NCBI GenBank assembly: GCA_944384485.1 | Contig: CALWTO010000032.1 | Span: 1 to 35,926 of the forward strand | Direction of reading: 5' to 3' | Length of the DNA stretch: 35,926 nt | Source of the DNA: an uncultured Clostridia bacterium | GTDB lineage: Bacteria; Bacillota; Clostridia; Christensenellales; UBA1242 | In this document: piece by piece, positions 1-35,926 of the stretch | Layout of the letters: each line of letters begins with the position of its first letter | How positions within the stretch are numbered: the first letter of the stretch is position 1 | The notes under the pieces: generated by a model | Told to the model about the DNA's origin: nothing | Seen by the model: the letters and a program-made list of their open reading frames with translations, nothing else | Databases searched by the model: none | Position numbers and translations under genes: made by a program

Positions 1-1
1 T

Positions 2-364
2 AAATTAAGTAGCGATGACGAAAACAAAAAACTTTTTTTTTTTTTTTATAAAGGAAGAGAATGCCCTACTCATCTATATAGAAGAATCCCATTGCCTCTT
101 CCCTACGAAATTTCTTCATATCGTCAAACAAAAAAATTAAATTTAAAATCCTCGCAAGAATACACTTCAACTTATACTAAAAATGAAGACGGCTCTTACA
201 ATATTGTTTTAAAAATTTATGAACCTTTAATAACTTCACCAATGTTTGAATTGCGTCTTAAAGCACCTTCAAGACAATCCGCAAACGAAGCAATTCATAA
301 ATGGAAAGCAAACGCCCCTGCAATTTATGAAATGATTTACGAAAAACTTATAAATATTGATTAA
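2..364 (+). CDS. DUF4364 family protein, 5'-truncated by window edge
   Basis: The frame is open from position 2 (KLSSDDENKKLFFFFYKGRE...RRIP...). The C-terminal pattern Y.K..DGSY.IVLKIYE....MFELRL.APS...A..I..W...A..IY resembles DUF4364. The ORF-track start at 92 is probably internal. Confidence 0.7.
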   Translation, partial: KLSSDDENKKLFFFFYKGRECPTHLYRRIPLPLPYEISSYRQTKKLNLKSSQEYTSTYTKNEDGSYNIVLKIYEPLITSPMFELRLKAPSRQSANEAIHKWKANAPAIYEMIYEKLINID

Positions 365-377
365 AAAAGCACAACTA

Positions 378-827
378 TCATGTTGTGCTTTTATTAAACT
401 TTTCTATTTCCGCCCTAGCAAGTTTGTCACACCTATTATTCAATTCGTTATCAGCATGACCTTTAACCTTAAACCATTGAACAGAATGTTTGTGAGTAAG
501 TTCAACAAGTTTTTTCCATAAATCCACATTTAAAACATCTTTTTTACTTGATGTTTTCCAATTATTTTTTTGCCAAGCAGTTATCCAATTCTGCAAGAAA
601 GAATTGACAACATAAGCCGAATCGCTGTAAATTTGAACATCGCAAGACTCTTTCAATGCTTCAAGGCCTTTTATTACAGCGGTTAATTCCATCCGGTTGT
701 TTGTTGTAGACTCTTCTCCTCCAGACAAAACCTTTTCGTGATCATTATATTTTAAAATTGCTCCCCAGCCACCCTTACCAGGATTGCCAGAACATGCTCC
801 ATCAGTATACAAAATTATATTTTTCAC
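378..827 (-). CDS. rnhA: Ribonuclease HI
   Basis: Motifs YTDGACSGNPG, TTNNRMELTA, SDSAYV, NVDLW and VKGHADNELNNRCD. Confidence 0.97.
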   Translation of the reverse strand: MKNIILYTDGACSGNPGKGGWGAILKYNDHEKVLSGGEESTTNNRMELTAVIKGLEALKESCDVQIYSDSAYVVNSFLQNWITAWQKNNWKTSSKKDVLNVDLWKKLVELTHKHSVQWFKVKGHADNELNNRCDKLARAEIEKFNKSTT

Positions 828-837
828 AATATTCCCT

Positions 838-1236
838 TTAATTTAATTTTAATTTATTTTGCAATTCTTCTAAAGTTTGTTTATTTTTGTCAAGCTTTGG
901 AAATGCAGAAAAACCATCATTTTCAAATCTAGGCAGAATATGAAAATGTAAATGAAAAACAGTTTGTTCAGCATCTTTGCCGTTGGCATTTAAAATATTA
1001 ACACCTTTTGCACCACAATTGTCAACATAATGTTTTGCAATTTTTTTCACACAATTTATAACATGATTTAATGTTTCTTGTTCAACATCCAAAATGTTTT
1101 CATAATGTTTTTTAGGAATAACCAATGTATGTCCATTAGCGTCATTAGATATATCTAAAAAAGCCAAGCAATTATCATCTTCATAAATTTTATAACATGG
1201 TATTTTTTTATTTATAATGTCACAAAAAATGCACAT
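838..1236 (-). CDS. HIT family nucleotide hydrolase
   Basis: N-terminal CIFC, GHTLVIPKKH and the histidine triad VFHLHFHILPR. Confidence 0.95.
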   Translation of the reverse strand: MCIFCDIINKKIPCYKIYEDDNCLAFLDISNDANGHTLVIPKKHYENILDVEQETLNHVINCVKKIAKHYVDNCGAKGVNILNANGKDAEQTVFHLHFHILPRFENDGFSAFPKLDKNKQTLEELQNKLKLN

Positions 1237-1286
1237 CGTCCTTTCTCCTTAAATAATTATACAATACAAAAATAAAAATTACAAAT

Positions 1287-1313
1287 AAAAAAGGATGATT
1301 AATCATCCTTTTT
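1287..1313. terminator. Inverted repeat; likely intrinsic terminator of the 1315-1761 ORF
   Basis: AAAAAAGGATGATTAATCATCCTTTTT palindrome flanked by A/T tracts, just after the stop codon. Confidence 0.7.
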
Positions 1314-1314
1314 G

Positions 1315-1761
1315 TTATATCATTTCTGGTTCTGTGTTAGAATAATAAATCTCTTCACCCTTTGCACCAAGTTGAGGATTTGCCTTATCTTTGATTTTCT
1401 CATATTTGCTCATTAATTTATCAATTGTTTTTTCTTGAGCTTCAGTTAATTCCATAGGTTTGAATTTCATTGTGTCACTGTCTACAAAATCTCCCAAAAG
1501 AGCAATTGCTTCTTCTACAAAACCAAATGCTAAAGAATTATTAAACATTTTTTCTACTTTTTTGTATAACTTCTCAAATTTAGCCCAACGTTTTTTTCCT
1601 TCTTCTGTTAGCCCTTCTTTCAATCTATTATTTTGTTGCATAGTTTTTGACAAAATTAAATTTGCCTTTACAATTTCTTCAATTGTCAATTCTTGCTTAT
1701 CTGCAACTGTTTTAATGTATTCTTTCCATTTGTTTTCCTTAAATTTTGTTTCTTTATCCAT
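1315..1761 (-). CDS. Hypothetical helical K/E-rich protein (148 aa)
   Basis: The ATG at 1761 is preceded by SD AAGGAG. The ORF-track extension to 1827 runs through the promoter. No family recognised. Confidence 0.75.
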   Translation of the reverse strand: MDKETKFKENKWKEYIKTVADKQELTIEEIVKANLILSKTMQQNNRLKEGLTEEGKKRWAKFEKLYKKVEKMFNNSLAFGFVEEAIALLGDFVDSDTMKFKPMELTEAQEKTIDKLMSKYEKIKDKANPQLGAKGEEIYYSNTEPEMI

Positions 1762-1791
1762 ATCTTTCTCCTTTGTATTTTTGATGATTTT

Positions 1792-1820
1792 ATTATACTT
1801 CAAAATGTAAAAAATGTCAA
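1792..1820 (-). promoter_or_regulatory. Consensus sigma-A promoter
   Basis: TTGACA (1820-1815), 17-nt spacer, TATAAT (1797-1792). Confidence 0.85.
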
Positions 1821-1862
1821 TACTCAATTCCCAAAAAAATACAATATTTTTTTAATTAAATT

Positions 1863-1893
1863 GTATATATTATCAAATTTTACACATTATAAT
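1863..1893 (+). promoter_or_regulatory. Possible sigma-G/F-type promoter (or sigma-A -10) for the YjzC-like ORF
   Basis: GTATA (1863-1867), 17 nt, CATTATA (1885-1891); an overlapping TATAAT sits at 1888-1893. Confidence 0.35.
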
Positions 1894-1907
1894 AGCGGGA
1901 GGTAAAA

Positions 1908-2066
1908 ATGAAACAATATAAACCTGGTGAACAAGCACCAAAAACTGCAAACTATGCATGTTACGATAAAAATGGAAAATGCGGTGGCTCTACACATCTT
2001 GAAAAAGGACAAAGATTTCCTGCCACTCAACATGAAGGTTCTCATTACGAAATGGAGAATGAATAA
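1908..2066 (+). CDS. YjzC-like small protein (52 aa), absent from the ORF track
   Basis: GGGAGG SD, then MKQYKPGEQAPKTANYACYDKNGKCGGSTHLEKGQRFPATQHEGSHYEMENE*. The KPGE.AP...Y...G.RFP.T pattern fits the YjzC family, and a terminator follows. Confidence 0.85.
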   Translation: MKQYKPGEQAPKTANYACYDKNGKCGGSTHLEKGQRFPATQHEGSHYEMENE

Positions 2067-2097
2067 AAAAGATGCACGATTGTGCATCTTTTTTTTA
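2066..2097. terminator. Bidirectional intrinsic terminator
   Basis: AAAAAGATGCAC-GATT-GTGCATCTTTTTTTT, between the convergent YjzC-like ORF and tRNA-Ser. Confidence 0.85.
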
Positions 2098-2141
2098 TTT
2101 GGTATGTTTTCTGTTTTGAATAACACCATATATTGTATAAA

Positions 2142-2230
2142 TGGCGCAGAAGACAGGATTCGAACCTGCGGAGGCTTTTAACCTCACACGCTTTCCAAGC
2201 GTGCGCCTTAAACCACTCGACCACCTCTGC
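2142..2230 (-). tRNA. tRNA-Ser(GGA)
   Basis: GCAGAGGTGGTCGAGTGGTTTAAGGCGCACGC-TTGGAAA-GCGTG, long variable arm GAGGTTAAAAGCCTC, T-arm GCAGGTTCGAATCCTGT, discriminator G73 and encoded CCA. Confidence 0.95.
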
Positions 2231-2267
2231 AAGTTGAACTATCACAAGGATGTGATAGTTGTTTTTA

Positions 2268-3647
2268 TTAGAATTCGCAATTTCTTGGAGTTCTTGGAAA
2301 AGGCAAAACATCTCTTATATTTTGCATGCCTGTTACATACATAACAAATCTATCAAACCCCATGCCAAAGCCACTATGTTTTACTCCACCAAACTTTCTT
2401 AAATTTAAATACCACCAGTAATCCTTTTCATTTAAACCTAATTCATGTATTCTGTTTAACAAAACATCATATCGCTCCTCTCTTTCGCTAGCCCCACAAA
2501 GCTCTCCTATTCCAGGAACTAGCAAATCAGTAGCTTTAACAGTTTTATTGTCGTCGTTAACTTTCATATAAAAAGCTTTAATTTCTTTAGGATAATTGTA
2601 AACAAAAACAGGCTTACCATAAACTTCTTTTGTTAAATATTTTTCATGTTCACTTTGCAAGTCGCATCCCCAATAAGCTTTAAATTCAAATTTGTCATTA
2701 TTCTTCATCAAATTTTCAATCGCTTCATCGTAAGTAATTCTTGCGAACTCATTTTCTGAAACATTTTTTAGTTTAGCAATCAAACCTTTTTCTACAAAAT
2801 TATCAAAAAATTGCAATTCACTTGAACACTTTTCAAAAAGATAATTTATAACATATTTAATCATTTTTTCCATAATGTCCATATTATCAAATAATTCATA
2901 AAAAGCCATTTCAGGTTCAATATGCCAAAATTCATTAGCATGTTTTACAGTGTTGCTATTTTCAGCTCTAAAAGAAGGTCCAAAAGTATAAATTTTACCC
3001 ATTGAAAGAGCAAATGCTTCTCCTTCAAGTTGACAAGATGGAGAAAGAAATACTGCCTTTCCAAATAATTCATCTTTTGGATCTAATTTCTTGCCAGCAT
3101 AAATATCTTGAGTGCTAACTCTAAACAATTCACCTGCACCTTCACAATCAGATGATGTCAAAATAGGTGCTTGTAAATATACAAAGCCTTGGTCATTAAA
3201 AAATTTATGCAACGCAAAAGCCGCCTCACTTCTTACGCGAAAAACAGCATTAAAAAGATTTGTTCTTGGTCTTAAATATGCCATTTCACGCAAAAATTCC
3301 ATGCTGTGCCCTTTCTTTTGCAAAGGATATTCATTATCAGTTGCATTTATAATTTCAATTTCTTCCGCTTGCATCTCAAATGGTTGTTTGTTATCTGGTG
3401 TTAAAACAATACAACCATCACATATTATAGCAGAACCGGTGTTAAGTTTTTCTACCGCCTCAAAATTTGAAATTTTGTCCTTATTGAAAACAATTTGTAA
3501 CCCCTTAAAAGATGTACCATCATTTAAGTCAATAAAACCAAAATTTCCGTTACCACGGCAACTACGCACCCATCCGGCAACTGTAATTTTCTTTTCAGTA
3601 TAATCTTTTATATTTGTGTGTAATAATTTTATATCAACCTTTTTCAT
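2268..3647 (-). CDS. asnS: Asparagine--tRNA ligase
   Basis: N-terminal OB fold (GWVRS.R...FIDLNDGT), YPLQKK, LRPRTN, YTFGPSFRAENSNT, DLQSEHE, HSGFGMGFDR and NIRDVLPFPRTP. Confidence 0.95.
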   Translation of the reverse strand: MKKVDIKLLHTNIKDYTEKKITVAGWVRSCRGNGNFGFIDLNDGTSFKGLQIVFNKDKISNFEAVEKLNTGSAIICDGCIVLTPDNKQPFEMQAEEIEIINATDNEYPLQKKGHSMEFLREMAYLRPRTNLFNAVFRVRSEAAFALHKFFNDQGFVYLQAPILTSSDCEGAGELFRVSTQDIYAGKKLDPKDELFGKAVFLSPSCQLEGEAFALSMGKIYTFGPSFRAENSNTVKHANEFWHIEPEMAFYELFDNMDIMEKMIKYVINYLFEKCSSELQFFDNFVEKGLIAKLKNVSENEFARITYDEAIENLMKNNDKFEFKAYWGCDLQSEHEKYLTKEVYGKPVFVYNYPKEIKAFYMKVNDDNKTVKATDLLVPGIGELCGASEREERYDVLLNRIHELGLNEKDYWWYLNLRKFGGVKHSGFGMGFDRFVMYVTGMQNIRDVLPFPRTPRNCEF

Positions 3648-3656
3648 AAAAATCTC

Positions 3657-4934
3657 CTATGGGTTTAATCTATCTGGTCCTCTAAATATAAACATACTTT
3701 CCTTAATTGTTGGAATATTTAATAACAACATAATCATTCTATCCAACCCTAATCCAAATCCACCATGAGGAGGCATACCATATTTGAAAAATTCAAGGTA
3801 GAATTCAACATCTTTATCGAGGCCTTTCTCTTTTGCTTGTTGTTTAATGATTTCATATCTATGCTCTCTTTGTGCACCGCTGGTAATTTCAATCCCCTTC
3901 CAAATCAAGTCATAACCTTGTAATATTCCATTTTTTCTCATATGATAGAACGCACGCTTTTCAGGTCCATAATCAGTAACAAACAAAAACTCATGGTTAA
4001 ATTTATCTTTGGCAAGCTGTTCACATAATCTTTCAGCTTCCGTTGTTAAATCAACTTTTTCTTCATCCGGAACTGTAAAATTGTATCTCTCTTCAAGTTC
4101 TTTGTAAATATCTTGTAACTTCATTTTTGGGAAAGGTAGTGTTGGAACAACCACATCAACGCCGTAAACTTCTCTAATTCTATCCCCATGTTTTTCTTTT
4201 ATTTTTTGGAGCATATAAGTAAGCATTTCTTCTTCTAGTTGCATAACATCTTCAAAAGAGTTAATATAAGAAAATTCTATATCAAAGCCAGTAAATTCAG
4301 TAGCATGCTTTTTAGTATGCGATTTTTCTGCTCTAAAAACTGGACCACACTCGAATATTCTTTCAAATCCACTAGCCATTGCCATTTGTTTATAAAATTG
4401 TGGGCTCTGCGCTAAATATGCTTTACGATCAAAATACTTTACTTCAAAAACTTCAGAACCACTTTCGCTAGCTGTTGGAATGAGTTTTGGAGTGTGAATT
4501 TCAATAAAATCTTTATTAAGTAAAAATTCTCTTAAAGCATTTGTCATTGTAGTTTGGACTTGAAACAACAATTGGTTTTTTTCTTGCCTTAAATCAAGCC
4601 ATCTATAATCTAACCTTTGATCAATAAAACTTTCAGGTCCTATAGGTAATGCGTCTGCTTTAGATGTCAATTCAACATGATCAGGAATAATTTCAATTCC
4701 TCCCAATTTGACAAATTCATTTGCAACTGCTTCCCCCACAACTTTGACAGTACTTTCCAAAGTTGCATGAGAAAAAATTTCAGCGATTTCAGGTTTTTCG
4801 CTTTTAACAACAGTGATTTGTATTTTACCAGATAAATCTCTAATAACTACAAATTGCATATTTTTTTTATCGCGTAAATTTTCAATAAATCCTTGCACTT
4901 CAACTTTTCCAGGCTTAATATCTGCAATTTTCAT
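3657..4934 (-). CDS. aspS: Aspartate--tRNA ligase, short archaeal/eukaryote-like type (no GAD insertion)
   Basis: 425 aa with IEIHTPKL, YLAQSPQFYKQM, GPVFRAEKS, EITSGAQREH and YGMPPHGGFGLG. Confidence 0.92.
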   Translation of the reverse strand: MKIADIKPGKVEVQGFIENLRDKKNMQFVVIRDLSGKIQITVVKSEKPEIAEIFSHATLESTVKVVGEAVANEFVKLGGIEIIPDHVELTSKADALPIGPESFIDQRLDYRWLDLRQEKNQLLFQVQTTMTNALREFLLNKDFIEIHTPKLIPTASESGSEVFEVKYFDRKAYLAQSPQFYKQMAMASGFERIFECGPVFRAEKSHTKKHATEFTGFDIEFSYINSFEDVMQLEEEMLTYMLQKIKEKHGDRIREVYGVDVVVPTLPFPKMKLQDIYKELEERYNFTVPDEEKVDLTTEAERLCEQLAKDKFNHEFLFVTDYGPEKRAFYHMRKNGILQGYDLIWKGIEITSGAQREHRYEIIKQQAKEKGLDKDVEFYLEFFKYGMPPHGGFGLGLDRMIMLLLNIPTIKESMFIFRGPDRLNP

Positions 4935-4957
4935 ATGTTCTCCTTATTATCTAGATC

Positions 4958-4986
4958 ATTATAGCACAACAAAAAATTCTTGTAAA
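4958..4986 (-). promoter_or_regulatory. Sigma-A promoter of aspS-asnS(-tRNA-Ser)
   Basis: TTTACA, 17 nt, TATAAT, with extended -10 TGc. Confidence 0.7.
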
Positions 4987-5027
4987 GAAAATCAAATTGA
5001 TTTTATTAAAGCCTTAATATTTTTTAA

Positions 5028-5146
5028 AATAAAAAAAGTTTGCTTGTTTTGCAAAACCTTTTTGGTGCGAGCGGTGGAAGCCTTTACCCCTAAAACGCTT
5101 TGCATTTTTGGGGACCCCACGAACCCGTGGGTTCGACTCCCACTCT
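5028..5146 (-). repeat. tRNA-Leu-derived structured repeat (duplicated 3' end and terminator, inverted T-arm, hairpin insert)
   Basis: 5028-5081 is a near-identical direct repeat of 5169-5226. 5127-5143 is the exact reverse complement of the tRNA T-arm segment 5219-5235. 5087-5113 forms a GC-clamped hairpin. Confidence 0.85.
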
Positions 5147-5171
5147 TTTAAATTTTTTCTGCTTTTATAAT

Positions 5172-5207
5172 AAAAAAAAGTTTTGCTTGTTTTGCACAAA
5201 ACCTTTT
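5172..5207 (-). terminator. Probable terminator after tRNA-Leu
   Basis: Minus strand reads AAAAGGTTTTG...CAAAACTTTTTTTT, a stem followed by a U-tract. A second copy lies at about 5031-5062. Confidence 0.55.
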
Positions 5208-5289
5208 TGGTGCGAGCGGTGGGAGTCGAACCCACACTCTTTCGAACTTGCCCCTTAAACAAGCGCGTCTGCCATTCCGCCACGCTCGC
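5208..5289 (-). tRNA. tRNA-Leu(AAG)
   Basis: GCGAGCGTGGCGGAATGGCAGACGCG-CTTGT-TTAAGGG-GCAAG-TTCGAAAGAGT-GTGGGTTCGACTCCCAC-CGCTCGC-A-CCA. Leu-type D-arm, variable arm and A73; anticodon at 5256-5254. Confidence 0.92.
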
Positions 5290-5313
5290 AAATTATTAAA
5301 TGTTACGCTATAA

Positions 5314-5342
5314 ATTATAATTATTTATATTTAGTTTGTCAA
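5314..5342 (-). promoter_or_regulatory. Consensus sigma-A promoter of tRNA-Leu
   Basis: TTGACA (5342-5337), 17 nt, TATAAT (5319-5314). Confidence 0.88.
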
Positions 5343-5366
5343 CAATTTTTTCCATATTTAATAAAA

Positions 5367-5389
5367 AAGAAACAAAAAATTTGTTTCTT
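5367..5389 (-). terminator. AT-rich terminator-like hairpin after the ferritin-like gene
   Basis: AAGAAACAAA-AAA-TTTGTTTCTT inverted repeat, followed by a U-tract on the minus strand. Confidence 0.5.
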
Positions 5390-5672
5390 ATTTAAATTCT
5401 TCATTAAATTCTTTTAACCCTTTTTCAAATAATGTTTTGCTTTCAGGATCTAAATAGAATAATAACCCAAACAATTCTCCTACATGCACTTTTTCTTCAT
5501 CTGCAATATGCCTAATTGTATTTTTTGCAGAGGTTTCATTTGTTTGATTATAATGATTTTCATATTGTATTATGGCTTCAAGTTCACCAATAATATCTTC
5601 TCTAGTATTTTGTATAGTTAAAAATCTATTTGACTGATTTTGATTGTCTAAAATACTAAAAATTCTTCTCAT
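5388..5672 (-). CDS. Small ferritin-like (half-rubrerythrin/encapsulated-ferritin-like) protein
   Basis: ELEAIIQYE...HIADEEKVHVGEL...LDP di-iron motifs and a strong SD (AAGGAGGG). Confidence 0.8.
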   Translation of the reverse strand: MRRIFSILDNQNQSNRFLTIQNTREDIIGELEAIIQYENHYNQTNETSAKNTIRHIADEEKVHVGELFGLLFYLDPESKTLFEKGLKEFNEEFK

Positions 5673-5734
5673 TTTCCCTCCTTAACAATTTTATATATGC
5701 ATTAATTTTAAGGAAAGTTAAAAAAGTGAGTTTT

Positions 5735-6991
5735 TTAACCCACTTCTTTTTTATCATCTATTTTTACTATTTCAGGATCGACATTTTCTTCCTGAATAAA
5801 TTTTTCTGTTATTATTACCTTTTTAACATCCTTAAAGCTTGGAACTTCAAACATTAATTTTGTCATTTTTGTTTTTTTTTTTGTTCTCAATCCCCTTGCT
5901 CCCGTTTTTAAATCCATTGCCTTTTTAGCAATAGCTTTAACAGCCTCCTGTGAAAATTCAATTTCAACTCCATCCATTTTAAACATAAGTTTGTATTGTT
6001 TTACAATTGAATTTTTTGGCTCCGTCAATATTTTTACTAATGCTTCTTGTGTTAAATCGTCAAGACCAACAACGACAGGCAATCTTCCAATAAATTCAGG
6101 AATAAGACCAAATTTTATTAAATCGTTTGGTTGAATATCTTTAACATAATTGACCTTTTCTTTTTTTTTATTTTTTTTAATTGAAGCGTTAAAACCAAGA
6201 GATGTATCATTTATTCTAGAATCAATAATTTTATCTATGCCAACAAATGCTCCACCACAAATAAATAAGATATTTGTTGTATCGATTTGAATCATTTCTT
6301 GATGAGGATGTTTTCTGCCACCTTGCGGAGGAACTGATGCTACAGTGCTTTCCATAATCTTTAAAAGGGCTTGTTGAACACCTTCTCCAGCGACATCTCG
6401 TGTAATTGAAACATTTTGCGTTTTCTTTGCAATTTTATCAATTTCATCAATGTAAATAATGCCTCTCTGTGCTTTTTCTATATCATAATCGGCATTTTGA
6501 ATTAGTTTTAATAAAATATTTTCTACATCATCTCCAACATAACCCGCTTCTGTCAAAGTTGTTGCATCAGCAGCTGCAAAAGGAACTTTTAAAATTTTTG
6601 CTAAAGTTTTCGCAAGAAGAGTTTTTCCAGATCCGGTTGGACCAACCATTAAAATGTTGCTTTTTTCAAGTTCAACATCATCTTTCTCCGTTGAAGTTTT
6701 AGCAAAATTATAATTTAATCTTTTATAGTGATTATAAACAGCAACTGCCAAAACTTTTTTTGCTTCATCTTGACCGATAACATAGTCATCAAGAGCCTTT
6801 TTGATCTCAATTGGTGTAGGCAATTCTATCTTTTCAAAAGAGGATTTTTTCCCTAGTTCAGCAATTATGTCTTTACATATAAGAACACATTCATCACAAA
6901 TGTAAGCATCTCCGTTTGGACTTGCAATCAATTTTTTGGCTTCTTTTTGATTTTTGCCACAAAAAGAACATTTATAATCATTTTGTTCCAT
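5735..6991 (-). CDS. clpX: ATP-dependent Clp protease ATP-binding subunit ClpX
   Basis: CSFC/CDEC zinc finger, [25 protein letters not shown] and PPQGGRKHP. Confidence 0.97.
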
Positions 6992-7000
6992 TATTGCTCC

Positions 7001-7591
7001 TTATTTTATTGTTTTTCTAGATAAGAAAATTTCATCAATTAATCCATATTCCTTTGCTTCTTGAGCAGTCATATAATTATCTCTATCAGTATCTTTTTCA
7101 ACTATTTCAAGAGGTTTTCCTGTGTTTTCACTAAGCATTTTATTCATTCTGTCTTTGATATATTGAATATGATTTGCTTGAATTTGAATATCGCTAACTT
7201 GTCCTTGAGCCCCACCTAAAGGCTGATGAATCATAATCTCGCTATTTGGAAGAGCAAATCTTTTACCTTTTGTTCCACCAGCAAGCAGAAATGCTCCCAT
7301 AGAAGCAGCTCTGCCGACACAAATTGTCGAAACATCACATTTAATATATTTCATAGTATCATAAATTGCAAGACCTGCCGAAACACTTCCCCCAGGACTA
7401 TTAATATATATGAAAATATCTTTGTTTGGGTTTTTTCCTTCAAGATAAATTAATTGCGCAACAACAATATTTGCAATATCATCGTTGATTTCGCCATTTA
7501 AAAATATTATGCGATCTTCAAGTAAACGTGAATAAATATCATACGATCTTTCAGAAGTTCCTGTTTGATCTATAACCATAGGTATCAACAT
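7001..7591 (-). CDS. clpP: Clp protease proteolytic subunit
   Basis: [28 protein letters not shown] and DTDRD. Confidence 0.98.
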
Positions 7592-7653
7592 AATTATCCT
7601 CCCCTAAAATTTTTAAATTTATACAAAAGTAAGATATTTAATTTATTGCCAAA

Positions 7654-8928
7654 TTATTTGTTTTTAGATTTAATAAAATCCAATAATTTTGTCATAACAA
7701 TGTTGTTTTCGAAATAAGCGTAATCATTTGGAGATAAATTCTTTTTTAATTCATCTAAATTCATACCATATTGACTTGCATATTCAGCAATTTTAGCATC
7801 TAGTTCTTCACTTGTTGCCACAATGTTATTTTTAGAAATAATTTTTTGAAGAACAAGTCTAGTTTTGATATTTTTAGAAGCATCATCTTCTCTTTCTTTC
7901 TTAAATTCTTCAAGAGATTTTCCGATGTAAGACAAATAATCTTCCATCTTCATGCCTTGATGAGAAAGTCTATGAGCAAAATCTTCTACCATATGACTTA
8001 CTTCATGTTCTACCATAGAATAAGGTATTTCTACATTACATCTATCAACAATTTCATCAATCAATGCCACTTCAAAATCTCTTTCAGCTTTTTCTTCTTC
8101 TTGCTTTAAAAGATTTTCTTTAATTGATTTTTTATATTCTTCTAAAGTTTCAATTTCAGTAGTATCAGCTACAAATTTTTCTTTTATTTCTGGCAAAACT
8201 TTCTTTTCTACTTTTTTAACAGTTACTTTAAAAACTGCAGGTTTTCCCTTAAGATTTTCAGCGCCATAATTTTCAGGGAAAACAACATTGATATCTTTTG
8301 TTTCACCTTTTTTCATACCAACAACTTGTTCTTCAAATCCTTCAATAAAAGTATGAGAACCAAGTTCCAATCTATAATCTTCAGCGGTTCCACCATCAAA
8401 TTTAACTCCATCTATAGAACCAGAAAAATCTATTGTTGCAAAATCACCATTTTGGCAAGCACTGTCTTCTTCAACAAATCTTGCATGTTTTTCTTGCTCT
8501 ATTTTAAGTTCTTGTTCAATTTGACTTTCTTCAACTTTAACTTCTTGTTTTTTAGATTTTAAATTACTTAAATCACCAATAACAATTTCTGGCATAAGGT
8601 CAAAAGTTAATGTTGCTTCTATTCCCGAATCAACTGTAAAAGAATCCATTTGAACTCTTGGATAAGACGCTGGAACAACTTCTTTATTTTCAGTCAAAAA
8701 CTTGTTATATTCTTGATTGATAACATTTTCAAATGCATCATCAAAAAATACAGTGTCACCATAAGTTTGTTCTATAACCTTTTTAGGTGCTTTACCTTTT
8801 CTAAAACCTTGAACAGTAAATTTGCTTTTTGTTTTTTCATAAACTTCGTTTACCGCTTTTTCCCAGTTTTCTTTTGAAATTCTAATTTTTAAAATTCCTT
8901 GTTTTTCTTTTTTTTCGTAAGTATACAT
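7654..8928 (-). CDS. tig: Trigger factor
   Basis: GFRKGKAP ribosome-binding motif and FKBP domain (IDFSG..DG..FDGG, FIEGFEEQ). ATG at 8928 follows SD AAGGAG. Confidence 0.95.
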   Translation of the reverse strand: MYTYEKKEKQGILKIRISKENWEKAVNEVYEKTKSKFTVQGFRKGKAPKKVIEQTYGDTVFFDDAFENVINQEYNKFLTENKEVVPASYPRVQMDSFTVDSGIEATLTFDLMPEIVIGDLSNLKSKKQEVKVEESQIEQELKIEQEKHARFVEEDSACQNGDFATIDFSGSIDGVKFDGGTAEDYRLELGSHTFIEGFEEQVVGMKKGETKDINVVFPENYGAENLKGKPAVFKVTVKKVEKKVLPEIKEKFVADTTEIETLEEYKKSIKENLLKQEEEKAERDFEVALIDEIVDRCNVEIPYSMVEHEVSHMVEDFAHRLSHQGMKMEDYLSYIGKSLEEFKKEREDDASKNIKTRLVLQKIISKNNIVATSEELDAKIAEYASQYGMNLDELKKNLSPNDYAYFENNIVMTKLLDFIKSKNK

Positions 8929-8954
8929 ATTTTTCTCCTTTTTGTCTGCAAGAA

Positions 8955-8983
8955 AGTTTATCACAAAATGAAAATTTTATCAA
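8955..8983 (-). promoter_or_regulatory. Sigma-A-like promoter of tig-clpP-clpX
   Basis: TTGATA, 17 nt, TAAACT, with extended -10 TG. Confidence 0.55.
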
Positions 8984-9069
8984 CTAATTTGACAATAAAA
9001 AAGAGAATTAGCCATTCCCTTTATTGTCGAAACATGTTTAATAGAATTTTTTTTCAAAATTGCCATGTG

Positions 9070-9450
9070 TTAAAATAATTTACCAGTAAAGAAAAGGCTT
9101 ACGCAAGTAATTAACAATGTAGCAACTAAAATCATTTTTAAAATTTCAAAGATTTTCTCTTTTCTTAAAGTTTTTTTAAATTCAGCAAAATATTTGTCAT
9201 TATTATTCTCAATATCTTCTAAATTAATACTTGTGGAATTTACAATTTGAGCACAATAAATTTTATACTTTTCATTAATATCTTTATGAAAATCATAAAT
9301 ATATGTTTTAATTAAAACAAAAAGCCAATACAAACATATGGCAACAAGCGCAACTAATGAAAAATAAGCAAAACCAGTCCAAACAGTTCTTAACAATCCA
9401 AAGACTGCTACTAAAATTGCTAATACTGCGGTAACTATAAAATTAATCAT
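9070..9450 (-). CDS. Hypothetical membrane protein (about 3 TM)
   Basis: Two N-terminal hydrophobic segments and one C-terminal; operonic spacing after the gene at 9460. Confidence 0.75.
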   Translation of the reverse strand: MINFIVTAVLAILVAVFGLLRTVWTGFAYFSLVALVAICLYWLFVLIKTYIYDFHKDINEKYKIYCAQIVNSTSINLEDIENNNDKYFAEFKKTLRKEKIFEILKMILVATLLITCVSLFFTGKLF

Positions 9451-9459
9451 ATGAAATCC

Positions 9460-9765
9460 TTAAAATACTCTTAAAATGTATAACACCACTATTGTAACAA
9501 CAAATATTACATAACAAACCAACCATGCTTTATTCGGGTGAGTTTTCACCCAAAAAAAAGCAAGAAAAATTGAAATTAAATATGCAATAACTTCCCCTAT
9601 TGTTCTAAAAACATTTGAAAGTGTTACATCGTTTTCAAAAACTAAAGTTAAAATTAAAGCAATTGCAATGCAGCCAATACCTATAAAAGCAATAAATGAC
9701 AAAACCGAATTAAAATTAATTTTTTTTGAATTTTTATTTTCTTGTAGATTATTATTTAGCATCAC
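9460..9765 (-). CDS. Hypothetical membrane protein (about 3 TM)
   Basis: Three hydrophobic segments; SD AAGGAG overlaps the gap stop. The start may be 9765 (GTG) or 9762 (ATG). Confidence 0.75.
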   Translation of the reverse strand: MMLNNNLQENKNSKKINFNSVLSFIAFIGIGCIAIALILTLVFENDVTLSNVFRTIGEVIAYLISIFLAFFWVKTHPNKAWLVCYVIFVVTIVVLYILRVF

Positions 9766-9771
9766 TTCTCC

Positions 9772-10785
<1,014 letters not shown>

Positions 10786-11565
10786 TTAATCCTTTTCAAT
10801 TATTTTTGCCTGTTCTACATTTTTTTTGCCAACTTTATTGTTAAATATCATCATCATTATCAAAAGAATTGAAGTAAATATGCACAATATATCGACACAC
10901 ACAATTAACAATCCAATTATAAAGTTTATATTAACAAAAATAGAAATTAAAGTTGTAAACAAAACTGCAAAAGCAATTAAAATGCCTACCATAACACTAT
11001 AAATCAAATTTTGTTTTTTATCTACAGGATAACCAACCTTATTTTTATCATCTAAATCAATGGTTTGCTCAGTAATTCCTCTCCATCTATTTACCCTAGA
11101 ATTGTAACTAATATTTCCTGTCTGTATTAATACATCTGCCAAATCTTCATTAAACATTATCACACTTGTATCACCTTCGTAAAAAGCAACACCAAAAAAC
11201 AATTTTACTACTGCATGCCAAATTTTTGTGAAGAAAGCCGCAAATCTATTTTTAGGTTGTATTTTTTGAACAACAATTTTTTCTTTTGTAAAAATAACTT
11301 TTTCAAAATCCTTTTTAGACAAAGGTTTTCTTAAAATTAAGATTTTACCCGCTAGAACAAATTTCCCGAGTGCATTTAAAATTTCTTCTTTATTTGCACC
11401 ATTTTCAAAAACAAAATAATTTACATTATCTTCCTTTACAACTTTTTCATTTAAACTCTCTGTTATTCCTACAATGATATTAACATCACTATACATAGAA
11501 ATTGATGTAATCATTTTTGAATAATCTTGTAAATTTTCAGTTATAGGAATCAAAACATTTATCAT
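10786..11565 (-). CDS. Membrane protein resembling a degenerate GT2 (GtrB/ArnC-like) glycosyltransferase
   Basis: N-terminal INVLIP, an amphipathic helix, GD..V.MF, RW.G and two C-terminal TM helices. No DDGS or DxD motif. Confidence 0.55.
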   Translation of the reverse strand: MINVLIPITENLQDYSKMITSISMYSDVNIIVGITESLNEKVVKEDNVNYFVFENGANKEEILNALGKFVLAGKILILRKPLSKKDFEKVIFTKEKIVVQKIQPKNRFAAFFTKIWHAVVKLFFGVAFYEGDTSVIMFNEDLADVLIQTGNISYNSRVNRWRGITEQTIDLDDKNKVGYPVDKKQNLIYSVMVGILIAFAVLFTTLISIFVNINFIIGLLIVCVDILCIFTSILLIMMMIFNNKVGKKNVEQAKIIEKD

Positions 11566-11575
11566 AAAAACTCCT

Positions 11576-12001
11576 TTAACTCATCTTTTTTACTCGTCTT
11601 GCGTGTCTACCGCCTTCAAAATCTGTAGTCAAAAATATTTTAACTATTTTTATCGCTTTTTTAGGTTTTGTAAATCTTCCACCCAAACATAAAACATTTG
11701 CATCATTGTGCATACGCGCAAGAGAAGCATCCGTTTCGTTTCTACATAAAGCCGCTCTTATTTTAGGATTGCGATTAGCAGCCATACTCATACCAATTCC
11801 TGAACCACAAACATAAATACCAACATTTCTAGGATCTTCAAGAACTTTAATATTTCCTGCTTTGGCAAAATCAGGATAGTCATCAACCTGTTCTCTAGAA
11901 TAGCATCCAACATCAATAGCAATTATATTTTCTTTGTTAAAAAATTTTTTTATTTCTTCCTTTAAAAGATAACCTGCATGGTCACTTGCTAAAATAATCA
12001 T
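11576..12001 (-). CDS. rpiB: Ribose-5-phosphate isomerase B
   Basis: SDHAG, DYPD, CGSGIGMSMAAN, HNDANVLCLGGR and FEGGRH.RR. Confidence 0.97.
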   Translation of the reverse strand: MIILASDHAGYLLKEEIKKFFNKENIIAIDVGCYSREQVDDYPDFAKAGNIKVLEDPRNVGIYVCGSGIGMSMAANRNPKIRAALCRNETDASLARMHNDANVLCLGGRFTKPKKAIKIVKIFLTTDFEGGRHARRVKKMS

Positions 12002-12426
12002 AATTTTCTCCCCGCTTCAATTTTATTTAAAAGTATCTTAATGCCTTTATCAATCTCATTTAAAGTTTTTTCATAAACTTCTTCATCTTTTCCATAAGGA
12101 TCAATGATAGGCTCACCAATTAAATCTTCAAAACTTAAAACCTTGCTAGAATTAATAAATTTTTTCATATTGTTGTTCATAACAACATATAAAGTATTTT
12201 TATCAATTTTTCCAAGTTTTACACTTTTTCTATTAGAAGAAAGTGCTTGATGTTTTTTTAAAACTTTTTTTGCATTTTCTGCAATATTTTCGCCATTTGA
12301 TTGTAATCCTCGAGATAAAACTTTTAAATCATTTAATTGATTTTCTTTAATGTACTTTTTTGTCAATCTCTCAGCCATTATAGAACGACAAGTATTGCCA
12401 GAACATATAAAGCAAATTTTAATCAT
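11998..12426 (-). CDS. Low-molecular-weight protein tyrosine/arginine phosphatase (YwlE-like)
   Basis: CSGNTCRS P-loop and IDPYG; the position upstream of rpiB is the usual Bacillota context. Confidence 0.9.
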   Translation of the reverse strand: MIKICFICSGNTCRSIMAERLTKKYIKENQLNDLKVLSRGLQSNGENIAENAKKVLKKHQALSSNRKSVKLGKIDKNTLYVVMNNNMKKFINSSKVLSFEDLIGEPIIDPYGKDEEVYEKTLNEIDKGIKILLNKIEAGRKL

Positions 12427-12508
12427 TGTTTTTTCTCACTTTGAAATAGTTTAACATAAATAAAGAAAAAAACAAAAGATTTTGACAAATTTACAAATAA
12501 TAAAATAA

Positions 12509-12537
12509 AAAACTGCTTTGAATCGCAAAACAGTTTT
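12509..12537 (-). terminator. Possible terminator after rsfS
   Basis: Imperfect AAAACTG...CAGTTTT inverted repeat. Confidence 0.4.
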
Positions 12538-12907
12538 ATTTTTTTTCTTTCTTTTTAGTATTAACTTTTTTCTTGCCTACTACTTCTTTAATTATTCCTT
12601 CCACTTTTTCTTTTTGCCAAAGTTTTTCAAGATTAAACTTTTCTCGTACGTTAGGAATAAAACAATTTAAAATGATATCATTAAAGTCAAATACTATCCA
12701 TTCTCCTTTGCTGTATCCTTCAGGAAAACCTTCAAGTTTAAAATCATTTATAATTTTATCTGCAAGTTTTTTATTTTCAATAACGTTTGGTAATGAAGCA
12801 ACAATTATGTTGCAATCTTGCCCATCAATTGTTGTTTTAAAAATCGCTATATCTTTACATTTTTGTTCTATAAGGTATTGATGAAAATTTTGAATTATAG
12901 TTTCCAC
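12536..12907 (-). CDS. rsfS: Ribosome silencing factor RsfS/Iojap (divergent)
   Basis: EG...GEWIVFDFNDIILNCF....REKFNLEKLW matches the RsfS C-terminal signature; GTG start. Confidence 0.8.
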   Translation of the reverse strand: METIIQNFHQYLIEQKCKDIAIFKTTIDGQDCNIIVASLPNVIENKKLADKIINDFKLEGFPEGYSKGEWIVFDFNDIILNCFIPNVREKFNLEKLWQKEKVEGIIKEVVGKKKVNTKKKEKK

Positions 12908-12938
12908 AAAGCCCCCTTTGTAAATTTAATCTTTAACT

Positions 12939-12967
12939 AATATAGTACACAAAAAAAAATTTGTCAA
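12939..12967 (-). promoter_or_regulatory. Sigma-A promoter of rsfS
   Basis: TTGACA, 17 nt, TATATT. Confidence 0.65.
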
Positions 12968-13008
12968 ATTTTTTGTCTAATTTTAAAATTTCTGTCAATA
13001 AAAAATAT

Positions 13009-13815
13009 ATGAAAGTTATGTTAAAGGTATTACAATTGTTAATTAAAGCAAGCATAATATTTAGTTTATTTTTTATTTGGTTAAGATTTTATATAACTCC
13101 TGCGTGGAAAACAATAAGTTTAGCAATATTTTTCACCATAGTATTAATGCTTATTCTTTCAAATTTTGAAAAAAACAAAAAGACAAAAATTTTCTTAAAA
13201 ACAAAAGAGCAACAAGAGGCAGAACAAATGTTTGAATTTCTTATAAAAAACCAAGATTTTAATTTTTTTTATAACCTTGCTAAACAAAGAAACTCAAATA
13301 TTGAAAGCCACAAAAGTTTTCAAACAATAATTACACAAGAAAATAATAAAATAATTTTATATCCGCATCTTAAAATACAATCATTGAACAAAGATGAAGT
13401 TATAAAAATTGTTACAAAATTAAAAAAATATTCAAAAGATAAATTGGTGATTTGTTGCAACTCGTATGAAAAAGATATAGAAAATTTTACAAAACAATTT
13501 GATTTTGAGATATTAGTTCTTGACAAATATTCAACTTATCAATATCTATTTAAAGAATATGATTTTTACCCAAACATACCAACAAAAATTGAAAAATCTA
13601 CCAAAACAAAATTAAAAGAAATAATAGATTATTCCTTTAGCAAAAGCAAAGCAAAATCTTACTTTTTTTCAGCAATCTTTTTACTTGCCATAAGTTTCAC
13701 AATAAACACAAATTTATACTATTGTATAATTGCATCAATTTTAACAATGTTTTCTCTTATATGTCTTTTAAAACCAACAAAAAAACAACAAAAAATTTCA
13801 AATATCTTTTTATAA
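13009..13815 (+). CDS. Hypothetical membrane protein (2 TM, soluble domain, 2 TM), possibly an inactive Mrr/restriction-endonuclease-like fold
   Basis: Hydrophobic pairs at both ends. LVICCNSYEKDIENFTKQFDFEILVLD recalls the C-terminal strands of Mrr_cat. Start uncertain (12961 TTG, 13009 or 13018 ATG). Confidence 0.6.
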   Translation: MKVMLKVLQLLIKASIIFSLFFIWLRFYITPAWKTISLAIFFTIVLMLILSNFEKNKKTKIFLKTKEQQEAEQMFEFLIKNQDFNFFYNLAKQRNSNIESHKSFQTIITQENNKIILYPHLKIQSLNKDEVIKIVTKLKKYSKDKLVICCNSYEKDIENFTKQFDFEILVLDKYSTYQYLFKEYDFYPNIPTKIEKSTKTKLKEIIDYSFSKSKAKSYFFSAIFLLAISFTINTNLYYCIIASILTMFSLICLLKPTKKQQKISNIFL

Positions 13816-13953
13816 AAATTAAAAAATCACTTTTTTATCTTTACTTAAATATTTATTTTTAGTTTGTAAATTTTCTTATACTTATTTTTTTAATAGCGTT
13901 ATTCATTTATAAACAATTATAATTAAATTAATCATTTTTTTTAACTAAATTAT

Positions 13954-13979
13954 AAAAACTGCACAACGTGCAGTCTTTT
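13954..13979 (-). terminator. Intrinsic terminator of the WG-repeat unit
   Basis: ACTGCAC-GTT-GTGCAGT-TTTT on the minus strand. Confidence 0.8.
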
Positions 13980-14079
13980 ATTTTTCGTTTAAATGTTTTT
14001 TTATAAAATTATTATCAAAAAAATCTTCTATTAAATTAATTAATTGTTTTTTATTTTTTTCAAGTTCTTCTTTTTCCAT
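13978..14079 (-). CDS. Putative 33-aa small protein, absent from the ORF track
   Basis: SD AAGGAG overlaps the upstream stop. Reads MEKEELEKNKKQLINLIEDFFDNNFIKKHLNEK*, and its stop abuts the terminator. Confidence 0.55.
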   Translation of the reverse strand: MEKEELEKNKKQLINLIEDFFDNNFIKKHLNEK

Positions 14080-14142
14080 AAAATCTCCTTATGCAAAAAA
14101 GTTATCTATCTCATTCGAAAAATTGTTTTTTATTTTTTTCAA
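14042..14142. repeat. 22-bp exact direct repeat with 79-bp period
   Basis: AATTGTTTTTTATTTTTTTCAA occurs at 14042-14063 and 14121-14142. Confidence 0.75.
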
Positions 14143-15372
14143 ATCTTCTTCTCTTTCTTCTTTCATTTTACTAAAAAATTTTCCCAATTGCTCTTTAACT
14201 TTTGTATTTTTTTCTTCTATTAAATTCATTATATCTCTAACATAATTGGTTTCAGATTTTAATTCAGTATGATTGTCTACTTCTATTATTCTTTTTTTCA
14301 ATTTTTCTTTTATGATATTGTTAACTCTGGAAATAAATTCTTCATCTTCAAATTTATGAAAAGGTATATATTTATACATATATTGTTTCTCCGTTATATA
14401 CTCTTCCCATTCATTATTACTTAAGCACAAATTTCCTTCCTTATCAACACTGGTCAAACGATCATCTTCTAATTTAACATTTGCAAATCCTTCTTTATAA
14501 TCTTCAGCAAATTTAAATCTACCTTCTTGAAGTTTGCTATTTTCATCAATGTATCCCCAAGTAAATTCATCAAGTTTTACTGCAGCAAAACCTTCACTAA
14601 AATTATCTATATACTCAAATTTCCCTTCTTGTATTTTTCCTTGTTTATCAATAATAACCCAATTATTATTTTCTAATTTTACAATAGCATGTCCGTTGTG
14701 AAAATCGTGGACAGCTTCATATCGCCCTTCTTGAAGATTTCCATTTTTATCTATAAAACCCCACTTTCCATCATCTAATTGAACTGCAGCAAAGCCTTCA
14801 TGATAACTAGAAACATTATCAAACACACCATTTTGAAGATTTCCTTCTTTGTTTATAAAATACCATTTTTTATTTTGAGCTTGTACAGCGGCAAAACCTT
14901 CGCTGTAATCAAGAGCTTGAATATACCTGCCATCTTGAATATTTCCATGAATATCTATAAAAGCATAATTAACTTTAATAGAAGGCCATTTCCCCTCTCT
15001 TATTTTAACTGCAGCAAAACCTTCATGAAAATTACGAACTGTTTCATATGGCACTTCTATTAATCGTCCCTCTTTGTCAGCAAAGGCACACTTTCCACCT
15101 TTTAAACGAACAGCAGAAAAACCTTCGTTGTAGCTATTGGCAAATTCATACTCTCCATCTAAAAGCCTTCCCTCTTTGTTAATAAAAGAATATTTTCCAT
15201 CTTGTCTTTGAACAACTGCAAAACCTTCGCTAAAACTTTCAGCTTTTTTATATCTTCCTTCTAAAAGTTTTCCATAGGTATCCATAAATGCCCACTCATC
15301 ATTATCTAGCAAAACTCGAGCCAAACCTTCTTTATACTCATAAATTTTTTTAATTCCATTTGCTATTCTCAT
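14089..15372 (-). CDS. WG (KWG-Leptospira-type) repeat protein with helical C-terminal domain
   Basis: Nine units of about 34 aa with consensus (F/Y).EGFA.V....GKW.FI.K.G.LQ.G.(Y/F). No signal peptide. Confidence 0.9.
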   Translation of the reverse strand: MRIANGIKKIYEYKEGLARVLLDNDEWAFMDTYGKLLEGRYKKAESFSEGFAVVQRQDGKYSFINKEGRLLDGEYEFANSYNEGFSAVRLKGGKCAFADKEGRLIEVPYETVRNFHEGFAAVKIREGKWPSIKVNYAFIDIHGNIQDGRYIQALDYSEGFAAVQAQNKKWYFINKEGNLQNGVFDNVSSYHEGFAAVQLDDGKWGFIDKNGNLQEGRYEAVHDFHNGHAIVKLENNNWVIIDKQGKIQEGKFEYIDNFSEGFAAVKLDEFTWGYIDENSKLQEGRFKFAEDYKEGFANVKLEDDRLTSVDKEGNLCLSNNEWEEYITEKQYMYKYIPFHKFEDEEFISRVNNIIKEKLKKRIIEVDNHTELKSETNYVRDIMNLIEEKNTKVKEQLGKFFSKMKEEREEDLKKIKNNFSNEIDNFFA

Positions 15373-15403
15373 AGATTTTCCTTCTTTTTAATTAATTGAT
15401 TTT

Positions 15404-15432
15404 ATTGTAACAAATTTTTCATTTAATGTCAA
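15404..15432 (-). promoter_or_regulatory. Sigma-A promoter of the WG-repeat gene
   Basis: TTGACA, 17 nt, TACAAT, with extended -10 TG. Confidence 0.75.
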
Positions 15433-15443
15433 TATTAAATAAA

Positions 15444-15475
15444 AAAGTTATTGCTTTTATTTTTACAATAACTTT
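15444..15475 (-). terminator. Terminator after yhbY
   Basis: AAAGTTATTG...CAATAACTTT inverted repeat with a U-tract. Confidence 0.65.
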
Positions 15476-15779
15476 AAATAAGTTCAATGTGCTTAAAATC
15501 TTTTTTTGTGCTAAATTTATATACCACAACCATACTACCTATAACTTGAACAGGGAATGCGTTGAGTTTATTGCAAATTTCTTTGCAAATTTCTTTTGGT
15601 GAAAGTGGACAATTTTTTAAAACTTTGATTTTTATAAGTTCTCTTGCCTGTAAAAGAGCATCGATTGCGTCATATGAATTGTCTGTAAGACCTTCCTTGC
15701 CTATTTGCATAACACTATCAAGTGCATTTGCAAGACCTCTTAAATAAGCTCTTTGCTTTGTTGATATATTTTCAATCAT
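15474..15779 (-). CDS. yhbY: CRM-domain RNA-binding protein YhbY
   Basis: KQRAYLR, QIGKEG, RELIKIKVL and QVIG; downstream of obgE. Confidence 0.95.
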   Translation of the reverse strand: MIENISTKQRAYLRGLANALDSVMQIGKEGLTDNSYDAIDALLQARELIKIKVLKNCPLSPKEICKEICNKLNAFPVQVIGSMVVVYKFSTKKDFKHIELI

Positions 15780-15793
15780 AATTGCTCCTTTTA

Positions 15794-17062
15794 TTATTCA
15801 GTATACTCAAAAACAATGTCTTTTATTTGCACGCTATCGCCATTTTTTAATCCCTTTTCTTTAAGCATGTCAATAATCCCCATTTCTTTTAGTCTATTTT
15901 GGAAGTAAGCAAAAGAAACATTGTCAGAAAGCACAACCCCTCTTGTAAAATTATCAATTCTTCCACCTTCAACAACAAAAGTTCCATTATCAATTCTATA
16001 AATGTTGATAGAAGAAACATCTCTTGTATCAAAGTCGTTTTCTTCAATTTCAATAGCACTCTTTTTAGGCGTTTTTGAAAGTTTTTCAATAGTTACAAGT
16101 TTCAATTCTTCAATTCCTTGCATTGTCGCACCTGAAATTTTGATATAACTTACATTAATTTCTTTTTTAAATCTCTCTTCTCTTTCTTTCAGAGTTTCTT
16201 CATCAATTAAATCAATTTTTGATAAAACAGCAATTTGCGGAGTTTTACCAAGTTCTTTACTGTAATTTTCAAGTTCTTGATTTATTACTTTGTAATCTTC
16301 AATAAAATCACGACCATCACTTTCAGAGATGTCAACCAAATGCAATATCAATCTTACTCTTTCAACATGTTTTAAAAAGTAATGCCCAAGACCTTGTCCT
16401 TCACTTGCCCCCTCAATAAGTCCAGGAATATCTGCAACAACAAAAGTTTGACCTTTTACTTGGCATACTCCTAAATTTGGATATAAAGTTGTAAATGGAT
16501 AATTTGCAATCTTAGGATTTGCATTTGAAATACAAGAAAGTAAGGTCGATTTTCCAGCATTTGGGAAGCCTACAAGACCGACATCTGCAATAGTTTTTAG
16601 TTCCAAAATCACTTCTTTTTGAACTGTGGTTTCGCCCGTTTGTGAATAATGTGGAGCTTGTTTAATGGAAGATTTATAATAAGCATTTCCATGACCACCT
16701 TTGCCACCTTTTAGCGCAATAAACCTTGCGCCATTTTCATGCAAATCGGCAATAATTTTGTTTGTCTGTGCATCAATTAAAACTGTGCCACATGGAACCA
16801 TAATGACTTCATCTTTACCATTTGCCCCTGTCTGTAATTTTTTAGAGCCATCTTCACCATTTTGAGCGACAAACTTTTTCTTAAACTGAAAATTGTAAAG
16901 AGTATTTAAGTTTGAAGTTGCTTCAAAAATAATATCTCCACCTTTTCCACCTTCGCCACCGTCTGGGCCACCATTTGCTGTTTGAGCATTACGCAAAAAA
17001 GAGGTGGAACCTTTTCCGCCATTACCTGCTTTTATTGATATTTTTACTCTATCTAAAAACAT
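15794..17062 (-). CDS. obgE: GTPase ObgE/CgtA
   Basis: Gly-rich Obg fold, GFPNAGKST, YPFTTL, DIPGLIEGA and a C-terminal OCT domain. Confidence 0.97.
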   Translation of the reverse strand: MFLDRVKISIKAGNGGKGSTSFLRNAQTANGGPDGGEGGKGGDIIFEATSNLNTLYNFQFKKKFVAQNGEDGSKKLQTGANGKDEVIMVPCGTVLIDAQTNKIIADLHENGARFIALKGGKGGHGNAYYKSSIKQAPHYSQTGETTVQKEVILELKTIADVGLVGFPNAGKSTLLSCISNANPKIANYPFTTLYPNLGVCQVKGQTFVVADIPGLIEGASEGQGLGHYFLKHVERVRLILHLVDISESDGRDFIEDYKVINQELENYSKELGKTPQIAVLSKIDLIDEETLKEREERFKKEINVSYIKISGATMQGIEELKLVTIEKLSKTPKKSAIEIEENDFDTRDVSSINIYRIDNGTFVVEGGRIDNFTRGVVLSDNVSFAYFQNRLKEMGIIDMLKEKGLKNGDSVQIKDIVFEYTE

Positions 17063-17145
17063 AAGTTTACCTCTTTTTTAATCGCTTACCTTTAATTTGT
17101 ATTTATTATGTTTTGCATAATACTATATTTTGTGGTAGTATGCAC

Positions 17146-17772
17146 TTATTTATGTTTTTTATCACTTACACAAATTTCAAAAAATGGACAATTTTCACAT
17201 ATCGGTTTTTGACTTTTACAAATATATCTTCCAAACAAAACCATTTGTAAATGCAAAGTCGCCCAATCTTTTTTATCGAAAATCTTATTTAATTGTATTT
17301 CGCATTTTAATGGATTTTCAGTTTTGACTAACCCCAACCTATTTGATACCCTTAAAACATGAGTATCAACAGCAATTGCTTGGCCTTTAAAAAACTCACC
17401 GATAACTACATTTGCAGTTTTTCTACCAACACCCGCCAAGCTTTGCAAATCTTTTTCATCGCTAGGAACTTCACCATTAAATTTTTCAATCAAATCTTTC
17501 GTCATTGACAAAATGTTTTTTGCTTTATTATGATAAAAGCCACATGAACGAATTTTATCTTCAAGTTGTTCTTGCGTTAAAGACAAAATTTTCTCAGGTG
17601 CATCATATTTTTCAAACAATTTTTCGGTAACAATATTAACCCTTTTATCTGTGCATTGCGCTGACAAAATCACGGCAACCAATAGTTGATATGCAGTTTT
17701 ATATTTTAGTTCGCATCTTGGATTTGGAAACAATTTATCAAGTCCAGTTTTTATCTTTTCGGCAATAAGCAT
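17146..17772 (-). CDS. nth: Endonuclease III
   Basis: LSAQCTD, HhH motif LAGVGRKTANV, AVDTHV and a Cx6Cx2Cx5C Fe-S cluster. Confidence 0.97.
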   Translation of the reverse strand: MLIAEKIKTGLDKLFPNPRCELKYKTAYQLLVAVILSAQCTDKRVNIVTEKLFEKYDAPEKILSLTQEQLEDKIRSCGFYHNKAKNILSMTKDLIEKFNGEVPSDEKDLQSLAGVGRKTANVVIGEFFKGQAIAVDTHVLRVSNRLGLVKTENPLKCEIQLNKIFDKKDWATLHLQMVLFGRYICKSQKPICENCPFFEICVSDKKHK

Positions 17773-17780
17773 AACAGCCC

Positions 17781-19238
17781 CTATTTCATAAGAGGGAACA
17801 AAATTGAATCTCTTATATTAGGCAAATCAAAAATAAATTGCACAAATCTGTCTATACCAAATCCCAAACCAGAAATTGGAGGCATACCATGTTCCATAGC
17901 AAGCAAGAAATCTTCATCAACATCCATAGTTTCATCATCGCCTTGTGCTTTTTCAAGAAGTTGTTCTTCCAAATTTTTTCTTTGCAACATTGGATCAACA
18001 AGTTCTGAATATGCTTTTACAAGTTCTGCACCACCTGCAACCACCTGGAACACGTCAATTATCCTGTTGTCTTTATCGTTTCTTCTTGCAAGTGGTATTA
18101 AAACTGCTGGGTAGTTGTATAAAATTGTTGGATTTACAATTTCAGCTCTTATTTTTCTTTTGTAAATATAATCTACAAGAGTTCTTATTGTTTTACATTC
18201 TTCAAGTTCTGCAAATGAGAAAAGCCCTTTATCTACTACTTTTTGTTTAAATGCATCAACATCAGTTTCATTTAAAAAGTCAAACCCTAAAATTTCTTTC
18301 ATTCTTTCAACATAATTTATTCTTGGCCATTCTCCTGCGAAATCGATTTCTTGACCTTGATAAGAAATTTTTGTTGTTCCTAAACATTCATTTAAAAGTT
18401 TTGGAATCATGCCTTTGAAAAATTTGATATTATCTTCAAAATCCCAGTATGAAGCATACCATTCAACTTGAGTAAACTCTTGCAAGTGTGTTGGGTCCAT
18501 ACCTTCATTTCTAAAATCTTTTCCAAGTTCAAAAACTCTATCAAAACCAGCCCCAATACATTGTTTTAACCATGTTTCTGTTGCAATTCTCAAGTTACAT
18601 TCAATATCGAGTGCATTGTGATGAGTAAAGAAAGGCTTTGCACTAGCACCACTTACACTTCTTTGCAATACAGGAGTTTCAACTTCAATAAAACCATTAT
18701 CTTCAAGATATCTTCTTACAAAAGAAACAATTTTGCTTCTTGTAAGCATAATCTTTCTTGTGTCTTCGTTCATAACAAGATCAAGGTATCTTTGTCTATA
18801 TTTTGTTTCAGTGTCAGTAAGACCATGAAATTTTTCTGGGAGTGGTCTCAACGTTTTTGAAAGCAATGTAATCTTTTCGCATTTAACAGTTACTTCCCCT
18901 GTTTGAGTCAAATAAACTTCACCTTCAACCCCTACAAAATCAGCAATATCAATCATTTTTTTATAGAAGTCATAATCTTCTTCACTAAGTTCATTTCTTC
19001 CAACAGACACTTGAATTTTTGCATCAATATCTCGAATTTGAATAAAACCAAATTTACCCATTACTCTTTTAAATATAATTCTTCCAGCAATTTTAACCCT
19101 TTCGCCGACCTTTTCTCTTGCCTCTTTTATAGTGCAAGTTCTTTCAAATTTGGCTTTGTATGGAATTTCTCCCATTTCAATTAATTTAGATATTTTGTCC
19201 TTTCTAATGTCAACTTCATTTGATAAATTTTGTTCCAT
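17781..19238 (-). CDS. lysS: Lysine--tRNA ligase (class II)
   Basis: LRPLPEKFHGL, YRQRYLDL, EVETP, FRNEG and GMPP..GLGFGIDR. Confidence 0.97.
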   Translation of the reverse strand: MEQNLSNEVDIRKDKISKLIEMGEIPYKAKFERTCTIKEAREKVGERVKIAGRIIFKRVMGKFGFIQIRDIDAKIQVSVGRNELSEEDYDFYKKMIDIADFVGVEGEVYLTQTGEVTVKCEKITLLSKTLRPLPEKFHGLTDTETKYRQRYLDLVMNEDTRKIMLTRSKIVSFVRRYLEDNGFIEVETPVLQRSVSGASAKPFFTHHNALDIECNLRIATETWLKQCIGAGFDRVFELGKDFRNEGMDPTHLQEFTQVEWYASYWDFEDNIKFFKGMIPKLLNECLGTTKISYQGQEIDFAGEWPRINYVERMKEILGFDFLNETDVDAFKQKVVDKGLFSFAELEECKTIRTLVDYIYKRKIRAEIVNPTILYNYPAVLIPLARRNDKDNRIIDVFQVVAGGAELVKAYSELVDPMLQRKNLEEQLLEKAQGDDETMDVDEDFLLAMEHGMPPISGLGFGIDRFVQFIFDLPNIRDSILFPLMK

Positions 19239-19295
19239 TTTTTCTCCTTTATTTTTTTAAAATTTTATGTAAAACAAAAATTTTCTTCATGTCTT

Positions 19296-19324
19296 AATTT
19301 ATCATAAAAAGAAAGATATGTCAA
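19296..19324 (-). promoter_or_regulatory. Sigma-A promoter of lysS-nth
   Basis: TTGACA, 17 nt, TAAATT, with extended -10 TG. Confidence 0.65.
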
Positions 19325-19355
19325 ACAAAACTTTTATGTTTAACATATCTTGCAA

Positions 19356-19898
19356 TCAACTTTTATATTTTCTTAAATAATAATTATAATTTTTATAAAC
19401 TTTATTTAAATAATCTTCTGTTTCTTTAAACGGAATTTTAAAAAGCGACTTCCCATCGCTAGAATATTCTTCATTTTTAAGCCAATTTGAAACATTACCT
19501 TGCCCAGCATTATATGCACATATAGCCAATTTTTCATCATTAAAATATTTTATTAAATATGAAAGATAGTAAGTCCCTATTTCCAAATTATATTTTACAT
19601 CAAAAAGTTTTTCTTGACTGTATTCTTTTCCTATTTTTGAAGCAACCCACTCCGCAGTTGTTGGCATTATTTGCATTATGCCACAAGCCCCTTTACTCGA
19701 TTGAGCACTTTCATTAAAGCCACTTTCACTGTTTACAACTGAAGCAATCAACGCACTTTTAACATCATATTCTTGCCCCAGCATTTCAATTTCTTCTTTA
19801 TATTTCATAGGATAAAAATAACTATAAAAACAATGCAAACAAAAAGTAAGCATTATCGCAACAATTAATAATGAAAAGATTGACAACATTGTTTTCAC
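19356..19898 (-). CDS. Lytic transglycosylase (SLT domain) with N-terminal membrane anchor
   Basis: ES.F, GA.GIMQIMPTTA, AYNAG and PFKET.DY. Confidence 0.93.
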   Translation of the reverse strand: MKTMLSIFSLLIVAIMLTFCLHCFYSYFYPMKYKEEIEMLGQEYDVKSALIASVVNSESGFNESAQSSKGACGIMQIMPTTAEWVASKIGKEYSQEKLFDVKYNLEIGTYYLSYLIKYFNDEKLAICAYNAGQGNVSNWLKNEEYSSDGKSLFKIPFKETEDYLNKVYKNYNYYLRKYKS

Positions 19899-19952
19899 AT
19901 TCTTATTTTATGAACATAAATAACTTATATACTTTTTATTTAAAAAAGAGCT

Positions 19953-20207
19953 TCAAATTTTTTCGAGCGAATTTCTTCCTTGAAATTGGCTATATTTAAA
20001 AAATCCTACAAATGCTCTAAAAGGTTTTGTTGCTAATAAATTTTTTGCAACCTGTAAAGCACTATAGGCAAATTTGACAGAAATGCCACATGCTCTACCC
20101 GCCTCTTTTGGGGTATTTACTATTTGGCAAAAAATACCATTACTTTTCAATAATTGAGAAAAATACAAAGTTTCGTTTCTAGAACTAAATATCGCAATAA
20201 TATTCAT
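19953..20207 (-). CDS. DUF3343 family protein (putative S/Se carrier-like)
   Basis: F.S....L.F...LK..GI...IVNTP......CGISVKF pattern. Confidence 0.8.
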   Translation of the reverse strand: MNIIAIFSSRNETLYFSQLLKSNGIFCQIVNTPKEAGRACGISVKFAYSALQVAKNLLATKPFRAFVGFFKYSQFQGRNSLEKI

Positions 20208-20278
20208 TCCAATTTACTTCCTTTTATCACACATTCCCTACATTTTCACTATATTGTAAATAGAAAGGAAAGTTTACA

Positions 20279-21433
20279 ATGATTTATTTAGATAACAGCG
20301 CCTCAACTTTTGTTAAACCCAAGCAAGTAATAAACGCTGTAAATGATAGTTTGCTTCACTATTGCGCAAATCCTGGACGAAGCGGTCATAATGCAAGTAT
20401 TAAAAGTGCACTAATGGTAGAAAAAACAAGAGAAAATATTGCAAATCATTTTGGATTAAGCAATCCCCAAAATGTTATTTTTACTTACAATTGCACTTCT
20501 GCCTTAAACACTGCTATATTTGGGTTCGCAAAAAAAGGTTGTCATATTATTGCCAGTGAAAATGAACACAATTCTGTTTTAAGACCTCTAGAAAAACTTA
20601 AACAAGATGGAATAATAGAATATGATATCGCATATCAGCATAATCCAATCGGCATAACAATAGAAGATTTTTTGCCTTATGTGAAAAATAATACATCAAT
20701 GATAATATGCAACCATATTTCAAATGTAAATGGAGCAAAAGCCGAAATTGAAGGTATTGGAAAATTTTGCAAAGAAAAAAATATATTGTTTTTATTGGAT
20801 TGTGCACAAAGTTGTGGTCATGAAAAAATAGACATGGAAAAACAAAATATAAATCTGTTAGCTTTTGCCGGACACAAAGGTTTTTATGCTCCACAATCAA
20901 TTGGAGCATTGTTAATCAATACTGATAAAAAAATAGTTCCGCTTATTTATGGCGGAACAGGAACAAATTCTTTAGAGTTATTTCAGCCTGAAAATTTGCC
21001 TGAAAGACTAGAAAGCGGAACTGTAAGCACCCCTTTAATTATGGGATTAAACGCTGGTTTAAATTTTGTTGAAAACAATTTTGAAGATATAAAATACAAA
21101 CTTGATGATCTTTCAACTTATTTAAATTTTGAACTTAACAAATTAGATTTTAAAGTGTATACTCAACCTGAAAATTCAACTGGAGTTATCGCCTTTAACA
21201 TTGATGATTATGATTCAAATCAAATTGCCACAATTTTAAATGAAAGATACAACATTTGTGTTCGTGGTGGATACCACTGCGCGCCATTAAAACATAAGGC
21301 ACTTAAAACACTTGATCAAGGCGCTGTGAGAGTAAGTCTTTCATATTTTAACACTTTCAGCGAAATTCAACATTTACTTTATGCTTTAAAAAATATTCGA
21401 AACAAAATTTTTAAGCAAAATAAAAAAGGCTAA
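20279..21433 (+). CDS. Cysteine desulfurase family, class V PLP enzyme (SufS/CsdA-like)
   Basis: IYLDNSAST, EHNSV, DCAQ, PLP lysine in AGHKG, catalytic RGGYHCA and VRVS. Confidence 0.92.
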   Translation: MIYLDNSASTFVKPKQVINAVNDSLLHYCANPGRSGHNASIKSALMVEKTRENIANHFGLSNPQNVIFTYNCTSALNTAIFGFAKKGCHIIASENEHNSVLRPLEKLKQDGIIEYDIAYQHNPIGITIEDFLPYVKNNTSMIICNHISNVNGAKAEIEGIGKFCKEKNILFLLDCAQSCGHEKIDMEKQNINLLAFAGHKGFYAPQSIGALLINTDKKIVPLIYGGTGTNSLELFQPENLPERLESGTVSTPLIMGLNAGLNFVENNFEDIKYKLDDLSTYLNFELNKLDFKVYTQPENSTGVIAFNIDDYDSNQIATILNERYNICVRGGYHCAPLKHKALKTLDQGAVRVSLSYFNTFSEIQHLLYALKNIRNKIFKQNKKG

Positions 21434-21446
21434 ACTAGCCTTTTTT
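21422..21446. terminator. Bidirectional terminator between the desulfurase and pnp
   Basis: AAAAAAGGCTA-AAC-TAGCCTTTTTT. Confidence 0.85.
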
Positions 21447-23532
21447 ATTTTTCAATTCTTTTAAGGTCGATTCTTCCTTTGTCATCAATCTTAATAACTT
21501 CTACTTCGATTGAATCTCCAACTTTTACAACATCTTCAATTTTTTCAACTCTCTTTTTTGAAAGTTTAGAAATATGAACCATACCTTCTTTGTTTCCAGC
21601 AAATTCAACAAATGCACCAAAATTTGTAATTCTTACAACTTTTGCATCATAAACATTTCCAACTTCAACTTCTTCTACAATGCCTAAAATGATTTCTTTT
21701 GCTCTTTCAGCCATAGCCAAATCTTCTGTAGCTATGAATACTTTTCCATCATCATCAATGTCAATTTTTACACCTGTTTCATCAATAATCTTGTTGATTG
21801 TTTTTCCGCCAGATCCAATTACATCTTTGATTTTGTCAGGGTTAATTGTAAATGATATAATCTTAGGAGCATATTTTGAAAGTTCTTTTCTTGGTTCTCT
21901 GATTTCTTCAAGAAGTTTTTGCATAATAAACATTCTGCCTTCTCTAGCTTGTTTTAATGCTGTTGTCAAAATATCTCTATCAATACCTTTGATTTTTATA
22001 TCCATTTGAATTGCAGTAACACCTTTTTCTGTTCCTGTAACTTTAAAGTCCATATCGCCAAGGAAATCTTCAAGACCTTGAATATCAGAAAGAACTGCAA
22101 CTTTTTTGCTTTCTTCATCTTTTATAAGTCCCATAGCAATACCAGCAACTGGTCTTTTAATTGGAACACCTCCATCCATTAAAGCCAAAGTTGAACCACA
22201 AACAGAAGCCATTGAAGAAGAACCATTTGATGATAAAACTTCACTTACAAGTCTTAAAGCATAAGGGAATTCTTCCTCACTTGGAATAACAGGCTCAAGA
22301 GCTCTTTCAGCAAGTGCTCCATGTCCAATTTCTCTTCTTCCTGGGCTTTTTAAGTTTCTTGCTTCCCCTGTAGCATATGGAGGCATGTTGTAATGGTGAA
22401 CATAACGATTTACTTCTTCATCATCAAGCCCATCCAATTTTTGCATATCAGAAACAGTTCCCAAAGTTAAAGAAGTAAGAACTTGAGTTTGTCCACGAGT
22501 AAAAATTGCACTTCCATGAACTCTTGGTAAAATACCAGTTTCACACCAAATAGGACGAATTTCTGTAAGAGTTCTGCCATCTGGACGAACACCTTTATTT
22601 AAAATTTTTGCTCTTACTTTTTCTTTTGTCATTTTGTAAAGAACATCGCCAATTGCCTTTTCGCTTTCTGGAAAAATTTCAGCAAAATGTTCTTTTGTTT
22701 CTTGGTCAACTTGTTCTTGTCTTTTTTGTCTTTCTTCTCTATCGAAAGTGTCAAGAGCCCAATCAAGTTTTTCATTTGCAAATTCACGAACTTGCTGATT
22801 TATTTCATCAGGAACAATATCGTAAATCAAATTTTGACATAAAGGTTTTCCAATTTGTTGTTTAACTTCTTTTTGGAATGCAACAATTTTCTTTATTTCT
22901 TCATGAGCAAACATTATTGCATCAAGCATTGTTTCTTCTGGAACTTCATTTGCTCCCGCTTCTACCATTAAAACAGCCTCATCAGTTCCAGCAACAGTCA
23001 AATGCATTTCTGACTTTTCTCTTTCTTCGCTACTTGGATTTATGATAAATTTACCATCAACAAGACCTACTTGAACAGATCCAGTTGGTCCCATAAATGG
23101 AATATCAGAAATTGTCAAAGCAAAAGAAGAACCAAGCATAGCAAGAGGTTCTGGAGCGCAGTCTGGGTCAACAGATAATGCAGTTGCTACCACACAAACA
23201 TCATGATAGAATCCTTTTGGGAACAAAGGTCTTAAAGGTCTATCAATAAGTCTTGAAGTTAAAATTGCTTTATCAGAAGGCTTTCCTTCTCTCTTTTTAA
23301 ATCCACCAGGAATTTTTCCTACTGAATACATTTTTTCTTCATAATCAACAGCAAGAGGGAAAAAGTCAATGCCAGGTCTTGGTTCTTTTGACATTGTAAC
23401 ATTTACCATTATAACAGTTTCACCACATCTTACAAGACATGATCCATTTGATTGTTCGCAAAGTCTTCCTGTTTCAAATGAAACTTCTTTTCCGCCAACG
23501 TTTAATTTAAAAATTTTTGCATCGTTTTTCAT
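21445..23532 (-). CDS. pnp: Polyribonucleotide nucleotidyltransferase
   Basis: [44 protein letters not shown], and KH and S1 domains. Confidence 0.98.
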
Positions 23533-23555
23533 TATTTAATCTCCTTGAAATTAAT

Positions 23556-23587
23556 AAAAGGGGCGAAAAAATTCTAACCCCCTTTTT
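23556..23587 (-). terminator. Terminator/processing hairpin between rpsO and pnp
   Basis: AAAAGGGG...CCCCTTTT inverted repeat. Confidence 0.65.
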
Positions 23588-23593
23588 CTTTAA

Positions 23594-23854
23594 TTATTTA
23601 ATATCACGGATATTGAGTTTTTTGATTAATTCTCTGTAAGCATCAATATCTTTATTTTTCAAATACAACATAAAGCCTTTTCTTTTACCTACCATTTGAA
23701 GAAGACCACGTCTTGAATGGTTATCTTTTGGGTTTTTCTTCAAATGTTCGTTCAAATGGTTGATTCTTGCAGTTAAAAGAGCAAGTTGAACTTGAACAGA
23801 GCCTGTGTCGTTTTCTGAAAGTTTGAATGAATCAATAATTTCTTTCTTTTCCAT
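23594..23854 (-). CDS. rpsO: 30S ribosomal protein S15
   Basis: DTGS..VQ.ALLT.RI.HL.EHL...PKD.HSRRGLL.MVGKR; ATG at 23854 follows GGGAGG. Confidence 0.98.
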
Positions 23855-23859
23855 AATTT

Positions 23860-23940
23860 CCTCCCATTTAATTTTTATTTCCAAAACCGAAGCAATCCGT
23901 CAGAAGGTCTCAAGATAACTGCGATTAAGGCATCGACTGA
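23860..23940 (-). promoter_or_regulatory. Putative S15 autoregulatory leader RNA
   Basis: A locally GC-enriched 5' UTR of about 85 nt between the promoter and the rpsO SD, with complementary segments (GCAGTT/GATTGC). rpsO leaders are known in Bacillota. Confidence 0.5.
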
Positions 23941-23945
23941 AATAG

Positions 23946-23974
23946 ATTATAGCACAACATTACAAAAATGTAAA
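23946..23974 (-). promoter_or_regulatory. Sigma-A promoter of rpsO-pnp
   Basis: TTTACA, 17 nt, TATAAT, with extended -10 TGc. Confidence 0.75.
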
Positions 23975-24009
23975 CTATTTTTAGAAAAAACTTGTGTCGA
24001 ATTTTTAAT

Positions 24010-25422
24010 TTATTTATAAAATTTTCTTTTTTCTTCAATAATAGAATCTATTCTGTCGCAATAATCATTAATAAATTTTACATTGTGTTGTCTTTCAATT
24101 CTATTTTCAAGATTAAAAACTCTTTTGCTCATTGCTCCTGCACCCACTCCAATAACAGTGTTTGTTTCTTCCATGCTGTCAATGTTGAATTTACAAACAA
24201 AATCATCTCTAAAATAGCCTACATTTTCAAGCCCGCCAAGTTGATTTTTTTGCCTGTACATATAGTAAGGTTTGTAACCATTTTCGGCTAACAAATCATG
24301 AGCAAAATCCATCATTTTATTAATATCTTTTGTATCTATTATTTCTGTTTGGTCTTTTAATTGCGCACCTCTTTTTACAGACAAAGTGTGCACTGTTATA
24401 TTGTGAGGATAAAGTTCAATTAAAGTTTTGCAAGTCTTTTTAAAAGTTCCTAGTTTCTCCATTGGTAAACCTGCAATAACATCCATATTTACAATAAAAC
24501 CTCTTTCAAGAGCCATTGTATACGCATCAAAAATTTGTTTGTTTGTATGACTTCTACCAATTCTTTTTAAAGTTGTTTGAGAAAACGTTTGTGGATTTAT
24601 AGAAATTCTTGTGACACCATATTTCTTTAAAATATCAAGTTTAGATGAAGTTATGGTGTCCGCCCTTCCACATTCAACTGTTTTTTCATCAACAGAAAAG
24701 TTAAGCATTTGCATAAGCCTTTCAAGTTGATTATCATTTAAAACAGAAGGAGTGCCACCACCCACATAAATAGTCCTGACTATGTAAGCCTTGTTAAAAA
24801 TAATTTTCTTTACTGCTTGAATTTCCTTTTCAAGACAATCTAAATATTTATTGACTTTTTCTTCCCCAAGCGAAGATAATTGATGAGAAATAAAAGAACA
24901 ATAAAGACACCTTGTTGGACAAATTGGAATATTTACATATAAATCTATAAGGTTGTCGTTTCTTATAATACATTTTTGATTTTTCAAAATGTTTGCAACA
25001 AGTTTGGCTTTTTGTGGCGAAACATAAAACATATTTTGCAAAGTTTCACATACAAGATATTCTTTAGCTTGCCCTTTTTCTATCATATCTCTTATCAGTT
25101 TTGTTGGCCTAACTCCTGTTAAAGAACCCCAAGGCAACTGAATTTTTAATTCTTTGCTTAAAATCGAATATAAATGATTTTTTACCATTTTTTTAATAAG
25201 AGATTTTTTTTCAAGGTCACTTAAATTTTCATCTAAATTATAACTAAAACTGTATTGTTTTTCTTCATTTGTAAAAGTGTTCTTAAAAACAAATTGATTA
25301 ACAACCATAGTTGAATTTCTTTGCTCATCATGTATTATTTCTATTTCTTCATGAGTTCCAAACAAATTAGCCAAATCTTGCAATTCAATTTGCAATTCTT
25401 CTCTATTAGTTTTAATTACCAT
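24010..25422 (-). CDS. hemZ: Radical SAM HemZ (HemN-like) protein
   Basis: PWGSLTGVRPTK, CPTRCLYC, YVGGGTPS, RISINPQT and PYYMYRQK; downstream of rel. Confidence 0.92.
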   Translation of the reverse strand: MVIKTNREELQIELQDLANLFGTHEEIEIIHDEQRNSTMVVNQFVFKNTFTNEEKQYSFSYNLDENLSDLEKKSLIKKMVKNHLYSILSKELKIQLPWGSLTGVRPTKLIRDMIEKGQAKEYLVCETLQNMFYVSPQKAKLVANILKNQKCIIRNDNLIDLYVNIPICPTRCLYCSFISHQLSSLGEEKVNKYLDCLEKEIQAVKKIIFNKAYIVRTIYVGGGTPSVLNDNQLERLMQMLNFSVDEKTVECGRADTITSSKLDILKKYGVTRISINPQTFSQTTLKRIGRSHTNKQIFDAYTMALERGFIVNMDVIAGLPMEKLGTFKKTCKTLIELYPHNITVHTLSVKRGAQLKDQTEIIDTKDINKMMDFAHDLLAENGYKPYYMYRQKNQLGGLENVGYFRDDFVCKFNIDSMEETNTVIGVGAGAMSKRVFNLENRIERQHNVKFINDYCDRIDSIIEEKRKFYK

Positions 25423-27524
25423 TTTTCACTCCTATAAACATCTGTAACATTCTTTAAAGTTTTTATAGAAGATATAACCTTTTGAAGTTCTGCGGTGTTT
25501 TTTACTTCTATTGTGATAAAACAATCAAAAATATCACCAATATCTTTGGCTTCAAATCCACGAATAGGAAGTTTCATGTTTGTTATAAGAGTTGTAAGTT
25601 TTGCAATGTTGTTGTCTGCTTTATCAGCAATAACTTTAAGTGTCGCAAGGAAAGATGCGTTTTCTCTTTCTTGCCATTGTGCCCCAATCAATCTTTCTGG
25701 CTCAAGATATTTAATGTTTGGACAATTATGTCTATGAATTGTAACCCCTTTTCCTCTCGAAATGTAACCTATAATTTCGTCACCTTCAATTGGAGAGCAA
25801 CAACCCGCAAATCTAACTAAAAGTCCACTATCGCCGTCAATCAAAACACCTTCTTTATTCTTTTTTAAATGAACAACATTTGTTGAAATTTTTTCAATTT
25901 TATGATCTCTATTCCAATAAGCAATAAGCCTGCCTGCAACTTGACCAGCAGAGAGTGAGCCACATCCTATAGCTGCATACAATTCATCTTCATTTTCAAA
26001 ATTAAATTTAGCAAATATTTCTTTTAAATAGTCATTATTTAATAATTGCGAAGGAACAAAATTTTTATCTTGCAATAGTTCAACTAAAATGCTTTTACCA
26101 ATCTTTATGTTTTCTTCTTTCATTTCAGATTTGAAGAAAGCCCTTATTTTGGATTTAGTATTGTTGCATCTAACAAAATTAAGCCAATCTCTAGAAGGGC
26201 CTTTTGATTGTGTTGAAGTAATTATTTCAACTATATCACCATTTGCTAACGGAGTGTTTAAAGGCTTCATTTTTTGATTAATTTTTGCACCAACACAAGT
26301 ATTACCAACATCAGTATGAATTGCATAAGCAAAATCTATTGCTGTTGCCCCTTCAGGAAATTCTATAACTCTCCCCTTTGGTGTTTGAACGAATATAATT
26401 CCGTCATATAAATCGCTCTTTAATGTGTTTATAAAGTCATCATTTGACATGTTTTTTGCATTTTCAACGGTTTCTCTAAACCATGTCATTCTGCTGTCTA
26501 ATTCATCTTTTTTATTCTTTTTTTCTTTGTATAACCAATGTGCACAAACTCCACCATATTCAGATTCCCTGTGCATTTCGTATGTTCTTATTTGTATTTC
26601 CATTGGATGTTGGTTTTCAACAATAATAGTTGTGTGTAAAGATTTATAGCCATTTGGTTTTGGGTTTGCTATATAATCTTTAACTCTTCCAGCCATAGGC
26701 TTATAAATAGCATGGACTCTACCAAGCACGGCATAACACTCTTCAACTGTTTCGACAATCACACGCATTGCAATAATATCATATATTTGATTTAATCTTA
26801 AATTTTTGCTATGCAACTTGTTGTAAATAGAAGATATATGTTTTTGTCTAGCAACAATTTCGCCTTTTATATTCAAATCTTTCAATATAGCATAAATTTT
26901 CGATTTTGAAATTGTAAGTTGTTTTTCATTTTCTTCGTATTTACTTTGAACCGACTCTTTTAACCTTTGGAATTCTTCTGGATGTAAAAGTCTTATAACA
27001 TTATCTGCCAAATCTTGTTTTAATTTGTCAAACCCCAATCTTTCAGATAAAGGCACATGGATTTCTTCAACTTGTTTTACAAATCTTCTTTGCGCCTCAG
27101 TCAAAGGCAATTCCAAAATTGAGATATCATAGCAAATTCCTGCAAGTTTGATAAAAACCACACGCATATCTTTGCTCATGGCTACAAACATTCTTTTTAT
27201 ATCTTCAATTTCTTCACTTAAAGTCAACTGACTTATATCTTTTATTACCTTATAAGTTTCAACCATTTCAATAGCATCAGTAGTAAGTTCTTTTTCAATC
27301 TTTTCCGCTTTTTCTTCATCTACTTTGAAAAGTTGGTATGTCAAAAAAGCGAGAAGAGAATCTTTGTCTATATTCATGTCAATAATTAAATCAACAATAA
27401 AAGCAACCCTTTTTAAATTCATTTTTCCACAAATGATATCTTCAATAAGCGTTTTATCTTTCTCTTTTATATAATCTAGATTATAAATTTTTTCTTTTAT
27501 TTCGTTTATGAGATTAGTCTCCAT
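25416..27524 (-). CDS. relA: Long RelA/SpoT homologue with intact synthetase, TGS, ZFD and ACT domains but a degenerate HD hydrolase domain
   Basis: RQKHISSIY.K, YDIIAMRVIV, RVKDYIANPKPNGYKSLHT, EIQIRT, TGS DFAYAIHT and ZFD CC.P..GD/HR.NC are present. The HDxxED position reads YQLFKV. Confidence 0.93.
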   Translation of the reverse strand: METNLINEIKEKIYNLDYIKEKDKTLIEDIICGKMNLKRVAFIVDLIIDMNIDKDSLLAFLTYQLFKVDEEKAEKIEKELTTDAIEMVETYKVIKDISQLTLSEEIEDIKRMFVAMSKDMRVVFIKLAGICYDISILELPLTEAQRRFVKQVEEIHVPLSERLGFDKLKQDLADNVIRLLHPEEFQRLKESVQSKYEENEKQLTISKSKIYAILKDLNIKGEIVARQKHISSIYNKLHSKNLRLNQIYDIIAMRVIVETVEECYAVLGRVHAIYKPMAGRVKDYIANPKPNGYKSLHTTIIVENQHPMEIQIRTYEMHRESEYGGVCAHWLYKEKKNKKDELDSRMTWFRETVENAKNMSNDDFINTLKSDLYDGIIFVQTPKGRVIEFPEGATAIDFAYAIHTDVGNTCVGAKINQKMKPLNTPLANGDIVEIITSTQSKGPSRDWLNFVRCNNTKSKIRAFFKSEMKEENIKIGKSILVELLQDKNFVPSQLLNNDYLKEIFAKFNFENEDELYAAIGCGSLSAGQVAGRLIAYWNRDHKIEKISTNVVHLKKNKEGVLIDGDSGLLVRFAGCCSPIEGDEIIGYISRGKGVTIHRHNCPNIKYLEPERLIGAQWQERENASFLATLKVIADKADNNIAKLTTLITNMKLPIRGFEAKDIGDIFDCFITIEVKNTAELQKVISSIKTLKNVTDVYRSEKW

Positions 27525-27527
27525 GAC

Positions 27528-29885
27528 TTATTCTCCTTTATATAATTTTTTTAAAGATGAAAAATTTTTATAAATACCTGACTGATTAAGTTCCCTTTTA
27601 ACCTTTTTATTTAAATAAATCACAATTTGTTCTTCATCTACAATTTTTATAATTCCAAGTTGATTAAAAACTAAAAGTGCTACATAGAAAGTTGAAAATG
27701 AAATTTTTTGCGAAAAATTCGATTTATCGTAAAGTTCAAATACATTATAAACAGCCTTTCCAACCTTTGTAGAAAGATATTTGTAAATGTGAGCATATGT
27801 TTCCCTTGATAAATCTATACCGCTAAACTTTCTTAAATCTCCATTTTTCTCAACTGGAAGAAAAATTTGAGCTTTTGAAACCTTGTTTAAAGCAGAAATG
27901 AATTTTGTATCTAACACAGGTGTCAAAAAAACAATATTTGAAAAATTCTTTGCCCAATTAACTCCTTTTGGAGCAAGTAAAAGGCTGTTGTAACCACTTT
28001 CTTTGTCCCCATAAATATTAAAATTGTAAATACCTTGTGTGTTGTAATTTTTTGCAAATTCAATGTAGTCGTAACATGAGTAAGCAACAAAACAAGTTCC
28101 AAATATTGTAGTTGTTGTCTTGCTTACAAATTCAAGCAAATCTTTTTGTGGGTAAAGTTTGTAATTTGCTTCACCTTTCCCATCAATAACAAGTTGACTA
28201 AGTTCAATAGAATTAAGTTTTTTATATGCATCTTCTACAATAAAACTTCCGCCGTCAAACTCATCAACAATGGCTTTTGTCCCAGAACCTTGAAATTCAA
28301 AAATAAAAGATTTAGTCCTTGCAAAAGACATTTTTACCATTTTGTCCATGCAGTTAAAATAAGTTAATGAAAAATCGCCAATTTTTATATTAGCATGTTG
28401 AGGAAATTTTCTCATAGGCAAAACTTCAATTTCGCTAGCACTTATTTTAAATTTTGGACGAGGATTATCACAACCAAAAGGCTCTAGTATAGCAAGTTCT
28501 TTTACAAATTCATTTGTAATTTCTTTTTCTGTTATTTCTTGGTCATAATATTTTATCGGCATAAAAACTTCATCACTTATGTGATTTAAAGCAAAGGAGT
28601 TTATTTTTTGAACAAACTCTTCATAGTTTTCTCTTTTAAGGCTTAATCCTGCAGCCATAGAATGTCCACCAAAGGTTTCCAAAATATCTTTTAATGAGGA
28701 CAACAATTGATGAATGTTAATATCATCAATGCTTCTTCCAGAACCACTTAAAATATCCCCCTCTTGAGCGAATAAAAACACGGGCTTATGATATTTTTCT
28801 ACCAATCTTGAGCAAACAATTCCAAGCACTCCTTTATCCCAAGACTTTGAAGCCAAAGAAATAACTCTTAAAGACAGCAAATCCATTTTAGAAAGAGCTT
28901 TTTCACAGTCTTCAAAAATTTTGTTGCAAATTTCCTGCCTTTTAGTATTGTGATTTTTAATTTTATCAATAATTTTAATAATTTTAACAGGGTCTGTTTC
29001 CAAATATAATTTTAATGAATCTTCAGCATCTCCCATTCTTCCTGGAGCATTAAGTTTTGGACCAATTTTGAATGATATATCTATAGAGTTTGGCTTTGCA
29101 AGCGAAATATCATATTCTTTAAACATCATTTTAAGACCAATAGGAAGATAACGCTCACACAATTTCAACCCTTTTGTAACTATTGTTCTGTTTTCATTCA
29201 ACAAAGGAACTATATCAACTATTGTTGCAATGGCACAAATTGGCAAAAACTGTTCTGCTTCAGTTTTTCCAAGAAGAGCTTCAGCAAATTTGAAAGCCAC
29301 TCCCGTTCCACACAGTTCTCTAAAAGGATAATCTTGATTTGGCATCTTTGCATTTACAATTACTGTGTTTGGCAAAACCTCAGGTATTTCATGGTGATCT
29401 GTCACAAAAACTTCAATACCTTTATTTTTGGCATATTCAACTTCTTCATGACAAGAAATGCCACAATCAACTGTAATAATTAAATTAGGACAAAATTTTT
29501 GATAAATTTTGTCAATCACATTTTTGGTTAAACCATAACCATCTTCATATCTATTTGGTAAATAATAATCAGCCTTTATGCCAAAAATTTTAAGTGCTTT
29601 TAACATAATTGCTGTTGCACTTACACCATCAACATCATAGTCGCCAAATATAAGGACTTTGTCCCCCAATTCTTTTGCAAGAAAAACCCTATCCAACAGT
29701 TCTTTCATTCCTTTCAGCATAAAAGGGTCATGAAAAACAGATGGATTTAAAAACTCAATAATATCCTCTCTGCTGGCAACTCCTCTAGATAACAATAATT
29801 CACAAACACGACGATTTAGTCCTAATTCCTTTGTAAATAAATCTACCTTGTCAGCATTCTTATTAAAAAACTTTCTAAATATCAT
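27528..29885 (-). CDS. recJ: ssDNA exonuclease RecJ
   Basis: GDYDVDG, TVDCG, TDHH, GSGRS, GGH.MAAG and LEPFG. Confidence 0.96.
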   Translation of the reverse strand: MIFRKFFNKNADKVDLFTKELGLNRRVCELLLSRGVASREDIIEFLNPSVFHDPFMLKGMKELLDRVFLAKELGDKVLIFGDYDVDGVSATAIMLKALKIFGIKADYYLPNRYEDGYGLTKNVIDKIYQKFCPNLIITVDCGISCHEEVEYAKNKGIEVFVTDHHEIPEVLPNTVIVNAKMPNQDYPFRELCGTGVAFKFAEALLGKTEAEQFLPICAIATIVDIVPLLNENRTIVTKGLKLCERYLPIGLKMMFKEYDISLAKPNSIDISFKIGPKLNAPGRMGDAEDSLKLYLETDPVKIIKIIDKIKNHNTKRQEICNKIFEDCEKALSKMDLLSLRVISLASKSWDKGVLGIVCSRLVEKYHKPVFLFAQEGDILSGSGRSIDDINIHQLLSSLKDILETFGGHSMAAGLSLKRENYEEFVQKINSFALNHISDEVFMPIKYYDQEITEKEITNEFVKELAILEPFGCDNPRPKFKISASEIEVLPMRKFPQHANIKIGDFSLTYFNCMDKMVKMSFARTKSFIFEFQGSGTKAIVDEFDGGSFIVEDAYKKLNSIELSQLVIDGKGEANYKLYPQKDLLEFVSKTTTTIFGTCFVAYSCYDYIEFAKNYNTQGIYNFNIYGDKESGYNSLLLAPKGVNWAKNFSNIVFLTPVLDTKFISALNKVSKAQIFLPVEKNGDLRKFSGIDLSRETYAHIYKYLSTKVGKAVYNVFELYDKSNFSQKISFSTFYVALLVFNQLGIIKIVDEEQIVIYLNKKVKRELNQSGIYKNFSSLKKLYKGE

Positions 29886-29961
29886 AAAATAAACAATCTT
29901 TCCAAAATATTATATATGAAAAAAAAAGATAAGGCAAGCAAATTCCCTATCTTAAAAATAT

Positions 29962-30660
29962 TTATTTAGTATATATAATTCTATGACAATGCTCACAAGT
30001 CAAGATTTTTTCTTCTTTAAGTTTTGATAAATTCGCCATAGATAATTCAACCCTGCAACCACCACAGCAATTTCCAGCCAGTGCAACAACAACAGGAAAG
30101 ATGTTTTCATTTCTTCTTTTCTTATAGGCCTCTATGATTTTTCCATCAATACCTTTTTCTAAACTTGCTAACTTTTTTGCAATCTCTTGTTTCTTTGGCT
30201 CTGCTTCTTCAACTTTTTTGTCATAGTTTTGTTTTGAAACAGAATATTGTTCTTTTGCCATTTGAAAAGCATTTTTTGTTTTATTAAAATCAGATAAAAG
30301 TGCATTTATATTCTCTGCAAGTTTAGCAAAATTTCTTTCCAAGATTGAAAGATTTTGACTTAACTTGTCTTTAAGTTGCATAAGCTTATCAACTTCTTCT
30401 GCTGAAAGTTTGTCAATATCTTTTGCAAATATTTCATTCATTTTGTTTTTTTGTATTTCAAATTGTTTCTTTGTATTTTCACATTCTTTGGCAAGTTCGC
30501 TTGCTTTTTCATTTAATTTGAAAGAACGCTCTTGGGCAATTTTTGCATTGCTTTGCATTTGCGTAGCAGTTTTTTTATCCTCATTTTCTCTCAAACTTTT
30601 TTCAATTTTAAAAAGTTCGCTGTCAAGATTTTGATATTCTAAAATTTTATTTATATCCAT
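29962..30660 (-). CDS. Coiled-coil C4 zinc-ribbon protein (DUF164/CT398-like)
   Basis: A long coiled coil followed by CGGC...CEHCHRIIY. Confidence 0.85.
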   Translation of the reverse strand: MDINKILEYQNLDSELFKIEKSLRENEDKKTATQMQSNAKIAQERSFKLNEKASELAKECENTKKQFEIQKNKMNEIFAKDIDKLSAEEVDKLMQLKDKLSQNLSILERNFAKLAENINALLSDFNKTKNAFQMAKEQYSVSKQNYDKKVEEAEPKKQEIAKKLASLEKGIDGKIIEAYKKRRNENIFPVVVALAGNCCGGCRVELSMANLSKLKEEKILTCEHCHRIIYTK

Positions 30661-30700
30661 TTTTTTCTCCTTAAAGATATTTTACTTAAAATGCTAATGA

Positions 30701-31759
30701 TTAACTAATAAAATCAATAAGTTTTTTACTTCTGTTAGGATTTTTTAATTTTCGAAGTGCTTTTGCTTCAATTTGACGAATTCTTTCACGAGTAACAGAG
30801 AACTCTTTACCAACTTCTTCCAAAGTTTTTGCTTTTCCATCCATCAAACCATATCTTTCACGAATAACTTGTTGCTCTCTAGGAGTCAAAGTATCAATAA
30901 CAGCCAAAAGTTGTTCTCTCAATAAATTTTGAGAAGCAAGTTCCATTGGATTTGAAACTTTTGTATCTTCAATAAAGTCGCTCATTCTGCTGTCATCTTC
31001 TTCACCAACCGGAGTTTCAAGACTAATAGGCTCAAGTGCAACTCTTTGAATTTCAACAACTTTATTTTCACTTATTCCCATTTCTTGAGCAATTTCCTCA
31101 AGTGATGGTTCTCTAGAAAGTTTTTGCAAAAGTTGTCTTACAACACGATTATAACGGTTTATAGTTTCGTTCATATGCACAGGCAATCTTATTGTTCTTG
31201 CTTGGTCCGCAATAGCACGAGAAATAGCTTGTCTTATCCACCAAGTTGCATAAGTTGAAAAGTGATAACCCTTTGTATAATCAAATTTTTCAACCGCTTT
31301 CAAAAGCCCCATATTTCCTTCTTGGATTAAATCAAGAAAAGATAAAGCGTTTGTAGGAGCCCATTTTTTTGCAACCGAAACAACAAGTCTAAGGTTTGCT
31401 TGGCAAAATTTTGTTTTTGCGTCTTGATCACCTTCCAAAATTCTTTTAGCTAGTTCAATTTCTTCTTCTGGAGTAAGGAGTGGGACTTGTCCAATATCTT
31501 TTAGATACATTTTTACAGGGTCATCAACACCCATAAATCCTGTAAAATCTAAATTTAAATCTTCATCCTCGTCTTCTTTCTTTTGAATAACACTTATGTT
31601 GTTATCTTGTAATTTTTTTATAAAATTTTTAATTTCTTTATCTGAAATTTCAGAAAATCTTAAAAGCCTATCATAAATGTCTCTTTCATTGACTTTACCC
31701 GCTTTCATAGCAGCATCAAAAATTCTCTTTTTAGCTGATTCAATATCTTTATCTGGCAT
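30701..31759 (-). CDS. rpoD: Primary sigma factor SigA/RpoD
   Basis: [34 protein letters not shown] and [13 protein letters not shown] at 31759 follows GGAGG and overlaps the dnaG end. Confidence 0.97.
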
Positions 31760-33527
31760 AAAATTCCTCCATTTTTTTCTCTCTAATAGAGATTGAAATA
31801 TCATTTAATTTTTTCATTATTTCTTGTCTTTGAGCAAGGTCTTTGCTTTCTTTAAATTGTTTTGTCAATTCAGTTTGTTTTTCTTGCAATTTTAAACTAA
31901 TTATAGCCCACAAACATTCATCAAAATATTTTTGACCACTATCTAAATATGAAGAGAAGTCATAGTTTAAACAATCCTTTAAAATAGGCTCGTTGTCTAC
32001 ATCAAAATAATCATAATAAGATGAAAGTGGAAGGTGTTTGCTTGCCTGATTTAAAATTTCTTGGTATTGAGGCAAAAGCAAATTATAATCTATTTTTTTA
32101 TTTACAAAATCTTTTCCATGAACAATTGAAGCAAGAATAAACTTTATAGCTCTAATATTGCCATTTTCACGCGAAGTTAAAACATTTTCATCTTCTTTCT
32201 TTGCCAAAGATTTTTGTTTTTCTCCACCTTTTTCTTTTTCCAAATCTCTACGCAGTATATCAATCGGTATAGATGTCAAATCTCTAAGTTTAGCAAGATA
32301 TATGTCTTCTTCTGCATAAGAATTAAGTTTGACCAAAAATTGCAATATTTGTTTAACAAATGCTCCTTTCCCAGTCGCGTTTGTAATATCAAATTTTTTC
32401 TTTTCATTCTCAATTAAATAATCAATTGGTGGTAGTGCATTTTCTACCAAATCTTGTATGTATTTTGCTCCGTAATTCTTAAGAATTTCATCCGGGTCAA
32501 GTTTTTGAGGCATAAGTGCAATTTTGACATTAAAACCTTCTTCTCGCAAAATATCAATGCTTCTATAGGTTGCTTTTTCACCAGCCGTATCTCCATCAAA
32601 CATTAAAACAACATTGTTTGATAACTTCTTTAATTCATGAGCATTTTCTTTTGTTAGCGCTGTGCCCATACAAGCAACTGTGTTGTTAAAACCAGCCTTG
32701 TGCATTGCAATAACATCAATTTGCCCTTCAACAATTATTATCTTATCTAAATTTCCCTGCTGTTTCAATTTTTTAACAAGGTCAATTCCGTAAACAACTC
32801 TACCTTTATGAAAGACAATAGTTTCCGCAGTGTTTATATATTTTGCAAAATCGGCTTTACCTAAAACTCTTGCACTAAAACCAACACATTCTCCAAAAGA
32901 GTTGAAAATAGGAAATATCAATCTTTCAGCCATAACATCGTAATAGCGATTATTTTTCTCTTGGCAAACCCCCGCATCAACCATTTCTTTTAAAGAAAAG
33001 CCTTTGCTTTTTAAGTAGTCAACCATCTCATTCCAGTCTAAAGAATAACCAAGTTTGAAATCATCTAAAGTTCGTTTATTAAACTGTCTAGTTTTTATGT
33101 ATTCTTGAGCAGGTTTAGCCTTTGGCAAAAGCAGATTTTCTTGATAATGCTTATACGCACAATCTAAAAGTTTTAAAATTCTCTCTTTTTGTTTTTTCTT
33201 TTCTAATACATCTTTTTCGCCAGTAAACTCTGGAACTTCCATTCCTGCATTTTTCGCAAGAATTTTCACTGCTTCATAAAAATCACAAGATTCGTATTTC
33301 ATAACAAAGGAAATAACATCCCCACTTTCTTTACAACCAAAACAATAAAAAAGTCCTTCATCTTCACTTACAGAAAAAGATGGTGTTTTTTCATTGTGAA
33401 AAGGACAACACCCCCAATACTTTCTGCCTTTTTTTTCAAGACGAACATATCTTTCAACAACCGAAACAATATTATTCCTTTGTTTTAATTGATAAAGCCA
33501 ATCTGCTGGAAAACCTTTATTTTGCAA
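31749..33527 (-). CDS. dnaG: DNA primase
   Basis: CPFH.EKTPSF..CFGC zinc finger, KYIN, and TOPRIM VEG..D, DGD.AG, DPD. TTG at 33527 follows SD AGGGAG. Confidence 0.96.
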
Positions 33528-33661
33528 TCTTTTCTCCCTAAAAAAATCATTCAAAGATATTATACTACAAAAAATTTAAAAATCCTTGTTAATTATAAAA
33601 AAGAAACAAATATTTTTAAAAATAACTAAATTTTAAACATTTTTAAACATAAAAAAAACAA

Positions 33662-33685
33662 AAAACTTGCCCGCAAGCAAGTTTT
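33662..33685 (-). terminator. Terminator after yunB
   Basis: AAAACTTGC-CCGCAA-GCAAGTTTT. Confidence 0.8.
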
Positions 33686-33716
33686 GACGATAAATTTTTA
33701 AAAGATTTTTAAATTT

Positions 33717-34379
33717 TTATATAACTTTTCCTTGAAGATATATGCTAGGGATTTCCCCTACTATGACACTTTCACAAATTAAAATATCAAGAGTTGTTTG
33801 AAAAGTTTGAGTTGAAGCAGGAAGGACCATACCAATTGAGGCTGTCACATCAAAATAAAGAGAATGAAGAGTTTGGTTAATTCCCGCAGAAACAAAATTG
33901 GTGTCAAATGATGTGTTTACCGCCCCAACAGGTATCAAATTTAATTTTATTTCTGGCCCATAACCGAAAAGAAAAGGTATGCCAGTAAATGTTCCAAGAT
34001 TTACATTTATTGATGTTTCATCAAGGGTTTCAAATCTTTCTTGAACAAGTTCTGTCACTTTTCTTACCAGTAAATTAATCTTTGTCGAATTGGTAGAAAT
34101 TTGACTCACCTTATTTTCAGAAGAATAAGTAATTGTTACCAAATCATCGTAACTTAAATTATTATCTGTAAGTACATCCCCAACAACTTCACTTATTGTT
34201 TGAGTTGCAATAGCACGAACCTTTTCTTCACTCAAAGCAACAACTGCCGGGCATATAATTTGAAAATAATAAACAAGACATAAAATTATAAAAGCAAGCA
34301 ACCCACACAATATTGCTCGTTTCTTAATTTTTTTTCTTGTTTTAATTTTGTTTACTTTGACAACTTTATAAGTTTGCAC
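33717..34379 (-). CDS. yunB: Sporulation protein YunB
   Basis: N-terminal TM, LG..TG.....GP.I.....P.G, F.SAGINQT.H and IVGEIP..Y. Confidence 0.9.
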   Translation of the reverse strand: MQTYKVVKVNKIKTRKKIKKRAILCGLLAFIILCLVYYFQIICPAVVALSEEKVRAIATQTISEVVGDVLTDNNLSYDDLVTITYSSENKVSQISTNSTKINLLVRKVTELVQERFETLDETSINVNLGTFTGIPFLFGYGPEIKLNLIPVGAVNTSFDTNFVSAGINQTLHSLYFDVTASIGMVLPASTQTFQTTLDILICESVIVGEIPSIYLQGKVI

Positions 34380-34487
34380 ATTTATATATATGCAAAAGTA
34401 TTTTCAATGTTGCAACCTTTTAAAAAATCAATATTTACAATATGTTATGCAATACATAATACTAGATATTGTAATCTTGTATATCAA

Positions 34488-34841
34488 CTATTTTGTTCTT
34501 GACCTAAAAATTAAGGCAAAAATAAAAGCAAAAATCACCGCAGCAGCAATTCCTCCGGCAGTTGCTTCAAGTCCTCCTGTGAACGCACCGAGCAATCCTT
34601 TTGATTTTACAGCACTCATTGCACCTTTTGCAAGTGACGCTCCAAAGCCTATAATTGGCACATTTATTCCAGCCTTTGCAAATTCTGAAATAGGGGCAAA
34701 CAAATTTAAAGCCTGCAACACAACCCCAATTAAAACAAAAGTAACCAAAATTCTAGCAGAAGTTATGTTTGTGTAAATTAAAAGCATTTCACCCAGCATA
34801 CAAACAAAACCACCTATCAAAAACACCCAAAGATAATACAC
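34488..34841 (-). CDS. spoVAE: Stage V sporulation protein AE (SpoVAC/SpoVAEb family)
   Basis: FLIGG..C..G, T.ARILV.FV..G, AG..VPI.GFG..LA.G and GAFTGG; follows spoVAD. Confidence 0.92.
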   Translation of the reverse strand: MYYLWVFLIGGFVCMLGEMLLIYTNITSARILVTFVLIGVVLQALNLFAPISEFAKAGINVPIIGFGASLAKGAMSAVKSKGLLGAFTGGLEATAGGIAAAVIFAFIFALIFRSRTK

Positions 34842-34842
34842 T

Positions 34843-35925
34843 TTACTCCTCCCTTTTCCTATTCACATTTTTTGTTTTAAAAGTTTTGCAGGTTGAAACT
34901 TTTTCGTACATTTCTTCAGCATTATCTTCATCACATTCAATAACAATAGCATGACATATCCCTGGAATGCTTTCTCCTTGTTGTGTAGCAGTCGTTGACA
35001 TCAACGCACCAGTAGGCATAAATAAAATTCTTTTAAGCTCACCCTTTCTTAATTTGTTTATTAAATAAGAATTTAAAATTGTTGCACTGCATCCACATCC
35101 ACTTCCGCCAGAAAGCATTCCTTGACTTCTAGTAAAATACATTTGCCCACAATCATTATAATTTAGCCCTAACTTTATTCCATTGTCTTCCATTAAATCG
35201 ACCAAAATTTCCGAACCTAATTTACCTAAATCTCCAGTCACGATTAAATCATAATCATCTGGCGATGTTTTTGTATCTCTAAAATGAGCAAGCATTGTAT
35301 TCATCGCAGCAGGAGCCATAGCCGATCCCATATCGTTTACATCCTTAATTCCCCAGTCCACAACTTTGCCAAAAGTAGCCATTGTTATCCTTGGCCCCTT
35401 CCCTTTGCTTGATAAAACGCACGCCCCCGCACCAGTAACTGTCCATTGAGAAGTTGGTGGACGTTGATTCCCAAGTTCAAGAGGAAAACGAAATTGTCTT
35501 TCAGCAGTAGAAAAATGAGAACCTGTTGCACAGACAATCGTATCAAACTGCCCTCCATCAATTAATGAAGCTCCAACAGCAAGACTTTCCGCCATTGTTG
35601 AACAAGCCCCAAAAAGTCCCAAATATGCAAAATCAAAATTTCTTGCAGAATAAGAAGAAGATATGATTTGATTTAAGAGGTCACCAGCTAAAAGCAAATT
35701 TACATCTTCAGGTTTAAGTTTGGCATTTTCAATTGCACCCGCAATAGCATGTTCAAACATCTTTTTTTCTGCCTTTTCATAACTTTTTTCACCAAAAGCA
35801 TCATCTTTCATTACATAATTGAAATAAGGAGCAAAGTTACCTTTGCCTTCTTTTGGTCCTACAATCGAATAACTCCCTATTATTCTTGGCTTATTTTTAA
35901 ATTTTACTGTTTGATTTTTTTTCAT
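34843..35925 (-). CDS. spoVAD: Stage V sporulation protein AD
   Basis: VGPKEG.G, GDLLNQ, GACSTM.E, HF..AERQFRFP.E.G.QRP, WTVTG, AMAPAA, TGDLG and GGSGCGC. Confidence 0.97.
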   Translation of the reverse strand: MKKNQTVKFKNKPRIIGSYSIVGPKEGKGNFAPYFNYVMKDDAFGEKSYEKAEKKMFEHAIAGAIENAKLKPEDVNLLLAGDLLNQIISSSYSARNFDFAYLGLFGACSTMAESLAVGASLIDGGQFDTIVCATGSHFSTAERQFRFPLELGNQRPPTSQWTVTGAGACVLSSKGKGPRITMATFGKVVDWGIKDVNDMGSAMAPAAMNTMLAHFRDTKTSPDDYDLIVTGDLGKLGSEILVDLMEDNGIKLGLNYNDCGQMYFTRSQGMLSGGSGCGCSATILNSYLINKLRKGELKRILFMPTGALMSTTATQQGESIPGICHAIVIECDEDNAEEMYEKVSTCKTFKTKNVNRKREE

Positions 35926-35926
35926 A

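Follow-up and report, generated by a model that had tools for sequence, protein, structure and literature searches.

The closest described counterpart of the element reported here belongs to the Escherichia coli tyrT operon. In strain K-12, three units of 178 nt follow tyrV, and each of them consists of an inverted T-arm (14/17 positions), the sequence AAGGTTCGA, an insert and the last 19 nt of the tRNA (19/19 identical). The annotated RNA RttR, with a length of 171 nt, reaches from 8 nt past the tRNA to the CCA of the copy, and its minimum-energy fold is closed by pairing of the inverted piece with the 3' copy, so that an ...ACCA tail remains. In two papers, RttR is described as being made from a repeat unit of the tyrT operon, and in one of them its mode of action is called unknown.

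A comparable unit is present in the window analysed here, a whole stretch of 35,926 nt of DNA from an uncultured Clostridia bacterium. It shares with the tyrT-tyrV/RttR units the same-strand position behind a tRNA, an end that extends from the T-loop to the CCA, the inverted T-arm, the insertion in the T-loop and the predicted fold. The tandem arrangement of the E. coli units is likewise found among the relatives of the element, whereas the window itself holds one unit. In contrast, no sequence or model similarity connects the two systems: the Rfam scan at E-values up to 10 gave no match to rtT (RF00391), which we take to be the family of RttR. The E. coli insert measures ~76 nt and is unrelated, and in E. 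coli no terminator separates the tRNA from the repeat. Moreover, RttR is an annotated RNA, whereas an RNA from the window element is a prediction. It would best be filed under a plan that is already known from E. coli tyrT/RttR, with the lineage-specific variant carrying a REP-like hairpin as the new part. A first-pass annotation, made from the letters of the window without database searches, had put it forward as the best candidate there for an undescribed element. This description needs to be narrowed, as the tyrT repeats including RttR share the plan.

The insert of the unit invites comparison with REP, BIME and REPIN sequences and with mitochondrial GC clusters, as it is a short, imperfect and GC-rich palindrome that is intergenic, present in multiple copies in relatives, often clustered, and one-stranded with regard to its G-T pairs. 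REP-type elements are characterized by a GTAG head, a linked RAYT (Y1 HUH) and an organization into inverted doublets. The hairpin module (hp) differs in that its copies have no GTAG head and no linked RAYT, its clusters are direct and not inverted doublets, it occurs once in this genome, and it displays a marked affinity for tRNA loops. Unlike a MITE, it presents no target-site duplication at the junctions examined and no autonomous parent was found; a separate repeat of ~340 nt with inverted ends carries it internally. The direct repeat of the tRNA 3' end beginning in the T-loop is also reminiscent of attL/attR pairs. Here, however, the repeats lie ~145 nt apart without a gene between them, the inverted T-arm and the hairpin are located inside, and mirror versions made of tRNA 5' parts exist upstream of tRNAs.

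Architecture of the unit behind tRNA-Leu(AAG)

The parent gene is a tRNA-Leu with anticodon AAG and an encoded CCA at 5208..5289 (ARAGORN; Rfam tRNA, 50.6 bits); this gene and the features that follow lie on the minus strand unless noted otherwise. Its promoter, TTGACA-17-TATAAT at 5314..5342, matches the sigma-70-type consensus at 12/12 positions. The gene is followed by an AT-rich, terminator-like hairpin with a T run at 5172..5207, which forms a 12-bp stem in the predicted fold and was not called by the consensus scan because it has fewer than three G-C pairs. An AT-rich spacer of 28 nt (5144..5171), not conserved in the comparison between species, leads to the element, which starts 64 nt past the CCA of the tRNA on the same strand. 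Behind the element, a second terminator-like hairpin at 5031..5062 duplicates the first one (direct repeats D1 and D2); comparison of the sequence with itself gave 97% identity between 5052-5080 and 5197-5225 and 84% between 5020-5056 and 5163-5199. The next gene, read from its translation as an aspartyl-tRNA synthetase, has its promoter at 4986-4958, and a scan of the interval between tRNA-Leu and the element returned no promoter-like site.

The anticodon AAG (A34) is common to all 19 species' loci that were fetched for tRNA-Leu(AAG). A34 in tRNA-Leu is unusual for bacteria, and where it occurs in tRNAs other than tRNA-Arg, a connection with broader inosine use has been drawn for some Firmicutes.

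The element is a rearranged spare copy of the 3' part of tRNA-Leu with a palindromic module placed in the spare T-loop. It opens with an inverted T-arm copy at 5127..5143 (inverted repeat I3), which provides the 5' strands of the predicted helices P1 and P2; the 17-nt pair formed by 5143-5127 and 5219-5235 is 100% complementary. Next, GGGTTCG at 5120..5126 corresponds to the sense T-stem and the start of the T-loop (tRNA positions 51-57) and is conserved in alignment A1. The hairpin module follows as an insert of 38 nt at 5082..5119, the only copy in the genome, whose stem pairs covary. Its stem-loop occupies 5087-5113, with the GC-capped hairpin CCCCAAAAATGC-AAA-GCGTTTTAGGGG at 5113-5087. Finally, a copy of the tRNA 3' end through CCA at 5063..5081, 17/19 identical to the original (17/18 when counted from tRNA position 59), contributes the 3' strand of P1 together with a tail of 11 nt. 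In the minimum-energy fold, P1 (GUGGGAGUC/GGCUUCCAC) and two inner hairpins build a three-way junction that is closed by pairing of the inverted T-arm piece with the 3' copy (-36 kcal/mol, z -3.45); one of 200 shuffles folded equally well. The five-part anatomy had been laid out in the first-pass annotation and proved correct to the base, with all coordinates reproduced, and the multibranch structure suggested there is the predicted minimum-energy fold.

For all 29 tRNAs of the genome, the best inverted match to the T-arm was sought within 500 nt downstream. It amounts to 17/17 at tRNA-Leu(AAG) and to at most 11/17 at the other 28, which places the match beyond chance. Between 5063 and 5208 there are no open reading frames beyond chance frames, in agreement with the earlier remark that the site holds neither an integrase nor cargo. 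On the plus strand, 5127-5143 reads as a sense T-arm hairpin with a T-rich tail and was flagged by the terminator scan. As a model, this hairpin could block antisense transcription that enters the tRNA; the T-rich tail beside it is not kept in relatives.

The arrangement is not a misassembly, a point that had been raised for checking. A 793-nt contig from another run, possibly of the source sample (X1), is free of differences over 4850-5275, and contigs of two further studies span 5048-5213 (X2) and 5118-5444 (X19), thereby covering the unique core and both repeat edges. The window contains one unit, a count to be read with the provisos that short-read assembly could collapse an array and that relatives show two to four tandem units. 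The sequencing runs that contain the window come from metagenomes of the chicken gut and from related ones. No RNA run is listed among them, a run with the label RNA-Seq being probably DNA. No excision joints were seen over the region in four runs, three of which are contigs that drop rare variants.

A family across the genus

BLAST-type searches of 40 relatives yielded the first related loci, with part of the element matched at several tRNAs. In their common plan, an inverted T-arm leads to GGGTTCG, then to a hairpin built as GGGTTCCCTGAAAAT-loop-ATTTTTAGGG, to TAAGG and to a 3' end to CCA; this plan adjoins tRNA-Leu(CAA, TAA, AAG) and tRNA-Glu(TTC, CTC), and the arms always fit the adjoining tRNA. 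A covariance model, R1, was built from 15 copies (alignment A1) and applied with a cut-off of E up to 0.01. It matches in 106 of the 151 genomes of the genus (72 of the 102 of good quality), with 0-27 matches per genome (1-27 where present) and hundreds across the genus, numbers that are not equivalent to copy numbers. Copies are mostly located 25-60 nt behind Leu or Glu tRNAs, within a range of 25-340 nt, and relatives contain tandem arrays of two to four units as well as decayed and truncated copies.

Thirty-five strong full-length R1 matches were collected from 30 fetched loci. Of these, 28 lie downstream of a tRNA-Leu or tRNA-Glu on the same strand; the remaining ones comprise one beside a 5'-truncated tRNA-Leu, five at contig ends and one orphan. 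All 28 copies with a called tRNA share 16-18 of 18 positions with the 3' end of that very tRNA. At the Glu loci (9/9), wherever the T-loop of the tRNA has its C or T variant, the inverted piece and the sense copy have it too. At the level of aligned sequences, the matching to the parent tRNA is shown to be concerted. The core of the unit is conserved across species like the tRNA itself, whereas the spacer and the terminators are unalignable; the terminators are unrelated between genomes G000 and G130, yet duplicated inside each of them. The inverted piece has its 5' boundary at tRNA position 65, both in the Leu copies and in those of Glu.

The first-pass annotation had expected that a genuine family would be found at other tRNAs, each flanked by the T-arm sequence of its own tRNA. 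Such insertions were indeed recovered in relatives at tRNA-Leu(CAA, TAA, AAG, CAG), tRNA-Glu(TTC, CTC), tRNA-Met and tRNA-Ser, and the covariance modelling suggested there gave the genus-wide matches and the covarying stem pairs. Recurrence at many tRNAs, each with flanks of the own tRNA, identifies a family and not the scar of one event.

Beyond the genus, an exact pattern of the T-loop type was run over 185,579 species genomes of bacteria and archaea (one per species) and returned 28 stretches; 27 belong to records whose titles name uncultured Clostridia, Firmicutes or Eubacteriales; the remaining one is a chance match in DNA of 77% GC. An Rfam scan of 4500-5800 with E up to 10 detected the tRNA and otherwise weak chance matches, and a scan of 16 related loci at the gathering score detected tRNAs only. 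A hammerhead or other small-ribozyme reading of the three-way junction received no support from Rfam and was dropped. Literature searches retrieved no description of this tRNA-linked hairpin family.

Scaffold and hairpin module as separate units

The hairpin is a discrete module of ~45 nt, GC-rich within an AT-rich genome (29.7% GC), where it is single-copy. In five relatives it occupies 10-20 sites per genome, and a reversed-pattern control found none. The contexts of 36 sites were examined in two genomes. The module was seen in the T-loops of spare 3' copies of tRNA-Leu and of tRNA-Met, the latter with two hairpins; in D-loops that belong to spare 5' copies situated upstream of tRNA-Leu(TAA, TAG), with up to four tandem units; in a D-loop copy downstream of tRNA-Leu(AAG) (L015); and in an antisense D-loop of tRNA-Ser (L037), where hairpin and tRNA have opposite orientations. 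In addition, it occurs in head-to-tail clusters, in the ~340-nt repeat and at sites unrelated to tRNAs. Its ends are defined, with a start of (T/C)TCG-GGG, a finish of GGG-TRAWAG and one to three loop bases replaced, and its T-loop junction shares TTCG. Copies in T-loops are present only where the T-loop of the tRNA reads TTCGA; tRNA-Leu(AAG) genes with TTCAAGT carry either another insert or a D-loop copy.

The stem pairs covary and the pairing is kept: paired cells make up 94% of the alignment, double changes affect 13 pairs, and the observed score was not reached by any of 500 shuffles. At the pair adjacent to the loop, 37 copies have C-G, 11 have G-C and five have U-A, and orthologous hairpins differ by compensatory changes, for example GATTTATC versus GACTTGTC.

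No enzyme tracks the module. Y1/RAYT proteins (PF01797), whose co-occurrence had been considered at the outset, exist in 17 of the 151 genomes and are absent from this one, and no hairpin lies near them at the six loci examined. A reverse transcriptase is encoded in three of the five high-copy genomes. Tyrosine recombinases number 5-10 in the five high-copy genomes, 2-4 in four genomes without a match and one here, which over ten related genomes represents a trend only. A phage origin was also considered and rejected, with five matching stretches in 2.9 million viral contigs, one of which resembles the module.

The ~340-nt repeat is non-coding, has the inverted ends CAGACTGTAGA..AAAC / GTTT..TCTACAGTCTG and contains one or two internal hairpins (L098, L099, L104 and L105 in G060; L086 in G066). 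At least four copies exist in one genome, with no rRNA or known RNA family nearby. A reading of this recurrent context as an rRNA leader was discarded, as no rRNA lies within ~4 kb and the context is the repeat with inverted ends. A related hairpin (GGGGTCCCCGAAAA...) was noticed in G413 and other genomes of genus g74 within family f34 (L122-L133), at 41 sites in one genome of 1.7 Mb. It again stands beside tandem partial copies of tRNA-Pro and tRNA-Arg. Similar modules with partial tRNA-Pro and tRNA-Arg copies as neighbours occur in other families of the order.

The tRNA-derived scaffold, in turn, exists without this hairpin. Of the 29 tRNAs in the genome of the window, five (Leu-AAG, Thr, Val, Met, Asn) are flanked by sequence derived from themselves, in which an inverted piece separates the copy from the real tRNA; at four of the five (Thr, Val, Met, Asn), other inserts take the place of hp. 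At tRNA-Thr (C42, 2984-3243), the 19-nt 3' end is repeated twice more downstream with a period of 93 nt, each copy being preceded by GGTTCG and an 11-nt insert; this unit was found in none of 60 other genomes of the genus and is therefore species-specific. The tRNA-Val flank (C24, ~770-979) runs from an inverted 3' end, in which the CCA complement is included, through GGTTC and an insert of 17 nt to the 3' end. Next to tRNA-Met (C44, 24090-24275) lies a short inverted piece with the 3' end after it, and at tRNA-Asn (C4, ~4200-4415) an upstream 5' copy is combined with an insert and an inverted piece of the anticodon arm. In all four cases the inverted piece pairs with the sense copy. The upstream copies at tRNA-Leu(TAG) of relatives are built alike, whereas four upstream units at tRNA-Leu(TAA) have no inverted piece. 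The scaffold and the hairpin are independent of one another.

At tRNA-Leu(AAG) itself, 5 of 18 species have a 3'-end copy and 6 of 18 have an inverted T-arm half, and in G005 the orthologous tRNA-aspS spacer is empty. A second repeat type with the same plan was observed behind the same tRNA in G006 and G011 (L004, 1650-1940; L006, 1650-1765). It is composed of GTGGGACTT|TCAAGTCC, a hairpin-built insert of ~85 nt, and CCGCTCGCACCA with a duplicated terminator; it is tandem in G006, and G015 has the palindrome only.

These observations divide the proposal of the first-pass annotation that a REP/MITE-like element targets T-loops. Recurrence of the family at other tRNAs bears it out in part. The occurrence of the hairpin in D-loops, clusters, the ~340-nt repeat and non-tRNA sites, the lack of a transposase that tracks it, and the scaffolds devoid of it at four tRNAs of the same genome and at E. 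coli tyrT speak against the remainder.

Origin, upkeep and possible roles of the unit

The element is not an autonomous mobile element. We favor, at a probability of roughly 0.55, the reading that it is an RttR-like, tRNA-linked repeat unit with a REP-like hairpin, which arose by local rearrangement and is matched to its tRNA by templated correction. Recurrent local rearrangement at tRNA genes would create flanks in the order sense, antisense, sense, and the scaffold most likely originated through template switching or fold-back at the short inverted repeats of the tRNA itself. Template switching at short inverted repeats is described in one study as a source of this very order (PMC11790251). 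Units may then be gained and lost by unequal crossing-over between direct repeats, a step suggested by the existence of arrays and by terminators that are unrelated between G000 and G130 but duplicated within each genome. The REP- or GC-cluster-like hairpin would land in the loops of spare copies by joining at the microhomology TTCG and be tolerated there, since insertion into the real tRNA would presumably be lethal. Short-tract templated correction would keep the three tRNA-derived pieces alike, as the T-loop variant tracked by all three in the nine Glu loci suggests. Without a promoter of its own, the unit would be transcribed only via read-through of the weak first terminator, and the resulting RNA is predicted to form a three-way junction whose tRNA-like ...ACCA tail is free, in the shape predicted for RttR.

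Several observations are difficult for this reading. No junction microhomology explains the origin of the inverted piece, and simple two-step template-switch models, worked out by hand, failed to yield the joint at which the inverted piece meets GGGTTCG. A 5' boundary that stays at tRNA position 65 from Leu to Glu copies would be better explained by one origin or a dedicated mechanism than by repeated accidents. Furthermore, the core conservation and the compensatory hairpin changes, in genomes of 0.8-1.3 Mb, count against the view of the unit as a by-product of rearrangement. From the alignments, they look like purifying selection for structure, which a by-product would not be predicted to show.

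Such selection would be expected of a functional tRNA-trailer RNA, either an RttR-like sRNA that is cut from read-through transcripts and ends in a CCA tail, or a cis-acting switch that plays a T-arm clamp against a decoy, with the hairpin as a protein-binding arm. This alternative is tentative, and we consider it rather unlikely. The core is conserved like the tRNA and the flanks are not, and the pairing of the stems is kept (94% of cells, 13 double-change pairs, 0/500 shuffles), with the reservation that the pairing of P1 partly follows from both of its arms copying the tRNA. The G-U pairs fall on the tRNA-sense strand, and in three of the four copies tested the sense strand folds better than its complement (z of -3.4 to -4.5 versus -1.5 to -1.9). 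The real tRNA and the decoy always have the inverted piece between them, which is how an alternative-pairing switch would be laid out, and in the minimum-energy fold of the full read-through RNA the T-arm of the tRNA is predicted to pair with this piece. E. coli RttR, an annotated RNA with the same layout, offers a precedent insofar as its production from the tyrT operon is described in the two papers mentioned above. Nevertheless, the unit has no promoter, and judging from the sequence, the terminator ahead of it argues against routine expression; its presence is patchy even at one tRNA (5/18 species), decayed and truncated copies exist, the hairpin of the Ser copy is inverted relative to its tRNA, and the number of model matches varies from 0 to 27 per genome.

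Still less probable is a reading in which the hairpin is a non-autonomous, REP/MITE-like mobile element that a trans-acting enzyme inserts into tRNA loops of the TTCGA type, generating the inverted and direct duplications in the process. The module does have discrete ends with one to three bases replaced at T-loops, Leu D-loops and the antisense D-loop of tRNA-Ser, a shared TTCG junction, 10-20 sites in each of five relatives and a restriction of its T-loop copies to TTCGA T-loops, with another insert or a D-loop copy at the TTCAAGT tRNA-Leu(AAG) genes. Yet neither Y1/RAYT (17/151 genomes, hairpin near none of six loci) nor reverse transcriptase (three of five high-copy genomes) follows it, and one tyrosine recombinase accompanies one hairpin copy here. 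No target-site duplication was seen, the same scaffold holds unrelated inserts in this genome and in E. coli, and viral contigs offer one resembling module among five matches in 2.9 million. An att scar, the remnant of an integrase-borne element that had entered the T-loop with a replacement 3' end and later lost nearly all of its sequence, would account for direct repeats that begin in the T-loop and end exactly at CCA at several loci (L024, L031, L034, L040), and the 3' flanks of tRNAs are synteny breakpoints in the genus. We regard this scenario as very improbable. None of the loci examined contains an integrase or cargo, and among those of relatives no full integrative element lies between a tRNA and a hairpin-bearing copy. 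Moreover, the same architecture occurs at no fewer than eight different tRNAs, each with its own sequence, the repeat often continues through the terminator, and neither the inverted piece nor the mirror-image 5' versions found upstream of tRNAs are explained.

The tRNA-linked repeat unit connects an odd local structure to a family of repeats extending over a genus of uncultured Clostridia from the chicken gut and to the tyrT repeats and RttR of E. coli. A plan that recurs in distant lineages with unrelated inserts may point to a general self-rearrangement of tRNA flanks or to a class of tRNA-trailer RNAs, and both ideas are testable given the many natural variants, with hundreds of model matches, several tRNAs and several kinds of insert. 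It is quite doubtful, in our estimation, that the layout of real tRNA, inverted arm, interrupted decoy and CCA, seen here and in E. coli tyrT, marks a widespread and unrecognised class of tRNA-coupled RNA modules. Were this the case, the inverted arm of read-through transcripts would hold either the parent tRNA or the decoy in a clamp; this would gate tRNA maturation or decay and set free a CCA-tailed small RNA, with the hairpin as an exchangeable effector arm. In practical terms, short-read assemblies are interrupted by the units at tRNA genes, and an att site or a pseudo-tRNA can be wrongly read into them.

Small differences between strains were also noted in the first terminator. In strains from two other studies, 1 nt is missing at 5172 and 2 nt are missing at 5195; these deletions make this terminator more similar to the second copy, which would fit an ongoing exchange between both repeats.

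Follow-up and report, generated by a model that had tools for sequence, protein, structure and literature searches.

A probably Rel-derived long RSH with a predicted dead hydrolase domain at the recJ-rel-hemZ locus of a reduced-genome Clostridia lineage

A bifunctional Rel is known to have split in the beta- and gamma-proteobacteria, giving RelA, which only synthesises, and SpoT, which bears a hydrolase; the Bacteroidia offer a looser parallel. In the proteobacterial case RelA[hS] (E. coli RelA; PDB 5iqr, 5kps) retains a dead HD domain beside an intact synthetase, followed by a full TGS / helical / zinc-finger / ACT tail. For the Bacteroidia, a survey (Atkinson et al. 2011, PMC3153485) describes RshB as a Rel-derived long RSH with an HD domain diverged in a manner "similar to that for RelA". 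A hydrolase-only form, SpoT[Hs], is reported from Acinetobacter baumannii (PMC9974481). According to a published rule, no bacterium possesses RelA[hS] or SAS alone. In the literature we found no hydrolase-dead Rel reported in Bacillota and no [hS]-only bacteria, although the supplementary tables of RSH surveys could list such proteins.

Here we analyse a rel gene, denoted rel[hS], in the genome of an uncultured gut Clostridia bacterium. It lies in the window, by which we mean the whole stretch of 35,926 nucleotides under study, within the following set of features:

24010..25422, minus strand: hemZ-like radical SAM gene (TIGR03994, 448 bits against a cut-off of 321)
25416..27524, minus strand: rel[hS], 702 aa, long RSH predicted to be hydrolase-dead and synthetase-intact (ORF call; TIGR00691; five Pfam domains)
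25431..25661, minus strand: ACT/RRM domain, aa 622-698 (ACT_4, 52.9 bits)
25707..26159, minus strand: AH/RIS region, aa 456-606 (RelA_AH_RIS, 37.5 bits)
25719-25805, minus strand: conserved-cysteine zinc-finger stretch within the AH/RIS region (cysteine motif located in the sequence)
26217..26396, minus strand: TGS domain, aa 377-436 (81 bits)
26517..26849, minus strand: synthetase domain (RelA_SpoT), aa 226-336 (129 bits; RQKH, YDIIAMR, RVKDYI..PKPNGYKSLHT, EIQIRT)
26676..26687, minus strand: RVKD, aa 280-283, an RxKD motif of Rel/SpoT type (aligned with EFDD of E. coli RelA)
26955..27524, minus strand: putative pseudo-HD domain, aa 1-190 (motif loss, dN/dS, helical AF2 model)
27033-27410, minus strand: HD_4 match inside the pseudo-HD domain (59.8 bits, profile positions 23-154 only)
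27126..27149, minus strand: KLAGICYD, aa 126-133, replacing KLADRLHN (alignment and motif scan)
27321..27344, minus strand: LTYQLFKV, aa 61-68, replacing LLHDxxED (alignment and motif scan)
27528..29885, minus strand: recJ, directly upstream of rel (DHH, DHHA1 and RecJ_OB domains)

The whole-protein TIGR00691 score (538.1 bits, cut-off 499.2) places the product among the long RSH proteins, and HD_4, RelA_SpoT, TGS, RelA_AH_RIS and ACT_4 all exceed their Pfam cut-offs, in the full long-RSH order (HD / SYNTH / TGS / helical / ACT). With 702 aa and five domains, it is not a ~200-aa single-domain small alarmone synthetase (YjbM/RelQ; NF053588, 35 bits against 320). Nor does it count as a SpoT, scoring 466.5 bits on the NF008303 equivalog (cut-off 947) and having lost the HD motifs. 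Its best sequence and structure matches are the Rel[HS] proteins of Bacillota (B. subtilis 6yxa/8acu, S. aureus 7oiw, RelSeq 1vj7), with which it shares domain order and RxKD, and its gene neighbourhood is that of related Clostridia Rel.

In contrast to Rel[HS], all three hydrolase motif blocks are missing. The first (HxGQxRxSGEPYxxHP) is deleted entirely, and a motif scan of the 702-aa protein found no H.GQ, GEPY or HD pair anywhere. In the phmmer alignment with B. subtilis Rel (6yxa), fltyqlfkv stands opposite flhdvved and iklagicyd opposite ikladrlhn; the alignment begins at residue 43 of the query and residue 57 of B. subtilis Rel, an offset corresponding to an N-terminus about 14 residues shorter. 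A missed N-terminal extension is excluded, since only 3 nt separate the recJ stop codon from the rel ATG downstream, and AAGGAG stands just ahead of the latter. His occurs at two positions only within aa 1-190 (156 and 181); the lost His and Asp are presumably metal ligands, as the RelSeq structure literature has it. The synthetase, for its part, carries the motifs of Rel[HS], namely RQKH, YDIIAMR, RVKDYIANPKPNGYKSLHT, EIQIRT and AHWLYKE (aa 328-334, inside the RelA_SpoT span), RxKD included. Read from these motifs, the hydrolase is predicted to be dead and the synthetase active. At the other end of the gene the rel stop is overlapped by 7 nt by the hemZ-like frame; recJ and hemZ flank rel at 24 of 24 genus loci and at five of the six order loci possessing 1.5-kb flanks. 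The sequence-only reading had claimed that the hydrolase motifs are gone, that the synthetase and the domains C-terminal to it are intact, that RxKD stands where RelA has ExDD, and that the locus is the native recJ-rel-hemZ one. All four points hold, the last through domain and family profiles of the RecJ and HemZ neighbours.

Comparison with related genomes, all of them metagenome-assembled, establishes the dead-HD Rel as a trait of the whole genus and of most of a large family, beyond one genome. Among the genus orthologues examined (25 alignment rows), 25 of 25 have a dead HD domain, with substitutions at the HD pair and at the KLADR Asp and a frame that is full-length and open. The 28 further family loci comprise 22 dead-HD, one partial and five intact, and additional dead-HD forms were found in the family (two full-length, two split, one NTD-only), whereas all 15 Rel examined from the order's other families have an intact HD domain. 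Family genomes all measure 0.7-1.6 Mb. Within this lineage some genomes have an intact Rel; in others a dead-HD Rel is accompanied by a small hydrolase or by a hydrolase-only long RSH, or stands alone; still others have just a hydrolase, or none of these enzymes.

Despite its motif losses, the N-terminal domain has been maintained by purifying selection as what is modelled as a folded helical scaffold. Values of dN/dS, obtained from four pairs with finite dS, are 0.06-0.20 for the pseudo-HD domain and 0.03-0.09 for SYNTH, and lie well under 1 in every domain. Mean within-genus identity is 0.43 in the pseudo-HD domain, 0.64 in SYNTH and 0.71 in TGS, the most conserved; 18 of the 190 pseudo-HD columns are invariant across the genus. 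An AF2 model of aa 1-375 (pLDDT 88.2) has a helical pseudo-HD, and its best Foldseek matches are the Rel N-terminal structures 8acu, 7oiw, 6yxa and 1vj7 (334-367 columns). The positions of the synthetase catalytic motifs are all invariant in 35 dead-HD N-terminal halves. Lineage-wide conservation extends from the synthetase catalytic motifs to the TGS, AH/RIS, zinc-finger and ACT domains.

As the best explanation as a whole, we consider it very probable that rel[hS] encodes a Rel-derived long RSH which has become monofunctional and only synthesises (p)ppGpp, the [hS] type in the notation of Atkinson. Like RelA and Rel, the protein would dock on the ribosome by means of its C-terminal domains, sense deacylated tRNA and make (p)ppGpp from ATP and GTP or GDP; the pseudo-HD domain would serve the synthetase only in a structural or allosteric role. 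The hydrolase may have been lost once, in situ at recJ-rel-hemZ, in the common ancestor from which a large clade of reduced-genome Clostridia descends. Alarmone degradation may have passed to trans-acting HD_4 hydrolases where these are present, whether small hydrolases, ~480-aa HD+TGS proteins or a hydrolase-only long RSH.

Several alternatives deserve consideration. The conservation of the degenerate domain (its 18 invariant columns) and its predicted fold might be taken to mean that it still hydrolyses (p)ppGpp through a non-canonical active site. This we find scarcely credible, with the first motif block deleted, the HD pair and the KLADR Asp replaced throughout the 25 genus sequences and His reduced to two in aa 1-190; moreover, the survey (Atkinson 2011, PMC3153485) counts E. 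coli RelA, whose losses are similar, among the monofunctional synthetases. The gene could instead be a decaying or non-catalytic relic, neither activity of which matters, in a lineage shedding the stringent response: 20 of 60 family genomes, many of them 96-99% complete, have no Rel match, and split (G144, G131), ACT-less (~600 aa) and NTD-only forms occur in the family. However, the full-length open frame of all 25 genus orthologues, dN/dS far below 1 for all domains and catalytic motifs invariant over the 35 dead-HD sequences make decay very unlikely. A further possibility is that the dead hydrolase did not evolve independently and that a RelA-bearing proteobacterium was the donor of the gene. 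The sequence-only reading had proposed an RSH phylogeny to map the loss; in our quick tree, built from SYNTH and CTD columns only with the HD columns excluded, 35 of 35 dead-HD rows form one group, on one side of a branch with SH-aLRT 88, below the starred level. E. coli RelA, the one RelA included beside one SpoT, is oddly placed within the order's Rel group, apart from the dead-HD proteins. Forcing these proteins and the single E. coli RelA into one clade costs 28.3 lnL and is left unrejected by the AU test (p 0.056). The phmmer scores are likewise similar (389 bits for E. coli RelA, 399 for B. subtilis Rel), but the latter was attained with a chain of only 562 residues. Against acquisition stand also RVKD in place of the ExDD acidic motif of RelA, HD-block replacements unrelated to those of E. 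coli RelA (LTYQLFKV vs LLFPLADA; KLAGICYD vs KLAERIAH), a score of 416.4 bits on the RelA equivalog NF008124 (cut-off 728), lower than the 466 of the SpoT model, and a recJ-hemZ locus identical to that of intact Rel in the order's other families. Acquisition thus appears very improbable indeed. The single group of dead-HD proteins in the tree and the intact Rel at the same locus in the order's other families support an origin inside Clostridia for this putative RelA-like pseudo-hydrolase. For the convergence suggested earlier, the case is the near-rejection by the AU test taken with motifs, synteny and family scores, a clade with RelA being formally unrejected. RshB resembles rel[hS] as a Rel-derived long RSH outside Proteobacteria with a diverged HD domain, but it accompanies an intact Rel[HS] as an additional copy, whereas rel[hS] occupies the native Rel locus and its kind is often the sole RSH.

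The preferred reading, a monofunctional synthetase, raises the matter of a separate hydrolase. As with RelA[hS], some relatives of the window protein are paired with a hydrolase-competent RSH; unlike it, many dead-HD genomes have no SpoT-like partner at all. Counted from the profile-search table, an extra HD_4 above cut-off occurs in 35 of 101 genus genomes. The same holds for 18 of the 28 family genomes in which a dead-HD Rel was verified, and all extracted sequences, 15 of them extra HD_4 proteins and the other a canonical Rel, carry HDxxED. The types found in relatives are small alarmone hydrolases, the ~480-aa HD+TGS protein and, in one genome (G165), a hydrolase-only long RSH with intact HD and dead synthetase (L086) alongside the dead-HD Rel (L082). 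L086 is the counterpart of A. baumannii SpoT[Hs] (PMC9974481), which the HD+TGS proteins also resemble, except that they lack the entire C-terminal half past TGS; no such hydrolase-only partner was found in the window's genome. That genome is 88% complete (55 contigs, 805 kb), and a small alarmone hydrolase or HD+TGS protein might merely lie unassembled in the missing 12%, leaving an ordinary two-enzyme system, as the extra HD_4 of so many congeners and the HD+TGS gene of the nearest relative identified (about 1.0 Mb, its Rel 90% identical) would suggest. We nevertheless regard this as unlikely. In the window's genome a PF13328 search at E<=1 matched the Rel gene only, and tblastn with the 15 extra HD_4 proteins and the canonical Rel of congeners found no hydrolase-domain homologue beyond rel. 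The site of the relative's HD+TGS gene is assembled on contig C27 with both flanks, and a 169-aa P-loop gene stands in place of HD+TGS and the 323-aa gene next to it. The Rel match is likewise the only one, with no extra HD_4, in at least 24 congeners whose listed completeness is 98-100%, and two congeners at 99-100% (G006, G094) have neither an extra HD_4 nor a Nudix domain. The separate hydrolase anticipated by the sequence-only reading is thus borne out only in part: roughly one congener in three has one, as does the closest relative found, but none was found in the 88%-complete assembly; the genome-wide HD-domain and Nudix search that it advised returned no extra HD_4 there and three Nudix genes, one of them NrtR-like.

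Other candidates were rejected. Homologues of the 157-aa protein among these three Nudix genes occur in only 33 of 101 congeners, and because 12 of the 32 relatives having it keep an extra HD_4, it is unrelated to HD_4 absence. Nudix proteins as a general replacement are also set aside, as two of the five complete congeners without extra HD_4 (G006, G094) have no Nudix domain. A 195-aa HD protein (contig C5) has 63-66% identical orthologues in four of five complete congeners; it is present in 45 of 60 family genomes, Rel or no Rel, and missing from some dead-HD-only genomes, and so has no specific link. Ppx/GppA, known to act on the 5' phosphate only, is present in the window's genome (C21) and in 59 of 60 family genomes whether or not they carry Rel, and thus offers no specific answer either.

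With no hydrolase detectable in the window's genome and many congeners, removal of the alarmone must rely on something else, which may be an unrecognised hydrolase, or dilution with synthesis kept low and tightly gated. A synthetase without a hydrolase is expected to be toxic, so the [hS]-alone state argues for an undetected hydrolase or a weak synthetase. We suggest, tentatively and with some doubt, that a sizeable group of free-standing bacterial genomes (among them the window's, G006 and G094) possesses a (p)ppGpp synthetase of the ribosome type but lacks any RSH-type hydrolase. If true, these [hS]-alone genomes would break the published rule, and their alarmone would be degraded by an undescribed kind of enzyme, or else their stringent response would run one way and be reset by dilution only. 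The outcome of the Rel split known from proteobacteria appears here inside Clostridia as well, in a lineage of 0.7-1.6 Mb genomes. Nearly every possible RSH repertoire occurs there. The lineage provides a natural series on the uncoupling of (p)ppGpp synthesis from degradation, bearing also on why a pseudo-hydrolase domain is retained, and the question of what else degrades (p)ppGpp becomes testable through comparative genomics and simple complementation.

The Rel gene of the window, rel[hS] (lower-case letters denoting a dead hydrolase, h, or synthetase, s), encodes a long RSH with the following Pfam composition:

25416-27524, minus strand: rel[hS], open frame of 702 aa
aa 39-164: HD_4, 59.8 bits, covering profile positions 23-154 only
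aa 226-336: RelA_SpoT, 129 bits
aa 377-436: TGS
aa 456-606: RelA_AH_RIS
aa 622-698: ACT_4

The protein exceeds the cut-off of TIGR00691, the NCBIfam RelA/SpoT subfamily model (538 bits vs 499), and falls far under those of the SpoT (466 vs 947) and RelA (416 vs 728) equivalogs. The sequence-only reading had described an enzyme without hydrolase motifs but with intact synthetase and C-terminal domains. Pfam, alignment and motif positions show that this observation was correct, down to the exact placement of LTYQLFKV (aa 61-68), KLAGICYD (aa 126-133) and RVKD (aa 280-283). The alignment with B. subtilis Rel (6yxa) does not start before query residue 43 (Rel residue 57), and places the Rel segments 'flhdvved' and 'ikladrlhn' opposite 'fltyqlfkv' and 'iklagicyd', respectively. 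Neither H.GQ, GEPY nor an HD dipeptide occurs anywhere in the 702 aa, and just two His are left in aa 1-190; in RelSeq, the His and Asp missing here serve as Mn ligands and in catalysis. A longer N-terminus is impossible, because the recJ stop codon lies 3 nt upstream of the ATG, itself preceded by AAGGAG. The synthetase motifs are all present (RQKH, YDIIAMR, RVKDYIANPKPNGYKSLHT, EIQIRT and AHWLYKE), and the cysteine-rich zinc-finger stretch is also retained.

Across 25 sequences of the genus (300 pairs), mean identity is 0.43 in the hydrolase-dead N-terminal domain (pseudo-HD), 0.64 in the synthetase, 0.71 in TGS, 0.59 in AH-RIS and 0.41 in ACT. Finite dS was obtained in these domains for four pairs, which give dN/dS values of 0.06-0.20 in the pseudo-HD and 0.03-0.09 in the synthetase. 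Columns invariant in 35 dead-HD N-terminal halves include R226, K228, D249, R254, K282, D283, H297, E309, Q311 and R313. AlphaFold2 modelling of aa 1-375 on the 35-sequence dead-HD alignment gave a mean pLDDT of 88.2, and the model's top Foldseek match is 8acu (E 1e-18, 337 columns), followed by 7oiw, 6yxa, 6s2t and 1vj7, Rel N-terminal structures with both domains spanned; E. coli RelA (5iqr) ranks after them. The protein is maintained, its synthetase is under constraint, and the dead domain is retained as a folded module.

A Rel match was found in 24/24 congeners drawn and in 16/16 genomes from 16 other families of the order. Congener alignments to rel[hS] begin at residue 1-19; those of the other families begin only from about residue 41-46 in 14 of 16 cases (33 in G034, 31 in G032). 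In all 25 genus rows the first HD block is deleted, L.[YF]Q... stands where LLHDxxED is expected, and K[LF]..[IL].[YF]D where KLADRLHN is expected; in the other families all three blocks are intact (15/15 rows). The family itself comprises at least 74 genera, every genome measuring 0.7-1.6 Mb. Its loci L056-L083 (n=28) include 22 with a dead HD, 5 intact and 1 partly degenerate (L078). Further dead-HD forms are L088, L089, two split genes (G144, G131) and a 317-aa N-terminal-only form (G139); L087, L090, L103, L105 and L047 have an intact HD, and L104 has HD1 and HD2 partly altered. Synthetase motifs are kept in every dead-HD row. A word-based search with aa 1-220 retrieved 98 protein clusters at >=50% identity, followed by a sharp drop to <=32%, so that the dead domain marks out a discrete clade. 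Thus distributed, dead-HD Rel is the state of the whole genus and of most of this large reduced-genome Clostridia family.

The split genes, L092 (G144 contig C26) and L093 (G131 contig C13), carry the dead-HD Rel in two frames lying next to each other, one for the pseudo-HD (230-271 aa) and one running from synthetase to ACT (~450 aa); frameshifts, assembly errors or real two-gene forms are all possible. The canonical intact 737-aa Rel L047 lies on a short contig (C88, 6 kb) of G081, a genome with 6% contamination that also has a dead-HD Rel, and may come from a different member of the family.

The claimed neighbours, RecJ and HemZ (the latter by TIGR03994, 448 bits), are indeed those of rel[hS], within the wider order dnaG-rpoD-...-recJ-rel-hemZ-rpsO-pnp. 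Leaving out loci with uninformative ~1-kb flanks, recJ and hemZ flank rel in 24/24 genus loci, 16 further family loci and 5/6 order loci taken with 1.5-kb flanks; the same placement holds for L070 and L076, two family loci with an intact HD. Elsewhere in the window, G+C falls to 0.22 at 12001-14000 (~0.30 elsewhere); a 284-aa frame at 12961-13815 (+) is without Pfam match, and the adjoining 427-aa frame at 14089-15372 (-) carries WG_beta_rep repeats.

The origin of the clade was addressed with a quick IQ-TREE analysis of 65 rows using synthetase and C-terminal columns, with HD columns, fragments and 14 of the 25 genus rows excluded. One branch (SH-aLRT 88) has all 35 dead-HD rows on the same side; a second group unites the family's intact-HD long RSHs and L086, a further RSH of the family (91), and a third the 15 Rel of the order (95, starred), the branching among the three being without resolution. 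E. coli RelA sits on a long branch inside the order-Rel group, a placement that lacks credibility and reflects how little two outgroup sequences can settle. Constraining the dead-HD rows to form a clade with E. coli RelA lowers the likelihood by 28.3 lnL (p-AU 0.056), near but short of rejection. As a test against RelA ancestry, the phylogeny is near-significant and not decisive. Independently of the tree, rel[hS] has RxKD rather than ExDD, the replacement residues of its HD blocks are unrelated to those in RelA, and its family-model scores do not favour RelA; these features, together with the recJ-hemZ synteny, argue that it arose in situ, inside Clostridia. The proposal of a RelA-like enzyme, predicted to be synthetase-only and derived from Rel inside Bacillota, has good support from the sequence, its conservation, the fold, the distribution and the synteny.

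According to passages of Atkinson et al. (2011, PMC3153485), Firmicutes combine Rel[HS] with small synthetases, RelA[hS] is confined to beta/gamma-proteobacteria, and RshB of Bacteroidia is an additional copy whose HD has diverged as in RelA. Passages of Jimmy et al. (2020, PMC7229694) give the number of long-RSH subfamilies as 13 without describing them. A search of article full texts turned up no description of a Bacillota Rel with a dead hydrolase, nor of any bacterium that is [hS]-only. Related papers treat the pseudo-HD domain of RelA as a regulatory switch (PMC8012599) and a hydrolase-only SpoT in A. baumannii (PMC9974481).

The sequence-only reading had also inferred a separate hydrolase. 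In the window's genome (805 kb, 55 contigs of which the window is C32, 88% complete) the Rel gene is the sole match to PF13328 (E<=1) and to PF04607, and no hydrolase-domain match outside rel came from tblastn queries with congener proteins (15 extra HD_4 proteins, one canonical Rel). Among 101 genus genomes, 35 have an HD_4 match above cut-off besides the Rel gene; none was found in the other 66 (two without any match, one with an ambiguous fragment, G098), 24 of which are 98-100% complete. Sixteen HD_4 proteins taken from 13 of the 35 all carry HDxxED (16/16), and are small alarmone hydrolases (177-314 aa), ~480-aa proteins in which HD_4 and TGS domains enclose a degenerate middle, or, once, the canonical Rel of G081. 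Examples of the HD+TGS protein, recurrent in congeners, are:

L039:1024-2478, minus strand
L040:1534-2973, plus strand
L041, 478 aa
L138:6889-8319, minus strand

Its HD_4 is intact and its ~120-190-residue middle is without detectable synthetase motifs. In an HD-domain tree these proteins join the family's long RSHs and not the small hydrolases (support 85-91, long branch); by sequence, the protein resembles a hydrolase-only long RSH that has been truncated.

The closest relative found (L108, genome G176, ~1.0 Mb, Rel 90% identical) has a 477-aa HD+TGS gene, whose neighbourhood aligns on both sides with contig C27 of the window's genome (74.5% and 77% DNA identity). The place taken in the relative by the HD+TGS gene and its 323-aa HTH-like neighbour (L138:6889-9277) is occupied at C27:2062-2568 (-) by a 169-aa P-loop (kinase-like) gene, a small gene-replacement event. 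Because C27 is assembled on both sides and tblastn of the G176 protein against it gave nothing below E 1, the gene is not where it would be expected; the missing 12% of the genome may still contain a copy.

No candidate for another degradation route (Nudix, small HD protein, Ppx/GppA) gave a general answer. Nudix over-expression has been studied in E. coli (PMC7593582), and NahA and pGpp are the subject of PMC7584652. The window's genome has three Nudix genes, one NrtR-like; homologues of the 157-aa Nudix occur in 33/101 congeners without relation to HD_4 presence, and no Nudix domain was found in two of five complete congeners lacking an extra HD_4, G006 (99%; Rel L022) and G094 (100%; dead-HD Rel with synthetase motifs intact). 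A conserved 195-aa HD protein (45/60 family genomes) and Ppx/GppA (59/60) occur irrespective of Rel. The window's genome has a Ppx/GppA-family gene of ~500 aa (C21:23405-24235, +), a family kept even in genomes without any RSH.

Among 28 family-sample genomes with verified dead-HD Rel, 18 have an HD_4 match from profile position 1-6 outside the Rel gene (by match position alone, not motif), and 10 (90-100% complete) have no extra HD_4: G123, G147, G168, G141, G145, G155, G129, G144, G131 and G089. The inferred partner is real in many relatives, but was not found in this genome or in many near-complete congeners, which is the most interesting point. In G165, a dead-HD Rel with a synthetase live by motifs (L082, contig C2) coexists with a 717-aa RSH with HD motifs intact and synthetase motifs destroyed (L086:901-3051, +, contig C1); judged by motifs, the two would form a full RelA/SpoT-like division of labour inside Clostridia. 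Of 60 family genomes, 5 have an HD_4 protein without Rel or any synthetase, and neither Rel nor an HD_4 protein was found in 15 (76-99% complete). In this reduced-genome family the toolkit of the stringent response is disappearing piece by piece, and genus and family together display every stage of RSH repertoire evolution, a larger finding than the sequence-only reading had seen.
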